Shown here one piece after another: positions 1 to 64,000 of a stretch of 64,000 nt of DNA. The stretch lies in IMG/VR virus record IMGVR_UViG_3300034073_002120; one strand, written 5' to 3'. Below the pieces are notes generated by a model. That model was not told the DNA's origin. It saw nothing but the letters and a program-made list of their open reading frames with translations, and made no database searches. Each line of letters starts with the position of its first letter. The first letter of the stretch is position 1. Origin of the DNA: a virus (lineage: Duplodnaviria; Caudoviricetes). Made by a program: the position numbers and the translations under genes.

Positions 1-684
1 CACTACTACTTTTTTATTTTTGAATTTACCCATTAAGACAGTATCACCAATATTGACATCCATCGTAATATCTTCATTTATTGATTCGCCTAACTTTGCT
101 AATTTAAGTGTAATGAATTTGTAGATTGTTTCATCAAATTTTGGATATGCTTTTAAGAAATTTTTTCTCTTTTCATCATCACTACCTTTACTTAACCAAT
201 TACGAACATCAGTTCCACTAACTGCGTTTGGTTGAGCAGGTGAAGCATAAACGTATCCTTTATCTTTATACCCAAATTCAATTTTACCTTTATATTTTTC
301 AAAGTATTTACCACCCAAACGTTGTTTGTCTTTTTCACCAACAACAGTTATAAATCCAGTTGTAGTTTCATCGAAATTTTTAAGTATTTCAGTAGGAGCA
401 TAAGGATTCTTAACCTCAACTATTTTGTTTGATGGAATACCAAACATTTTAGTCATTATGGTTTTCTTTTCCTTAAAATTAAATGGTGATTTTTGATTAT
501 CGGTTTTATTAGATGTACCGATATACACTCTATCCTTACCAAACTTTTTTACAAGTCCTTGATAAGTTGCAAGGTGACCTTTGTGAAATGGTTGAAATCT
601 ACCTGAATATACTACAACAAAATCTTTTAACTCCTCTTCGGTTAAAAGTATTTGTTCCATCAGATATTTACTTAATTCATTCAT
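1..684 (-). CDS. HxGH nucleotidyltransferase (cytidylyltransferase-like), 3' end outside window
   Basis: Not in the ORF track. Manual translation from ATG at 684: MNELSKYLMEQILLTEEELKDFVVVYSGRFQPFHKGHLATY...VVGEKD...VSGTDVR; GRFQPFHKGH is the HxGH motif. Frame stays open to position 1. Confidence 0.8.
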   Translation of the reverse strand, partial: MNELSKYLMEQILLTEEELKDFVVVYSGRFQPFHKGHLATYQGLVKKFGKDRVYIGTSNKTDNQKSPFNFKEKKTIMTKMFGIPSNKIVEVKNPYAPTEILKNFDETTTGFITVVGEKDKQRLGGKYFEKYKGKIEFGYKDKGYVYASPAQPNAVSGTDVRNWLSKGSDDEKRKNFLKAYPKFDETIYKFITLKLAKLGESINEDITMDVNIGDTVLMGKFKNKKVVV

Positions 685-706
685 AATTTACTGCTCTATC
701 TTAGTA

Positions 707-714
707 TATAAATA
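707..714 (-). promoter_or_regulatory. TATTTATA candidate phage late promoter
   Basis: Recurring intergenic motif, here 22 nt upstream of the ATG at 684. Confidence 0.45.
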
Positions 715-729
715 TGAATGTTTTCATAA

Positions 730-858
730 TTAGTGATTTTTGTAAACGAATGGGTCTCTCTTACGCAATTCTTCTAATTTCTTTTTATAAATTTCCATTT
801 GTTTCTTTTTGTTTCGTTTTTTCTTAAAATACTCAACAATTTTTTTAAATAAGTTCAT
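730..858 (-). CDS. small basic hypothetical protein (42 aa)
   Basis: MNLFKKIVEYFKKKRNKKKQ...LEELRKRDPFVYKNH. ATG at 858 overlaps the upstream stop and is preferred over the 963 start in the track. Confidence 0.55.
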   Translation of the reverse strand: MNLFKKIVEYFKKKRNKKKQMEIYKKKLEELRKRDPFVYKNH

Positions 859-1537
859 TTTTTCTATTTGGGTCTTTAAAGTAAATTCTATACACATATC
901 TATTCCAATTTTCAATTTTAGTAACCGAATGGGATATTCCTGGTGTATTATAATATGAATCAAAAATTACTAATTGATTTTTTTTCGGTTTATAGGTATA
1001 AATAATATTTTTACCGGTTTCATCATCATAAAAAAGAACATCACCGCCAATATCACCCTCTTGCATATCAGTACAATATAAAACTGCAGTACATAATCTA
1101 CTATTACCAGGTGATGTATCGGAATGAATTCTCATTAAATAACCAGGACCATATTCGATTACCGATTGATATTCTATTTCTATGTTGTTATTATTATAAA
1201 TCTCTTTAATGAGATTATGTATATTTTTTGTTATTGTTTCTCGTGTTTGATTACTTAACATTATATCAGAATCACGTCTTAATAATTCATAATCTGTATC
1301 TATATCATAATTTTTATGAAACATTTCTTTTTCAATATCAGTAAAATCTTTATAAAATTTTTGATAAATACCGAAAGTTGTATTTGTTATATTGTTTGTT
1401 ACTGCAAATCTAACTGATTGATTTCCTTCACTTTTTTGGTCTATTATTTCATTAGTAATAGTATCAAATATATTTGTATCTATGACATCATCATAGATAA
1501 AAAATCTTTTAGCAGTATCTTCATATATTTTTATCAT
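845..1537 (-). CDS. 2OG-Fe(II) oxygenase (prolyl-hydroxylase-like)
   Basis: YGPGYLMRIHSD (HxD), CTAVLY, GGDVLF, NQLVIF, HSVTK...R distal His/Arg. Confidence 0.8.
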   Translation of the reverse strand: MIKIYEDTAKRFFIYDDVIDTNIFDTITNEIIDQKSEGNQSVRFAVTNNITNTTFGIYQKFYKDFTDIEKEMFHKNYDIDTDYELLRRDSDIMLSNQTRETITKNIHNLIKEIYNNNNIEIEYQSVIEYGPGYLMRIHSDTSPGNSRLCTAVLYCTDMQEGDIGGDVLFYDDETGKNIIYTYKPKKNQLVIFDSYYNTPGISHSVTKIENWNRYVYRIYFKDPNRKNELI

Positions 1538-2985
1538 AATAAATGTATTTCTTCATTATTGTTAATAATTTTATTAAGATTTTTCATATAAATATCAGCT
1601 ACATATTCATCAGTATATTTTAATAAATGATTTCTATTATACTCTAATATATGAAACATTTGTTTCATCATTTCATCCCATTCTTCGGTTGATTTAGTTA
1701 TTAGTGTTTTTATCAATTCATATACTTTAATAATTCTATCACTATTATTTTCAATATCATCATAACTTTCATCCCAAAAATCACTAAATGTTTTAAATCC
1801 ATAATTTTTAAGAGTTTTAAGAATACCAGGTCTACCTACTAATACAAATGGATGTAAATGAGCTATTGGTTTTAATGTTTTTTCTGAAATATATGTTCCC
1901 ATTTCATAAAATAACGTTTCTGCTACAATACTAAAATATGTTTTTTCATATATATCTTTTGTTTCAAACGCAAATCCCCATACTGAATCTAAATCATCAT
2001 AATCTACAACTCTCTTTTTTATTTTTGTTAAATTATGAAACCCCGTACTCATTTTATTTTTATAATGTTGTGGTTCTATATATGGGTTTCCATCATATCC
2101 ACCACCATTAACCAAATCCAATCCCGCATCTGGTGTATATAACATTTCTCCCATATCAAACGATGAAAGAGTATTATTTAATAACCCATCATTTTGTAAT
2201 AAAGATAAAATAACCAATCGATGTGGTCGTAATCTACGATTTAACATCAATGCTTTCTTTTCCCTATTTTTTAATTCAAGTAAATCATTTGTTTTTGTAA
2301 TTGAATTTATATTAGTATGACCGTTAAAATTCATTTCACTTACATCGTTCAATAAATCACGAGTTTCTTTACTTTTAGCAAATATTGGCCATGGATAACA
2401 AGTTGTTTTTAATAAATTTTCTGGATTATTAGTTTTTACATAATAATTTTTATACAATTCAGTAGTATTTGCAGATGCTGTGATTATCAATATCTTAGAT
2501 GGGTTTATATCTAATCTATCACAAGTTTTATGAATATTATCAAATAGTTCTGGTTTAATATCACCCTCACTACTATAATCAAATATTAAAAAAAAGTTTT
2601 TGGCCTTTAAATTTTCTTTTGCACGAGCTGATATGAAATCAAACGTATGTTTATTTTGATGATATGTAAAATCATCGCCAGTTGATACTAATAAATTTCC
2701 GAATGGTGCGATTGTGTAATAATAGACATCTGATGGGTTTCCTATTGTGTTAGTATTATCATCATATTGTAAATCATTTATATGATGGTCTTTTATACAC
2801 ATATCACCAATATTTAAATAACAATCATATACTGCTATTTGTAAATATTTTTTTGAAAACGCAGTAATAAAATCATTATCAATAAAAAAATTATTATCCC
2901 ACAAATCACTTGTAAAATTATAATTCAATCCATTTGGAATAAATCCACTTGGACCTAAAAAATCAAAAACTCTATGTATTTGCAT
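1534..2985 (-). CDS. putative glycosyltransferase, GT10-like paralog family (copy 1)
   Basis: KALMLNRRLRPHR and FSIVAET...YISEKTLKPI...PFVLVG...GFKTFSDFWDESYD, shared with 3 other ORFs. Likely start MQIH at 2985 (track: 3027). Confidence 0.55.
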   Translation of the reverse strand: MQIHRVFDFLGPSGFIPNGLNYNFTSDLWDNNFFIDNDFITAFSKKYLQIAVYDCYLNIGDMCIKDHHINDLQYDDNTNTIGNPSDVYYYTIAPFGNLLVSTGDDFTYHQNKHTFDFISARAKENLKAKNFFLIFDYSSEGDIKPELFDNIHKTCDRLDINPSKILIITASANTTELYKNYYVKTNNPENLLKTTCYPWPIFAKSKETRDLLNDVSEMNFNGHTNINSITKTNDLLELKNREKKALMLNRRLRPHRLVILSLLQNDGLLNNTLSSFDMGEMLYTPDAGLDLVNGGGYDGNPYIEPQHYKNKMSTGFHNLTKIKKRVVDYDDLDSVWGFAFETKDIYEKTYFSIVAETLFYEMGTYISEKTLKPIAHLHPFVLVGRPGILKTLKNYGFKTFSDFWDESYDDIENNSDRIIKVYELIKTLITKSTEEWDEMMKQMFHILEYNRNHLLKYTDEYVADIYMKNLNKIINNNEEIHLL

Positions 2986-3523
2986 AATATAATTCAGGAT
3001 ATTCAACCAATAGATGAATACCAACATTTTCTATTGCATATTTATAACTTAACTCAACATCTTGCCAAGTTTTTAAATCATGGAATTCAATATTTGGACA
3101 CATTGATTTAAATTGCTCAGTATAATTCCCTTTATGTTGATGACCTGGGTCTAATGGTTTATCAGAACCTTTACCAACTCTAATTAGGATATGTGGATTC
3201 CAAGTACCATCTGACATTAATCCGATTTTATCTAAATGATTCACAAGTTGATTAGTTGCACATATTAAAAAATCCCAACGTGGATAAAAACTTACTACTT
3301 TATGGCCATTCATAGCCAATCCTAAACTCATTCCCATTTGAGTTTCTTCCATAACAGGAACTTCAATCATTTTTTCTTTTGGTAATCCTTCAATAGTCTT
3401 TGACATTGGATTTCCATAATATACAATTTGTTGTCCTATAAAAATAGTAGATTCATCTTCCATTATAGTCTTCATAGCACTTGTCAATGCATCTACATAT
3501 GGTGTAAATTGTGGTGAACTCAT
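2972..3523 (-). CDS. TPP enzyme beta subunit (transketolase/E1-beta pyrimidine-binding domain only)
   Basis: FIGQ, PVMEETQMGMSLGLAMNG, NQLVNH, GHQH; 183 aa with no C-terminal domain. Confidence 0.8.
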   Translation of the reverse strand: MSSPQFTPYVDALTSAMKTIMEDESTIFIGQQIVYYGNPMSKTIEGLPKEKMIEVPVMEETQMGMSLGLAMNGHKVVSFYPRWDFLICATNQLVNHLDKIGLMSDGTWNPHILIRVGKGSDKPLDPGHQHKGNYTEQFKSMCPNIEFHDLKTWQDVELSYKYAIENVGIHLLVEYPELYYANT

Positions 3524-3526
3524 AAC

Positions 3527-4519
3527 TTATGGTTTTGAATTTGGATTATATTCGTTTTTATGTTCTTTATACCATTCGATGGTTTCTTTCAATGCCTGTT
3601 TTAAATCTCTTTTTGGTTTCCAACCTGCATCGTTTATTTTTTTAGATGAAAGTAATCTAACCGGAATCATCGGTGCCTTATTATTTACAAATTCGATTGG
3701 ATTAGTGTTTCCTTCAATTTCCTTAATCCACCCTAACACTTCATTAACACTATAACCCTTTCCATAAGCAACATTAAAAATATTGTATGTATCGTTGTTC
3801 TCAGCAACCCAAATAAATCCATCGGCCATATCTTCTACGTGCAATAAATCTCTGATTTCAGAACCATCGCCCCATACCGGAATTGGATTTAAATTATCTG
3901 CTACTTTACGAATGTTTGCGGGTGTAACATGACACTTTTCAAAATCAAATTTATCATTTGGTCCGAATGCGTTTGAAGGTCTAACAATTAAACATTGCAT
4001 TGGATTGTGAATTTGATGTGAAAAATAATCACAAAGTAATTCACCATATCTTTTCATATTACCAACTGCTCCATATATTGGGAATGTAGGTGTTGCATGA
4101 ACATTTATATCTTCCGTACAAAACTCATCCTTCATATCTGGATAAACTGTATTAGATGAAATGAATAAGAATTTCGTAACCCCATTTCTCCAACTTTGTT
4201 CCATCAAATTTACATTCATTTCTACATTTGGAGTAACGTGTAATAGAGGATTTTCTTTTGTATCTAATGCATTTGATGTATTTGCTGCACAATGAAATAC
4301 TACATCTACACCTTCGGAAACTTCTGCACAAAACTTTGCATCTTGTAAATTTCCTTTATAAAACGCAACATCAGATGTTCCTACGAAATCGTTTCTTAAA
4401 TTTCTACTATGAGATGTTGCTCGTAGGTTTCTATAACCTTTCTCCCATAATAATCTTAATAGATGTGAACCAATAAATCCACTTGCACCAGTAACTAAAA
4501 TCTTATCCGTTTTTTTCAT
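3527..4519 (-). CDS. NAD-dependent NDP-sugar epimerase/reductase (GDP-fucose synthase-like extended SDR)
   Basis: TGASGFIG, FHCAA, FISS, RPSNAFGPND, VWGDGSEIRDLLHVED. Confidence 0.85.
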   Translation of the reverse strand: MKKTDKILVTGASGFIGSHLLRLLWEKGYRNLRATSHSRNLRNDFVGTSDVAFYKGNLQDAKFCAEVSEGVDVVFHCAANTSNALDTKENPLLHVTPNVEMNVNLMEQSWRNGVTKFLFISSNTVYPDMKDEFCTEDINVHATPTFPIYGAVGNMKRYGELLCDYFSHQIHNPMQCLIVRPSNAFGPNDKFDFEKCHVTPANIRKVADNLNPIPVWGDGSEIRDLLHVEDMADGFIWVAENNDTYNIFNVAYGKGYSVNEVLGWIKEIEGNTNPIEFVNNKAPMIPVRLLSSKKINDAGWKPKRDLKQALKETIEWYKEHKNEYNPNSKP

Positions 4520-4522
4520 AAC

Positions 4523-5488
4523 TTATTTTTTGTATTCGTTTAAATAATAATCTATCGTATGTTTCAATCCTGTCTTTAAGGATATTTTTTGTTTGATTCC
4601 AAATGATTCTGCACGTTCCGTACTCATCAATCGCTTCTCATCTCCATTTGGTTTAGTTGGGTCCCATTCAATTTGAACTTTAACTCCGTACATTTCTTCA
4701 TAGATTTCTACAAGAGTTTCTGCAAGTTCTTTGATTGTTACTCCAGTTCCACTACCTAAATTTATTGGTTGCGTAATACCTTGTTCGTATGCTTGAATAA
4801 TTCCATCTGCAACATCACCTGCATAGATAAAATCTCTAATAGGTGAACCATCTCCCCAACACACTAATGGATGTTCTTTCTCACCAAATAATCGTTTAAT
4901 TAAAGATGCGATGACGGTAGATTCTGGACCGAAATTATCATGTCTACCATAAATGTTTGCAGGTCTTACAATTGATGCTTTATTCCAATCATATGATACT
5001 GAATATACTTCTGCTTGAAGTTCTCCAAGTCTTTTTGCCCAACCTGCGTATTTATCTTTTTCTGATGGGAAGGTTTTCCAAACATCATCTTCGTAAAATA
5101 CTTCCGCCGGTTGATATACTCCAACTGTCGATGTGTAAACATACCATTCTACATTTTCTAAACGTGCAGCTTCCATCATATTGGTATTAAACTGCAACAT
5201 CGGTACAAAATAATCTGCAGGTTGTTCTGCTGCTCTTTTTGGAGAACCCTTTACACCTGCAATGTGGAAAATAACATCTTGTCCTTCCACTACTCTTTTA
5301 CAATTTTTGAATTCTCTTAAATCAGCTTTAATAAACTGATAATCACTCTCTTTGTATTTTTCTAATTGATTTAATGGTTCTACAATATCTACGGCGGTTA
5401 CGATTGCACCTCTTTGTAAACATTTTTCTACCATATAATTACCAACCAATCCGTTGGCACCCGTTATCAAAACCTTTTTACCATTCAT
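4523..5488 (-). CDS. NAD-dependent NDP-sugar epimerase/reductase (GDP-fucose synthase-like extended SDR)
   Basis: TGANGLVG, FHIAG, YTSTVGVY, RPANIYGRHDNF, WGDGSPIRDFIY. Confidence 0.85.
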   Translation of the reverse strand: MNGKKVLITGANGLVGNYMVEKCLQRGAIVTAVDIVEPLNQLEKYKESDYQFIKADLREFKNCKRVVEGQDVIFHIAGVKGSPKRAAEQPADYFVPMLQFNTNMMEAARLENVEWYVYTSTVGVYQPAEVFYEDDVWKTFPSEKDKYAGWAKRLGELQAEVYSVSYDWNKASIVRPANIYGRHDNFGPESTVIASLIKRLFGEKEHPLVCWGDGSPIRDFIYAGDVADGIIQAYEQGITQPINLGSGTGVTIKELAETLVEIYEEMYGVKVQIEWDPTKPNGDEKRLMSTERAESFGIKQKISLKTGLKHTIDYYLNEYKK

Positions 5489-6620
5489 TTTCTATTGTTT
5501 TTAATATTTTATCTAAACTATCAATTTCCATCGAATCAAATAGTTGTTTATTATATATACATATATGTTTTACATTTTTATATAATTCATTTAACTCTTC
5601 GATTGGTTTTGAATTAAATTCTTTTACAATTTTCAATATACTGAAAAATCGTTCTTTAGGGTCTACAATCAAATCATAACTTTCATCCCAAAATTCATTA
5701 AATGTTTTAAATCCATATGAACGTAATTTTTCTAAATATCCATATGGTCCAAATACAATAAATGGTTGGTAGTTAATTATAGGTTTTAATATTTTCTCTG
5801 AAATAAATAATTCATTTAAATCATAAGATGTTTCGGTTACTAAATGTATACAAGAATTTAAAAATAATTCTTTTTTAAATGTATTGGTTACACTAAAATT
5901 AGATTTATCTTTTATGTTGAATGTATCTAATTCAATTGGTAAGTGTTTATTAAAAAATTCAATTGGTATTTTTTTATCATCTAACTGGTATATTAATGAA
6001 TATCCTTCGGTTTTCAATAAAAATGTAAAATATGAATCTGAATAATCGTTTGTAAGATATTCATAAAATAATGATATTCTATGAGGTTTATCGTTATTAC
6101 GATTAAAACATAAAAATTTTTTATTCCTAAATACGTCTAATTCAGATATTTCAATTTCTTCACTAACATATCCTAACGAATTTTTATCACTAATAAAATT
6201 ATCGTTTTTATGCCAAATAGCTTCTTCTAAGAAAAAATCAAAAGTAAATATATTAGGTAAACGAGTATTACTATCTAATAAATAATATTTGTTTTTTGGT
6301 AATTTTGTTTGAATATAATCATATCCAAGTTCAAATGTGGGTTCATTGCATGGGTCTGGCATGCTTGTAAACAACATTTTTACATCATTTGTTTTTATGT
6401 AATCAAATATACTATCTGGTATATGTAATAAACTTTCAAATTTATGATTTGATTCTATTAATAATATATTTTTTTTGGTTTCATCCAACTTACCATCTAA
6501 AGTATAAGAGTATTTTTTTTCTATAATATAATTAAAAATTGGGCCTTGTTGTGAGTAACGCTCATCTCCATTATAATCTAATGAATTTTTTAAAAATACA
6601 AAATTTAAATTGTCGTTCAT
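5478..6620 (-). CDS. putative glycosyltransferase, GT10-like paralog family (copy 2)
   Basis: KFLCFNRNNDKPHR; IHLVTETS...FISEKILKPI...PFIVFG...GFKTFNEFWDESYD. Confidence 0.55.
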   Translation of the reverse strand: MNDNLNFVFLKNSLDYNGDERYSQQGPIFNYIIEKKYSYTLDGKLDETKKNILLIESNHKFESLLHIPDSIFDYIKTNDVKMLFTSMPDPCNEPTFELGYDYIQTKLPKNKYYLLDSNTRLPNIFTFDFFLEEAIWHKNDNFISDKNSLGYVSEEIEISELDVFRNKKFLCFNRNNDKPHRISLFYEYLTNDYSDSYFTFLLKTEGYSLIYQLDDKKIPIEFFNKHLPIELDTFNIKDKSNFSVTNTFKKELFLNSCIHLVTETSYDLNELFISEKILKPIINYQPFIVFGPYGYLEKLRSYGFKTFNEFWDESYDLIVDPKERFFSILKIVKEFNSKPIEELNELYKNVKHICIYNKQLFDSMEIDSLDKILKTIENEW

Positions 6621-7576
6621 TATCTTCTGTCTATTTTTTTTGTACTATTTCTAACAAATTTATTTTCATGTTTAAAACTATCAAATAATGATTCATTTTG
6701 AACATATCCCTTTTCACACATCTTATCAAACATAAAATCACCAAATTCTATTTGTGGAGAATATAAGTGTAGGAGTGAAATATTTAGTTTTATATATTGT
6801 TTTATTCCATCTATTATAGATTGTTTATCTCTAAAATCTGATTCAGTAATTTCCCAATCAGCATTAATAAATTTACCATTCACTAAATCAATATATGTTC
6901 CAACTTTATCTACAAAAATAGATTCAAAAAATATTATATTATCTTTAAATGTTGATTCATAAAATGGATATAATCCTTTTGCATCTTCTATTGGTAAATT
7001 ACCCTTATATGTAAAATATCTTCCTTTGAATTTATAACCATAAACCTTTTCCAAATAATATTGTGTTGTTCCTTGAAATCCACTATCTACCATTATGATA
7101 TTTTTCGCAGAACCAATTACATCATCTATATATTTTTTATACTCAATTCTAAGTTCATTTGATTTGATAATAATCGTTTCAATCCATTCACTTAAATTCG
7201 GTAATTCCTTTGTTGTATCAATCCACTGTTTTGTAGTGTTTACTTTTACACCAAATCTATCAAATAATAAATCATTAATATCACCCTCATACCTATGTAG
7301 TTTAAATGAAGCATATATTTCAGTTTCCGTTGTAAATGAAATCATCGATGCTAATTTACGAGAAGTTTTGAAATATACACTCTTTGGTAAATCGTATTTA
7401 TCTCTATAAATTTCCCAAATATCTTTTAGAAAATATCCTTCTCGTGAATTAAATAAAACTAAATCGACATCATTTAGATTATCAATTAACCATTTAAAGT
7501 AATTGAATACCAAAGGGCCAATATATGTTGAACCTAATTCTTCTAATGTTTGAGGATTTCTATTAATCAATAACAT
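6620..7576 (-). CDS. putative glycan phosphoribosyltransferase (gPRT-like)
   Basis: LFNSREGYFLK, YFKTSR and IMVDSGFQGTTQ, resembling the PRPP-binding loop of ribofuranosyltransferase PRT domains. Confidence 0.55.
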   Translation of the reverse strand: MLLINRNPQTLEELGSTYIGPLVFNYFKWLIDNLNDVDLVLFNSREGYFLKDIWEIYRDKYDLPKSVYFKTSRKLASMISFTTETEIYASFKLHRYEGDINDLLFDRFGVKVNTTKQWIDTTKELPNLSEWIETIIIKSNELRIEYKKYIDDVIGSAKNIIMVDSGFQGTTQYYLEKVYGYKFKGRYFTYKGNLPIEDAKGLYPFYESTFKDNIIFFESIFVDKVGTYIDLVNGKFINADWEITESDFRDKQSIIDGIKQYIKLNISLLHLYSPQIEFGDFMFDKMCEKGYVQNESLFDSFKHENKFVRNSTKKIDRR

Positions 7577-8003
7577 AAACTTTAAAACAAGGTATTCCTA
7601 ATTCAACCCACATATCGATTATTCGTTGGTCATCATCGTATGCACAAAATACATCTGATTTAATGTGCGTTTTATACATCTTCTTTTTGTAGATTGGTGC
7701 TTTTAAAAAATTATCTTCCCAACTTCGCATAATTAATTGGTCATATTCTATATCATATTTTTTTAACCATTCAATCGTAACTCCTCTAACTGACTCCGGT
7801 CGACCTGTAAGTAGTATAACCTCAAAACCATCTTTCTTATATCTTTTTGCTAAATCAATCATAGGATAAAATGGGTCATCCATCAAAATATTATTAGGAA
7901 TATGTGCTGCTTCCCAATCTATTTTTCCATTTGGCATTGTTGCTAGAGCAAATCGTATGTTACTATTACATAATGTATTATCTATATCAATTATTACTTT
8001 CAT
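7563..8003 (-). CDS. HAD-superfamily phosphatase (PNKP-phosphatase-like)
   Basis: IIDIDNT (DxDxT), LLTGR, K and YDD motifs. Confidence 0.8.
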   Translation of the reverse strand: MKVIIDIDNTLCNSNIRFALATMPNGKIDWEAAHIPNNILMDDPFYPMIDLAKRYKKDGFEVILLTGRPESVRGVTIEWLKKYDIEYDQLIMRSWEDNFLKAPIYKKKMYKTHIKSDVFCAYDDDQRIIDMWVELGIPCFKVYVID

Positions 8004-9205
8004 AAATCTCGTATTCCCTGTTTTTCATACCCAACTGGTATTTTAATTCCAGTATTACACCCATTACAATTATCACAAAATGTAATATATCCTAAATTTG
8101 TATATCCCAAATCAAACTTTAATAATTCCTCTTTTGAAATTTTGTTTATATCCACATAATCATTTTCACTTAATGGAAATAACTTTGTTCTAACGGCCGA
8201 AGTGTTTAGATGACAATAATAAAACTTACCATCGTTCAATCCTCTAAATGGTGCGGTGCATGAATCAAAGTGTTTTATCAATTTATCAGTTGGTAAGTTT
8301 TTCTTAACTCTCAAATCACCAAAATCATACCATTCAATTTGGTTTCTAACATAATGATTAATATTGTTTTCTTTATATGAATCCAATACTTTTACAACCT
8401 TTTTCTTTATATGGTCTAACTTATCACTATAATCACTAACACTCAAAATAACATCATTATCTTTTAACAATTGAATGATACTATCTTTTGGTAAAATTGT
8501 GCCGTTTGTAGTGATTATTAGTTTATCAATTTTAGTTATGTAGTTTTCTAATAGGTGTTTAATTACATTTTCTATATTTGGATACAAAAATGGTTCTCCA
8601 CCAACTAAATGAAATACACTTACATAATCTACAATTTTAAAATAAGAATCTATATCAGAAATTATAGTGTCCAACTCTCTATGAATTGGAAATTCGTAAT
8701 GTGGCATGAACATATTGCAATGAGAACAATTCAAACTACACTTTTCAGTAACCAACATATCGGATTGAAATATATGAACTATATTTTTATGTTTATATGG
8801 CCAAATTGAAGCTATATTCTTATACCAAGTCCATTTTACACCATTTTCTTCTAAAAATTGTTTATATTTTTGTTTATAAACATCGGTTGTTATAATAACT
8901 TGCGTATTTGATGTAATTTCGAAATCATCTATGTGAATTAGTTGAATATTCTCTCTTTTTATCTCAATATTTTTTGATTGGTGATAAAATGAACTGATTT
9001 CGTTGATGTTATTTAACGTAGTTTGATTTTTTACATCATGGTCAACTATATATTTGATTTTTAATACGTTTTCGCCTAATAGTAAATCAATAGTTCTGAT
9101 GAATTGAATGCATTCTTTACTTGCACCAAATAAAACATATTCAGTATCTAAGTTCCAATCTGAAATGAACTTATCAAAACTATGTAACTCATCATTATAT
9201 AACAT
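8000..9205 (-). CDS. radical SAM protein with N-terminal Rossmann-like segment
   Basis: CSLNCSHC, GGEPFLYP, ITTNGT, C-terminal Cys cluster (C...YYC...CDNC). Confidence 0.85.
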   Translation of the reverse strand: MLYNDELHSFDKFISDWNLDTEYVLFGASKECIQFIRTIDLLLGENVLKIKYIVDHDVKNQTTLNNINEISSFYHQSKNIEIKRENIQLIHIDDFEITSNTQVIITTDVYKQKYKQFLEENGVKWTWYKNIASIWPYKHKNIVHIFQSDMLVTEKCSLNCSHCNMFMPHYEFPIHRELDTIISDIDSYFKIVDYVSVFHLVGGEPFLYPNIENVIKHLLENYITKIDKLIITTNGTILPKDSIIQLLKDNDVILSVSDYSDKLDHIKKKVVKVLDSYKENNINHYVRNQIEWYDFGDLRVKKNLPTDKLIKHFDSCTAPFRGLNDGKFYYCHLNTSAVRTKLFPLSENDYVDINKISKEELLKFDLGYTNLGYITFCDNCNGCNTGIKIPVGYEKQGIRDL

Positions 9206-9209
9206 ATTG

Positions 9210-9848
9210 TTAAAATACTACCCATTTTCCAGTTCCGTAGTGTGGATATTTTGATTTATATTGATAATAAATCACATCTTCAGGTATTTCTCTTTGAATT
9301 CCACCCCACGTATCCAAAGTTGGAGTATTTGTTGAAACACCATTATCTTCTACAACAAAATATAGTGGTAAATTATTATTTCTAGCGTATTTATGAACCT
9401 CATAAAAGATTCCGGTCTCAAAAGTCATATCACCGATGAAACACCACACTTTTTTATCTTCACCTTTTAACTTAATTGATTCAGCAACACCCAATGCAAT
9501 AGGTAAAATACCTGTTACAATTGCCGATGAATAAAAATTACACTTTTTGTTTACAATAGTGATACTTTTTCCATCCAAAATTTCGCCCATCAACCAACTT
9601 CTATCAATTCCATGCAACAAAGCATGGTAATGTGACCTCCAGGTCGAAAATACCCAGTCATCTACACCTACTTTTTTGAAAATTTCAATAAGTTGTTCTT
9701 CATTTCCGTTTGATAAGTGTATTGGGCCTCGGATTTTTCCACTTTCCCAATGCTTTATAACATCATCTTCGAACTGAATTAGGTCTTCAGGTGTTAAATT
9801 TCCATCTACCCATCTATCTTCGTGATAATTTAAGTTTTTAATTTCCAT
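9210..9848 (-). CDS. TPP enzyme alpha subunit (E1-alpha-like, minimal)
   Basis: GPIHLSNGNE, STWRSHYH, and the TPP-binding motif GDMTFETG...EDN. Confidence 0.85.
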   Translation of the reverse strand: MEIKNLNYHEDRWVDGNLTPEDLIQFEDDVIKHWESGKIRGPIHLSNGNEEQLIEIFKKVGVDDWVFSTWRSHYHALLHGIDRSWLMGEILDGKSITIVNKKCNFYSSAIVTGILPIALGVAESIKLKGEDKKVWCFIGDMTFETGIFYEVHKYARNNNLPLYFVVEDNGVSTNTPTLDTWGGIQREIPEDVIYYQYKSKYPHYGTGKWVVF

Positions 9849-10422
9849 TTCTATCCCTTTTTGATAATATTGGTTGTGCTACAGGCCACTCCACATTAAA
9901 TCTTTTATCGTTAAATACTATTGTCTTTTGCTTGTTCTCATCATTATACTCACCATCATACGCCATCTTATAAAAAAAGATAGAATCATCTTCCATCACA
10001 TAGTGGCCATTGGCAAACATAGGTGGAATTAAGACTTGTGTTGCGGTTTCCGGCGAAATTATAAAAGATTCCCATTTACCATAGGTTGGGGATTTAGGAC
10101 GAACATCCATAACTACCAAATATATCTTTCCTTGTAAACAACTTACCAATTTCCAAGTCTTCTCATCGTAATGCATTCCTCTCAATACCCCAATCTTTGA
10201 TTTTGAGTATCTATCATGTTTAAATTGTAACCCATTATTGCGTTCAGCGGCGGGCAACAATCTATCATAATAATCTGCATGATAAGTTGTAGAGATTGAA
10301 CCACGATATTCGTAATATGTGGATGGTTGTACGATTTTAACCTCTGGTAAAACCGAACCATTATAATAGTGGAAATCGTTCCAACTTCTCTCTTTGTAAA
10401 ATATACTACGTCCTTGTGCCAT
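9838..10422 (-). CDS. rmlC: dTDP-4-dehydrorhamnose 3,5-epimerase family (cupin)
   Basis: GVLRGMHY, KLVSCLQGKIYLVVMDVRPKSPTYGKW, IPPMFANGH, WP...ILSKRD. Confidence 0.85.
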   Translation of the reverse strand: MAQGRSIFYKERSWNDFHYYNGSVLPEVKIVQPSTYYEYRGSISTTYHADYYDRLLPAAERNNGLQFKHDRYSKSKIGVLRGMHYDEKTWKLVSCLQGKIYLVVMDVRPKSPTYGKWESFIISPETATQVLIPPMFANGHYVMEDDSIFFYKMAYDGEYNDENKQKTIVFNDKRFNVEWPVAQPILSKRDRNGN

Positions 10423-11371
10423 AACCTAATGGAAATCCATTCCTATATTTTGATGATAAATCTTGTATTAAAATTGTATAAGTTTTTATAAGTTCTTCAA
10501 TACCATCTTCCAAACTCCAATCTGGTTTCCAACCAGTATCTTCTATTTTTTTATTCGAAACTACATAATCTCTTTTATCGGGGTCTTCATAAAAATCTGA
10601 ATATGTAATTGCAAAGTTTGGTACAAATTCTTTAATTTTTTCTACCAATTGTTGTTTAGTTAAATTAGCGTTTGATAGACCTACATTAAATACTTCACCA
10701 CTAAAATTATCATAATTATTTATCATATATTCAAATGTTTTAGCAACATCTCTAATATGAATGTAATTACGAGTAAAATTTTTCTCAAAAATAGTAATGT
10801 ATTTATCAGTTAGTGCTTTGTAAACAAATTCGTTTACTAATAAATCCATTCTCATTCTAGGAGATGAACCAAAGACGGTAGCAAGTCTTATTGAAATACC
10901 ACCAATTGCAAGAACCTCTCTTTCTGCTTTAACTTTGGTCACTCCATAGTGGGAAATTGGGTTGAGTGGACTTTCTTCGGTACACTCACCATTCTCTCCT
11001 ATCCCATATCCACTATTTGTGTTTGGATATATAACTTTTGTTCTTGTATTTTTTGCTAACTCACAAACTTTTCTAACGTGTTCGTAATTTACTGCAGTTG
11101 CAAGGTCTTTATCTCTATCACATGCAGGAAATCCTACAATTGCTGCTAAGGGGATTACAACATCAAATGTAGTAACTAAATCTTCTAACAATTTATGATT
11201 TCTAACATCACCATAAATAAAATTAAATCGTTTGTTATGTGAGTAATGAATTAAAGATGTTTGATTATACATCAAATTATCTAATATAGTAACACTATAA
11301 CCATTATTCAACAATCGCTCAGTCAAAACCGAACCTAAGTATCCTGCACCTCCTGTAATTAAAACTCTCAT
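10406..11371 (-). CDS. NAD-dependent epimerase/dehydratase (extended SDR)
   Basis: TGGAGYLGS, LAAIVG, YGVTK (YxxxK), RLATVFGSSPRMRMDL. Confidence 0.9.
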   Translation of the reverse strand: MRVLITGGAGYLGSVLTERLLNNGYSVTILDNLMYNQTSLIHYSHNKRFNFIYGDVRNHKLLEDLVTTFDVVIPLAAIVGFPACDRDKDLATAVNYEHVRKVCELAKNTRTKVIYPNTNSGYGIGENGECTEESPLNPISHYGVTKVKAEREVLAIGGISIRLATVFGSSPRMRMDLLVNEFVYKALTDKYITIFEKNFTRNYIHIRDVAKTFEYMINNYDNFSGEVFNVGLSNANLTKQQLVEKIKEFVPNFAITYSDFYEDPDKRDYVVSNKKIEDTGWKPDWSLEDGIEELIKTYTILIQDLSSKYRNGFPLGYGTRT

Positions 11372-11372
11372 A

Positions 11373-12788
11373 TTAATTTAAATTTTCTAATAATATTTTT
11401 TGTGTTCTATTTGTTGTATAAAATGAATGTAATAATTTTTTATTGTGAATCAAAACAGATTCCATATTTTTTATCATTTCAATCATTTCTGATTGTGTTT
11501 TATTACAAAGTTTTTTTACCTCTATGATTATCATATCACAGCGTTTTTTGTAATTTTTTTCAGAATCATAACTTTCATCCCAAAAATCACTAAACGTTTT
11601 AAAACCTAATGATTTTAAATATCTTAATGTGTTTGGATTACCTACAACAAAAAATGGATGAAGATTCATTATTGGTTTCATAGTTTTTTCAGTAATAAAA
11701 AGATATTGAGATTCTGCATTAGTTTCACCTACAATTGTAAAAAAAGTTTCCTCATATTCTTTATTTCTACTTAAAAAATTATGAAACCAAGCTATTTTTT
11801 CACCGTCTTCTTCATCTATATTTAATGGGTAATAATTTGTATAAGTAGTTCTAAGTTTATTGAAATCACCCTCATTCAAATCTATCTCATCTGCAGAACC
11901 AGCAAGTTCGTTCATTCTATCTTCAAATTCATCATTTTTAATAAGAGAAACATATCCATTATTTAATAAATTTTCTTCCCATAATTTCATTACAAAATAT
12001 GGACGATGTAACCTCGATGTATTTCTATTATACATTAAGAAATATTTTGGTTTTTCTTCAAATTTTAATTCAGTTTGTAATGAGTAAACATACTCCTCTG
12101 AAAGTATTTGATTATTTTTTGCTGCACGAATTTCTGATATAAATTTGCCTGAATCATTAATGTATTGGTCGTTTATAAAACGTTTTATTCTATTTGTATT
12201 ATATGGATTAATTTTATTATTATCCATTTCCATCAATAGTACATTATTACCACTAACAAATACTTTACCATCGTCATTTATTTCGTATTTATCCAAAAAT
12301 GAATTAATATTTTGAAATAAATTGTAACTATGTTCGTATGAACCTTCCCAAATATCAATAAAAAGAATTTTAAAATTTTTATTTTCTTTGAATAACTTAA
12401 TTAGTTTAGGCGATAACATATTATCTAAACTATTATATTCTGTTCCATAATATTCAAACAATACTTGATTAGCAAATGATTCAAAACATATTACATATAA
12501 GTCGTTTTCATTTATAGTTTCATCAGTTAGCTCGGTCGTTAATATTGTATCAATTGTTTTTCCACGTTCTAATAGTTTAGTTTGATATGATATTGGAAAC
12601 GATTTATATTCGGTAGGATTATCCATATTTGTTATAAACACCACATCCTTTTCATCACATATCGTATCTATATGAGATAAGCAATTATATGGAAATGAAT
12701 ATTTGTTATACCCTAATGGTAAAATACCATTTGGTGTTTTAAACTCATATACAAAATGAATATTTTTTTTTAATTCTCGGTCATCCAT
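11373..12788 (-). CDS. putative glycosyltransferase, GT10-like paralog family (copy 3)
   Basis: KYFLMYNRNTSRLHR; FTIVGETNAE...FITEKTMKPI...PFFVVG...GFKTFSDFWDESYD. Confidence 0.55.
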   Translation of the reverse strand: MDDRELKKNIHFVYEFKTPNGILPLGYNKYSFPYNCLSHIDTICDEKDVVFITNMDNPTEYKSFPISYQTKLLERGKTIDTILTTELTDETINENDLYVICFESFANQVLFEYYGTEYNSLDNMLSPKLIKLFKENKNFKILFIDIWEGSYEHSYNLFQNINSFLDKYEINDDGKVFVSGNNVLLMEMDNNKINPYNTNRIKRFINDQYINDSGKFISEIRAAKNNQILSEEYVYSLQTELKFEEKPKYFLMYNRNTSRLHRPYFVMKLWEENLLNNGYVSLIKNDEFEDRMNELAGSADEIDLNEGDFNKLRTTYTNYYPLNIDEEDGEKIAWFHNFLSRNKEYEETFFTIVGETNAESQYLFITEKTMKPIMNLHPFFVVGNPNTLRYLKSLGFKTFSDFWDESYDSEKNYKKRCDMIIIEVKKLCNKTQSEMIEMIKNMESVLIHNKKLLHSFYTTNRTQKILLENLN

Positions 12789-13507
12789 CGTTTATCATAA
12801 TTTATTAAGTTATTACCATTTTTAGTAATATCTAAAACTTTATATGGAGTTAATTTTTCAAAATTGTAAACAGCAACTGGTCTGTCTGATTTTTCCCATT
12901 TTCCATCAAAAGCTCTTTTAATATCTTTAGAATCCATATATGTTTGAAACACTCCACAAAATGATATATCTCCTTTGAAATAATGTCTATGTTCTTCTGG
13001 ACAACTATCTAATGGATTTGCAACACCTACCCACAACCAAGATGATGAATAATCTGCTAAATCATATATGAATTCTTGACTTATTTCAAAATCATTTGCA
13101 CTAAGTTTAAATAATTTTTTAGTTAAATTAAATGAAATAGAAATATCCATATAATCGTTAGAAATATCAGTTTCTGCATTTAATGGTAATAAAATTTGTT
13201 CGTATGTGGCGTTTTCCGAAGGTTCACCGATGATTTCAGTATCGTTACGTTTTTCTGTCCAACACATTCCTTTCAATATTCGATAATTATTACCTGTTTT
13301 TGCTATTGATATTCCTAAATGTTTTCCATTTTTTATCATAATACCAACCTCTTGCGTTTTAGTATTAGGTATTAAAAAATCCCAATCAACTTTTACTCTC
13401 ACTAAAAAAGTAAAATCACCAAGATGTAAATCGTTTGAATTGACTCTACTTAGACCATATTTACTTGTAGGTGGTATAAACCACGCATCATTTCCGTTGA
13501 ATATCAT
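12770..13507 (-). CDS. LamG/concanavalin A-like domain protein
   Basis: DFTFLVRVK, WLWVGVAN, YFKGDISFCGVF, AVYNFE...VLDITKNGNN; similar to the inserts in the two GT7 ORFs. Confidence 0.6.
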   Translation of the reverse strand: MIFNGNDAWFIPPTSKYGLSRVNSNDLHLGDFTFLVRVKVDWDFLIPNTKTQEVGIMIKNGKHLGISIAKTGNNYRILKGMCWTEKRNDTEIIGEPSENATYEQILLPLNAETDISNDYMDISISFNLTKKLFKLSANDFEISQEFIYDLADYSSSWLWVGVANPLDSCPEEHRHYFKGDISFCGVFQTYMDSKDIKRAFDGKWEKSDRPVAVYNFEKLTPYKVLDITKNGNNLINYDKRWMTEN

Positions 13508-14937
13508 AATTTAATTGTTTTGGTAAATTCATAAAAATCTGCTAATTCTGGAAATGTTTTTTTAAAATCAGTTCCTCTACGTCTATCGTGTTCTTCAAAG
13601 TATTTACCAAAATTATATCTTTGCTCAAATAATTTTTTATCATCTACAGGTGACACCATCCAATCATAAGTTCTTTTTATTTTTTGAATTTCAATATCAG
13701 AATAACCAATATATTTATGGTCAAAAAGTGGAACTCCTAAAAAATCTGCTTGCTGTGCTTGTTGATAAATTAGGTGTGCGAAATCATATGGTAATACTTG
13801 AACTGTTTGATGTGTTGGATATCGCAAATACGATGTATCTAAAAATACTGCAGAATTCCAATACCTATCATTCGAACCATATTTATGTTTTAAATCATAA
13901 ACACCATCGATTAATTTATGATAATTTGGCACTGATAATGCATTATATGTAACCATAAAAGTAAGATTTACTCTTGGACACTTTTCTAATACTTTATTTA
14001 CATTATCCCAAAAACGATTAAATTCGAGTCCGTTACGAATATATTCTGCTTGTTCCCCCCAACTATCACATGATGTAAATATGATAAATTCTCTAACTTT
14101 ATTGTCATCACAAATTTTGTTTATTTTATCAATAAATTTATCAACCAATTTATCTGGTACACCTAAATTTGAATTTATGGCAAGATTAAGTTGTCTATTA
14201 GGGTCTTTATGTTCTATAATATAATCTAACACATCCCATGTATCTTTACTCATTAATGGTTCACCGCCGGTAATTCTAAACGTGTGTAAATCTTTATATA
14301 ATTCCGGCCACCATTTCCAAAATGCATCTACATATGGATTATAATCCGAATGTTTTATTGGCATTTTATTTTCTACTGCATTATGTTCTAATGAATTAAA
14401 TTTATCAGTTGTTGGATATGAACCAAATTGTTCTATTTCTTCCATCCAACGAGATGAAAACGCAGGTGCACAATAAGAACACTTAAAATTACAAGCATTT
14501 GAGAATGCTACTTCTACATATTTTGGATTATAGTCATCTCTCCAATTTGTTTGTTTAATCTCATCCATAAAAGGATATGACCAACTCTCTGCAGATTTAA
14601 ATGTTCTATCAGAAAAACGGTCTGAATTATCTTCTACTCCCCAACAATAATCACATTCAGATGGTCGTTCACCTTCTAACATTTCTTTTCTTCTTCTCTT
14701 TTTATATTGAGTATTATGAAGAGCAGATGGATTACGTTCAATTTCTTTAGTAGGTATTGGATGAGTACGAGGGTGGTGACATGAATGTGTATGACCCAAT
14801 TGTAAGTGTAATGTAGTCTGTGTCCATTTAGCTAAACACATACCATTCCCTTGTGCGTTTAATTCATTTCTAACACCAACGTAAAATGGATTTTCACCGG
14901 TGAGAGTTTTCTTAAGGTCTTCCTTTTCTTCTGCCAT
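13504..14937 (-). CDS. radical SAM protein (twitch-like N-terminal Cys motifs)
   Basis: CLAKW...SCHH, CDYCW, CNFKCSYC, ITGGEPL, INSNL. Confidence 0.85.
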   Translation of the reverse strand: MAEEKEDLKKTLTGENPFYVGVRNELNAQGNGMCLAKWTQTTLHLQLGHTHSCHHPRTHPIPTKEIERNPSALHNTQYKKRRRKEMLEGERPSECDYCWGVEDNSDRFSDRTFKSAESWSYPFMDEIKQTNWRDDYNPKYVEVAFSNACNFKCSYCAPAFSSRWMEEIEQFGSYPTTDKFNSLEHNAVENKMPIKHSDYNPYVDAFWKWWPELYKDLHTFRITGGEPLMSKDTWDVLDYIIEHKDPNRQLNLAINSNLGVPDKLVDKFIDKINKICDDNKVREFIIFTSCDSWGEQAEYIRNGLEFNRFWDNVNKVLEKCPRVNLTFMVTYNALSVPNYHKLIDGVYDLKHKYGSNDRYWNSAVFLDTSYLRYPTHQTVQVLPYDFAHLIYQQAQQADFLGVPLFDHKYIGYSDIEIQKIKRTYDWMVSPVDDKKLFEQRYNFGKYFEEHDRRRGTDFKKTFPELADFYEFTKTIKL

Positions 14938-14962
14938 AACTTAGTTTATATATGTATATATA

Positions 14963-16429
14963 TTATAGTTTTACATTTATCATTTTTGCTTGAGGAGTTA
15001 ATTGATTAATAGAAATCAATTCATATTCTAATTGAGTAATTCCATCAGATTTATAATCCCAATTACCTTGTTGCATTTGTAAAACATATCGTCTTTCATT
15101 TCGAGCAGTTGTTTCTCCCTTTGCCCATTTATCAACTCCACCAACTTTTATCAATCCTTCATCTTTATGAGGTAAACAACGTAATCTACCTGGTCTTCTA
15201 TGTGGAATTATAGTGTATGGTATTTCTATTTTTTCCATAACCGATTGACAACGTTTAATATCACCATTAATTCCGTTTCCACTAAAATCAATTGCAACAT
15301 TTGGTGAATCTATTTGTGTTGGATGGTTAAAATCATAATGTAAAGTTAAACCATTTGATGGAAAACTTTTATGTAAATTTTTAATTTCTTCTGATGACAA
15401 AGCACGATTCCAAAATTTTATATTTGCTATATCACCTTTAAACCATTTATTTGGTTGTCCTTTTCCTACGGATGTTGTTGTTCCGATATAGTAATCATCC
15501 AATCCATAACTTTTTAAACGATTTTCATAATGTAGTGGTGATTCAGTACCAGTTCCATGTCTTGCATCACTTTCTTTACCATTTAAATAAAAGTGAATAT
15601 TTTGATTTGCAGAATCTACTGATAAGGTTACCCAACTCCACTGGTTTTCATAACGTTTTATCCACTGGTATAGATGTTTTTGCTCAGAATCCCAAAGTTG
15701 TGCGGTATATGCTCTACTATTGTTATATGATAATCCGTAATCGTATCCTGGTCTTCGTATAATAGGGTATTCACAAAATCGTCTTTCAGTATCACCCACT
15801 AACCAAATAGGAACTTTTTCTTCTTGTTGATTTGCACGAACTAAAACTGAAATTGTGTGTGAACGTGATGTTAGATTTCTAAGTGTATTATGTTTTTCAA
15901 TTTTAATATGTGATATTCTTCCATCAAAATGTAAAAATGATTGAGGTGTTTGTGTATATTCCATATAAGAATCGTTTGCATAACCTTCTAACACACATCT
16001 CCAAAATAAATCATCATCTTCCATACCCCAATCCCAATAATCATTAGAGTATCCATTTGTTCGTTCTACTTGTTCTTTGGAGAATATTACTGCACCACCA
16101 AAATACTCTTCGTATTTCAACTTATAATCCATTTGAGAGATATTCGTAGCGATGTGTATAGGATGTTCTTTTGGAAATGAATAATCACATCCTTCTTCTG
16201 GTATCATATCAATATCATGCCAAACTATATAATCACACCCATCTTCAAATGCGTGTTTAGCTGCAACGTTTTTCATTGCACCTCTATTAAATAATTTATC
16301 ATCAGTTTGATGACCAAAATATATACAAAAATCAATACCTTGTTCTGTTAAATATTTACTAACAGCCGGTATAAATTCTTTTAAATGTTCTTCTCTATTT
16401 CTATATGGTACGCAAACTCCTAATTTCAT
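14963..16429 (-). CDS. GT7 (beta-1,4-galactosyltransferase-like) with inserted LamG domain
   Basis: VPYRNR, FNRGAMKN, HDIDM, YFGG, NGYSNDYWDWGMEDDDL; then LamG (FYLNG, WFKGDIANIKFWNRALS); then the GT7 C-terminal tail. Confidence 0.85.
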   Translation of the reverse strand: MKLGVCVPYRNREEHLKEFIPAVSKYLTEQGIDFCIYFGHQTDDKLFNRGAMKNVAAKHAFEDGCDYIVWHDIDMIPEEGCDYSFPKEHPIHIATNISQMDYKLKYEEYFGGAVIFSKEQVERTNGYSNDYWDWGMEDDDLFWRCVLEGYANDSYMEYTQTPQSFLHFDGRISHIKIEKHNTLRNLTSRSHTISVLVRANQQEEKVPIWLVGDTERRFCEYPIIRRPGYDYGLSYNNSRAYTAQLWDSEQKHLYQWIKRYENQWSWVTLSVDSANQNIHFYLNGKESDARHGTGTESPLHYENRLKSYGLDDYYIGTTTSVGKGQPNKWFKGDIANIKFWNRALSSEEIKNLHKSFPSNGLTLHYDFNHPTQIDSPNVAIDFSGNGINGDIKRCQSVMEKIEIPYTIIPHRRPGRLRCLPHKDEGLIKVGGVDKWAKGETTARNERRYVLQMQQGNWDYKSDGITQLEYELISINQLTPQAKMINVKL

Positions 16430-17859
16430 TATATACCAACATTTATTATTTGAATTTTATCACTCACTCTTTCTATACCATATTCAATAAATTCAAGAGT
16501 GTTTAACCCATCATTATATATTAATTCGTGATGTTCGTTTACTTCATTTGTAAATCTAAGTTGATTCCAACGCGTTGATTGGTCTTTCCATTTATTTCCA
16601 ATAAATCCATTTTCTTCATGTTTGAGTGATTTAAAAAGAGATTCTCTTCGTTTTGGTACATCAAATTCGATAGTATCTTCAACATCCATTTCAATTATTT
16701 CACAATTAACAATTTCACCCATATTATCATTATATGATAAATCAATTAATTTATAATCACGACAATATGATGATTCATAATATAATTTTAAATTATCTGC
16801 AGATTTATATTCAGCAAAATTTACATTTAAAAGATTATTTTTATTATTAACTATTTCTAATATCTCCGTTTCATTCAACGTTTTATTGAAACATGCAAAA
16901 TACTCAAAATACCCCTTAAACCAATTTGGAATTATTTCTCTATCTGGATTACCTACTCCTAAGTAAATAAATTCTTCTTTTGTATATTTTGTATAAAATT
17001 TTCTAATAATTTCGGTTTCACCTATAAGAACACCATCTTGATACATTTTTATTGTTTTCGATGTGTTGTTATATGTAAGTGTTATATTAGTTCTATATGT
17101 TGGTTTAATTTCGGAATTTAAATATATTGCTTTTTTAGTAGAATCAAATACACAAAAATTATAACGATTAAACGATGTGTATGAAATAGCAAAATCATAA
17201 CCAGGAACACTAAAAATGGAATATTCATCCGATGGTTTAGTGTGGTCAAATTTTAAATCGGTTGGTTCAAAACAAACAGTTATAGAAAAATCATCAGTAA
17301 AATCTATTGTATTTTTTGCTTTAACTAAAGCATTATTTCCATTAAATTTTAATACTTGTTTATTTTTTGTAATGTTTTTAATATATTTTTTTGCAAGTGG
17401 AATATTGTGAAGTTTACATCTTAAAAATAAATCATCATCTTCATATCCCCAACCCCAATATTTGTTAGAATATCCATTAATTCTTTCAAAATCATCGACT
17501 GGGAACATTGTCACTCCACCGAAATATTGGTCAAATATTACTCTATGGTCTGATTTATTTTCAAATTCAAAATTTGTAGCAAGATGTATTGGAGAATCAG
17601 TTGGAGTGTAATCTGCATAGATAGGAAGCATATCTACATCGTGGAAAATTACATAATTACATCGTTGTTTTTTAGCATAACTAAATCCGATATTAAGTAA
17701 CATTCCACGATTAAATAATTTTGCATCATCTTGCTGAACAATTATTATTCTATAATCAATATGTGAATTTCTTCTAAAATATCGAGTTATATTTTTTTTA
17801 AATTCTTTTAAGTGTTCAGGTCGATTACGATATGGAACTATTATTCCAAGTCTATCCAT
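16429..17859 (-). CDS. GT7 (beta-1,4-galactosyltransferase-like) with inserted LamG domain
   Basis: VPYRNR, FNRGMLLN, HDVDM, YFGG, NGYSNKYWGWGYEDDDL; LamG (MYQDG, WFKGYFEYFACFNKTL); tail ...HEENG...DGLN. Confidence 0.85.
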   Translation of the reverse strand: MDRLGIIVPYRNRPEHLKEFKKNITRYFRRNSHIDYRIIIVQQDDAKLFNRGMLLNIGFSYAKKQRCNYVIFHDVDMLPIYADYTPTDSPIHLATNFEFENKSDHRVIFDQYFGGVTMFPVDDFERINGYSNKYWGWGYEDDDLFLRCKLHNIPLAKKYIKNITKNKQVLKFNGNNALVKAKNTIDFTDDFSITVCFEPTDLKFDHTKPSDEYSIFSVPGYDFAISYTSFNRYNFCVFDSTKKAIYLNSEIKPTYRTNITLTYNNTSKTIKMYQDGVLIGETEIIRKFYTKYTKEEFIYLGVGNPDREIIPNWFKGYFEYFACFNKTLNETEILEIVNNKNNLLNVNFAEYKSADNLKLYYESSYCRDYKLIDLSYNDNMGEIVNCEIIEMDVEDTIEFDVPKRRESLFKSLKHEENGFIGNKWKDQSTRWNQLRFTNEVNEHHELIYNDGLNTLEFIEYGIERVSDKIQIINVGI

Positions 17860-17870
17860 TCTAAAATATA

Positions 17871-18062
17871 TTATTTACCTTCATCAATATATTTCTTCTT
17901 CCACTCATATAGATAGTGTTCTATTCTTGGACCCCACTCATCTTTATCGATTTCTTCAAACCATAAAGTAAGTGCATCTAATGAATTACCTATCTTTTCT
18001 AAAGCTTTAACTTTACGTTCTTCAAGCAATTGAGATGCTTCGTTTTGTGTTTTATCTGCCAT
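17871..18062 (-). CDS. hypothetical protein (63 aa)
   Basis: ORF fills the gap; TAAGTT-ATG leader and TATTTATA motif upstream. Confidence 0.65.
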   Translation of the reverse strand: MADKTQNEASQLLEERKVKALEKIGNSLDALTLWFEEIDKDEWGPRIEHYLYEWKKKYIDEGK

Positions 18063-18080
18063 AACTTATTTGTTTGTATA

Positions 18081-18088
18081 TATAAATA
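18081..18088 (-). promoter_or_regulatory. TATTTATA candidate late promoter
   Basis: In the 34-nt intergenic gap upstream of 17871..18062. Confidence 0.45.
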
Positions 18089-18096
18089 TATTTTTT

Positions 18097-18945
18097 TTAT
18101 ATTTTGGTTATTATTTTACTCAATCGATTCCAATATGTATAATCGAAAAAATTACTTTTTGTATTCGTCATTTTTTCAATAAAAAACTTAGAATTTTCAA
18201 CATCTATTTTAAAATCGTTTGATTCTATTTCATTATACATTAGTTCATATTCGGATGAAAATGCATATTCTTTTTTAACATCTGCAACTTGTTTTATTCT
18301 ATCTACACAAGTAGAATCCCATTTAAAATGATGTACTTGTATTAATCCATCACCTCTACCAACTGGATAACGTTTTGGATGTGATGTACCCCAACTATTT
18401 TTCCCATCCTCTACAATTGCATAATGTTGACCAGGGGTTACATCAACATATCCTTTCATTATACAAACTTTATTAGGACAAGCCCCACTTAGTGGATGTC
18501 TAAAAAATCCAGCAAGTGGAAACTTTTCCCAAATATTAGAGTCTTTCTCAACGATTGGAAATTCTCCATTTTCTCCTATCCTATCTATGAATCCACCAGT
18601 TATAAAATCCCAACCATTTTCTTCGCATTCTGAAATAAGTTCTTTGATTGGTTTTGGATAAATGTGAAATTCATCATCGTCTGAAACTACCCACCATTCG
18701 TTTGGTTTGGTTCGTTTAATTTCGTTATATAATTCGGTTACTTTTTCCCAATTGAATTTTGGTTCAGTAACTACTTTAATTGGCGTAATTCCTAATTTTT
18801 TAACTTCATCTAATATACCATCGGTTTCTGTCTGTCTATAAACAACGACGTGTATTTCATCAACTAATGGTTTGTAATGATTAATCATATGACCCAACAT
18901 AGTTGTGTTATGACCTACTACTGTAACTAAATTTATTTTTGACAT
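18097..18945 (-). CDS. GT2-like glycosyltransferase (GT-A fold)
   Basis: LVTVV...MINHY, WWVVSDDDEF (DxD-like), GQH, VHHFKW. Confidence 0.7.
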   Translation of the reverse strand: MSKINLVTVVGHNTTMLGHMINHYKPLVDEIHVVVYRQTETDGILDEVKKLGITPIKVVTEPKFNWEKVTELYNEIKRTKPNEWWVVSDDDEFHIYPKPIKELISECEENGWDFITGGFIDRIGENGEFPIVEKDSNIWEKFPLAGFFRHPLSGACPNKVCIMKGYVDVTPGQHYAIVEDGKNSWGTSHPKRYPVGRGDGLIQVHHFKWDSTCVDRIKQVADVKKEYAFSSEYELMYNEIESNDFKIDVENSKFFIEKMTNTKSNFFDYTYWNRLSKIITKI

Positions 18946-19703
18946 CTTCTAACTAAAGTTAATCCGGTTGATGCTGGTTTATTTTTTTGAATTCCAAAAT
19001 TGAAAAGGTCAAATACTTCCCAATCTGAATTATCTTTAAGTTCTTTTGTGAATTTAATTGGGCCGTACCAATCATCAAAATCACCTCTATCTTTTACTTC
19101 ATCCGTAACGATGTAACTATCTGCATAATTTGGGTCGGTATCGTGAATTGAAATAATGGCGTTTGGAGAAAGTATTTGTGAATATAACTCAAAATCTTCT
19201 TTTACATTTTCATATGAATGTCCTGCATCTATATGTAAATAATCAATCTTAATATCGTTCAATACAAAGAAATTATGAAAGGCAGCTGCAGTTGTACTAC
19301 CAATAATACGTGGACAGAAAAAACGTCTAAAAAAAGATTCTTCTCTGAACCAATCTACATTACCTCCGATTCCATTCATTGCATCAACAACATAAGTAAC
19401 ACCAATATCACCCCAACTATAATCAGGGTTTCCATCAAATATTCCTTGTTGATGTAAATCGTATCTAGCTTGTGTCATTAATCTCGGAATAAATCCACCA
19501 CCACTACCTAAACATACACAAGTTTTTGCTCTCATATATTGTATAAGAGAATATACAATTAAACCGTCTCCCAAATGTAAATCAGTAGCACCATGTGACC
19601 AACGATATGGAACTGGCCTAACTTCTACTTCATGTGATTCGTTAAACTCCTGATTATTTGTCAGATTGTTTTTTAAGTATTCTAAATCTTGTAATGAAAC
19701 CAT
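18933..19703 (-). CDS. class I SAM-dependent methyltransferase (Methyltransf_24-like)
   Basis: VCLGSGGG, IDYLHIDAGHSYENVKEDF, IISIHDT. Confidence 0.85.
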   Translation of the reverse strand: MVSLQDLEYLKNNLTNNQEFNESHEVEVRPVPYRWSHGATDLHLGDGLIVYSLIQYMRAKTCVCLGSGGGFIPRLMTQARYDLHQQGIFDGNPDYSWGDIGVTYVVDAMNGIGGNVDWFREESFFRRFFCPRIIGSTTAAAFHNFFVLNDIKIDYLHIDAGHSYENVKEDFELYSQILSPNAIISIHDTDPNYADSYIVTDEVKDRGDFDDWYGPIKFTKELKDNSDWEVFDLFNFGIQKNKPASTGLTLVRRCQK

Positions 19704-19895
19704 AAACGAATTGTATTTTCCGAAATTACGGAGGTATGCTTAGATAAGCTTTATATAAAGTATAATATTAATAAAATAGTATAAGTTATAGTGTAGTAGT
19801 TAGTAGCTTTGTAGCTAATCCCCCTACCCCCTTTGTATATAAATATATAAAAATATACAAAACGTAAAAAAAAGTGAAAAAATAAATATTTGGAA

Positions 19896-20933
19896 TTATG
19901 ATAAAATTGCTGTACGGACTTTATCAATCCACTCCTCTTTATTATCAAATTTTTGCATATATTTTTTAAGATTTGACCAATTTTGGAATCGTTCTTCTTG
20001 TGAATCTTTTAATATTTGTTTTACACATTCATCGAACTCATTTTTAGTTGAAACTCTATATTTGTATTCAATTTCCGGTGCCCAATCTTTATTAATTATA
20101 GGTAATTTACCATAATCTACTGCCTGAAATATTGAATAACCAAATGGTTCTTTGAAATAAGCACCATGAAATATACCCCAATTTTTTAACATAAAAAAAT
20201 GATGAATAGTAGGGTCCCACTGAAATAAATCGATTCCATTTAACGAATATGTTGTAGTATCTCTTAAATTTTTTACATCAAATTGGTTAGTTAATACATA
20301 ACCTTTATGGTCATTCATCCAATGCAAACATTTACGTGATTCAGCACGAGATGCAAATCCAATTTTACCATTATCTATGTGAGTTGTAAGTGGTATATTA
20401 TTTTTGAATTCGTAAAAATTTGGAACGTTGTATGTGTAATTTGGAAATTCATCGATTAATTGAGTTTTATTATTTCCAATCCATATTCTTCGTTTAAATG
20501 TAGCTAGATATTCATCATAAAATTCTACATCTACTTTTGTTCCAAATTGTAATCGATTTATTTCTGGATTATTATCAATAACTTCTACCATTTCTCTAGC
20601 ATAAGCATGAACAAAAACTGTTCCAAATTTATCTTCCCAATGCCAAAGATGTGGACGATTGTGGTAATGTGGATGTAGAACATGAATTACTTCACTCTCT
20701 TCTAACCAACGATTTGTTTTTTCAGTATCATCGTAATGAAAATGAAATTGTAATCCTTTTGGTAAAGATTTTTCTTCAAAATTAATAGGTCTTTTAGAAT
20801 CGATTAATAATCTCCATTCCTTTTTTACAGGTAGAGTAGGCCAAACTAATTCTAAAAAATAATTAGTCCATATATCAGACCCACCTTGTATAGTGTTTCC
20901 TGCACCAGTTGTAACTAATAGTTTATACCCCAT
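19896..20933 (-). CDS. GT-B glycosyltransferase (GT4-like)
   Basis: GGSDIW N-terminal loop, IGFASRAESRK, EPFGYSIFQAVDYGKLPII. Confidence 0.75.
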   Translation of the reverse strand: MGYKLLVTTGAGNTIQGGSDIWTNYFLELVWPTLPVKKEWRLLIDSKRPINFEEKSLPKGLQFHFHYDDTEKTNRWLEESEVIHVLHPHYHNRPHLWHWEDKFGTVFVHAYAREMVEVIDNNPEINRLQFGTKVDVEFYDEYLATFKRRIWIGNNKTQLIDEFPNYTYNVPNFYEFKNNIPLTTHIDNGKIGFASRAESRKCLHWMNDHKGYVLTNQFDVKNLRDTTTYSLNGIDLFQWDPTIHHFFMLKNWGIFHGAYFKEPFGYSIFQAVDYGKLPIINKDWAPEIEYKYRVSTKNEFDECVKQILKDSQEERFQNWSNLKKYMQKFDNKEEWIDKVRTAILS

Positions 20934-20957
20934 ATATATAAATATATTATTTATACA

Positions 20958-21983
20958 TTATTCAAAAATAGCAGAAGCACAATTTCTACATATTGTATTA
21001 TATGATTCTTCCACTTTTTTTATATGCTCATCAGTTCCCCAAAAATCTTTTAATGTTTGTGTTTTAAAATCACCAAATTGTACTTCCATATCATAATCAT
21101 TGCAGCATAGAAATGCTTTACCTGCTGCATTTACATGAATCCATCCAACCGGTCTTCCACCAACCTCCCTACCATTACCACAGCCAATTACTTTTTTAGT
21201 CTCATCTCCTCCTTGTAAATTTCGTTTTATTGCTTTTTTATTAGTCATTATATTATCTAATAAACCGGCTCTATCAATTAAGGATGGCACATCGAATATT
21301 TGCAAACCAGGAAATAATTCTCTTGCTTTATTTGTTTGGGTTCGTAATTCACCGGTATTTGGGTCTAAATCCATATCGATGGGAAATTCTGGTCCTTTAT
21401 CTAACCAACCACCTCTATCACTAAAAGAATATTCGTTAGAACCATTTACCTGAATTGAAAATGATTTATTCTGAACCATGTCAGATAATTTTTCCATTGC
21501 GTATTTTACATTTGAAATTAGTTTATCAAATTGTTTAATATTAATGCCACTTCTCAAACTCCAAATATCAGGTTCAAATGCTGGAATATTCAAACATATA
21601 CCATTTACTACGCCCTTATATTTTACAATTAAATCTATTTTTTCGGAAGTCAAAGGAACTCCATTAGATAATACCATAAAACACAATCTATATTTCTGAC
21701 ATATTTTTAATAATTCTTCAAAATGTGGATATAATAAAATTTCATTATAATGTGCCGTATAAAATCCTCCAAAATTTTTGTGAACTAAGCCATCTGGTTT
21801 TTCTCTTTCATCTATTAGATTTTTAATTATTTTTTCTAATAATTCAGGACTCATCACTTCTTTACCATTTGTTGGATTACCTTTGTATTTTACCGGACAA
21901 AACCAACATTTTGCATTACATACTCCATATGGGTCTAATTGCATTTGATGGATTTTATAAGTTTGAAATTGCTCTTTTACCAT
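20958..21983 (-). CDS. radical SAM/SPASM protein
   Basis: CNAKCWFC, LSNG, C-terminal GKAFLCCND...CRNC. Start set at 21983 (TAATG overlap with upstream stop) rather than 22028. Confidence 0.85.
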   Translation of the reverse strand: MVKEQFQTYKIHQMQLDPYGVCNAKCWFCPVKYKGNPTNGKEVMSPELLEKIIKNLIDEREKPDGLVHKNFGGFYTAHYNEILLYPHFEELLKICQKYRLCFMVLSNGVPLTSEKIDLIVKYKGVVNGICLNIPAFEPDIWSLRSGINIKQFDKLISNVKYAMEKLSDMVQNKSFSIQVNGSNEYSFSDRGGWLDKGPEFPIDMDLDPNTGELRTQTNKARELFPGLQIFDVPSLIDRAGLLDNIMTNKKAIKRNLQGGDETKKVIGCGNGREVGGRPVGWIHVNAAGKAFLCCNDYDMEVQFGDFKTQTLKDFWGTDEHIKKVEESYNTICRNCASAIFE

Positions 21984-22960
21984 TATACTAATATTGATTT
22001 TTTTCCTACTTTTTGAATAAGTTGCCAATATTCATATGATGTAGTTCCTTCATTTATATTAATAGTTGCACCATATGGTAATTTATCCGTAAAATCTGAT
22101 TTATAAAATAATCCAGATGTTGAATTGACAACTCCTGCATTATGAAATATATTACATTCATCCCAAAGTTTATCTGCAGATGTACCCCAACTAAATTCTA
22201 AGTTTTCATGACAGATAGTTTCATATCCAAGTTTCCAACCATTCCACAAAACTGCCCACATATCTGCACACCATATTTGCAATGGATGATATGGAATTCG
22301 CTTTGGTGAATCAAGTGAATGGGTATGTCTATCTAATTGAATTTTTTCGTTATTTAATTCCGTTATATTGAAAAATAAATTTTCAGAATCGTCTTCTACT
22401 TTTTGCCAATAGTTTTCATCAATTCCCTTCATTATATATTGTGCCCCGATTGCGTTTAATTCGTTAGATTTGACTATCTCTTTATCTATGTCTACAATTT
22501 CACACATCTTATCTAATACATCTTCACCTTTACTGATAATGTAATCGTGTCCAATATACCAACGTGTATCACTACCATACCATTTTTCATCATCAATCAT
22601 TTCATCTGTAATCCATTCAGAAATTGGGTTTGTAAAAACTATATCACAATCATGATAGAAGATAGTTTCTTCTTTTAATTCTGGTCTATTTTTCCAATGC
22701 TGTTTTAATGCATTTGGTCTACTAGATGAAATATAATTTTTAGTTGTTCTAATATCATTATAAAAAAAGAATCTAACGTAATTATACTTTCCAGCTAGTT
22801 TAATCCATTCATCTGATATTAAGTCATTTTGTTTTATCCCAATAATATCTATATTATTTGGGTTTACTCCCATTTCTATAAAATTATGTATCATAACTTC
22901 AACCTGCCATGCGTAATAAAAAATAGCAGGTTGTGCACAAACAAAACGTAAATTTTTCAT
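21983..22960 (-). CDS. HPAT/SERGT-like (GT95/GT96-like) peptide O-glycosyltransferase
   Basis: YYAWQVEVMIHNF resembles plant HPAT Y..WQ..VM..F and SERGT YFDWQ...MHSF; also RPNALKQHW, YHDCD (DxD), CADMWAV. Confidence 0.6.
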   Translation of the reverse strand: MKNLRFVCAQPAIFYYAWQVEVMIHNFIEMGVNPNNIDIIGIKQNDLISDEWIKLAGKYNYVRFFFYNDIRTTKNYISSSRPNALKQHWKNRPELKEETIFYHDCDIVFTNPISEWITDEMIDDEKWYGSDTRWYIGHDYIISKGEDVLDKMCEIVDIDKEIVKSNELNAIGAQYIMKGIDENYWQKVEDDSENLFFNITELNNEKIQLDRHTHSLDSPKRIPYHPLQIWCADMWAVLWNGWKLGYETICHENLEFSWGTSADKLWDECNIFHNAGVVNSTSGLFYKSDFTDKLPYGATININEGTTSYEYWQLIQKVGKKSILV

Positions 22961-22972
22961 ATTTAATTATTT

Positions 22973-24151
22973 TTAAAGAATATCACATGCACCTCCTGAT
23001 GTGAAACGTCCACTTGAATTAATTGTTCCATATACTGCTCCATCTGAATATGTTGCTCCACCACCATCGAATGGTGAACCATCATAATTGTAGTAGAATC
23101 TACCACTTATCAATTCAGAATATAAATTTGAATATACTGTTGTACTATATGAACCATATTGTGCATCTGAACAAGCACTTCCACCTGAACCTGTACTACC
23201 TTGTGCAATATTAATTGAGTAATTCCATCCACTAGGTGCTTCAGTTGTTGTAGTAGTTGTAGTTGTAGTTGTTGCAGGTGCAACATAACAACTTAATGTA
23301 GTTGATTTTTCGGTATAATTACCAACACTATCCGTCAATCTAACCCACCAAGTTCCATCACTTAATGATGACCAATATTTAGATGATGCACCTCCTAATA
23401 TTTCAGGTTCTGCGTATGATAATGCAGCCTGAGAATCTGCAATTCTAACTTGACTATAAGAACCATTACCACCAGAGAAATTATATATCGTTACAGTGCC
23501 ATTGTAACCAGATGCATCTGGACAACTACTAGCTATTCCAAAATTAACTGCTGATAGTGTTGTAGTTGTTGTTGTAGTTGTTGTTGTAGTTGTTGTAGTA
23601 CATCCTGTAACTAATACACTTCTCATAGAAGTTCTACCACCATCATCTGCTAAAATAATATAATAAGTTTGACCGTTTGTTAAACCAGTAAAATCATAAT
23701 TTGATGTATTAAATGGAATAGTAATAGGACTACTTATAGAAGTATTTGCTTCAGTAGTTCCAATTTTAACATACGACCAACTATTATTACCACCACCAAA
23801 ATTATTTATTCGTATTGTACCTGTATCTCCGGTACATTCTAATAAAAATGCATTGAATGTAATTGCACCAAATGTTGTAGTAGTAGTTGTAGTAGTAGTT
23901 GTAGTTGTCGTAGTGGTAGTAGTAGTTGTAGGTGCAGCAGTAGTCGTTGTTGTAGTTGTTGGTGCGGTAGTAGTCGTTGTTGTAGTTGCACCACCTACAC
24001 TTCTTCCTCTAAACTCATCCATACCATGTGGTTTTGATGAAATACCATATGCAATTGCAGCAGTATCCATATCAATCTGAGCAGTAGCTGTTATTCCTCT
24101 ATCTGTATTAAAATCTCTAAATGATATTTCGCCGGTTGATGGAAGTGCCAT
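22973..24151 (-). CDS. Thr-rich mucin-like probable virion protein with two Cys-bounded beta modules
   Basis: N-terminal MALPSTGEISF typical of genes following phage tail fibres; three poly-Thr tracts; two SprB-like modules (C..GT..I.NF.GGN.S.S...L..G..Y/W...L.D..G). Confidence 0.75.
   Translation of the reverse strand: MALPSTGEISFRDFNTDRGITATAQIDMDTAAIAYGISSKPHGMDEFRGRSVGGATTTTTTTAPTTTTTTTAAPTTTTTTTTTTTTTTTTTTTFGAITFNAFLLECTGDTGTIRINNFGGGNNSWSYVKIGTTEANTSISSPITIPFNTSNYDFTGLTNGQTYYIILADDGGRTSMRSVLVTGCTTTTTTTTTTTTTTLSAVNFGIASSCPDASGYNGTVTIYNFSGGNGSYSQVRIADSQAALSYAEPEILGGASSKYWSSLSDGTWWVRLTDSVGNYTEKSTTLSCYVAPATTTTTTTTTTEAPSGWNYSINIAQGSTGSGGSACSDAQYGSYSTTVYSNLYSELISGRFYYNYDGSPFDGGGATYSDGAVYGTINSSGRFTSGGACDIL
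23873..23986 (-). repeat. poly-Thr (ACN)n coding tract with TTTTTTTAP repeats
   Basis: About 38 codons, mostly Thr; degenerate third positions indicate selection at the protein level. Confidence 0.9.
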
Positions 24152-27100
24152 TACTTATCTTTTTTTAATTCGTCAATTTCGTTTTTAAGTTGTTTAACCG
24201 ATTCAATTAAAAGAGGAACTAATTTTTCATATCTAACTCCTAAATATCCACCATTCATCGTATTAACAATTTCAGGAAATACAGCTTGAACTTCTTGTGC
24301 AACCACACCTACATCATGTCCTGTAAATATTGTTTGATTATTATTCCAATCAAACTCATATCCATTTAATTGTGTTAGTTTATCAATAGGATTTTCTATA
24401 AGTGTTAAATTATCTTTTAATCGTTTATCCGAAGATACATATGCAGTAATATTACCATCACATCCAATAGCACCAGAAACAAACAATTGATATGTTGAAG
24501 TATTATCTCTTGGTATTAATACCTTTCTATTAGCTGCAGAAACTACCTGAATACCTCCGGCATTAATTTCCGTAAATTCTTCCGATATAGCTAAAGACAT
24601 ACCAGATACATTAGGAGTTCTAATAGAGAGATATTGAGTCATACTATATGGATAACCAGTGGTGCTTCCGGCAGCTGAAAATGTTGCTATAGAAATACCA
24701 ACCGATATATAATATGTACCAGATTCTACTACAAAGTTGAAGGTACCTGAATTATTTGAAGTTAAATTGACAGTGCTACCATTATTATTACCACCACTAT
24801 CATTAAACGTTTTTGTTACGTTACCGGATGGAGTGTGTAAAGTTATAGAAACAGTAACAGTTCCACTCATTCCATACAAACTTACATTAGTTGTAGAAGC
24901 ATATGCAGATGCATACCAATATCCACTTTGTGGTGTTAGTGTATATGCTAATGTAGCAGTTTGTCCTATAACCGAACTCCATGAACTATTACTTACTTGA
25001 GTATATCCATAACCAGTGTATCCACTTAAACTAGCAGCAATATAGTTAGTTTGTGTTGGACCATTTGATGTAGATGCTACGAATGAAGTTGCTATTGATG
25101 TTGTTGCAAGTGTAGGAGTTGATATAGATGGTTGTGTAAATGATGCATCGTTAGATATAGTTACACGAGTTTCATTTGTGGATGCATCATTTAATTTTAT
25201 GCTAGGTTCAAGTGAATTCAACACTAAATAATTTGCTGACATAGCTCCAGCACCAATTGTAAATCCACCAATATTACCACCGGTTGCATTAATAGTTCCA
25301 ACGAAATTACCGCCTGATGCGAATAAATTACCTGCAGTATCTACTGAAAAATTTTGTCCTATTTGAAAACTACCACCTGTTACTGTTACATTTGAAGCAA
25401 CCACTGCCCCTGCAGGACTTACTTTGAATGGTGCTGCTGCATAAGATGCATTTCCTAAGTAAATTCCATCTGGATCTGCTTTGAAAATATTATCACCACT
25501 ACCGATTGAAATTGTACCACCACTTAAAGCACCTGTAAATGTTCCACTTGCCCCACTTAATGCTCCGGTAAATGTACCACCACCATTTATACTCAATGCA
25601 GACCCATTCCAAGTTACGTTTCCATTTCCTAAACTAAACGTTCCATCTGAATACCAATAATCATTTGAATCGATGTAAATACCATCAGATGTTCCATTTA
25701 CATCATTTCCCAAACTCATTCCACCTGCAGTAATCTTACCAGCAAATGTTCCACCTGCAGCAGATAAGTTTCCACTAAATGTACCACCACCTGTAATTGA
25801 AAGATTTGTTCCATCCCACAATAATGAGTTTGATGCACTTTTTAGAGAAAGTTTTCCACTCGTTCCATCACTACCAATCCACGCACCAGTTTGGTCATAA
25901 CCTTTGGTTGCTTGACCAATGGAAATATATGGTGAGGTTGTACCACCGGCAATAGTAATATTAGCATTACCTGATGTGTTAGTTCCAACGTTTATAGTTT
26001 CCTTAACATAAGATTCTCTAAATATGGCAATTTCAGCTGCTACAAAATAAGAATCAGTTCCTAATGATTCCCAAAACGCAGTTTGAGTATCTGGTTGTTT
26101 ATTTAAGTTCGTAGTTGCGTTTGGTAATGTTGCATAATAAGTTCCACTATATAAAACAGCATCTCTACGAGTCGGATAATCATCAGTATCGTAATAAGTT
26201 GTAGTAGAACTCCACGGCCCCCTAAATACAACACCCGGTCCATCCGCACCATCTGTTCCATCAGTTCCGTCAGTTCCATCAGTTCCGTCAGTTCCATTCG
26301 TACCATCAATTGTTACACTAACTCTATGAACTTTTGTAATTGTACCAGATGTTCCTTCCGAATTTACATATGTTATTGTTAAAGAAACTGTTGTTCCGGC
26401 ATCAGTTGTTGGTGTTGTTGGAGTAATTGTTCCACTTGAATTAGAACCACCTGTAATTGCAGAAACATAATAAGTATTTATTGCACCACCAGTTGAATAT
26501 GAATAGTTAGAACCTCCCTCATTCACCGATGTTGTAAATGTAGATGGTGTTCCATATGTACCTGTATTTGATTTTGTAATCGATTGTGCATCATTTGATA
26601 AAAGAGCAATCACAATCGGAGCAGGTCTTTTTGCTTTTGTGTAAGTTACAATTTTTGTTACATCGGTTGTATCACCTGCACCATCTTTATATCTAACTAA
26701 TAAACTTAATGAACCACTATCTTTTGTTAAAGATGTAATACCATACGTTGCATCATCTGGAGTTGTATCATTTGCAACAACATTTGTTTCAGTTGCAGAA
26801 ATAATATCAAAACGATTATTTGTAGATAAACCTTCTTCTCTTGTTATATCTTCACCTCCAACTTTCACACTTACCGAACCACTTGTCAATACAAATGAAC
26901 CACTCTCAACAAATCCAGTCGATTTAGCAGGAAGAGTTGCGTTTTCATTTGTAAGAGTTACTGATAATCCATCTAATATTTTTACAGGTGTAATTTTAAT
27001 GAAATCAGAATAATTTATTCCATAATTATCCGATGCAGTAAATGAATATACTACCTCACCTGTTCCATATGAAAAAGTAGAACCACTTAAAAAATAAGTA

Positions 27101-29283
27101 GATACACCAGTTCCACCATCCGTACTTAATAATGTTAAAGGTGGTGCACCTGCCGTTGAATTCACTGTTATTGCAGTAATTGCAGATGCTAAATTTTTTC
27201 TTTTTGCATCAAATAATATTTTTTGTCCAGCTGGGTTTAGTGATAAATCCGTTGCTTTATAAATGAATTGATTTGCGTTAGATGTTACAAAAAGACCGGG
27301 TGCGTTATCACCATCTTCAAATCTATATATCGTTTCGTATTCTTCGATTGCTTCACATGATGCAGTGTATGTTATTGAACCTACTATTATTGAACTACTT
27401 AATTCTCCTTTAAAATTATCTATTACTAATGTTGCACCACCATCACCAAATGAAGAAAATCCACCAGGATATGTTCCACCATAAGAACCCGGTGAAATGT
27501 AATTACCACTTGTATCAAATGCAGATGAATAATAAGTTACACTACCTGTTAAATTTTGTTTTGTTACTTTGAATCCAATTTGTTGAGTTTGTGGATTAGC
27601 AAATGAGCCAGTAGAAAATCTAAAAGCAGTTCTATCAGATTCGAATGTTAGTAACTTTGTTGATGTTGGAAAATTATTACCGCCTGTAAATTGTTTTGAA
27701 GCAAATACATCTACTGGTATGTAGTTGTTATTTATATCATAAAATTCAAAACGGAAATCAAAAGTTTCTGATGCCACATTTTTAGAAACATCTTGTACTA
27801 TTGTAAATTCATCAGGTGAAAATGATGTTTCTTGTGCATTTTTCAAACTCACATTTGATATGTACCAACCACTACCATTAAACTCAAATACCAATTTGGC
27901 ATTTTCAGAACTACTGATAGGGGATGCAATTATATTTTGTGTAATATCTTGTTTTGTTTGATATATTGCAGAACCTGATAATGTTGTAAATTCTTGTGTA
28001 TAATTTGATGAACTTAAATACGCACGAAGTGTTTTTGAACTATCTACCGAACCACTATAAAGTGTTTTGAAACTAAGTGTATATTCCACATCTTTTGATA
28101 TGGAAATAGATTCGGTTGTATATAATGTTTGAACCCCAACTTGTCCATTTGTAGGTTTTACCGATGCGTATAATTTATCTAAGTTTATTGTTGGTTGTAA
28201 ATTAGCAGAACCAGTCCAATATGTATTTAAATTTGTTTGAGTAAAATTACCAAATGAAATATCGGTTTGACCTGTTGCTGTTAAATCTCTTAATAATTCA
28301 GTAGATTCTAATTTAGATTCTTGTACTAAAACATAATCACCAACATCGTTACGAGATTTACGGAATACTTTTACTCTTGCAACATCACCAACAAATGTTT
28401 TAAGATTTGAAATGTTTATTTTTGCAAACGAACCATTTAGAGCAGATTCTTCGAATGTTTGACCATCTAAATATTCAAATGATGATGTGTAACTAGTTTG
28501 TGCAAAATTTGTTACAACATTATTGATTGTATATGGAGTATCAACTAAAATCTCATCAGTATTTAAAACCTCTAAAACTTTAGCAGAATATCCGATTTCA
28601 GGTAATTCAATTGTATTTTCATCAATCGATGATGTCCATCCTGCACCACTAACTCTTTTTAATTTATACAAAGTTCCTGCAGTCCATCTACTTAAATTTG
28701 TTCCAGCAATAGGAATTTCTGAAATACCCTCTACTGAACCACTTTGTGTTATGAATGGAGTTGTTACGTTATAGATTGGTTTTACAATCTCATCTATTGT
28801 AATTGTTGGTCTTCTATAAAATCTTACACGAGTTTCGTTTGTTATATTTTTGTTGATTTGGAATGTCTTTTCCCACTTTACATTATATGTACCTTTCCAT
28901 TCTACTGGAATATCACGAATAACCCCGCTAGCATCCTCATAAGTCTTCAATTCTCCTAAAATGGTAATCTTACCTATCCCAATAGGTGTGTCCTCATAAA
29001 CGTGGACAGAAATCAATTTAGATATACCCTCATAATATTCAGGCACACCATTACCCGGTTCATAGTAAATAGGATTACCATCTACATCTAAAATCTCAAT
29101 TTTTATTTCAGTTGTTTCTTTTAAATGCTCAGAACCCTCAATTAAGAATCCGTTTTTACCACCTGTAAAAGTTTCATTAAATTCCGTAATACGAAAATAA
29201 TCAGAATTAGGATTTTGGTCTATGATAAACGTTCCGTAATTCGATAAATTTTGTAGTGGTGAATATGATTTGATTATTGCCAT
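24151..29283 (-). CDS. long tail fibre/tail protein with C-terminal peptidase S74 chaperone
   Basis: 1710 aa, Gly/Ser/Thr-rich repeats, collagen-like GTD repeats, C-terminal SDKRLKDN...LNGYEFDWN...GVVAQEV...VRYEKLVPLLIES. Confidence 0.85.
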   Translation of the reverse strand: MAIIKSYSPLQNLSNYGTFIIDQNPNSDYFRITEFNETFTGGKNGFLIEGSEHLKETTEIKIEILDVDGNPIYYEPGNGVPEYYEGISKLISVHVYEDTPIGIGKITILGELKTYEDASGVIRDIPVEWKGTYNVKWEKTFQINKNITNETRVRFYRRPTITIDEIVKPIYNVTTPFITQSGSVEGISEIPIAGTNLSRWTAGTLYKLKRVSGAGWTSSIDENTIELPEIGYSAKVLEVLNTDEILVDTPYTINNVVTNFAQTSYTSSFEYLDGQTFEESALNGSFAKINISNLKTFVGDVARVKVFRKSRNDVGDYVLVQESKLESTELLRDLTATGQTDISFGNFTQTNLNTYWTGSANLQPTINLDKLYASVKPTNGQVGVQTLYTTESISISKDVEYTLSFKTLYSGSVDSSKTLRAYLSSSNYTQEFTTLSGSAIYQTKQDITQNIIASPISSSENAKLVFEFNGSGWYISNVSLKNAQETSFSPDEFTIVQDVSKNVASETFDFRFEFYDINNNYIPVDVFASKQFTGGNNFPTSTKLLTFESDRTAFRFSTGSFANPQTQQIGFKVTKQNLTGSVTYYSSAFDTSGNYISPGSYGGTYPGGFSSFGDGGATLVIDNFKGELSSSIIVGSITYTASCEAIEEYETIYRFEDGDNAPGLFVTSNANQFIYKATDLSLNPAGQKILFDAKRKNLASAITAITVNSTAGAPPLTLLSTDGGTGVSTYFLSGSTFSYGTGEVVYSFTASDNYGINYSDFIKITPVKILDGLSVTLTNENATLPAKSTGFVESGSFVLTSGSVSVKVGGEDITREEGLSTNNRFDIISATETNVVANDTTPDDATYGITSLTKDSGSLSLLVRYKDGAGDTTDVTKIVTYTKAKRPAPIVIALLSNDAQSITKSNTGTYGTPSTFTTSVNEGGSNYSYSTGGAINTYYVSAITGGSNSSGTITPTTPTTDAGTTVSLTITYVNSEGTSGTITKVHRVSVTIDGTNGTDGTDGTDGTDGTDGADGPGVVFRGPWSSTTTYYDTDDYPTRRDAVLYSGTYYATLPNATTNLNKQPDTQTAFWESLGTDSYFVAAEIAIFRESYVKETINVGTNTSGNANITIAGGTTSPYISIGQATKGYDQTGAWIGSDGTSGKLSLKSASNSLLWDGTNLSITGGGTFSGNLSAAGGTFAGKITAGGMSLGNDVNGTSDGIYIDSNDYWYSDGTFSLGNGNVTWNGSALSINGGGTFTGALSGASGTFTGALSGGTISIGSGDNIFKADPDGIYLGNASYAAAPFKVSPAGAVVASNVTVTGGSFQIGQNFSVDTAGNLFASGGNFVGTINATGGNIGGFTIGAGAMSANYLVLNSLEPSIKLNDASTNETRVTISNDASFTQPSISTPTLATTSIATSFVASTSNGPTQTNYIAASLSGYTGYGYTQVSNSSWSSVIGQTATLAYTLTPQSGYWYASAYASTTNVSLYGMSGTVTVSITLHTPSGNVTKTFNDSGGNNNGSTVNLTSNNSGTFNFVVESGTYYISVGISIATFSAAGSTTGYPYSMTQYLSIRTPNVSGMSLAISEEFTEINAGGIQVVSAANRKVLIPRDNTSTYQLFVSGAIGCDGNITAYVSSDKRLKDNLTLIENPIDKLTQLNGYEFDWNNNQTIFTGHDVGVVAQEVQAVFPEIVNTMNGGYLGVRYEKLVPLLIESVKQLKNEIDELKKDK
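26238..26307 (-). repeat. 9-bp periodic repeat encoding collagen-like (G-T-D)n
   Basis: DGTNGTDGTDGTDGTDGTDGADG. Confidence 0.85.
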
Positions 29284-29302
29284 TATATTTCTCCTATGCA
29301 GG

Positions 29303-29331
29303 TATAAATATAACTGTTTTTAATACTTATT
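29303..29331. promoter_or_regulatory. divergent pair of TAYTTAT motifs
   Basis: TATTTATA on minus (29303-29310) faces the tail fibre ATG; TACTTATT on plus (29324-29331) faces the plus-strand RHH ATG. Confidence 0.5.
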
Positions 29332-29356
29332 GTAAAATCCATAGAAATCCATAGAA

Positions 29357-29521
29357 ATGAATAAATACACTACAATACAAATAAAAAAAGAAACCCACGA
29401 ACTTCTACAACAATATTGTAAAGAACGTGGGTATAAATTAAGCGGATTGGTAGAATCTTTAATTATGCAAAGAATAACTCTTCCTAAAAATGTTTTGAAG
29501 GTTAAAACTTCACATGACTAA
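29357..29521 (+). CDS. ribbon-helix-helix (CopG/Arc-like) DNA-binding protein, 54 aa
   Basis: Manual translation: MNKYTTIQIKKETHELLQQYCKERGYKLSGLVESLIMQRITLPKNVLKVKTSHD; beta-strand, helix, G, helix pattern. Below the ORF-track cutoff. Confidence 0.7.
   Translation: MNKYTTIQIKKETHELLQQYCKERGYKLSGLVESLIMQRITLPKNVLKVKTSHD
29381..29432 (-). terminator. intrinsic terminator downstream of the sbcD-sbcC fusion
   Basis: Minus strand: ACCCACG...TACAA-TATTG-TTGTA...CGTGGGT followed by TTCTTTTTTTA. Confidence 0.6.
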
Positions 29522-32500
29522 ATCCTTCTACTTTTTTAATTTCGATTAAACCATCTACTACATCTCTCATAGAATCGATGTGTGATATAATCATGACAAA
29601 ATCAAATTGTGTCTTTAAGTAAGTGAATAACATAAATAACGATTGTAAATTCTCACTATCTAACGTTCCAAACCCTTCATCGATTACTAAGAAATTTGGA
29701 CGAGGTAAGTTACATACGTTGATTAAAGCAACTCTAATTGCAAGTCCTGATATAAATCTCTCCATACCACTACACATCTCCAAAGACCACTTATTATCAC
29801 CATAAACAAGGTAAGCATTGATGTTTTTACCATCCATCTCTAATTGCATTCCGAACTCAACAATTTGTGCAAGGATGTTATTTACCTCACCTTCAATCAT
29901 AGGTAATGCTTTTTCAATCAATTCATAAGAAACACCATCTTTACTCAAAGAGTTCAAATAATACTCATATAATTTAGATTGTTCTTCTAATTCTTTAATC
30001 TCACTAATCTTTGCCTCAAGGGTTTCTTTTTGTGATTTAAGAGACGAAACCTTACCATTTAAATCTAAAAGTTTTTTATTTGTCTTTGTAAAGTTTTTCT
30101 TAACCTCTTCTAATAAATCACGCTTACCTTTGATTTCTTCTCTAATTTCACCATTCTTTTTGATTTGTTCTTCATTTTGATGATACTCCTCAATAAGTTT
30201 AATTTGGTCTGCAATTTGTGTTTGAATACGAACTTCTTCGGTTTCTGATGCTGAAAGTTTGTTTATTAGAGTTGAAATTTCTCTATCAACTTTACCCTCT
30301 TTTTCTTTAGTTTGAACCAAATTATTCCAATCAGTTTCGTATGGAGTCAATTCGTTAATTTTGATTTCAGTAATATCATGTGTATGTGTTACTTGACTAA
30401 TCTCTTCAAAAAGGTTTGCTAAACTCTCTTCAACATCTTTTTTAGATTCTAAAATACTTTTAGAGTTTTCCATACAAATATCACAATTTTCGTTATATTT
30501 GTGAGAATCTAAATGTTCTTTTTTATCTTTTAATGAATCTAATTTTATATCTAATTTTTCTAATTCATGAGTTGCAGTGTTAAAATCTCTTCTAGCAAAC
30601 TTCAATACTTCAATCTTATCTTCTAAATCTTCTTCATCAAATCCATCAATAATTTCCTCTAATTGTAGTTGTAATTCTTCCAATTTAGAAATTCTTTCTT
30701 GTATTGCAATTTTTGTATTTAAGATTTCAGTTTCCTTATCGGTAAGAATTTTTTTACGTTTTTCTAATTCATCAATACCAACTAAATCAGAATTTAATTT
30801 TACAATCTTTCCATTTAATCGTATCAAATCTTTATTTAGTCCATCTTCATCATCCTTAATACCACCCAATTCAATCTCAACTAATTTGTATTCAGATTTG
30901 TTTTCTTTCAAATCGGTTTCAATTTGAGCAAGTTTAGAAGTAAAATCATCCGATTTAAATTTCTTAATTAGAGTTGCATTTTCTCTATTCTCATCTGATG
31001 CTAATTGGTATAATTTATCAAAAATATCCACACCGATGAATTGTGATAAAATCTCTTTACGTTCTGATTGTGATTTATCGATGAAGAGTGCGTTATTACC
31101 TTGTAAGGATAATGATGTTAAAACAAAATCTTCAAACTTACCTAAATACTTTTCAATATTTTTGTTAGTATCTCTACGTTGTTCTCCATTTAAAGATGTA
31201 ATTACACCGGCATCTTCTTTCCAAAAGTTTACGTTTACCGAAAGGTTAGTTCCCTTTCTAGTCCACTTCGCACTTCTTTCAATAAAATAATCAACTCCAT
31301 CAATCTCAAAATTAAACTTACAATAAAAGTTGTCTTTTTGATTATTTAGAATGTTTTTTGATGAAGATGTACGAGATGTTTTATCAAAGATACAGAATGA
31401 TAGAGCATCAAACAACGATGATTTACCACTTGCGTTTGGTGCAAAAATACCAATCACACCTCTTGCATCTTCGAACCTAACTTTATTACCCTCACCATAA
31501 GAAAACATATTACTGAACTCCAATGTCTTAGGAGTCCAAAGAATATTCTCAGCTAAAGTAGAATCATCAATTCTTGAGTTTACCTCTTTATTTATATCTG
31601 AAATCTTATCTAAATCAGAATCTTCTAAAAGAAATTGTCTTTCTAAGTAATCTCTAATAAGTTGGTTTTGGAACGTTTCATCCTTTACATTACCAACGAT
31701 ATTTTTGTTTAGAGCAGAGTTACGTTTTAATTGACCAATCGTATCAGTTCTTGTAACTGTAACCTCAGCAACATTAAATAATTGTTTTAATTCAGTAATA
31801 CGAAGTTTCATATCAGATGCTTCGGTATTAGTAAATCGCAATCTTAAACGAGGATTTTTAGGTAATTTTGTTCCAACCTCATCATAGACCCATTGTGGTA
31901 TAACTCCACCAACTACATCGATTGTAAGGAAACCATAATCGTTATGTATGTGATGTTCGGTAAAAGTACGAGTAGGAACATCCCATATCAAATAACCATG
32001 ATTCTCCAACATTTCGCCATGATTTTGTTGAATCATAGAACCCGCATATGCAACGTGTTCGTAACCTGTACCGAATGTTTGACGTTTATGAATATCACCC
32101 ATCATAACCATATCAAATCCATCAAACATATCGACAGTAAATGAGTTTGAGGATACTACATATCCAATATCAGTTTGTGCTTTATTTACAGGGCCGTGGA
32201 AAAGACAGATTTTATTTTCTCCTTCAATATCCTTTGCCAAAGGCCAATTTTCTTTTTTATCCAATATAGAATAAACGACAAAAGTAAGATTGTGGTGGTT
32301 GTAAACACCAGTATCGCGAAGATAATGTACGCGAGGGTTATTAAGATTATCGACAATGGGCGTAAGAACATCTAATCTATGTGTGTTGTTTAGGTTACAA
32401 TCGTGGTTTCCCGTGATTAAAAAAGTTTCGCGTAACTTAGAACATTCTGTTAAAAACCAACTTATCTCCTGTATTAATTCGGGTGACATTTCAGTTTTAG

Positions 32501-32657
32501 CATGAGCAATATCTCCTGCTAAATAAATAATAGAATCTTCAATTTTATCATCTTCTACTTGTTTCAAAAACTTTTTGAATACCTCGCGATATTCTTTATG
32601 TCTTTGTAAGTTTCTAATGTGTAAATCTGCTAGGTGGTATATTTTGTTTATAACCAT
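29502..32657 (-). CDS. fused SbcD-SbcC (Mre11-Rad50; T4 gp47/gp46-like) recombination nuclease-ATPase
   Basis: Metallophosphoesterase motifs ADLH, GDIAH, GNHD, HG, GDIH; Walker A APNASGKSS; coiled coil; signature CSGMERF; Walker B VIDEGFGTLD; IISH. Confidence 0.9.
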   Translation of the reverse strand: MVINKIYHLADLHIRNLQRHKEYREVFKKFLKQVEDDKIEDSIIYLAGDIAHAKTEMSPELIQEISWFLTECSKLRETFLITGNHDCNLNNTHRLDVLTPIVDNLNNPRVHYLRDTGVYNHHNLTFVVYSILDKKENWPLAKDIEGENKICLFHGPVNKAQTDIGYVVSSNSFTVDMFDGFDMVMMGDIHKRQTFGTGYEHVAYAGSMIQQNHGEMLENHGYLIWDVPTRTFTEHHIHNDYGFLTIDVVGGVIPQWVYDEVGTKLPKNPRLRLRFTNTEASDMKLRITELKQLFNVAEVTVTRTDTIGQLKRNSALNKNIVGNVKDETFQNQLIRDYLERQFLLEDSDLDKISDINKEVNSRIDDSTLAENILWTPKTLEFSNMFSYGEGNKVRFEDARGVIGIFAPNASGKSSLFDALSFCIFDKTSRTSSSKNILNNQKDNFYCKFNFEIDGVDYFIERSAKWTRKGTNLSVNVNFWKEDAGVITSLNGEQRRDTNKNIEKYLGKFEDFVLTSLSLQGNNALFIDKSQSERKEILSQFIGVDIFDKLYQLASDENRENATLIKKFKSDDFTSKLAQIETDLKENKSEYKLVEIELGGIKDDEDGLNKDLIRLNGKIVKLNSDLVGIDELEKRKKILTDKETEILNTKIAIQERISKLEELQLQLEEIIDGFDEEDLEDKIEVLKFARRDFNTATHELEKLDIKLDSLKDKKEHLDSHKYNENCDICMENSKSILESKKDVEESLANLFEEISQVTHTHDITEIKINELTPYETDWNNLVQTKEKEGKVDREISTLINKLSASETEEVRIQTQIADQIKLIEEYHQNEEQIKKNGEIREEIKGKRDLLEEVKKNFTKTNKKLLDLNGKVSSLKSQKETLEAKISEIKELEEQSKLYEYYLNSLSKDGVSYELIEKALPMIEGEVNNILAQIVEFGMQLEMDGKNINAYLVYGDNKWSLEMCSGMERFISGLAIRVALINVCNLPRPNFLVIDEGFGTLDSENLQSLFMLFTYLKTQFDFVMIISHIDSMRDVVDGLIEIKKVEGFSHVKF

Positions 32658-32660
32658 ATT

Positions 32661-33800
32661 TTATATTAAATTATGTTTTGGTCTTTCGAAATATTTATAG
32701 TTTGTTGATTTGAAATCAAATTTTATAGTTTCTAACAAACCAAAATTTCTTTCTATTTTTGATTCGTTCTTTATGTAATAGTCATGAATTTCGGAATATG
32801 ACATTTTGTTTATAATATCTAAATTATTCATATATTGTTTTAGAATACTACCAACATCCATTTGAGGTGTTAAATCAAATAAATCATCTGCTAACCAAAA
32901 TCCTATTTTTTGTAAATACTGATTTATATAACTACTTCCCAATATTAACGGAATATTTCTAGATATAAATGGATTCCACGACTTTTCACTTAAATGAATT
33001 AAATCACCCGGTAATACCATAGTTTCCAATATACAACTAAAATATGAAGTCATAGTAATTGGTAGTGGTGGTATTTCAACATTTACTGAACCAATCATAC
33101 TACGTTCAATTGGAGTATCTAAAATGACCGGTAATTTTTGGTTTCTAAACTTTTGTAATTCTACACTAAGTTCTGAATCATCATATTGGGTACTAAATGC
33201 ACTATACCCTAACCAAGATTCGGAATCTAATCCAATTTTATAAACATATTTGAAAATTTTCAAACGTTCTTTTTTATCAACACCGATAATCATATTCATC
33301 TTTTTTTGACGAATATTAGTTTGAAAATTATGAACTACATATTTCAAATGTGGCCAATAATTTTGTAATGCTGCTCTATATCGATAATAGTTGCAATTGT
33401 GTTCATATTCATGTAAAAGTTCATATGGTCTTACAAAAAATTTATTTGAAAAAAATGTATATCGCTCAGTATCTTTATATTCTAATGCATTATCATCATC
33501 GAATAAAATGAATTTACAATCATCGTATTTTATTGATAATTGTATTAAAGTTTTTTCTAAATTACCATCATACTGATTAATATATCTAGCATCGAATATT
33601 ACAATATCACCATATTTTGGATTTATTGTTTTTAATTTATTTAAAAAATTATCAACATATGGTGGTTCACCAATCCATTTGTGTTGTATATCATCTATAT
33701 CATCAAATTGATGAAAAATATGAGGTTCTGTAATATTCAACAAATCATACCAAGCAGTATATGAACCCTTACCTATGTGATGGGGTATTATGTGAATCAT
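32661..33800 (-). CDS. putative glycosyltransferase, GT10-like paralog family (divergent copy 4)
   Basis: FSCILETMVL...HLSEKSWNPF...PLILGS...GF; same C-terminal pattern as copies 1-3. Confidence 0.45.
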   Translation of the reverse strand: MIHIIPHHIGKGSYTAWYDLLNITEPHIFHQFDDIDDIQHKWIGEPPYVDNFLNKLKTINPKYGDIVIFDARYINQYDGNLEKTLIQLSIKYDDCKFILFDDDNALEYKDTERYTFFSNKFFVRPYELLHEYEHNCNYYRYRAALQNYWPHLKYVVHNFQTNIRQKKMNMIIGVDKKERLKIFKYVYKIGLDSESWLGYSAFSTQYDDSELSVELQKFRNQKLPVILDTPIERSMIGSVNVEIPPLPITMTSYFSCILETMVLPGDLIHLSEKSWNPFISRNIPLILGSSYINQYLQKIGFWLADDLFDLTPQMDVGSILKQYMNNLDIINKMSYSEIHDYYIKNESKIERNFGLLETIKFDFKSTNYKYFERPKHNLI

Positions 33801-34732
33801 AATTGTTGTAATTTTTGGAACACAATATCACCATATTCCGTAGATTTAACATCTTTTAATATTTTATTTATTTGTTGAAATCCCATTTCGGATGCATCTT
33901 TTTCAGATGGAATTACATTTTTAGTATCAATTCCTTGTTTCTGAAAATAAATTGTATAATGTAATGCTTGGTCTTGTGCATCACTATCTAATACGATATT
34001 AATTTTCTTAACCCCTCTTTGATATATACTATCCATTAATTTTTTTGGAATAAATTTACCTAAGATTGGAATAGCGTTTCGTTTAATTGATAATGCATCA
34101 AATGCACCTTCACAGACTGTAATTGGTTCGTTCCAATTTATTTGGTTTTCAAACATAATTACATTCTTTGAAACTGGTGGGTTTTTATATTTGTAAGGTT
34201 CATCTTCATAAACCGAACGTGCAATAAAATAATTTAATTTATTATTTGAATCATACGATGGTATAATAACTCTTCCAGCATACAACCCACCTTTACAATA
34301 TCCCATATTATATCGAATAATATCACTTTCAGTAATACCTCTAACTTTTAGATAATGTTTTACTTTTTTGTAAAGAGGATTTAATCCTTTTGGAGTTTCG
34401 GTTAAAGATATAAATTCTGATGGTAATCGTAATTCAATCTCTACATCTTCATTATTTGCAACTACATAATCATCTCCATATATGTCTAATATACGTTTTA
34501 ATTTATGAGAATCTACTTGTAATTTTCGTAAAAGTGAGTATATACGTTTACCCTTAGAATCACAAACCCAACAGTGCCATTGTTGTGTATCTAAGTTTAC
34601 TTGAAGTTTTTTCTTATGATGATGACAAAAAGGACAATAGTGAGCTTGTTCATTACCTTTTAGTGATGAGCCATGTCCTAACGTATCATCTAAGATACTA
34701 ATAATTGTTAGTTTATCTGGTGTTGATAGCAT
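33797..34732 (-). CDS. DNA primase (zinc finger plus TOPRIM)
   Basis: CPFCHHHKKKL...WHCWVC zinc finger; RVIIP; CEGAFDA; LDSDA. Confidence 0.9.
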   Translation of the reverse strand: MLSTPDKLTIISILDDTLGHGSSLKGNEQAHYCPFCHHHKKKLQVNLDTQQWHCWVCDSKGKRIYSLLRKLQVDSHKLKRILDIYGDDYVVANNEDVEIELRLPSEFISLTETPKGLNPLYKKVKHYLKVRGITESDIIRYNMGYCKGGLYAGRVIIPSYDSNNKLNYFIARSVYEDEPYKYKNPPVSKNVIMFENQINWNEPITVCEGAFDALSIKRNAIPILGKFIPKKLMDSIYQRGVKKINIVLDSDAQDQALHYTIYFQKQGIDTKNVIPSEKDASEMGFQQINKILKDVKSTEYGDIVFQKLQQL

Positions 34733-34751
34733 TATACTACAATTTGATATA

Positions 34752-34783
34752 CAAATATACGAAATAAATCTGATATTTCCAAA
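34752..34783 (-). promoter_or_regulatory. Bacteroidota-type housekeeping promoter (TTTG-N20-TATATTTG)
   Basis: Minus strand tttg-gaaatatcagatttatttcg-tatatttg, just upstream of the primase ATG. Confidence 0.7.
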
Positions 34784-34814
34784 TTTATTTTTATCTATTT
34801 GCTATTATACTATC

Positions 34815-34846
34815 CAAAGATACGAAAAATTTATGAATTTTCCAAA
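34815..34846 (-). promoter_or_regulatory. Bacteroidota-type housekeeping promoter (TTTG-N20-TATCTTTG)
   Basis: Minus strand tttg-gaaaattcataaatttttcg-tatctttg, in tandem with the previous one. Confidence 0.7.
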
Positions 34847-35298
34847 TCTATTTCATCTAAATCTCTACGGAAAAATTTACCCAAAAGATTATCATTTAGG
34901 GCATTTTCATCTGCTAATACATTATGGGCAAATTGTTCTTGTAATTCATAATAAGTTAGGGATTTTTTGGATTTACAAAATCTTAGGATTTCTAACTTAA
35001 TTCTATCTCCACTCCATGCTTTTACGATTGCATTTGAAGATTGATATTTTTTCCAATCGGATTCCTTAGTAACCCATTCCCAATGCTTACTACGTTTATC
35101 GGTTAGGGCTGCGATTTCCTTTTTACCGAATTTTCTTTTTGTGATGGATAATACATTTTTCTTACCAATATAATATTGACCAGTTTCACCATTAGTTATT
35201 TTGTAAATAAAACCGATTGTATTTTCAGGCATATCTGAAAGTTCGGTTATAAATTGTCCTCTATATGTCCAACTCATAGTTAAAAAATTTGAAATCAT
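34831..35298 (-). CDS. GIY-YIG-like nuclease family protein
   Basis: IGFIYKITN...YYIGKK, YQSSN, EILRFC...Y.E; true start may be MSWTY at 35277. Confidence 0.6.
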   Translation of the reverse strand: MISNFLTMSWTYRGQFITELSDMPENTIGFIYKITNGETGQYYIGKKNVLSITKRKFGKKEIAALTDKRSKHWEWVTKESDWKKYQSSNAIVKAWSGDRIKLEILRFCKSKKSLTYYELQEQFAHNVLADENALNDNLLGKFFRRDLDEIDLENS

Positions 35299-35833
35299 TT
35301 TTATATCTTTCCAATACCCATTCCTTGCACCAAATATCTTTATATAAGATTTTATAATAATCTACATCATTTAAGTGCGGATGTCTATTAAATATTGGAT
35401 TACGATTTTCGTTAGGAAGTTCTTGTATTGGTATTTTAAGTGTATTGAGTATGTAATTTACATCGGTTATATAATTTTCATATTTACCAATATAATTTAC
35501 AATTCTACCCTCTTTACTATTATGATTTATAAAATAAGTTTGTGGGAAATACCAAACATCGATAGGTGAAATTGTTTCTAAAAAGTTTTTAAAATTTGTA
35601 GCGTTTCCACTTCTCACATTATGTTGATATGCGGATGCTATTCTTGTAAATGGATTTCTTACAAATGTAAAAATAAAATAATTCGAAACATTACCAAAAT
35701 TTCCCAAATCACCATGTGTTATAATCTCTTCACTATTATCTACATTTAAAAGTAGTTTAGTTAAAGAAGTTCCACCAGTTTTTGGAATATGTAAATAACC
35801 CCATTTTTTTGAATGGTTTATTATTAAAGACAA
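35261..35833 (-). CDS. sulfotransferase (Sulfotransfer_2-like)
   Basis: YLHIPKTGGTSL (5'-PSB loop), FTFVRNPFTRIASAY (3'-PB), YIGKYEN, YKNDFKFFNY; TTG start. Confidence 0.85.
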   Translation of the reverse strand: MSLIINHSKKWGYLHIPKTGGTSLTKLLLNVDNSEEIITHGDLGNFGNVSNYFIFTFVRNPFTRIASAYQHNVRSGNATNFKNFLETISPIDVWYFPQTYFINHNSKEGRIVNYIGKYENYITDVNYILNTLKIPIQELPNENRNPIFNRHPHLNDVDYYKILYKDIWCKEWVLERYKNDFKFFNYELDI

Positions 35834-35839
35834 AACTTA

Positions 35840-36022
35840 TTATTTTTTGATAGTAGACGAATATGCTTTTTCTTGTAATTTACCACCTCTTGCATTATTT
35901 AATTTTGCATCATCGGTGTGTAATTTATTTTTCTCATCTGCAGAAATTGGTGTTTTATCTTTTGAAGATGAACCCACTTTAGCAAATTCTGAACCTTTGT
36001 ATAAATCTAAGATTGTTGCCAT
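35840..36022 (-). CDS. hypothetical protein (60 aa)
   Basis: AAGGAG 7 nt before ATG; fills the gap. Confidence 0.7.
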   Translation of the reverse strand: MATILDLYKGSEFAKVGSSSKDKTPISADEKNKLHTDDAKLNNARGGKLQEKAYSSTIKK

Positions 36023-36033
36023 GTTATATCTCC

Positions 36034-36246
36034 TTATGCTTCTTCTACTACACGTTTGAAAAATCTAAGACTATCAGTATTTTCAAATTTCTCTTTTAAT
36101 TCCGCTAAGATTTCAGCATCTAATGGATAATAGAAATATGTAACTTCTACATCGTTTGAATTATTTTCAATAAGTTCTAACGCTGCTTCTTCTGTAATAT
36201 TTTCAGTTATTACATTTTCATTTGCATCAATAATGTTGTATGCCAT
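36034..36246 (-). CDS. acidic hypothetical protein (70 aa)
   Basis: AGGAG leader; TATTTATA at 36271-36278 upstream. Confidence 0.7.
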   Translation of the reverse strand: MAYNIIDANENVITENITEEAALELIENNSNDVEVTYFYYPLDAEILAELKEKFENTDSLRFFKRVVEEA

Positions 36247-36281
36247 AGTTTCTCCTGTATTATTGTTTTATATAAATATCA

Positions 36282-37445
36282 TTAAGTATCAAAACGGACT
36301 AAAAAATTAACGTTGTAATCTGGTAAGTTCTTTATTGGTTTTGGTAATTTTGCAACAACTAATAAATTATCATCATCATCGTACAATCCAATTGTAGTAA
36401 TATATGGTGTTAGATACGAACCAGTCGGGTCTGCAGAAGCAGATGTAAAATAATCTTCCCAAGTACCTTGAGATGAACCAATACTGCCTGAGAACGTTTG
36501 TGTTTGTTTAATATCTAAAATTTCTTTAATTTTCACCGTCTTAGCAGGTGATACATTTGGAATAGCGGTTGTTTCAAAATCATATGAACCACTTAAAGTA
36601 ACATTTACTGCAGATGGATTTTGGGAATAATTAAATTCCCCTGCATCAGATGATACTAAAATTTCAGTTTCATAAATTGTATGAGTAGAACGGAAATTCA
36701 TAGAATACGAAGATGGTTCGGTGATTTGAGTTGTTAATACAACCAATCCATCATCATAGAATATATTACCATGTATTTGACGAGATAAATCAGTTCCTTC
36801 AAATTGAAAATCTTCTAAAAACTCTACTGTTCCGTTTAAAAAATCTATATCTACTAATGTTATTGTATCCGGTGTGCCTGAATATATAAAATAACTTACA
36901 CCAGATTCCATATCTATACCAACTCCCATCGTTGATTCCAATACCTCAATCGAAAAAGTATCAACACCATTAGATATAAGTAATTCACCAATACTACCAG
37001 ATTGTAAATCTAACGATAATAATGTATAAATTGGTGCAGGAGTAGTTAATTGTCCATATCCATCATCAGTATAAGTGTATCCATTTACGGATAATTCAAC
37101 TGATTCTGGTTTTATTTGTTCTCCGAATTTTGAACGTTGTATTGAAAATACATATATATCAGACCCCGTTGGAAATGGTCTCTCATTCTCATAATTACTT
37201 AAATTTTCAACACTACCAAATGTTGTAAATGCGTTACCATTTGATTCGTAGTATTTTTTCTTTATTGAATTATATAATGATTTTACATAATATCCTTGCG
37301 ATGTTGGAGAACTCCCCTCAAAATGAGAACCAGATACATTATATAATTTAATTATAGGAGCATCTGCTTCAGTTTCATCTGACCAAAGTTTATAAGCTTT
37401 GAATGAACGTTGGGATATATTTGATTTTGGTATTGATTTAAACAT
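36282..37445 (-). CDS. probable virion structural protein (paralog of 37537..38754)
   Basis: C-terminal GEFNYSQNPS...YITTIGLYDDDDNLLVVAKLPKPI. Confidence 0.6.
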   Translation of the reverse strand: MFKSIPKSNISQRSFKAYKLWSDETEADAPIIKLYNVSGSHFEGSSPTSQGYYVKSLYNSIKKKYYESNGNAFTTFGSVENLSNYENERPFPTGSDIYVFSIQRSKFGEQIKPESVELSVNGYTYTDDGYGQLTTPAPIYTLLSLDLQSGSIGELLISNGVDTFSIEVLESTMGVGIDMESGVSYFIYSGTPDTITLVDIDFLNGTVEFLEDFQFEGTDLSRQIHGNIFYDDGLVVLTTQITEPSSYSMNFRSTHTIYETEILVSSDAGEFNYSQNPSAVNVTLSGSYDFETTAIPNVSPAKTVKIKEILDIKQTQTFSGSIGSSQGTWEDYFTSASADPTGSYLTPYITTIGLYDDDDNLLVVAKLPKPIKNLPDYNVNFLVRFDT

Positions 37446-37474
37446 AGTAAAGTCCTTACCTATATAAGTATTTT

Positions 37475-37509
37475 AATAAACAAAAACCCAACTTTTTAAG
37501 GTTGGGTTT
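37475..37509 (-). terminator. intrinsic terminator
   Basis: AAACCCAAC/GTTGGGTTT 9-bp stem followed by a T-rich run on minus. Confidence 0.75.
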
Positions 37510-37536
37510 CGTTTTCTATAAATTATATTAAATTAA

Positions 37537-38754
37537 TTAGAAATCTAATTTAACTGCAATCAATACTTCTTTATCGTATGATTTAGCAATTGGTTGTGAA
37601 GTTTTTGCAACTGCCAACAATTCATTGGCATCGTTGTATAAACCAACTGTTGTAATAAATGTCTTAGGGTCTCTTTCGAATGAAGATTCAGCAAATGAAC
37701 CATCAGAACCCGTTACAAATGTTGGGTTATTTGAGAAGTTAAATTCTCTATTTGTTGCTCTTACAAAGTAATGAGATGTAGAAACGTTTTCAGTTCTTCT
37801 TGCTTCAAAATCACCACCACCTACAATTGCGTTGTATAATAAGTATTGGTTTTTACCTTCGTATGCAACACCTGTATATAAAGATGCACCACTTACTGAA
37901 CCACTATCTTTTGATGTTCCAATTGTATTATGAATTGCAGTTGGATTAAGAATAATCAAACCTTGGTCTGGATAAAATAATCCAAAACCTTGTCCATTAG
38001 ATGAATAGTTACTTGAAACTGTAGCAGCTGCATCTTGTCCTAAGTTTAATGAACCACTTGCAACATAGAATACTCTACCTGCTTTACCGACCGTGTCAGA
38101 GAATTTCTTACCACTATCATCGATGAACGTAGATACACCATTAGAACCACTTAATGATAATTGCCAGTTTCCAGCATCCATAGTTTCTTTGTATCTGGCA
38201 CGTGATACGTTAATAACATAGATGTCTGATGAATCTAAAAGGTTTTCACCCGATGCGGAATCAAAAGTAAAGAATTGGTCATCTTGTTCTAACAATAAAG
38301 AACGATATTGTGCATATGTTGCTTTTGTTGCTAAAGTAGATGTATCTGAATTTCCTAAACTAATTGAACCACTTGCATATTTGTGTCCGTATGCAATTGC
38401 AAATTGAACAGATGATGTTGTTGCAGTATCATATACATTTACATAATAGTTTGAACTATCTGCTGCTGCTTGCGTTGATGATGTGTAGAAAGTTGTTAAA
38501 CTTCCAGTATCACCACTCCAAAGACCAGTTGTTACAACTTCTACCTTACCTGTAATTTGGTCGAATTCACCAAATCTTTTGTAAATACCCGTTGTAATAG
38601 AACCACCTTGTGCTGCTAATTTATCACCACCAGTTAAGTATTGGTTAATAAGGTTTGTCAATTGTTCCGTAGTAACATTACCATTACTAGCTTGTAAATA
38701 CGCTGCTAATTCTGATGTTAAATTTACTCCGGCTTGTCCTGTAATTTGTGCCAT
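37537..38754 (-). CDS. probable virion structural protein
   Basis: Ser/Thr/Gly-rich; C-terminal EFNFSNNPT...FITTVGLYNDANELLAVAKTSQPI; GGAG leader; strong downstream terminator. Confidence 0.6.
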   Translation of the reverse strand: MAQITGQAGVNLTSELAAYLQASNGNVTTEQLTNLINQYLTGGDKLAAQGGSITTGIYKRFGEFDQITGKVEVVTTGLWSGDTGSLTTFYTSSTQAAADSSNYYVNVYDTATTSSVQFAIAYGHKYASGSISLGNSDTSTLATKATYAQYRSLLLEQDDQFFTFDSASGENLLDSSDIYVINVSRARYKETMDAGNWQLSLSGSNGVSTFIDDSGKKFSDTVGKAGRVFYVASGSLNLGQDAAATVSSNYSSNGQGFGLFYPDQGLIILNPTAIHNTIGTSKDSGSVSGASLYTGVAYEGKNQYLLYNAIVGGGDFEARRTENVSTSHYFVRATNREFNFSNNPTFVTGSDGSFAESSFERDPKTFITTVGLYNDANELLAVAKTSQPIAKSYDKEVLIAVKLDF

Positions 38755-38771
38755 ATTTTAATTTCTCCGTT

Positions 38772-39395
38772 TTATGCTACATATGTTACGGTCACTGGGA
38801 TAGTTTGAGAACCACCTGTTTCGTTTCCATAAACTGTTATAGTTGTCTTAATAGTTTGTGTGATATTTGGGTTAGGAATGAATGAGAATGTTAATCCTCT
38901 TTCTACTGCTGCAGTTGTTGTGATTTCATCACCTAAGAATACCGGAATAGTACCAGTACCTGCTGCTAAACCACTACCAACAATTGAACCAGCATTTTTA
39001 TTAGCTAACACAATTGTGTAACCACTTTGTGTATTACCACTTGGTGAAGTAGTTGGAGTTAAAGAAACTTGACCACTTCTTTGGTTTACTGAAATAGATG
39101 GAACACCAAATTCAACTTTTGGTATTTTTGTAGTTCCTTTTGGTAAAGTAACTAATTTGTATTTTAATACTTGTGTTTCATCTGGAGATGCTTCCGTTAC
39201 GGGAATTGCTCTAATTGCTGCATCATAATATGCAGAACCTTTTGGATGAGCTGGTTCGTAAAGTGTATAATCGATTTCATCATCACCCAAAGCGAACTTT
39301 GTGATGTTTAATCCTTCACCTGATGCTAATTTCTCTCTACCTTTTTTTGTAAGAATCGCATCGACCGTAATTTCGGTATTATCTAAATATGCCAT
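38772..39395 (-). CDS. probable virion structural protein
   Basis: MAYLDNTEITVDAILTKKGREKLA...TKFALGDDEIDY, a pattern I associate with tail/baseplate genes of large phages; TATTTATA at 39420-39427. Confidence 0.55.
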   Translation of the reverse strand: MAYLDNTEITVDAILTKKGREKLASGEGLNITKFALGDDEIDYTLYEPAHPKGSAYYDAAIRAIPVTEASPDETQVLKYKLVTLPKGTTKIPKVEFGVPSISVNQRSGQVSLTPTTSPSGNTQSGYTIVLANKNAGSIVGSGLAAGTGTIPVFLGDEITTTAAVERGLTFSFIPNPNITQTIKTTITVYGNETGGSQTIPVTVTYVA

Positions 39396-39447
39396 AATTT
39401 AATTTCCTTTTATTTCCTATATAAATATAAGTATTCTATAATTTTAA

Positions 39448-42400
39448 TTAATCAACCTCTAAAATTGGTTCGCCACTTCCTCTACCAGTATCAGAAACTC
39501 TTAATACATTTGGATTAGTTGTGAATATTTGAACCGGTGAACCACCTAAAATATTGGTAGTTGCAGTTTGTTTTGAACCATTAAAGTAACTATTTTGTAA
39601 ACCAGTTGTTAAATCACCAGTGTTTCTATAATGTGTTGGAAAGTATCCATTTAATGGTGAAACTTCTACAATATTACCACCAACAATTGGTGCAGATGAT
39701 TCATTACCATCAGAACCAGTAAATGGTAAAATCGTAACCTTATGTCTATATTTTGTAACCGATTGTAATTCAGTTCCCAAACTCTTATCTTGGTCATTTA
39801 TATTAATCGGTGTTTTTTCAGTATAACTTTCTTTTATTAAATATACTTTACTTCTTTCTTTAATACGATTTCCAAATGAATCTATATAATTTCTTATTGT
39901 ATTTCCGTTTTCGCCATATAATCCAAATCCAGCAACACCCATAGAGTTTCTATCTAATCCTACTTGTGTAAATTCTACATTATCATATGCACCTTTTACT
40001 GAACCTGTTATTTGAGCATCGATTGTTGATGTAATCGTATCATATGTTGATTCAATTAGGGTTTCGGTTGTAGTATCTATCTCACCTTCATATGTTATAT
40101 ATTCCGCAGAAGCAGTAGAAACCAATTCCGTATTTATTTCTGCAATATAGTTTGAATTTACAGCACTCAATACAACGGATTCAGTAGTAGAAAGCGTTGT
40201 TGCAAAATTATTATAAGTTGCAGTAGTTAAAGTAGTTTCGTTTGTATCAATCGTAGTTTCATATTGATTTAATGAACCAGTTGGTTTGTTCCACTTAACT
40301 TTACTTCTTTCTAAAATATGTGGTTCAATCAAAAGACCCGATGAAACTTTTGCTCTAGCAGGAACTAATGATTCTAACGTATCAAATAATGATTTATCAA
40401 TATAACGAACTAATTGAATATACTCATGAGTATTCAAATTGTAACGTTGGAAATAATAATTTCTCAATTGTGTTAAATCTGAATATGAATCATTATATTC
40501 ATCTGCAGGATTTCCAATATAATCATCTATGTTAAATTCACCCAACGAACGAAGAATATCCATATTGATTTCTTTCATTGGCGAGAAGAATAATCCTAAT
40601 TTATCCGAATCTATTGCACTTTGGTCATATGATTTTTTCGTTGCACGAGATTTATAATTCAAATCACCTGTCAAAGTTTGTGATTCAAAACGGAATTTAT
40701 TACCATACGTTAAACCAGATGATGGAACGTTTGCAGTTACACTTCTTTCATATGGAATATAATTATAAGGATATGTCGTATCACTAAAACCAACCGCATG
40801 TGCAGATGATGTATAATCCGTAATAATTGCAACGTTATTTATACTACCGGTTTGACTTAAATCTTTTGGATATTCAAAATCTAAACGGAATAATAAATCA
40901 ACCGAAGATGCAGAAATATGTGAACCATCAATCGCATCAGGTAATAAAGTATGATTATTAATACGTGATTCTGAAAGTGGTGCTCTCCATAAACGGAACT
41001 CATCAATAGAACCGGTTAAAGTTTGACCAATATATAATGTAGAACCACTTCCCCAACTTGTACTTCCGGTAATGTATGAAATAGATGAACTTGCTTGATT
41101 TCTAATTCTACCATCAAATCCTTCCTTAAAATAAACCTCAAATGTTTCGGATGTTGAACCGGTTCTTCTATTTACAACTACGTTAGCATAATCATCTTTG
41201 TAGAATGGTATATAATCAGTAGAAGATGCTGTAATATATCCACCATTTTGAATTTTGAATTCTACTTTAGCTAATGAACCAGTTCCAGGAACTAAATTTA
41301 ATTCCCAACCACTACCACTAATTAATGATTGTGTTGCTTCATTATTTACTGCTGTTAAACGGAATTCAACTGCGTTTGGATAATATCCATTATATGTTTG
41401 GAATGGAACTTTTAAGTATGATGATGAATCAAACGCCAATGCACAAGTTCTATCATCAAACGTAAATTGAGTAGTTGCAGAACTAGCAGGGTCTTGCGGT
41501 CCGCCATACTCCATAATTGTTAATAATGAAACAGGAATACCATAACAAGCCATTGCTGCATGTAATGCTCTTTTCGTTCCTTTGTGTTTTAACAAATATG
41601 GTAAGTTGTTTAGAATTCTTCTCCATATTTGATGTTGTCTTGCTTTTCCACTCATCGATGTATGAGTAGTACCATCAGTATCTTTACCAAATGCATACTC
41701 CCATAGGAATTGTGATTGAACTCCCATATCAGCATCCCAACCAAGAGATTCTAACATATGATATATCAATTCATTTCCAATACCATCTTCGTATTTATGT
41801 TCTAATTTTTTAGATTGAGAAATGTTTTTAATATGTGCCCACAAAATATCAAAGTGTTGACCCATCATCGTTAAGAAAAGGGTAAACTCTTCATTGTCTG
41901 CATCATTTGTGATATGTGCAGGAATATTATTTGTTAATAAGTTTTTATTATTCGAATCATAGGTTTCCGTTTCATCAAGTATTCCATTATACCAACTAAT
42001 TGCTTGAGAACTTGTTGGATTATATAAACTACCAGTGTAATTTACTTTTGGATAGGTGTTTCCATTTTCAGATGAACTAACATATAACCATTTTTCAAAT
42101 CCATCAAATCCATTTTTTAATTGTTGAATTTGACCTTCATATGATTTGATTTCGTTTGAAGAGGCAATACTACCAGAAATAAATGAAGTAGATGAACTTA
42201 CAAAGTTAATTTTGGTATTGTAACTTTCTATTAACTGAATTTTGTAATAAAAGTTTCTAACGCGTTCTTCCGCAGATGAATATTTTACAAAATTTTCCCA
42301 ATAAATTTCAGAACCGCTTTCGTATTGAATATTTAAATTTTCTAATGAATAACCACTAGAACTTACAAATGTATTCACTAAATCAGTTGATGTGGCAGAA

Positions 42401-44412
42401 CCACTTGCAATCAAATCATCTAATAATTGATAGCCAATATCATCGGTTACACTAACATTAAAATTAGGACGTAATTGAGTACATTCACTCTTTAATTCAT
42501 CAATAATAGTAACTTGTTCTATTATAGGAATCGATTGAATTTTAGAAATCCATAATTGTTGGTTTGGTTCTATTTCACGTGGAAGTGGTTCGTATAATTT
42601 AAGAACTAATGCTCTTTCTTCTCTACTTTTACTTCTATTACCAGTAGTTGGGTCTTCGGTATATGTTGAAAACGTTTCTCTATCGATTCCCCACGTTGCT
42701 ATAAGTTTATTATCACCATCACCCATATGAATGTAGTGAGTTAAGAATTTAGAAACCTCTTCTCTTAAAATAGTTTCATCCCAACTTTGTTCGAATGCTT
42801 TACGAATATCAGCAACAACATTTCCACGCTGTAATTTAAGGTCACCCTTATCAAACAACATAGATATACGTTCTATCTTACCTTCCGTTAGTTCATCACC
42901 TTCTGCGTTAAATGGAATTAATAAGAATTCAAACTGAATCTTATCAGTATCTTCGTTAAATTGAAGTTTTGCTTTACGCAATACATCACTAACTTTGAAT
43001 GTTGCTAAACCAGCTGGTGAAAATCTACCTAATGCATATTCTTTATCGTATTTTGAAACATAAATTTCAACATAGTTGGTATTAATTGATTGCCAACTAA
43101 TATCGAAATCAACTTCAAATTCTTTGAAATCTGCACCTTTAATATTTTGTGGGTAATAGATATTTGTAATATCTGGTCCTGGTAAATAATATTTGTTTAC
43201 AACGTTAATTGTAACTTTTATCGTTTCACCACTTCCTGCTCTATTACTACGAGGTTGTAAGTATAAAACATAATTACCAACTCCGTTATAAAAATCATTT
43301 TTATTTAATACAATAGAACCACTATTTGAAATAATACGTTGGGTAGAACCTAACGAAAATACAACTTCATCCGCGTTAAATGAATTGTATGGAATTTTCA
43401 AATCATCATTACCCGAAATATTAAATTCGAAAGTATTACCTTCGGTTCTTAATGTAGGTGATGATGGTAGTGGTACTGCTTGATTATTATTTTTACTTAC
43501 AATAATATCTACAATAACATTATCATTAACCAAATCAATCGTTTGATTTAACGTATTATTTGTAGTAATATTACCATTTTTATTTATTCTATATGTAACG
43601 GAATGTGTTTGAGAATCTAATCCCTTAGATGTAAACTGAATATTATTTGCACCATTTGAATTTGGTGAAAAATCTAATTCAGTAGTTCCACGAGTTACTA
43701 ACCCAACCCTACCATCGGTAGTTCTATATTCAACTAAATCGTTTTGATATACATCACCATTTATTGTAATTTTACCTTTAGCAGTAGGTATTGGTTCTAC
43801 ATAAACCGGTGTTGATTTTATATCAAACGTAAGGTTTGTATTTAATGTAGCCTGTTTATCACCAACTTTAGATTCTAATTTATTTTGTTGAATATATTGG
43901 CCATCTATTAATTTTTCTACAATTAATTCATAATATGGAAAATATACTACACTTGTATAAACTTTTGGACGTTCTACCTTTTCTCTAATTATAGCACCAG
44001 GATTGTTAGGGTCTTGTCTATATGTATAATCAATCCTATCATCAAATGGTACAGGCTCTTCAATATCTTTTCTTAATTCTTTATATATTGTATATAATTT
44101 ATATACATCACCAGATTGTGTACCAGATTTTTTTACTGAAATAGTTTTTGGTGTAAGTAATTCTTTTTCGGTAAATGTAATAGTAGATGGTGCTAGTTGA
44201 TTTGTTTCATTACCATCTATAACAATCATTCCATCTTTTGGAGTTGATGAAATTGCAACATTTACAAATAAACTTTGACTTTCAGATATAGGAGTTGTAG
44301 GGGGAACGTATACAGTTCCACCACCCCCACCGCCACCAACATCATTAACGAAGTTGTCCAGGCCGTTCATATTTACATTACCATCTAATCTATTTATTTC
44401 TTCTATTGCCAT
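39448..44412 (-). CDS. large (1654 aa) probable baseplate/virion protein
   Basis: Long ORF in the structural block; LLKHKGTKRAL and IDEFRLW (LamG-like) segments; TATTTATA at 44431-44438. Confidence 0.6.
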   Translation of the reverse strand: MAIEEINRLDGNVNMNGLDNFVNDVGGGGGGGTVYVPPTTPISESQSLFVNVAISSTPKDGMIVIDGNETNQLAPSTITFTEKELLTPKTISVKKSGTQSGDVYKLYTIYKELRKDIEEPVPFDDRIDYTYRQDPNNPGAIIREKVERPKVYTSVVYFPYYELIVEKLIDGQYIQQNKLESKVGDKQATLNTNLTFDIKSTPVYVEPIPTAKGKITINGDVYQNDLVEYRTTDGRVGLVTRGTTELDFSPNSNGANNIQFTSKGLDSQTHSVTYRINKNGNITTNNTLNQTIDLVNDNVIVDIIVSKNNNQAVPLPSSPTLRTEGNTFEFNISGNDDLKIPYNSFNADEVVFSLGSTQRIISNSGSIVLNKNDFYNGVGNYVLYLQPRSNRAGSGETIKVTINVVNKYYLPGPDITNIYYPQNIKGADFKEFEVDFDISWQSINTNYVEIYVSKYDKEYALGRFSPAGLATFKVSDVLRKAKLQFNEDTDKIQFEFLLIPFNAEGDELTEGKIERISMLFDKGDLKLQRGNVVADIRKAFEQSWDETILREEVSKFLTHYIHMGDGDNKLIATWGIDRETFSTYTEDPTTGNRSKSREERALVLKLYEPLPREIEPNQQLWISKIQSIPIIEQVTIIDELKSECTQLRPNFNVSVTDDIGYQLLDDLIASGSATSTDLVNTFVSSSGYSLENLNIQYESGSEIYWENFVKYSSAEERVRNFYYKIQLIESYNTKINFVSSSTSFISGSIASSNEIKSYEGQIQQLKNGFDGFEKWLYVSSSENGNTYPKVNYTGSLYNPTSSQAISWYNGILDETETYDSNNKNLLTNNIPAHITNDADNEEFTLFLTMMGQHFDILWAHIKNISQSKKLEHKYEDGIGNELIYHMLESLGWDADMGVQSQFLWEYAFGKDTDGTTHTSMSGKARQHQIWRRILNNLPYLLKHKGTKRALHAAMACYGIPVSLLTIMEYGGPQDPASSATTQFTFDDRTCALAFDSSSYLKVPFQTYNGYYPNAVEFRLTAVNNEATQSLISGSGWELNLVPGTGSLAKVEFKIQNGGYITASSTDYIPFYKDDYANVVVNRRTGSTSETFEVYFKEGFDGRIRNQASSSISYITGSTSWGSGSTLYIGQTLTGSIDEFRLWRAPLSESRINNHTLLPDAIDGSHISASSVDLLFRLDFEYPKDLSQTGSINNVAIITDYTSSAHAVGFSDTTYPYNYIPYERSVTANVPSSGLTYGNKFRFESQTLTGDLNYKSRATKKSYDQSAIDSDKLGLFFSPMKEINMDILRSLGEFNIDDYIGNPADEYNDSYSDLTQLRNYYFQRYNLNTHEYIQLVRYIDKSLFDTLESLVPARAKVSSGLLIEPHILERSKVKWNKPTGSLNQYETTIDTNETTLTTATYNNFATTLSTTESVVLSAVNSNYIAEINTELVSTASAEYITYEGEIDTTTETLIESTYDTITSTIDAQITGSVKGAYDNVEFTQVGLDRNSMGVAGFGLYGENGNTIRNYIDSFGNRIKERSKVYLIKESYTEKTPININDQDKSLGTELQSVTKYRHKVTILPFTGSDGNESSAPIVGGNIVEVSPLNGYFPTHYRNTGDLTTGLQNSYFNGSKQTATTNILGGSPVQIFTTNPNVLRVSDTGRGSGEPILEVD

Positions 44413-44463
44413 TTAATTATAATCCTCGTCTATAAATATAGCTTATTTAATATTGTTACTTTA

Positions 44464-46227
44464 CTACCTTATATTTTGGTATTGATTATCGTTAGTATCC
44501 ATATAGTTTCCACCATATCCATAGTCTCTAAAATTATTTGCAGTTTCTCCACCTGAACTTCCACCACTACTTCCTCCATATGATACGGTCGGTTGATAAT
44601 TTGTAGGAGCTCCACAATCACCAACTTTAGTAACTGTCCAATTTGGTCCACCGACCGTTATAGTTCCTTCGGCAGCACATAATGTAACGGAACGACCTGG
44701 TTCTAATGATGGACCAGTTTGTGGTTGACCTGCTGAATTTTTATATTGGAATGAATTTGTAAATCCACTTCCGTATGATGCACCATTATAGTTTTGATTT
44801 TGATTTGCTTCATGCGAACCATTATAAATTGTATATGAGAATAATTTTAATTCCACTTTTTGTTTTGGTACTTCTCTTACATCTCCACTAAATTCAGGTG
44901 TACCTTGATATGTGATAGTTAATGCATCATATTCTCTACCAAATACATTTGTAGGTTTTTTACCATCTTTATCAGTAAATGTTATACCACCATTATCTGA
45001 CCAAACATAGAATGTTTTAGTTGTTGTTTGTGGTTTATCCGCATATCTACAAGAACCATCATCCTCTGTTGCGTTTGGATTGTAGTTTAGTGAATTCGGG
45101 TCCATACATCCTCTAACCTTTTGAATTGGGTTTGCATCTTGTATAGGTCTATAAACACAACTACCATCATTCTCTACTGCAAGAGGGTTATAATTTAATG
45201 CATTAGGGTCAGTACAACCTCTAACTACACCTTGTCTATTTCCAATTTCAGTTGAAACGTTTTGATTGTTACTAAGAATTGATTTTAATATTTGTTTAGT
45301 TTCATCTAATGTAATTTGTTCGTCTTTAGAAAGTATATTATCTTCTTGAATATTTCTTTTTGGTAAATAATATTCGATAATTTCTATCAAAGATTGTAAT
45401 ATCGTTTGTTTAATTCTTTCGATTGATAATTCAACTGGCATTGGTGATGATAATGGTTTACCATAAGTTACTGATTTTATTGACCAATCCCTATTTTGAA
45501 TATAATATTTTGTACTTTCAACTAATTTAGTTTTTATTACATTTATAAATTCTTCCCAATTTATAATATTAAATTCTTTTTGTATAAGTTTTACATAAGT
45601 TTCACCTTGCTGGATTGTTCCCTTTTGTGAAACAAACTTTTGTAAGATATTTTCTACTTTAAGACTTTCAATAAAAGGTTCTATGAAATAAACAGTATCA
45701 TCTCTAAACTCACCTTCTTTTAAAAAAATATTTACACGAGTATCTAAATCATCAATTACTTTACCATCTTTATCTTTTAAAGGTAAGACACGAATTTCAG
45801 TACGAGATGGTGAAATTTCATGTATCCATAACTTATCTTTATCTACACTCGCAGAACCTGCTCTTCTATTCAAAAGTGTAGTTTGAGTTTTGAATATACC
45901 ATTTGCATATCCTGCATCTCTAACTAACTTTTCAGTATCTATTATATATTCTTTAGCACCATTTGTTTTTTTGTTAGATTTATTTTCACTAAAAATAAAA
46001 TATTTTGAAATATTTACATCGTCCAAAAATATGTATCTAACTTTATCTCCACTTTCACCTTGTGGCAATACATTATCACTTGCATCATATAATACAAATT
46101 CAATAGTATCTGCAGTTCCAAGTCCAAAGTAGGATTTTGCAACTTCTTGTTCAAAAATTGCTCTATCTTTACTATCAACTTTGTAGCCCTTTTTATCAAC
46201 TACTTCTTTAAATTGAGTTATTGCCAT
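44464..46227 (-). CDS. probable virion protein with two GCxDPxxxNYNPxAxxxDGSCxY repeats
   Basis: EISPSRTEIR motif; repeats GCTDPNALNYNPLAVENDGSCVY and GCMDPNSLNYNPNATEDDGSCRY. Confidence 0.6.
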   Translation of the reverse strand: MAITQFKEVVDKKGYKVDSKDRAIFEQEVAKSYFGLGTADTIEFVLYDASDNVLPQGESGDKVRYIFLDDVNISKYFIFSENKSNKKTNGAKEYIIDTEKLVRDAGYANGIFKTQTTLLNRRAGSASVDKDKLWIHEISPSRTEIRVLPLKDKDGKVIDDLDTRVNIFLKEGEFRDDTVYFIEPFIESLKVENILQKFVSQKGTIQQGETYVKLIQKEFNIINWEEFINVIKTKLVESTKYYIQNRDWSIKSVTYGKPLSSPMPVELSIERIKQTILQSLIEIIEYYLPKRNIQEDNILSKDEQITLDETKQILKSILSNNQNVSTEIGNRQGVVRGCTDPNALNYNPLAVENDGSCVYRPIQDANPIQKVRGCMDPNSLNYNPNATEDDGSCRYADKPQTTTKTFYVWSDNGGITFTDKDGKKPTNVFGREYDALTITYQGTPEFSGDVREVPKQKVELKLFSYTIYNGSHEANQNQNYNGASYGSGFTNSFQYKNSAGQPQTGPSLEPGRSVTLCAAEGTITVGGPNWTVTKVGDCGAPTNYQPTVSYGGSSGGSSGGETANNFRDYGYGGNYMDTNDNQYQNIR

Positions 46228-47309
46228 GCTACGTTTCTTTTACTCATCGTTTTATTATATACATAATAACAATATTGTTTACCAATATTGTGAATTATTT
46301 TACCCATCCAATTATCTTTTGGTAATTCACCCATCTCATAAGCCATATGTTCTGTCCACGGTCTAACTACTTTGTAAATCCATTTTGTATGTTGTGGTTT
46401 TTGTTTCATAAACTTCACCACATTTTTAGCCCACATCATATATCCTAATACTAATTGAGGGTCTTTCTCCCACATCATATTACCATATCTCTCATCTGCA
46501 TCCCATATGTGTTCTGGTAAATATCCTTGAATATATAATTCATTACAAATGATTTTCTTCTTTTTCGTATTAGCCAATTCTGCTTGAGTTTTTGCTGCCT
46601 GTGCTGCTGAAGCTGCTGCCTGTGCTTGTGAAGCCTCAATTTGTGCAGATGCTAATAATTGTTGAGCATTTGTTACTTGGTTTTGTAAATCAATTGTTCT
46701 TGTCAGTGCCGATTGTAATTGAGTTTCTAATTGTTTTTGTAATTCAGTAAACGTTTGTTTCTCAGCCTGTAAACCTCTAAGTTGTGCTTCTAGTGAAACT
46801 CTTTCAATACCTTCTCTAATACCTTTACTCAATGCATTCTGAAAATCTTGTACTAAGGTTACATATTTTTCATTAGTAATATCTAATTCATTTTCAGCAG
46901 ATGCACGTAATAAACGTTCAACATCAATTTGAGTTATTAGATTATTATTTTCAGTAGTTAAACGTTGTATCTCTGCAGTTGCATCACTTAACTCTTTATC
47001 TAAATTTCTAACTTGGCCTAAACTACCACTATATAATCCTTCTAATCTATCGTATGTTTTTTGAGGAACTACTTTTGGTTGTTCTTTTGGTGTTTGTGGT
47101 ATAAGTTCATCAACTACAACATCAACTGCTTTTTTCAGTTCTTCTTCGTTGTATTTTGGTTTTTCTACATAACCACTGGTTTCACCATCAAAATCTTCAT
47201 TTATTGGTTTGGCATAAAAAGTATGATTACCTGAACTATTTTGTGAGGTAATAACTGCAGAACCACTTGATATTAATTCTGATACTCTAAATTCGTTTTG
47301 TAATGACAT
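46218..47309 (-). CDS. coiled-coil protein with C-terminal IICNELY domain
   Basis: Long Q/A/E/L-rich coiled coil, then KKKIICNELYIQGYLPEHIWDADERYG...GYMMWA. Confidence 0.6.
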   Translation of the reverse strand: MSLQNEFRVSELISSGSAVITSQNSSGNHTFYAKPINEDFDGETSGYVEKPKYNEEELKKAVDVVVDELIPQTPKEQPKVVPQKTYDRLEGLYSGSLGQVRNLDKELSDATAEIQRLTTENNNLITQIDVERLLRASAENELDITNEKYVTLVQDFQNALSKGIREGIERVSLEAQLRGLQAEKQTFTELQKQLETQLQSALTRTIDLQNQVTNAQQLLASAQIEASQAQAAASAAQAAKTQAELANTKKKKIICNELYIQGYLPEHIWDADERYGNMMWEKDPQLVLGYMMWAKNVVKFMKQKPQHTKWIYKVVRPWTEHMAYEMGELPKDNWMGKIIHNIGKQYCYYVYNKTMSKRNVAWQ

Positions 47310-47312
47310 ATA

Positions 47313-48377
47313 TTATTTTTCCACTAAAAAGGTTAAATCTTTATCTGAAAAATATTCGATTTCACCATCTCTATCAATTTTTATTTCGATGTAATATTCT
47401 CTATTAGTTTCCCAATTCGTTAAATTTACCTTAAAGTAATTACCATTTGAATCACAACTAACTTTTGTGTAATCACCAAATGGAACAACCACTTCATCCG
47501 TAACTACATCTTTAATTTGATAATAAGTTGTAGCAGGTAAATACTTTACATCATTATATGAATAAAGATTGGTATATGTTTTAAGTGGATACTTTTCTCT
47601 TGCAAACACTCTTATCTCTGGTTTACTATTTACTTTGTATCTAGCTTTTAATCTCTTAAATGTTACATGAATATCATCACTTGTCAATTCAGTTAGTGAA
47701 CCAGTTGTAAATGTCGAATCATCCCATCCAATTCTTAGTTTTGGTTGATATATGGTATTTGTTTCTTTTGAAAAGAATTTTAATTGTCCATAATCTAACG
47801 TATCATTTTCTAATGAAGATGCATGTTTTAATATCATACCCTCATTTGGAAAACTACCACTTAACCAAGCTGAAACTAATGGAATAATATTCATCTCAAT
47901 ATCAGAACTTTGGTAATTAAACGATTGTGATGCGTAAGAACCAGTGTACCAAACACCACCCTTTCCAGTCAATGAACCAGTTGTTTGTGGATTTAAACTA
48001 CCAGAATTTTCTAACCAATCATTTTCCGTACTTCTATAATTCCAAGTTACACCATCAATTGAAATATCATCAAAACGAGTTCCTATACCCATATCCCAAC
48101 TTTGAGATATTGCGTATGCATAAATGGTATAATCTATTGGTATTTCGTTTGATTCACATTCTTTCAATATCAAATCACATGAACTCATTGTCACATCACC
48201 GGATAGCAAAGATGCAGATAAAGCAGTTGTATCAAATTTAATTAAACTACGTGCAGTATCTTTTAGATTTCCATAATAAACTTTGGAAATTTCTAATATT
48301 TCATCCAACCCTGTGTTTTGTTTAGGTTGTTGTAAATAAATTGTTGCATCTTTTGATGCTGTTATGAATTGATACAT
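47313..48377 (-). CDS. DNRLRE-like domain virion protein
   Basis: DATIY...NTGLDEILEI...RSLIKFD...SQSWDMG...NEGMILK...FFSKE...PKL. Confidence 0.5.
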   Translation of the reverse strand: MYQFITASKDATIYLQQPKQNTGLDEILEISKVYYGNLKDTARSLIKFDTTALSASLLSGDVTMSSCDLILKECESNEIPIDYTIYAYAISQSWDMGIGTRFDDISIDGVTWNYRSTENDWLENSGSLNPQTTGSLTGKGGVWYTGSYASQSFNYQSSDIEMNIIPLVSAWLSGSFPNEGMILKHASSLENDTLDYGQLKFFSKETNTIYQPKLRIGWDDSTFTTGSLTELTSDDIHVTFKRLKARYKVNSKPEIRVFAREKYPLKTYTNLYSYNDVKYLPATTYYQIKDVVTDEVVVPFGDYTKVSCDSNGNYFKVNLTNWETNREYYIEIKIDRDGEIEYFSDKDLTFLVEK

Positions 48378-50392
48378 TAAACAACCCTCCCTTTAATATC
48401 TTTCGCTGGATATTTCAATTCAAATACTGATGGGTCTAATGATGGGTACACCATTTTACCTTTTGTTGCTTCAGCAATGTTATATGAATATTGCGAATAT
48501 TGACCTAAACATTTGTTTACAATTTCACACTTCGGAACAGATTGAACTCCTTCAACACCTGCAATCAACAATTCTAATTCACTTAGATTGATTGCCATAT
48601 TAAATGTCCAATTATCTATATTAAAGTAATTTGTAATTTCATCAATACATCTTACCAATACTTCTCTTTTATTATATCCACCATACACCATAATTTCAAA
48701 ATCTACACCGATGTTGATAATAAAACCATCTAAAAGATTTACACCATCAGTCAACATTCTATATTCATTTAGATATGTTTTAAGATTTTGTTTTAATGCC
48801 TGATTTGTTCCAATTTGTTGTAAGTTTTTATTTGAATTATATCCTAACACATATAAGTTTATTGCAAAAGGATTATTTTTTTCATTCAAATTATTTTTCT
48901 TACCAACTAAAAATTTGTTTACACTATCTTTAATTTCCATTTCAGATTTACCTTGCATGGATTGAACTAATTGTGTAAATTCTGATAAAGTATCTGGGTT
49001 TGCAAGAATAGATGATGGTGAATTATTATCCAACTCTCCATCTGGTGCACAATATGCTTTAGCAATTCCACCATACTTTGGAGGTAATGATAATGCTCTT
49101 ACTTGATAATCTTTACGAGTTACTGCACGATTTTGAGATGAGAAATTTGCAAGTGCATTCTCTCTAATTTCCTCAATTGTTTCGGCACCTCTACCACCAA
49201 CTGCAGTTACTTCATTTTCTACTGCAATCGAACTTTTAGCAGTTCTATATAATCCTAATTCATTATCCGTAAATGAATTTGTATCTTCATCAAACGATAT
49301 GTTTTCAATTCTTGTTAAATCCCCAATTGGTGTGTTTGATGCAATACCACCACCAACTAAATACGAAACTGTTATAGTTGTATTGTTTGGTGCTTGTCCA
49401 TATGATTTTGTTTTTAAGAAATTTGCGGGGTCAAATGATGCACCTAATTTATCTATTGATGAATTTAACCCTAATCCTACATTTTTAAAATTAGGAATAA
49501 GTGTTTCATCCGATGATGTTGAATTACCACCACCGAATACCAAACTTGTTGAATTATCTGCGTTTACTTTTGTTACAAATCTACGAGATGTTTTTAATAC
49601 CTTTAATATATTTGATACTGAATCTTTGAATTGAACTAAATCTTTATCTGTATATTCATTATTTGGGTAATCTACGAATACCATTTCTTGTGCAAGATAT
49701 GGAACTTCATACCATTTATTTCCATTACTATCTCTCACATCGTATATTTCGATTACATTATCATCTGCTATATCGATTGTAGAAAATTCTTCCGGACTAC
49801 CAAATGTTTTTTCGATAGTCTTTAATTCTGCAGAAATAGCATTTACGTGTTTTTTAATTAAGTAAAAAGCAGGTTCATCTCCATTTTTAGAATAAATTGT
49901 TATTTCTCTATCATCATCTACATTAAAATCTAATAATTCAGTTGTTCTAAAAAGAGTTCCGGTTGAGTTTGCTTGAACTACCATCCCTTCTTTAATTCTT
50001 AAATAATATTTTGAATCGGGTCTATTGTTTACACCGATTCCAACTGCAGGAACTAATTGATAAACTGTTAAACTAACTAATGCAGGAGAAGTTACTTTTG
50101 GTTTATATCCTAAATATTGTGCAAGGGCAAGAACGTTTTCTTTATCCTCTGCATATAACATTAAAGATTCTTTTAAAGTATCATCGATGTAATATCCCAT
50201 AACATCACCAATATATGATGCCATTTCTATAAACATCATACCTGGAGATGATTCATTAAAATCTGAATATGTTTTTGGGAAATATGTTTTAGCATACTCA
50301 ATTAAATTTTGACGGAAACCCGCAAAATCTTTATTAAGATATTTTATATCTCTTCCCTGATTACTTTTTTTTGTTATACTATTTAACGCCAT
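48377..50392 (-). CDS. baseplate wedge protein (T4 gp6/baseplate-J-like)
   Basis: NKDFAGFRQNLIEY...DFNESSPGMMFIEMASY; GGRGAETIEEIRENA...QNRAVTRKDY. Confidence 0.8.
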   Translation of the reverse strand: MALNSITKKSNQGRDIKYLNKDFAGFRQNLIEYAKTYFPKTYSDFNESSPGMMFIEMASYIGDVMGYYIDDTLKESLMLYAEDKENVLALAQYLGYKPKVTSPALVSLTVYQLVPAVGIGVNNRPDSKYYLRIKEGMVVQANSTGTLFRTTELLDFNVDDDREITIYSKNGDEPAFYLIKKHVNAISAELKTIEKTFGSPEEFSTIDIADDNVIEIYDVRDSNGNKWYEVPYLAQEMVFVDYPNNEYTDKDLVQFKDSVSNILKVLKTSRRFVTKVNADNSTSLVFGGGNSTSSDETLIPNFKNVGLGLNSSIDKLGASFDPANFLKTKSYGQAPNNTTITVSYLVGGGIASNTPIGDLTRIENISFDEDTNSFTDNELGLYRTAKSSIAVENEVTAVGGRGAETIEEIRENALANFSSQNRAVTRKDYQVRALSLPPKYGGIAKAYCAPDGELDNNSPSSILANPDTLSEFTQLVQSMQGKSEMEIKDSVNKFLVGKKNNLNEKNNPFAINLYVLGYNSNKNLQQIGTNQALKQNLKTYLNEYRMLTDGVNLLDGFIINIGVDFEIMVYGGYNKREVLVRCIDEITNYFNIDNWTFNMAINLSELELLIAGVEGVQSVPKCEIVNKCLGQYSQYSYNIAEATKGKMVYPSLDPSVFELKYPAKDIKGRVV

Positions 50393-50399
50393 TTTTTTA

Positions 50400-50831
50400 T
50401 TATCCCCTAACTGTAAAAGTTATTTCTTGTAATTCAATTTGATTACCGACCGTAAACTGAACTTTCATATGTGCTATATGTCTATCCTTCATATCATCAG
50501 TCATTTCTATATCAATTTCTTCTATGTTTATGTAAGGTAGCCAATAATTTACTGTCTGTGTAATTACATTGGTCAATTTACTTTCAAATTCACTATCCAT
50601 CGGTTCAAATAATAATGCTTCTAATCCAGTTCCGAATTCAGGTTGCATTACTCTTTCACCTTGTTTAGTTAGGAGTAAATTTTTTAAGTTTGATTTAGCT
50701 TGTTCAAAGGAAGTAAAAGCCTGTTCAAAATACCCATTACCTCCCCTTTTTATTGGTAAGGTAATTCCATACGCATATGAATCGTATTCTTTTGTATCTT
50801 TTACAATTTTATTTCCTAAAACGTATGCCAT
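50400..50831 (-). CDS. baseplate wedge gp25-like protein
   Basis: AKSNLKNLLLTKQGERVMQPEFGTGLEALLFEP. Confidence 0.9.
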   Translation of the reverse strand: MAYVLGNKIVKDTKEYDSYAYGITLPIKRGGNGYFEQAFTSFEQAKSNLKNLLLTKQGERVMQPEFGTGLEALLFEPMDSEFESKLTNVITQTVNYWLPYINIEEIDIEMTDDMKDRHIAHMKVQFTVGNQIELQEITFTVRG

Positions 50832-51460
50832 TATTTTTTAAACCTCTTAACCAATTCTGAATTATCTCTATTTAAAATTCTATCTAAACCCGCCAAACCA
50901 GTTGATACACCTAAACCACCTTTGTTTCCACCAACATTCATATCACCATAACCCATCTTCTCAGCCATTTGTGCTCTCATAGATTGAATACCTCCCATTG
51001 CTCCACCACTATATGAAATAGTTTCATCAATATCTGGTTCAGCATCCATATAATTTGGAATATGTGAATTTGTATAACCTTCGTTAATAGGTTCAGATTG
51101 GAAATTATCTAAAATAGATGAACCACCACCTACACCACCTTCTGCTCTTTGTGCTGAACTAAATGGTTTAGTTTGATTTAAAATATCGTTGATTGTTGGG
51201 TTTTTTGAAAATTGTCTAATAGGTTGTTTTGGTTGTACCGATTCTTTTTGAATCTTTGGCTGCACTCTTTCCTTATCTAACAATTGATTTGCAAGTTCAA
51301 ATGGGTCTACATCTTCCAATATATCCTTTTTCTTAGGAGTTGGTTTTGTAGTTTCATTTAATAACTTACCAACTTCCTCTTTAATCATTTGGGGAAGTTG
51401 TTTTTTAATTTCTTGTTCTACTACTAATTTAATTAGTTGTGCTAATTTTTTAGAATCCAT
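50831..51460 (-). CDS. hypothetical protein
   Basis: 209-aa ORF; TATTTATA at 51484-51491 upstream. Confidence 0.7.
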   Translation of the reverse strand: MDSKKLAQLIKLVVEQEIKKQLPQMIKEEVGKLLNETTKPTPKKKDILEDVDPFELANQLLDKERVQPKIQKESVQPKQPIRQFSKNPTINDILNQTKPFSSAQRAEGGVGGGSSILDNFQSEPINEGYTNSHIPNYMDAEPDIDETISYSGGAMGGIQSMRAQMAEKMGYGDMNVGGNKGGLGVSTGLAGLDRILNRDNSELVKRFKK

Positions 51461-51514
51461 TTTGAAAATATTTGTTTACTTCATATAAATATATCTTCGT
51501 TAGATTTTGAATTC

Positions 51515-52501
51515 TTATGAGTATAAATTGGGGTTTTCTTTTAATTTTTTCCAATAAGCACAGAATTTCTTCTTTCTATCATCCAATCCATTATATCCAC
51601 CATTTATTCGTTTTGTAATAAACTTTAATGTTCCAATTGTATCATCTACTGCTGCTTCGTTTAATTTACGGGTTCTCCAAAACCAACATGCAGTTTCTGC
51701 AACATATTTTTTTTCAACTAAGGTAGAATTAGCAACAACATCATCGGTTACTCCTTTTCTAAATTGTGCATAATTTGCTCTACCTGTAACTTGAATGTAT
51801 CCTCTTCCTGCAAAACGAAACCCATCGCCTGGTTGTGTATTACCTAAGTCTTTTCTACCTTCATAACGTTGTTGTGCTGCAGATGGACCCCATATTTCTT
51901 TTGTATAAATAAAATTACCACTTTCATGTGCACATTGAGCAAGGAAATGAGCTTTTTGTAATGGGGTTTTTATTCCCCATTTTCTCATAGCATCAATAAC
52001 AACTTGTGGTGGTTCTTTGATTCTTACATTTCCACATTCTGCGATTTTTTCGGATGGAGGTTGATTTGCCGTTTCAGAATCTGCTTGAGTATCTGATGAA
52101 CCTCCACCACTATCTACATCGTTTGATTCATCCGGTGAAAATTCTATGGTTTCTCCACTCAATCCTGCGGATGTAGAATCATTTATATCATATCCTGCCT
52201 CAGTTGCACTTTCAGCCAATGCTTCTTGTTCAGGAGTTAGAGTTATTGCTTCTTCAATTCTTTTTTGTTCATCGGTCAATTCTTCAGGAGTTGATTCTAA
52301 TACATCACCACCACCTCCAGCACCTCTTCCTGCAGGCGGAATTGTATAACCAACAAAAGGTACTGCACCAGGACCAGGTGTCATTAAAGGAGGATATAAT
52401 GATGTTGTAAGATATGTTCCTTTAATGGTGGGCAAGTGAGATTGAATTGATGCAATCAATTGGTCTAAAAATACTTCACTGCTATCGGTTGGTTTTGCCA
52501 T
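51515..52501 (-). CDS. GH19 lysozyme/chitinase-like peptidoglycan hydrolase with Pro-rich N-terminal module and acidic linker
   Basis: HFLAQCAHESGNF, GRGYIQVTGRANY, ACWFW, ITKRINGGYNGLDDR. Confidence 0.9.
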   Translation of the reverse strand: MAKPTDSSEVFLDQLIASIQSHLPTIKGTYLTTSLYPPLMTPGPGAVPFVGYTIPPAGRGAGGGGDVLESTPEELTDEQKRIEEAITLTPEQEALAESATEAGYDINDSTSAGLSGETIEFSPDESNDVDSGGGSSDTQADSETANQPPSEKIAECGNVRIKEPPQVVIDAMRKWGIKTPLQKAHFLAQCAHESGNFIYTKEIWGPSAAQQRYEGRKDLGNTQPGDGFRFAGRGYIQVTGRANYAQFRKGVTDDVVANSTLVEKKYVAETACWFWRTRKLNEAAVDDTIGTLKFITKRINGGYNGLDDRKKKFCAYWKKLKENPNLYS

Positions 52502-52504
52502 ATA

Positions 52505-53653
52505 TTAATAATAACATTTAATTCCCGGTGAATATTTACCCTTTAACATTGTCAATAATTGTTTTCGTTGTGAACCACCTCGTTTACAACTTATATGTAA
52601 CCAAATTGAATTACCATGTTCAAAAATCATTTGGTCAAAAGGAAGTGTTCCAGCAATCCATTTTGCAATTGGTAGATATTCTTTTGGTGAAACCCCCACA
52701 AATTGTAAATCTACTGCCTCACCTTTTTGATGTTGTGATACTCCACCAGGAATTGAAGGTGCACCTCTAAAAGCTGAATTTATTTTCATATTTGGATATT
52801 TTGCTTTTATCGGTTCTAAAATATTAATAGCTACATTTTTTAAATTACAAACAATATCTTCTGCACTTAATCCAACTTGTGCTTTAATTTTATGAGGAAA
52901 TACTGTTGCAATGGATAAATGTTTTAATTTAAAATTTGGAGATAATTGAGTATTGTAATCTAATGTTCCACCACATGATATTGGTTTGGCATTAGCAGAT
53001 GATGTAGTGATAGCAACCTCATCTGGTGTTTGGTTTTGTTCATATGGTGGATTATCTTCACCATATTCACTTTGTATCGATTCAATTTGAGAACCACCAT
53101 CTTCACCACCATCAGTTAAAAGTTCAACTCCGGTTTCATTCATAGCCTCTTCTGCACCTTCTAATGTATTATTATCATCTGGTATTCTTTCTAATAATTC
53201 TTCGGTTGTAGGTTCACCCTCACCTTCGGATGGTATAACCTCTAATGGAGTTAAACTTTGAATATCAGTTGGTTGCCAAATACCAGGGTCGGTGATAAAA
53301 CTACTAACAGTTGCTACATTCACAACTGCACCCGGTGATGGTATAATTGGTGGTGGAACTTGACTCATTGTAGCACCTGTCCAATATGCAATAAATGCAG
53401 GTCCCATATTTGTAATAATTGGGTGTTCGCCAGATGGTTGTTGTAATGCAGTATTTAAGATTCCAGTCAAAGTGGCTTCCATTAATTCGGTATTACCTTT
53501 TGCTATCGGAATACTATTGGTAGTATCAAATCCTCGTTTCACAGCCATATCATACTCCATAGTAAGTTTCTTTGCAAAATCTCCATAGGAACTAATTCCT
53601 TGTTGGTTTTGCATATAACTCAACATATTTTGTTTGAATATTTCTAATGACAT
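52505..53653 (-). CDS. peptidase M15 (Zn peptidoglycan endopeptidase) with N-terminal module and acidic linker
   Basis: LSPNFKL, INSAFR, SQHQKGEAVD, DQMIFEH...WLHIS. Confidence 0.85.
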   Translation of the reverse strand: MSLEIFKQNMLSYMQNQQGISSYGDFAKKLTMEYDMAVKRGFDTTNSIPIAKGNTELMEATLTGILNTALQQPSGEHPIITNMGPAFIAYWTGATMSQVPPPIIPSPGAVVNVATVSSFITDPGIWQPTDIQSLTPLEVIPSEGEGEPTTEELLERIPDDNNTLEGAEEAMNETGVELLTDGGEDGGSQIESIQSEYGEDNPPYEQNQTPDEVAITTSSANAKPISCGGTLDYNTQLSPNFKLKHLSIATVFPHKIKAQVGLSAEDIVCNLKNVAINILEPIKAKYPNMKINSAFRGAPSIPGGVSQHQKGEAVDLQFVGVSPKEYLPIAKWIAGTLPFDQMIFEHGNSIWLHISCKRGGSQRKQLLTMLKGKYSPGIKCYY

Positions 53654-53654
53654 T

Positions 53655-54881
53655 TTATTCCGTATAATTTAAAGTTGATAAGAATTTATCTAATCTACCC
53701 TTAATATCATTAAATGTACTACGATTTTCAGGACCTGTTGCCGTTGGACCTGCAGGTGTTTTGAATACTTGATTATTAATTGCATCAATTAATTCTTCTA
53801 ATAATCCTTTTAAAGTTTCTCCTCTTACCAAAGGTTCTTTATCACTTTCAGTATTTAAAAAGATATTACCTTTACCACCTAATATATAAGTGCTATTATC
53901 ATTTGTAGTGATACGAACATCTCCGTGAAAATCTAAATCAGCACCAGCTTTTCCATTATCAATTGACATTTTACCATCTGATATAAATCCCCAATTTCCT
54001 TTTGAAAAGAAAATCATTTCTTGTGTTTTTGATGAAAGTATAATTCTTTCGGTGTTTACAAGAACTTGGTCATATCCTTTTAATTCTGATGGATAATTTG
54101 AAAATTTAGTTGGTTTTGTTTCTAATGATGATTGAAAATCCAATTTATATACACCAGATGTAATTGCAATCGTAGTTCCATCTTTATTAACATCTTCTTC
54201 GGTTAATGAACCTTTTTTTAATTTACTTAAAGATTCATCACTTTGTCTATTACGAAGAATAATGGTAGGTGCGTATTTTTTATCTTGATTATTATATCCA
54301 CTAAAACGAATGCTTTGTCCGAAACGGGATTGGATGATTCTATCACCTTCATATAATTTAAGAGGATTTATTTGCTTTGGTTCAAAATATTCACCAATTT
54401 TCGTCTTTCGTTCCTCATCACCACTACCTCCACTTGGAGTTCCAGTTGCAGACACTGTTGAATATTCACTAGCAGGTGAACCGGGTTTTTCAGTTGCCTG
54501 AAAGTTTTTTATATCTACGTTTTCAATTGCGTTTCCGGTATTGATATTTGTAGATGCAATTCTTTTATAATGTAATTTACCACCTAATGAAAATAATTCT
54601 ACCGTCTCACCAACTAATGGAATACCTTCATCACTACTGAATGGTTTATATGCCTTTGCACCCGTTTTACTAGCAGATGGGTCATTTAATTTTCTAATAA
54701 CAGCACTACCAATAATACTTGTATCTTTTGATTCAACTTCACTAAAATCATACGTTTCTACTTTTGGATGTTTATCATCCAAAATCACATCTAACACAAC
54801 ACCAGTCATTACACCAGTTGCACCACCGGTATTAGGATTTGTGGAATATGATGCGTTTGATATTTGGGTTCTTTGACTCAT
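53655..54881 (-). CDS. probable baseplate hub/spike (gp5/VgrG-like)
   Basis: EGDRIIQSRFGQSIRFS; beta-helix-like C-terminal repeats; EPLVRGETL...TPAGPT; upstream of gp25/gp6. Confidence 0.55.
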   Translation of the reverse strand: MSQRTQISNASYSTNPNTGGATGVMTGVVLDVILDDKHPKVETYDFSEVESKDTSIIGSAVIRKLNDPSASKTGAKAYKPFSSDEGIPLVGETVELFSLGGKLHYKRIASTNINTGNAIENVDIKNFQATEKPGSPASEYSTVSATGTPSGGSGDEERKTKIGEYFEPKQINPLKLYEGDRIIQSRFGQSIRFSGYNNQDKKYAPTIILRNRQSDESLSKLKKGSLTEEDVNKDGTTIAITSGVYKLDFQSSLETKPTKFSNYPSELKGYDQVLVNTERIILSSKTQEMIFFSKGNWGFISDGKMSIDNGKAGADLDFHGDVRITTNDNSTYILGGKGNIFLNTESDKEPLVRGETLKGLLEELIDAINNQVFKTPAGPTATGPENRSTFNDIKGRLDKFLSTLNYTE

Positions 54882-55291
54882 TACTTACCAATCTTTTGTT
54901 TTAATTCTTCAACTTCGTTTGTCAATTCATCTACCTTTGCATCTTGTTCATCTTTTACATCGTTGACAGTTACTTCAATTTCTTTCAATAATTGTTCTTT
55001 TTCAGCATCAGATAAGAATCCAACTTCACCTTCGGATTTAGTGTTTGCAGTAACAATACGTTGTGCAATTGTTGCTAATTTAATTAACGCATCATCATTA
55101 CGAACTGATACATCTACTAAATCTTTTAGAATTGGACCAATAACTGCCATATCACCTGCGTGACGAATTAACTTTCTCATTTCGGCTATTAATTCCGAAA
55201 TTCTTGCTTTCTTATTTTGTTGATTATCGTAAATATCTTTAAATAATCCACTCAAACTTTTGCCAGGGAATATTTCAAATTCTGTGCTCAT
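54881..55291 (-). CDS. hypothetical helical protein
   Basis: 136-aa ORF; TATTTATA at 55313-55320. Confidence 0.7.
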   Translation of the reverse strand: MSTEFEIFPGKSLSGLFKDIYDNQQNKKARISELIAEMRKLIRHAGDMAVIGPILKDLVDVSVRNDDALIKLATIAQRIVTANTKSEGEVGFLSDAEKEQLLKEIEVTVNDVKDEQDAKVDELTNEVEELKQKIGK

Positions 55292-55330
55292 ATTTATTAA
55301 ATTGATTCAAGCTATAAATATGATAAATAA

Positions 55331-55357
55331 AAAAACCTCATTTTTAGTGAGGTTTTT
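55331..55357. terminator. intrinsic terminator (potentially bidirectional)
   Basis: AAAAACCTCA/TGAGGTTTTT perfect 10-bp inverted repeat flanked by A/T runs. Confidence 0.75.
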
Positions 55358-55360
55358 CAA

Positions 55361-55459
55361 TTAAGTGTGTTTTTTATAATTACCTTTTTTTTGTTGTTCG
55401 GTAATCGTTTTCTTAGCAATCTTCTTACGATTTTTTTCTTTTTGTTGTCTTTTTGTCAT
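55361..55459 (-). CDS. very basic 32-aa peptide
   Basis: MTKRQQKKKNRKKIAKKTITEQQKKGNYKKHT; AAGGGG 5 nt before ATG; fits between the Ntn gene and the terminator; not in the track. Confidence 0.55.
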   Translation of the reverse strand: MTKRQQKEKNRKKIAKKTITEQQKKGNYKKHT

Positions 55460-55468
55460 AGTAACCCC

Positions 55469-56278
55469 TTACAATTTTTTGATTTCAATTTTAATTTTTG
55501 GTTCATAACCTTTTGGTAAATTTACTTTAACACCATGAAACTTATCAACTTTTTCATCAAAATAATTCAATTCAAAAATCAAATCGGTTAAATTTAATAA
55601 AACTTGTGATGATGTATTCATTTTATCAGTTTTACGTGCCATATTAAGATTTGATTTTTTACTGAACAAATCTTGTCTCAATGCATTTAAAACTCCTTGT
55701 GGGTCTTCTGCTTTTCCTGTCAATTTCTCTGCTGATGCTTTTCTTACTTTTGATGAAAGATAATCTGGTCCTTCGGTATATCCAGCATCCCAATGGTCAT
55801 GTCCATGATTAGTTCTAACTACATGAGCATCTGATTGGTGAATTGTGAAACGTGGATTGTGTTTTGATGTTGTTTCGATTGATACAACTTTATCTTCGGT
55901 TGATATAAAAGTATGGCCTTTAATACCACCCATAAATTTAGCAGCAATTACGATTGTATCTTTTAGGGTTTTTTGTCCTAATGCTTCTCTGATTTTAATA
56001 CCATCTTTGGATTTCTTACCTGTCTTTTTTACAAGTTGTTTTTCCTTTTCATCATAACCAACCATCAATGCAGTGTTTAACACACCAATACCATATTCGT
56101 TTATACCCTCACTCCAATCGGTGATTGTATCGTGAAGATATACTACCTCTACTCCGTTTAATAATTCATGTACTACTTCCAATTCAGGTCTATACATTCT
56201 ATCGCGGTTTTTAGCCATAACGACAGTATCACCCATCTTTTTTCTAACTATAATACATTCATTCAATTTGGTGTCCAT
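55469..56278 (-). CDS. N-terminal nucleophile (Cys) hydrolase, peptidase C45-like
   Basis: NE-CIIV...AKNRD, SEGINEYGIGVLNTAL, RTNH. Confidence 0.65.
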   Translation of the reverse strand: MDTKLNECIIVRKKMGDTVVMAKNRDRMYRPELEVVHELLNGVEVVYLHDTITDWSEGINEYGIGVLNTALMVGYDEKEKQLVKKTGKKSKDGIKIREALGQKTLKDTIVIAAKFMGGIKGHTFISTEDKVVSIETTSKHNPRFTIHQSDAHVVRTNHGHDHWDAGYTEGPDYLSSKVRKASAEKLTGKAEDPQGVLNALRQDLFSKKSNLNMARKTDKMNTSSQVLLNLTDLIFELNYFDEKVDKFHGVKVNLPKGYEPKIKIEIKKL

Positions 56279-56350
56279 TTCTTAGCCTGAAGAGATTGGT
56301 TAAATTCTCACGCTAATAAATATATTTTTATTTCAAATTGATATAAAATA

Positions 56351-56581
56351 TTATTTCAATCGATACATGAACTGATAACCGCAATCATCATCGTAATCAC
56401 AATCTTCAACTACTTCATTAAGATTACCCAATAATTCGTTCAATTTATTCACATCAACCTGTCTCCAGTATCCAAAACGAAAATACACATCGTTTGAACC
56501 ACCCCAAACTTGTTTGATGTCAAAATCACCAAATTCTAACTCAATTTTCTTTAATGTAGAAATATCTAATCCGTTTCTCAT
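56351..56581 (-). CDS. hypothetical protein
   Basis: 76-aa ORF downstream of a host-type promoter. Confidence 0.65.
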   Translation of the reverse strand: MRNGLDISTLKKIELEFGDFDIKQVWGGSNDVYFRFGYWRQVDVNKLNELLGNLNEVVEDCDYDDDCGYQFMYRLK

Positions 56582-56593
56582 AATTTTTATATT

Positions 56594-56803
56594 TTAATAT
56601 TCACCATAATGTGCAAACACCATATCACGTGTAACCAATTCCCACTTAGCTCTCTCATACATCTCCTCACTAATCAACATCTTCTCAAAGAAGATGTCTA
56701 TATTCAACTCCTCAGCATCCACACCAGTATGGATGGCTCTTAACTCAATAAAATCAACATACTCACTCACACTCATTTCAGAAAAATTTGGAAAAGAATT
56801 CAT
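56594..56803 (-). CDS. hypothetical acidic protein
   Basis: 69-aa ORF downstream of a host-type promoter. Confidence 0.65.
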   Translation of the reverse strand: MNSFPNFSEMSVSEYVDFIELRAIHTGVDAEELNIDIFFEKMLISEEMYERAKWELVTRDMVFAHYGEY

Positions 56804-56834
56804 ATTTTTATTGTTTTATGTTTAACTCTTATTA

Positions 56835-56871
56835 CAAAGCTAACATACGAAGAATATTTTACAATTCCAAA
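56835..56871 (-). promoter_or_regulatory. Bacteroidota-type promoter
   Basis: Minus strand tttg-gaattgtaaaatattcttcg-tatgttagctttg (TAnnTTTG-like -7 element). Confidence 0.55.
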
Positions 56872-56890
56872 TTTTTTGTAAAATATTTTC

Positions 56891-56921
56891 AATAAAAAAG
56901 GGAAAACTTTCGCTTTCCCTT
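56891..56921 (-). terminator. intrinsic terminator
   Basis: AAGGGAAAGC-GAAA-GTTTTCCCTT followed by TTTTATT. Confidence 0.85.
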
Positions 56922-56947
56922 AGTGAATACCTTGTGATTATATTTGT

Positions 56948-57715
56948 TTAGAATTTAGTTCCGCAATGTGGACAGAACTTATGTGTATCTTTTTTTCTTT
57001 TAGCACCACACTCGCCACAATATAGAATACCTAACTCTTCTTTGTGATATTGTTTATGTGATGTGGGTAAAATTCTCCACGCAACATTATGAAATGAATA
57101 CGAATGGAAAGTTCTATCCGATGATGTAAATTGTTGATTAGATGTATCACCTTTTTCAGTTGTACCGGTTTCTATCTTATTACTTCTAAGATTCGGACCT
57201 GAAAATGTATTTGATGTTAAACTTGCGTTGTTGTAATATGAGGTAGGGGTAGTTCCACTAATTCCTAATGTATTGGTAGTATATGTTGCACCACCTAACC
57301 AATTTCCACTACTACTCGTAGTGATTGTACCATATCCACCATAGAAATGATTGGTAGTATTCTCATTAAAGAATTGTATTTCAACATATCCATTATTATC
57401 AATAGCACCTAAATTAACTGCCTCTTTTCCTACTTCATAGGTTCTGAATACAAATTTGTTATTTGAATCCAAGAAACGTTCTAAAAACACTCTCTCACCT
57501 GGTCTTAATACAATACCACCACCCGATAAGTAATCTTTATCGATTTTGATTTTTGCTAAGATGTGTTTTGGAGTTGGGTTGAATAATTCGATTTGGTATT
57601 CATCTCCATCATTAAGATAGACTTGACCATCGAATTGTTTGATTCTTTGTTTACCTTTTGTGATAAACGCTTGCGGGTTTGACGGACTTCCGCTAGTCCA
57701 GATTGATTGTTTCAT
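56948..57715 (-). CDS. hypothetical beta-rich protein with C-terminal zinc ribbon
   Basis: YQIELFNP...VLRPGERVFLERF; C-terminal CGECG...FCPHCG. Confidence 0.75.
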   Translation of the reverse strand: MKQSIWTSGSPSNPQAFITKGKQRIKQFDGQVYLNDGDEYQIELFNPTPKHILAKIKIDKDYLSGGGIVLRPGERVFLERFLDSNNKFVFRTYEVGKEAVNLGAIDNNGYVEIQFFNENTTNHFYGGYGTITTSSSGNWLGGATYTTNTLGISGTTPTSYYNNASLTSNTFSGPNLRSNKIETGTTEKGDTSNQQFTSSDRTFHSYSFHNVAWRILPTSHKQYHKEELGILYCGECGAKRKKDTHKFCPHCGTKF

Positions 57716-57741
57716 TTTTTTCCTTTGTTTATTTGTTATTT

Positions 57742-57812
57742 AAAACTTCATTCGTTGGTATTTCTCCAACTCAACTGCCTCAAAGGACAGTGAAGGTTTA
57801 ACCACAAGGTTT
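57742..57812 (-). ncRNA. candidate structured 5' leader RNA (three-way junction)
   Basis: P1 CTTCA/TGAAG enclosing P2 CTGTC/GGCAG and P3 GTTGG/CCAAC, preceded by hairpin AACC/GGTT; lies between a TACTTATA motif and the ATG at 57715. Confidence 0.45.
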
Positions 57813-57827
57813 CGAATATAAGTATTA

Positions 57828-59558
57828 CTATTTAATTTTTTTCTTAACGATATAATTTCCTAATACTAATGTATCCATTTCACAATCTAAAAAAGTTTCA
57901 ATTGCATCCTTTGGTGAATTTACAATTGTTTTATCTTTTAAATTGAATGATGTGTTTAGGACAATCGGGTATCCATTATCTCTTTCTAATTGATTTAATA
58001 ATGAATACATTCTTTTATGTTGTCTATTATTTAAGGTTTGAATTCTTGCAGAACCATCTACGTGAGTAATTGCCGGTAAATTATCTATATGTTCTGAATT
58101 TACTTTTACCACTTGATTCATATAGGGAACTAATAGTTTGTAATCAAAATATTTTAATCTATCCTCTTCTTTTACGATTGGAGCAAATGGTCTAAACCCT
58201 TCTCTTTTTTTGATTACTCTATTTACCCTACTTTTCATTTGAGGGTCTCTTGGGTTAGCAAGTATAGAACGATTACCGAGTGCTCGAGAACCAAATTCCA
58301 TTCTACCTTCGTACCAACCAATAACATTTCCATCTGTAATTTCCTTAGAAATAATTGGAATAAGTTCGGAGTGATTTTTGTATTCATACCATACATCGTT
58401 TGATTGTTTATCTAATTCTTCTTTAATTTCATCATTTGAATGCCATGGGCCTAAGTATGGATTCGTATTATCAACTCTACCAGCATTTTCAGTATGAGTA
58501 TAATAATATTCTAAAGCACATCCAATTGCAGAACCGGCATCAGATGGTGCAGGTGGAATCCATAATTGTTTATATGGAGATTCTTTTGTTATTTTTCCGT
58601 TTGCAGTTCCATTATATGCACACCCACCACTTAAACACAAACTATATGATGGATTAGTTGCAAACATTTTATTTATTAAACGGAAAAAGAAATATTCATA
58701 TTGTGATTGAATTGTTGCTGCTAAATCCTTATGATGTTGTTCTATCTTATCTTCTGGTAATCGATTTGGAATACCTAATAATAATCCTAATTTTTCATTA
58801 AACATAGAATTGTTTGAATAATCATATGTGAAATAATCCATATTGATTTCAAACCCACCATCTTCGGTTTCTTTAATAAGTTCTTTAAAATGTTTTGTAT
58901 AAACGTTCGGATTACCATATGGTGCAAGACCCATTACCTTATACTCACCCTCATTTGGTTTAAATCCTAAGAATGCAGTAAATGCAGAATAAATCATTCC
59001 CAACGAATGTGGAAATTTAATATTCTGAATTTTTGTGATTTTATTATTTTCTGCAAATGCTAAAACTGTGGTTTCCCATTCCCCAACACCATCTACTGAA
59101 ATGATTGCTGAACGGTCAAATGGAGATGTGTAATAAGAATACGCAATGTGAGATAAATGATGGTCTCCGTATGATAAAATTATTTTATCGTTTGTGATTT
59201 CATAAATCTTACGTTCCGTTTCTTTATATTTTTGTTTATTTTCTTTTAGAATAGCATTACGTTTGAAGTATTGTAATAACCCACCTCTCTTAGTGGTTTC
59301 TTCGATGCGTTCTAACTTTGTTGTTGGGTTTTCATAAAACGAAACTACCGATACATCCGCACCGGTAATTTTGAATTCGTTATATAACCAATTTATTGCA
59401 TTAGTGGGAAAAGAAGAATCATGTTTAATTCCCGTAAATCTTTCTTCTTCTACTGCTCCTAAAACTTTTCCATCTTTTAATAAACATGCTGCAGAATCAT
59501 GATATCCACATGCTATTCCTAAAATATATTTATTCTTCATCATAATCTTCATCACCAC
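57828..59558 (-). CDS. carbamoyltransferase (NodU/CmcH/TobZ family)
   Basis: GYHDSAACL, EEERF..KH, HHLSH, DGVGE, GEYKVMGLAPYG, SGGCAYN, PAPSDAG, EFGSRALGNRS, FRPFAP, HVDGSARIQT, LNTSFN; true start probably near 59540. Confidence 0.95.
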   Translation of the reverse strand: MVMKIMMKNKYILGIACGYHDSAACLLKDGKVLGAVEEERFTGIKHDSSFPTNAINWLYNEFKITGADVSVVSFYENPTTKLERIEETTKRGGLLQYFKRNAILKENKQKYKETERKIYEITNDKIILSYGDHHLSHIAYSYYTSPFDRSAIISVDGVGEWETTVLAFAENNKITKIQNIKFPHSLGMIYSAFTAFLGFKPNEGEYKVMGLAPYGNPNVYTKHFKELIKETEDGGFEINMDYFTYDYSNNSMFNEKLGLLLGIPNRLPEDKIEQHHKDLAATIQSQYEYFFFRLINKMFATNPSYSLCLSGGCAYNGTANGKITKESPYKQLWIPPAPSDAGSAIGCALEYYYTHTENAGRVDNTNPYLGPWHSNDEIKEELDKQSNDVWYEYKNHSELIPIISKEITDGNVIGWYEGRMEFGSRALGNRSILANPRDPQMKSRVNRVIKKREGFRPFAPIVKEEDRLKYFDYKLLVPYMNQVVKVNSEHIDNLPAITHVDGSARIQTLNNRQHKRMYSLLNQLERDNGYPIVLNTSFNLKDKTIVNSPKDAIETFLDCEMDTLVLGNYIVKKKIK

Positions 59559-60288
59559 TTATTGAATCTGGCGATACCCAAAAAGGTTCATCTCTTACTG
59601 AAAAATCACCTTCTTCTAAATAATCGTTTAACATTTTTTTCTGATGTTGTTTCATTATATTTACCACTTTTGTGATATAATGAGTCTTGCAATCAGTCAT
59701 TTCTCTAATAAGTAGATATAAATGTTTTTTGTTAAAATTTTCTATATAATCACTTCTACGGAATAATTCCAATACCGCATCTGCAATTTGTATATCTCTT
59801 TTTTTATTAAATATGGTTGTTAAATGTTTATCCCAATAGGCTAACATTATATCTTTAAATTCTCTGAATTCAGTTCCTTCTTCGGTTTCGTAAAAATCAT
59901 TCTCAGGATTCCAACTTTCAGGCATTTCAGAAATTAAAGCATTTTGTTTCCAACGTTTGTAGTTTCCGTTGTTTTTTAGAATCAAATGATTCTTTGCAAT
60001 GATGGTAAAATAAGAGAATGCTCTACCCTTACCTTCTTTATACATATGCATTTTTTCTACCATAGTAGAAACTACTTCCATTTGTATATCCTTTTTAGAT
60101 ACATCAAAATATGAAAACTTAAATGTATTTAATACGTTTTCTGCTAACTTTTCAAAAGGATATTTAATTCTTTCTTCGTAAATTTTAGAACGTTTTACGG
60201 GGTCTTTACATTTATTGTATTCTACTATTGCATCTTGTGCAGGTGTTCCAAAATATACTTTATCTTTTGGTTTTCTTGTTTTTGCCAT
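59530..60288 (-). CDS. putative phage sigma factor (T4 gp55-like)
   Basis: DAIVEYN...KLAEN...FSY...RAFSYFTIIAKN, resembling sigma region 2 of gp55-type late sigma factors. Confidence 0.55.
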   Translation of the reverse strand: MAKTRKPKDKVYFGTPAQDAIVEYNKCKDPVKRSKIYEERIKYPFEKLAENVLNTFKFSYFDVSKKDIQMEVVSTMVEKMHMYKEGKGRAFSYFTIIAKNHLILKNNGNYKRWKQNALISEMPESWNPENDFYETEEGTEFREFKDIMLAYWDKHLTTIFNKKRDIQIADAVLELFRRSDYIENFNKKHLYLLIREMTDCKTHYITKVVNIMKQHQKKMLNDYLEEGDFSVRDEPFWVSPDSISGDEDYDEE

Positions 60289-60289
60289 A

Positions 60290-60547
60290 TTAAATTATTT
60301 CATTTAGATTTTCAACAACATCTTTGATTTCTTTGAAAACCACTCCAACTTCATCATCGGATTCAAATGAACCTTTTAAATCTGCATCTCTCAATGCTTC
60401 TAATGCAGTTTCTACTTTTGTTTTAACATCTCTAAGAGTTTCGGTAAGTGTATCTTCTAACTCTTCATTTTGATTCAGTAAATTTCTTACTCCTACAATA
60501 AGTGCAATATTTAGAATTGCAGATATTGATAATATTATATAAATCAT
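60290..60547 (-). CDS. hypothetical protein with N-terminal hydrophobic (TM) helix
   Basis: MIYIILSISAILNIALIVGV followed by a coiled coil. Confidence 0.65.
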   Translation of the reverse strand: MIYIILSISAILNIALIVGVRNLLNQNEELEDTLTETLRDVKTKVETALEALRDADLKGSFESDDEVGVVFKEIKDVVENLNEII

Positions 60548-60559
60548 ATTTTTTGATTT

Positions 60560-60814
60560 TTATGCTTCACCCATCGGTCCGAAATAATTCATCATAGGTG
60601 TTTCATCTTCGGATGGTGGATTCATTTGGTTTTTTAATTGTTCTTCAATTATCTTCGCGTTTCTATCAATTTTACCTTTGATGTCATCAAAACTACAAAC
60701 TCCATTTTCAATTAAAATATTGATTAGAGCATCAATTATAAAACTATGATTTACAATTGTTTGTTCTAACATTTTAATATGTTCTTTTTTAGATAGTTTC
60801 TTTTCTGAGCTCAT
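60560..60814 (-). CDS. hypothetical protein
   Basis: 84-aa ORF in the operon. Confidence 0.65.
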   Translation of the reverse strand: MSSEKKLSKKEHIKMLEQTIVNHSFIIDALINILIENGVCSFDDIKGKIDRNAKIIEEQLKNQMNPPSEDETPMMNYFGPMGEA

Positions 60815-61019
60815 TGATTAAATCTTCAAAGGTTTTACGCTCTTCATCGGTTTCGATAAAGGCTTTATTTATAGTTTCGTGATGATAGCCTAAAGCCGAT
60901 GCCATTCTAATACATATCGTTTTGTATTCAAAAATTGTCATATCATCCGGCACTGTTAGTTCTATATTCGATGCCTCTCTATAATCATCTGCATCGATAG
61001 TAAATGTAAATTTAGCCAT
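60789..61019 (-). CDS. hypothetical protein
   Basis: Likely start MAKF at 61019, 1 nt after the def stop. Confidence 0.65.
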   Translation of the reverse strand: MAKFTFTIDADDYREASNIELTVPDDMTIFEYKTICIRMASALGYHHETINKAFIETDEERKTFEDLINELRKETI

Positions 61020-61020
61020 A

Positions 61021-61638
61021 TTATACAATCTCTGCACCTAACTCTAAGAATGGTTGTGCTTTTTTATATTTCATAAATTCGGTTTTCCCATCTGGTAATT
61101 TAACCATAACCATTTCATTTCTACCATAAGTTTTAGGAGCAATGTATGTAGTTGTATATCTACGTTCTGGGTTTGTAATAAGAATACCATCTAAGTGGTC
61201 GATTTCATGTTGTGCACATACACACTCCATTAAACCAGCATCACCAAAGAATTCATCTGCATCTTTCCAATCGTTGAATTGATTATCTGCTTTAAATTCT
61301 ACAACACCTAAGTTGTCGGTTTCTACTAAAATTCGTTTTGAACGAACTGTTTTAACTGGACTTTTTAATGTCTTATCGATTGATAAACATTGCTCTACAT
61401 AGGCAACAGCATCTTCTGAGCGTTCTATGATTGTTGGGTTGATTAAAACTAACGGCTCGATTACCTTAATTATACATGCACGAACATCCAAACCTAATTG
61501 ATTAGCAGATAATCCAATACCACCGTGTTTTTCTAATTCAGTAGTAAGGGTTTCAGTAATCTTTTGAATTTCTTCAGCAGATAATTTTGAAGGTTTAATC
61601 GGTTTAGATAGTTTAAGTTTGTCTTTTACAATTTGCAT
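61021..61638 (-). CDS. def: peptide deformylase
   Basis: GIGLSANQLG, EQCLS, QHEIDHLDG. Confidence 0.9.
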   Translation of the reverse strand: MQIVKDKLKLSKPIKPSKLSAEEIQKITETLTTELEKHGGIGLSANQLGLDVRACIIKVIEPLVLINPTIIERSEDAVAYVEQCLSIDKTLKSPVKTVRSKRILVETDNLGVVEFKADNQFNDWKDADEFFGDAGLMECVCAQHEIDHLDGILITNPERRYTTTYIAPKTYGRNEMVMVKLPDGKTEFMKYKKAQPFLELGAEIV

Positions 61639-61648
61639 GATATTATTT

Positions 61649-61840
61649 TTATTTATTTGTATAAGGATTTATGTAATTCGGTTTAAAATATTCATCAGTA
61701 TATTCCACATTATCTGGAAATATTGAATGGGTTTCTTTGATTTGTTCGTTGAAAATTCTTCTAATTTTTTCACCCAATTCCGCATTGTTAGGTGTATCTT
61801 TTATTAGTGATACGGGAATTGTTATTGTGTCATTACTCAT
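61649..61840 (-). CDS. hypothetical protein
   Basis: 63-aa ORF downstream of a host-type promoter. Confidence 0.6.
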   Translation of the reverse strand: MSNDTITIPVSLIKDTPNNAELGEKIRRIFNEQIKETHSIFPDNVEYTDEYFKPNYINPYTNK

Positions 61841-61869
61841 AAAATATTTATTATTTGGTTATTGTTATG

Positions 61870-61901
61870 TAAAGATACGAAAATATTTTCATAATTCCAA
61901 A
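61870..61901 (-). promoter_or_regulatory. Bacteroidota-type promoter
   Basis: Minus strand tttg-gaattatgaaaatattttcg-tatcttta. Confidence 0.6.
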
Positions 61902-61902
61902 T

Positions 61903-62859
61903 TTATTTCCAATTAAAATTATTACCCATATGTCCCCATTTGGATGTTTCTGCGTAAGATATATTTCGTAAATCTAAAAAATCAATAATTCCATTTGGTG
62001 ATAAGTCATATCCTTGTACCTCATACAATCGAAGACCGGTTTCAACATTTATACCACTATCATTTCCTTTTATTCTTGCTTGAATAGGTTGTGTTTGGTT
62101 ATTAGAATAACTTAATTCCACTAATGCGTATTGTAATCCATATTGTTTCAAAGAATCAACAGCTATTCTTCTAGCCATATATCCTGCACATCTATCTAAT
62201 TTAGTAGCATCTTTTCCACTATACGAACCACCACCTAACGGAATTCTGGGACCATAATTATCAATTACATTTTGTTTACCTGATGCACCTACTCCATTTA
62301 TCAACCCACCATTAGACCAATCACCATTTGAATTACAATATAATTTATTCAGATGAAAATTTGTAGTATCAAAATATTCTTTTATAATTGTTTCCAATTC
62401 TAATGTGGTAGTATTTTCAAACGATGCCACAACATCTACCCAATCTCCATTTATTGTGATTTGAGTTTTACCTTCAAACGGAAATTGTGTATAAATAAAT
62501 TTATTTAATTCACGAGTATAATGATATTCAAAAGGTAAGTAAGTTTCAGTCTCTTTGGTTGCGTAACCTATCGATATTCCAAATTTATTTATATGAGAAA
62601 TTTTATTAATATTCTTTAATACAATATTAACGTTTTCTATATTAGAAATGTTATAAACAATTTCAATTATTTCTGAATCAGATAAATGTCCATCACTTGC
62701 AACTTCTCCAATAATATTTAAAACACCAAATCCACCACTCACTTGAATATTACATTGCGTGTACGGGTCTTGTTCTAAATATTTATCAAATATTGTGTCA
62801 GATATAATATCACACAATTTATCTGGATGTTTAGGTGATATGAATTCTGATGTTCTCAT
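61903..62859 (-). CDS. metK: S-adenosylmethionine synthetase homolog with degenerate active site
   Basis: TSE...HPDK, GYAT.ET, GGGSYSGKDATKLDR, YAETSKWGHMG; GDQG and GRK motifs altered. Confidence 0.8.
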   Translation of the reverse strand: MRTSEFISPKHPDKLCDIISDTIFDKYLEQDPYTQCNIQVSGGFGVLNIIGEVASDGHLSDSEIIEIVYNISNIENVNIVLKNINKISHINKFGISIGYATKETETYLPFEYHYTRELNKFIYTQFPFEGKTQITINGDWVDVVASFENTTTLELETIIKEYFDTTNFHLNKLYCNSNGDWSNGGLINGVGASGKQNVIDNYGPRIPLGGGSYSGKDATKLDRCAGYMARRIAVDSLKQYGLQYALVELSYSNNQTQPIQARIKGNDSGINVETGLRLYEVQGYDLSPNGIIDFLDLRNISYAETSKWGHMGNNFNWK

Positions 62860-63101
62860 TTAAATTTATTTAACGTTTTTTCGTTAGTTTTTGTTTTCGT
62901 TTTCTTTGCCTCTTTATTTTGTTTTTCTATAACTTTCATTCTAGCAAAATAGGCTGGTTTCCATTTATACTCTACTGATATTGGACCATTTGGAAATTTC
63001 TTTTTATCATATTTCCAAATTGATATAGATTCATCGTCTTCGTAGGTATATTCAAATTTGGTAGGTTTATCCTTCATCGAAGGTTCTGGTCTCTTTGCCA
63101 T
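62856..63101 (-). CDS. hypothetical basic protein
   Basis: 81-aa ORF with TAAGTT-ATG leader. Confidence 0.65.
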   Translation of the reverse strand: MAKRPEPSMKDKPTKFEYTYEDDESISIWKYDKKKFPNGPISVEYKWKPAYFARMKVIEKQNKEAKKTKTKTNEKTLNKFK

Positions 63102-63109
63102 AACTTAAA

Positions 63110-64000
63110 TTAAAATGAAAAAAATTTATTTATTGTTTCCTTATCAACTCTACTCTCCTTTCGCATCTCATCAATTGGTTTTAGTAATTCATCATATCCA
63201 TCTATTGGTTCACCAACATACTCATGACAATATGATGCTCGTTGATACATTGTCTTATACACCTCTGAATGGTCATTATTATCGTTTCTAATCTTTCCGT
63301 TAAATAAAGTAGGTTTCCAACTTTCGGTATGAATATTTCGATAAATACCCAACGCAGGATTGATAGTTTTAGTGTAATACTTTGCATGCATATTTTTAAG
63401 AATACCACCACTCCATTCAGATATTTTACTACCAATACTCATTCCTTGATAATCTGGATGAACTACGATTCTACTTTCTCTGAATACTTTGAATCCACCA
63501 TTCTTACCCAAATGTCTTCCAATTACATTTATTGCTACAGGTTTATCGTTCCATTCAAATAGAAGATAGATGTAGGTTTTGTTTGCGTTTTGTGTTAGAT
63601 AATGATGTTCTTTGAAGAAGTCCCAAGCTTCAGGTTCAACCCTACTAACTGATAAAGTGATTTCCGGTCTCCCTTGCCGAAGATAGTCAGGTCTTTCGAA
63701 CCCGCCTCCTTTTGATGGTGAATATATCCAATCCGGCATTATCCACTCCATAATATCAAAGTGACAGGATGCTAAGATAATCTTTTTTCCTTCCCTACGA
63801 ATGTATTTTTGTAATGCGAAACTCATTGCCTTTGCAACATCTCTATCAACAACCGATGTGTATTCATCAATTAAAATAGTATCACCATCTTTTGCAGATG
63901 AAACTAAATATGCAAGATATGCACGATATTGTTCTCCATTACTTAATAAACGAAACGGTCTTAACCAAGTGGGAACTGATGATAATCCTATCGATGTTAG
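63110..64000 (-). CDS. ABC-ATPase-GNAT acetyltransferase fusion, 5' end outside window
   Basis: Frame open to 64000: ...LLSNGEQYRA (ABC signature), ILIDEYTSVVD (Walker B), ASCH; then GNAT-like ESRIVVHPDYQGMSIG. Confidence 0.8.
   Translation of the reverse strand, partial: LTSIGLSSVPTWLRPFRLLSNGEQYRAYLAYLVSSAKDGDTILIDEYTSVVDRDVAKAMSFALQKYIRREGKKIILASCHFDIMEWIMPDWIYSPSKGGGFERPDYLRQGRPEITLSVSRVEPEAWDFFKEHHYLTQNANKTYIYLLFEWNDKPVAINVIGRHLGKNGGFKVFRESRIVVHPDYQGMSIGSKISEWSGGILKNMHAKYYTKTINPALGIYRNIHTESWKPTLFNGKIRNDNNDHSEVYKTMYQRASYCHEYVGEPIDGYDELLKPIDEMRKESRVDKETINKFFSF

What the first reader, a model, noticed from the sequence alone, without database searches (positions are those of the whole stretch)
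57716..57827. Compact three-way-junction RNA in the leader of a zinc-ribbon gene
Seen on minus: TACTTATA, a hairpin AACC-TTGT-GGTT, then AAACCTTCA-CTGTC-CTTTGA-GGCAG-TTGA-GTTGG-AGAAATA-CCAAC-GAA-TGAAGTTTT, ending about 25 nt before the ATG. It is clearly more GC-rich than other spacers. The gene is a stand-alone unit with its own strong terminator. The TGA-stem-GAA junction is hammerhead-like but lacks the CUGANGA core, and I could not match it to a riboswitch I know. Inference: an undescribed cis-regulatory RNA (ligand- or protein-binding, possibly autoregulated).
Basis: partly seen in the sequence, partly recalled or inferred. Interest (0 to 1): 0.6.

Follow-up and report, generated by a model that had tools for sequence, protein, structure and literature searches.

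The report
Y-shaped leader RNA of end-paired phage mRNA
The spacer holds a real, evolutionarily conserved Y-shaped (three-way-junction) RNA at the start of one jumbo-phage message whose first bases also pair with the bases just after its stop codon; no such RNA family has been described, and what it controls is still inferred.

Summary
In 50 distinct relatives, 15 of its 21 base pairs change on both sides while staying paired. P2 and P3 are paired in 100% of cells. A second set, collected by an RNA pattern alone, agrees.

The junction bases are invariant: U, G, A before P3 and A after it. The element occurs once per jumbo-phage genome. It always lies 4-25 nt upstream of the same 255-aa Ig-like/zinc-ribbon gene. 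It recurs before 33-45%-identical homologues in megaphages, including weak matches in Lak phages. Rfam 15 has no match.

One correction: the small first hairpin shows no covariation. Those bases are one strand of a 12-16 bp helix with the 3' UTR, just before the terminator. That helix covaries, and two megaphage lineages replace it wholesale.

There is no riboswitch-type expression platform and no hammerhead core. My best reading, at about 45%, is a gene-specific protein-recognition and stability module of a closed, end-paired late mRNA. Function is untested.

This scan had already noted the same module on other genomes' DNA.

The parts
57814..57824 (-). A/T-rich promoter-like box (TACTTATATTC) directly upstream of the element; probable late promoter, which puts the transcript start at or near G57813
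   Evidence: The same type of box (TATATTTATA-like) lies 23-36 nt before the ATGs of several large structural genes in the window. It is kept upstream of the element in relatives whose upstream gene differs. The transcription start has not been mapped.
57800..57813 (-).
   Evidence: Pairs with 56939-56925 over 14 bp, with one bulge and one G-U. Base-pair probability is 0.97-1.0 for the 11 central pairs and 0.76-0.81 for the three outermost, in a fold of the whole 929-nt mRNA. The flanks covary with the 3' box. The local hairpin shows no covariation.
57740..57801 (-). Three-way junction, whole element (P1 closes it: 57801-57791 with 57750-57740; there is a conserved mismatch at C57796/U57745)
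   Evidence: The covariance model scores 98.6 bits here, and this is the only strong hit in the window. In P1, 8 of 11 pairs have changes on both sides. The mid-helix position is unpaired in 34 of 50 sequences.
57775..57790 (-). P2 hairpin (5 bp, variable 5-7 nt loop)
   Evidence: 100% of cells are paired, and 4 of 5 pairs have changes on both sides.
57771..57774 (-). Junction strand J23, UUGA (consensus U-N-G-A; U, G and A are invariant in 50 sequences)
   Evidence: The 3' GA is also kept in the distant megaphage versions.
57754..57770 (-). P3 hairpin (GUUGG / CCAAC, A-rich 7-nt loop)
   Evidence: 100% of cells are paired, and 3 of 5 pairs have compensatory variants (G-C to A-U, U-A to A-U).
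57751..57753 (-). Junction strand J31, GAA (G 37 / A 13; the second A is invariant; the third is A in 48 of 50)
   Evidence: Together with J23 it can extend P3 by tandem sheared G-A/A-G pairs. That extension is an inference.
57716..57739 (-). Unpaired A-rich spacer with an AAGGA box (57725-57721) 5 nt before the ATG
   Evidence: Only 12 of 52 ORFs in the window have any SD-like tetramer, so the box is unusual for this genome.
56948..57715 (-). ORF of 255 aa: N-terminal Ig-like beta-sandwich, low-complexity linker, C-terminal zinc ribbon; function unknown
   Evidence: Only weak zinc-ribbon matches in Pfam and no PHROG family. 1349 homologues, all 'hypothetical'. The structure model and fold search show only a generic beta-sandwich.
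56925..56939 (-). 3' UTR box (AAUCACAAGGUAUUC), the 3' strand of the long-range helix; it starts 8 nt after the stop codon
   Evidence: An ACAAGG core is present between stop codon and terminator in all 50 relatives.
56892..56921 (-). Intrinsic terminator (10-bp stem, GAAA loop, T run)

Best explanation
Shown: the spacer encodes a conserved three-way-junction RNA that forms the body of the roughly 100-nt 5' UTR of a single-gene phage mRNA.
- P1 closes the junction.
- P2 follows P1 with no linker.
- P3 is flanked by the invariant strands U-N-G-A and R-A-A.
- The 12-16 nt immediately 5' of P1 pair with a box in the 3' UTR, between the stop codon and the terminator, so the message is closed end to end.
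- The start region lies in an unpaired A-rich spacer 24 nt beyond P1.

Inferred mechanism (about 45%): the module acts in cis, after transcription. The end-to-end helix and the stacked P1 bury the 5' end, and so protect or mark the complete message. The invariant junction with P3, probably extended by tandem sheared G-A pairs, is a recognition platform for a protein. The simplest candidate is the gene's own basic zinc-ribbon product. Bound next to the start region, it would tune translation or decay (autogenous control).

I put the structure and its link to this gene at about 97%. A cis post-transcriptional role of some kind I put at about 80%. The protein-platform version is the part I put at 45%.
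For: Structure:
- 94.6% of cells are paired, 15 of 21 pairs are compensatory, and all controls are low.
- An independent set collected by RNA pattern gives 93.2% paired and 12 of 21 compensatory.
- The minimum-energy fold of the isolated element is the junction in the window and in 8 of 10 representative relatives; a ninth keeps it with a shortened P2.

Gene-specificity:
- One copy in each of four 288-324 kb genomes.
- 78 of 78 loci with upstream DNA carry it.
- 45 of 45 testable motif-first hits have the homologue 4-25 nt downstream on the same strand. None of the 32 pattern matches without a full junction has the gene.

Depth:
- The junction is found at the same place before 33-45%-identical homologues in megaphages: LR756501 at 32 bits (E = 4e-6), LR756504 (E = 3e-3) and LR756500 (E = 5e-3).
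- It is seen by minimum-energy fold in LR756502, and as weak matches (E about 1) in LR756508 and in Lak phages.

Invariant junction bases are shown.

End pairing:
-.
- Each 5' end pairs better with its own 3' box than with other lineages' boxes: -18.6 against -15.4 kcal/mol, 0 of 2000 permutations.
- Base-pair probability is 0.97-1.0 over the 11 central pairs in the full mRNA.
- LR756502 and LR756500 have entirely different complementary sequences at the same positions, at -20.4 and -20.5 kcal/mol.
- G-U pairs, which work only on the sense strand, point to RNA rather than DNA.

Other late-type genes in the window have short, unstructured leaders.
Against: - No binding, stability or translation data exist.
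- The protein has no recognised RNA-binding fold apart from a zinc ribbon.
- The LR756502 homologue has lost the zinc ribbon yet keeps the junction and the end pairing. That weakens the idea that the ribbon is the binder.
- End pairing was not detected in LR756504 or the Lak phages.
- The transcript start is inferred from a promoter-like box only. One RNA-library contig from a relative runs through it.
- In the full-length thermodynamic fold of the window's own sequence, P1 is replaced by a 3-bp extension of P2. P1 therefore rests on covariation and on the fold of the isolated element.
Confidence: 0.45

Rival explanations
1. Passive stabiliser. The junction and the end helix act only as structure. 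They hide the 5' end and block 5'-end-dependent nucleases or exonucleases, with no dedicated binding partner.
For: The 5'-terminal bases are paired. A 14-bp 5'/3'-UTR helix in B. subtilis hbs mRNA modulates RNase Y cleavage (PMC5737220, abstract). The helices vary freely as long as pairing is kept.
Against: A simple 5' hairpin would be enough for this job. Invariant junction bases and a near-invariant P3 over deep divergence suggest specific recognition or a specific 3D fold. Only this gene carries the element.
Confidence: 0.25
2. Completeness licence, a switch. The first bases pair with the AAGG start region on the nascent chain and move to the stronger 3' box only once the message is complete, which frees the start region.
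For: CCUU in the 5' strand is complementary to the AAGG box. AAGG is unusual in a genome where only 12 of 52 ORFs have an SD-like tetramer. The core of the 5' strand is invariant while its flanks covary. In LR756500 the 5' strand, the 3' box and the pre-ATG box change in parallel (UCUC / GAGA).
Against: The 5'-to-start-region duplex is weak. Its mean is -6.5 kcal/mol, against -5.5 for random ORF windows, and on average 32% of ORF windows pair at least as well. In this window it is -4.4, and 64% of ORF windows pair at least as well. No such complementarity is seen in LR756502 (hand comparison of its leader) or in the other distant lineages.
Confidence: 0.1
3. Metabolite- or ion-sensing riboswitch.
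For: It is a compact junction with invariant unpaired bases in a 5' UTR.
Against: There is no terminator/antiterminator or start-site-sequestering platform between the junction and the ATG. The motif is never found before any other gene. The loops are variable, and only about 6 unpaired bases are invariant. No Rfam riboswitch matches.
Confidence: 0.05
4. A stable small RNA derived from the 5' UTR, or an RNA handle for localisation or packaging, which acts apart from the coding part.
For: A compact, stable fold at the 5' end. RNA-library contigs of relatives cover the leader and the first part of the ORF. That is weak: they are contigs and could be DNA carry-over.
Against: There is no terminator or processing signal between the junction and the ORF. 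RNA-library contigs bridge the junction and the ORF.
Confidence: 0.06
5. Self-cleaving ribozyme (hammerhead-like or a new class).
For: N-G-A, stem, R-A-A equals the stem II / tandem G-A half of the hammerhead core (sequence; the comparison is from my own knowledge).
Against: The CUGA turn and the cleavage-site strand are absent: there is no linker between P1 and P2. The 'G12' position is A in 13 of 50 sequences. No hammerhead or other ribozyme family matches even at E <= 10.
Confidence: 0.03
6. DNA-level element: inverted repeats of a mobile gene cassette, or an operator.
For: The promoter-to-terminator unit sits in different neighbourhoods in different phages. The two helix strands form an inverted repeat that brackets the gene.
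Against: G-U pairs dominate one position (42 of 50), and U-G variants occur. On the other strand these would be mismatches. The P1-P3 helices also use G-U freely.
Confidence: 0.02

Closest known systems
B. subtilis hbs mRNA 5'/3'-UTR long-range interaction (Braun, Durand and Condon 2017, PMC5737220)
   Same: A roughly 14-bp helix joins the 5' UTR and the 3' UTR of a short monocistronic bacterial-type mRNA with a structured leader. In hbs it modulates RNase cleavage, which links it to mRNA stability (abstract).
   Different: There is no sequence or structural homology. Here the helix involves the extreme 5' bases and abuts a conserved three-way junction. The RNases involved and any effect on stability are unknown. 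The host appears to be an SD-poor type.
Type I toxin mRNAs hok (plasmid R1) and H. pylori aapA3: 5'-3' long-distance interaction (PMC6733600)
   Same: The ends of the full-length message pair, the folding is conserved by covariation, and the final fold depends on completing the transcript.
   Different: In those mRNAs the interaction sequesters the ribosome-binding signal, so the mRNA is inert until its 3' end is processed. Here the start region is not in the helix. The product is a 255-aa soluble-looking protein, not a small membrane toxin. I did not look for an antisense RNA.
Hammerhead ribozyme, stem II with its tandem G-A core half
   Same: N-G-A, helix, G/A-A-A around P3 has the same sequence logic as positions 7-9 / stem II / 12-14 of the hammerhead (my own knowledge; sequence).
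   Different: It lacks the C-U-G-A turn, the cleavage-site strand and the invariant G12. No covariance-model match. It is a shared building block, not membership.
Autogenously regulated leaders (ribosomal-protein leaders such as S15's; phage T4 gene 32 and regA operators; the unnamed GP20/GP32 leader candidates of Fremin et al. 2023, PMC10690425)
   Same: A structured 5' UTR motif that travels with a single gene family and has conserved unpaired bases, as expected for a site bound by the gene's own product.
   Different: No homology, and binding is untested. The protein family is uncharacterised. The added 5'-3' closure is not a feature of those leaders.
MS2 maturation-gene 5' UTR cloverleaf
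   Same: A phage mRNA leader that folds into a multi-helix junction. PMC6733600 mentions it as a highly stable leader structure. That folding kinetics gate translation there is from my own knowledge.
   Different: In MS2 the start site is sequestered by the fold. Here it is left open, and the virus has a DNA genome with its own promoter and terminator.

Membership tests
Any Rfam 15 family | Covariance-model score at or above the family's gathering threshold | tested here: not met
   0 hits in the 64-kb window. Only noise at E <= 10 in a 500-nt scan; the two matches that overlap the 5' edge of the spacer are snoRNA models at E about 7. Nothing at the element in 8 relatives' loci.
Hammerhead ribozyme | C-U-G-A-N-G-A strand between stems I and II | tested here: not met
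   The strand is only U-N-G-A (4 nt), and there is no linker between P1 and P2.
Hammerhead ribozyme | Invariant G-A-A after stem II, and a cleavage-site strand (N-U-H) at the third junction strand | tested here: not met
   The first base is A in 13 of 50 sequences. The third junction strand has zero nucleotides.
Riboswitch (as a kind) | An expression platform: alternative pairing that hides the start site or forms a terminator | tested here: not met
   A 24-nt unpaired A-rich spacer lies between P1 and the ATG. No terminator lies between the element and the ORF.
Riboswitch (as a kind) | Specific ligand binding | not testable with these tools
   Needs in-line probing or ITC.
mRNAs with a 5'/3'-UTR long-range helix (hbs type) | A helix of at least 12 bp between the 5' UTR and the 3' UTR, supported by covariation | tested here: met
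   14 bp in the window. Compensatory changes in the flanks. The whole helix is replaced in two megaphage lineages.
mRNAs with a 5'/3'-UTR long-range helix (hbs type) | The helix changes nuclease cleavage or mRNA half-life | not testable with these tools
   Needs rifampicin-chase or RNase-mutant experiments.
hok / aapA type I toxin mRNA | The end pairing sequesters the translation start signal | tested here: not met
   The helix ends about 75 nt before the AAGGA box. The 5'-to-start-region duplex is no better than background.
hok / aapA type I toxin mRNA | A small hydrophobic toxin ORF with a cis-antisense RNA | tested here: not met
   The ORF is 255 aa, a beta-sandwich plus a zinc ribbon. I did not look for an antisense RNA.
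Autogenous protein-binding leader | The motif is restricted to the mRNA of one protein family | tested here: met
   One copy per genome. 78 of 78 and 45 of 45 co-occurrence.
Autogenous protein-binding leader | The gene product binds the leader and represses it | not testable with these tools
   Needs EMSA or filter binding, and reporter assays with the protein supplied in trans.

The most novel reading that the evidence does not exclude
The junction and the end-to-end helix may form a new class of closed-loop control element for bacterial-type mRNAs. In this reading, a dedicated RNA platform is read by a phage protein or by a particular ribosome state. One example would be ribosomes able to use the rare AAGG box in a host that otherwise ignores Shine-Dalgarno signals. 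That reading would decide when a conserved jumbo/megaphage protein is made. The element would be neither a riboswitch nor any known leader type.
Probability: 0.25. Interest if true: 0.85.

Novelty: new variant of a known kind. Interest (0 to 1): 0.68.

Why it matters
Structured RNAs of huge phages are almost unexplored. This one is widespread. Its protein family has more than 1300 members in public metagenomes, from freshwater and groundwater jumbo phages to gut Lak megaphages. It is deeply conserved, tied to a single uncharacterised gene, and combined with a rare feature for bacterial-type messages: pairing of the two mRNA ends.

It gives a compact (about 62-nt), well-defined RNA with clear compensatory mutants to test. 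It also gives a handle on the function of an orphan protein family, and on how phages of SD-poor hosts control translation and mRNA life-time. If the junction binds a protein tightly, it could also serve as an orthogonal RNA tag.

Tried and rejected
- **Known RNA families:** Rfam scans of the window, the region and relatives gave nothing at the element.
- **First hairpin:** the local hairpin has no covariation, so I rejected it in favour of the long-range helix.
- **Pairing of the 5' bases with the start region:** it is no stronger than with random ORF windows, so I kept it only as a minor rival.
- **Extra tertiary or pseudoknot pairs:** a mutual-information scan of leader plus 3' UTR returned only the known helices and clade signals.
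- **Model search with default filters:** it missed the distant megaphage copies. With filters off it found them.
- **End pairing in LR756504, LR756501, LR756508 and Lak phages:** nothing convincing.
- **Protein function:** Pfam gave only weak zinc-ribbon matches, and PHROGs nothing. The structure model (mean pLDDT 54) matched only generic Ig-like or MSP-like beta-sandwiches. The protein atlas returned only 'hypothetical' viral clusters.
- **Where else the gene occurs:** no DNA match in INPHARED phages and no copy in 185,579 representative prokaryote genomes.
- **RNA libraries:** four freshwater metatranscriptome assemblies hold short contigs of relatives over the gene and leader. One contig runs on into the upstream gene. 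Contigs cannot show starts, ends or strand, and DNA carry-over is possible, so this gives no support either way for the transcript boundaries.
- **Earlier catalogue:** the supplementary tables of Fremin et al. 2023 (10,006 unnamed candidate viral RNAs from IMG/VR) are not held. I could not check whether this motif is among them.
- **Complex prediction:** I did not run a protein-complex job, because the tool does not model RNA.

Full report
**Setting**

The window is an A/T-rich (about 31% G+C) stretch of a large phage genome with every long ORF on the minus strand. The finding is the 112-nt spacer between two genes. Upstream is a carbamoyltransferase gene (57828-59558). Downstream is a 255-aa ORF (56948-57715) with a C-terminal zinc ribbon.

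Close relatives of that ORF lie on IMG/VR contigs of up to 334 kb. Four of these are 95-100% complete genomes of 288-324 kb. More distant homologues (33-45% identity) lie in Lak megaphages and in the 460-735 kb 'huge phage' assemblies LR7565xx. DNA runs that hold the stretch come from groundwater and freshwater metagenomes. No representative prokaryote genome carries the gene.

**Observation**

Taken alone, the sequence folds only slightly better than shuffles (z = -1.77), so a single-sequence argument would be weak.

The comparative evidence is strong. I collected 50 distinct leaders, from homologues that are 42-98% identical in protein. On these, the three-way junction has:
- 94.6% of cells paired, against 80.8% in column shuffles and at most 46% when partners are slid by 1-3 columns;
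- 15 of 21 pairs with changes on both sides;
- P2 and P3 paired in every sequence.

A second set was gathered without using the gene, by scanning IMG/VR for the P3/junction pattern and keeping full model hits. It gives the same picture: 93.2% paired and 12 of 21 compensatory. The top mutual-information pairs are the helix pairs. The minimum-energy fold of the isolated element is the junction in the window and in 8 of 10 representative relatives; a ninth keeps it with a shortened P2.

At the nucleotide level the element is about as conserved as the best-conserved part of the coding sequence (77% against 73% identity to the window). Its substitutions are concentrated in compensated helix positions.

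**Anatomy**

- P1 has 11 pairs, with a mid-helix position that is unpaired in 34 of 50 sequences (C-U or G-G).
- P2 follows P1 with no linker.
- The strand between P2 and P3 is U-N-G-A, with U, G and A invariant.
- P3 is almost always GUUGG/CCAAC, and its variants are compensated.
- The strand between P3 and P1 is R-A-A, with the middle A invariant.

I infer that G-A of one strand and R-A of the other extend P3 by tandem sheared pairs. The other half of the hammerhead core, the cleavage-site strand and the invariant G are absent, and no ribozyme model matches.

**Correction to the first hairpin**

The small hairpin at the 5' edge (AACC-UUGU-GGUU) has no compensatory change, and its breaks are uncompensated.

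I checked this here. The 14 nt at 57813-57800 pair with 56939-56925. That box starts 8 nt after the stop codon and ends just before the terminator at 56921-56898.

Evidence for this helix:
- All 50 relatives have the 3' box at the same place, and the flanks of the invariant core covary with the 5' strand. Examples are G-C to U-A, A-U to G-C, G-U to A-U, and a U-G wobble.
- Each 5' end pairs better with its own 3' box than with those of other lineages: -18.6 against -15.4 kcal/mol, 0 of 2000 permutations.
- In a fold of the whole 929-nt putative mRNA, the helix forms with probability 0.97-1.0 over its 11 central pairs, despite 860 nt of separation.
- In megaphage LR756502 the same two positions carry a completely different, perfectly complementary 14-mer. 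LR756500 carries yet another, which there overlaps P1 by 7 nt.
- The frequent G-U pairs mean the selection acts on the sense-strand RNA, not on DNA.

I did not find the helix in LR756504 or in the Lak phages.

**Association with the gene**

- The model hits once in the window (98.6 bits; the next hit is 12.6 bits).
- It hits once in each of four near-complete genomes.
- It hits once in each of the 78 loci that include upstream DNA.
- In the motif-first scan, 45 of 45 testable junctions have the homologue 4-25 nt downstream on the same strand. None of the 32 pattern matches without a full junction has the gene.
- With filters off, the model also finds the junction directly upstream of the distant homologues in LR756501 (32 bits), LR756504 and LR756500. 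Weak matches lie at the right spot in LR756508 and the Lak phages. LR756502 shows it as its minimum-energy fold.

The junction is therefore older than most of the protein's sequence similarity.

**Transcription context**

A TATATTTATA-like box precedes several large structural genes by 23-36 nt. Those genes have short, unstructured leaders. A variant of the box lies directly upstream of 57813 and is kept in relatives whose upstream gene differs. This suggests a late-type promoter and a transcript that starts at the first base of the long-range helix, but the start is not mapped.

Metatranscriptome assemblies hold short contigs of relatives over the leader and ORF. They cannot define ends, and one contig runs through the box.

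**Mechanism**

A ligand riboswitch is unlikely. There is no expression platform, the start region lies in an unpaired A-rich spacer, and the motif never precedes another gene.

Earlier agents of this scan proposed a 'completeness licence', in which the 5' bases alternate between the AAGG start box and the 3' box. It has some hints in its favour. AAGG is unusual in a genome where only 12 of 52 ORFs have an SD-like tetramer, and LR756500 shows a parallel change. However, the duplex with the start region is no more stable than with random ORF windows. I rate this low.

What remains is a cis-acting post-transcriptional module. The end helix stacked on P1 buries the 5' end. The closest described analogue is the hbs 5'/3'-UTR helix, which modulates RNase Y cleavage (PMC5737220). 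The invariant junction with P3 looks like a recognition site. Because the RNA and the gene are inseparable over deep divergence, the simplest partner is the gene's own product. I commit to that at about 45%. A purely structural stabiliser is the main rival, at about 25%.

One caution: the LR756502 homologue has swapped its zinc ribbon for a helical tail yet keeps the RNA. If the protein binds, the conserved beta-sandwich or the ETGR-EKG segment may be what matters.

**Novelty**

No Rfam family matches, and no paper found in two full-text searches describes it. A 2023 catalogue of 10,006 unnamed candidate viral RNAs from IMG/VR may include it, but its tables are not held.

The same module was noted before by this scan on other genomes' DNA. 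Those notes agree on the junction and the end pairing. I did not count them as evidence.

Noticed in passing
window, minus strand; boxes start at 51493, 44440, 39429 (39431), 37468, 29312 and 20946: A shared TATATTTATA-like box lies 23-36 nt upstream of the ATGs of several large, presumably structural, genes that have short leaders. It is probably the phage's late promoter.
   Followed up: partly
window 57664-57688 (-), codons 10-17 of the ORF: In the window's clade, the best partner of the 5' strand inside the ORF lies at +27 to +33 from the ATG (-13.3 kcal/mol; the codons for SNPQAF). It could be a transient alternative pairing or a by-product of codon conservation.
   Followed up: partly
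window, all 52 long ORFs: Only 12 of 52 starts have any SD-like tetramer within 22 nt, close to my own rough chance estimate (about 6-7). The host is probably of an SD-independent (Bacteroidota-like) type. The AAGGA box before the zinc-ribbon gene therefore stands out.
   Followed up: partly
L024:1482-2394 and L025:1413-2229 (Lak-B4, Lak-C1): The Lak homologues carry an in-frame TAG near the N-terminus, which fits the stop-codon recoding reported for Lak phages.
   Followed up: no
L028:1483-2544 (LR756502): This homologue lacks the C-terminal zinc ribbon and ends in a helical, SHOCT-like tail. It still has the junction and a perfect 14-bp 5'-3' helix.
   Followed up: partly
L022:1383-1458 (LR756500): Here the 5' strand of the long-range helix overlaps the 5' strand of P1 by 7 nt, so the two helices would partly exclude each other. 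In the window the overlap is only 2 nt.
   Followed up: no
window 57630-57877: One contig from a freshwater RNA library (a relative, 9 differences) runs from the ORF through the leader and the promoter-like box into the end of the carbamoyltransferase gene. This is either read-through transcription or DNA carry-over.
   Followed up: no
window 57828-59558 (-): An intact NodU/CmcH-type carbamoyltransferase (both Pfam halves, E about 1e-65) lies directly upstream. It is the neighbour in only some relatives.
   Followed up: no
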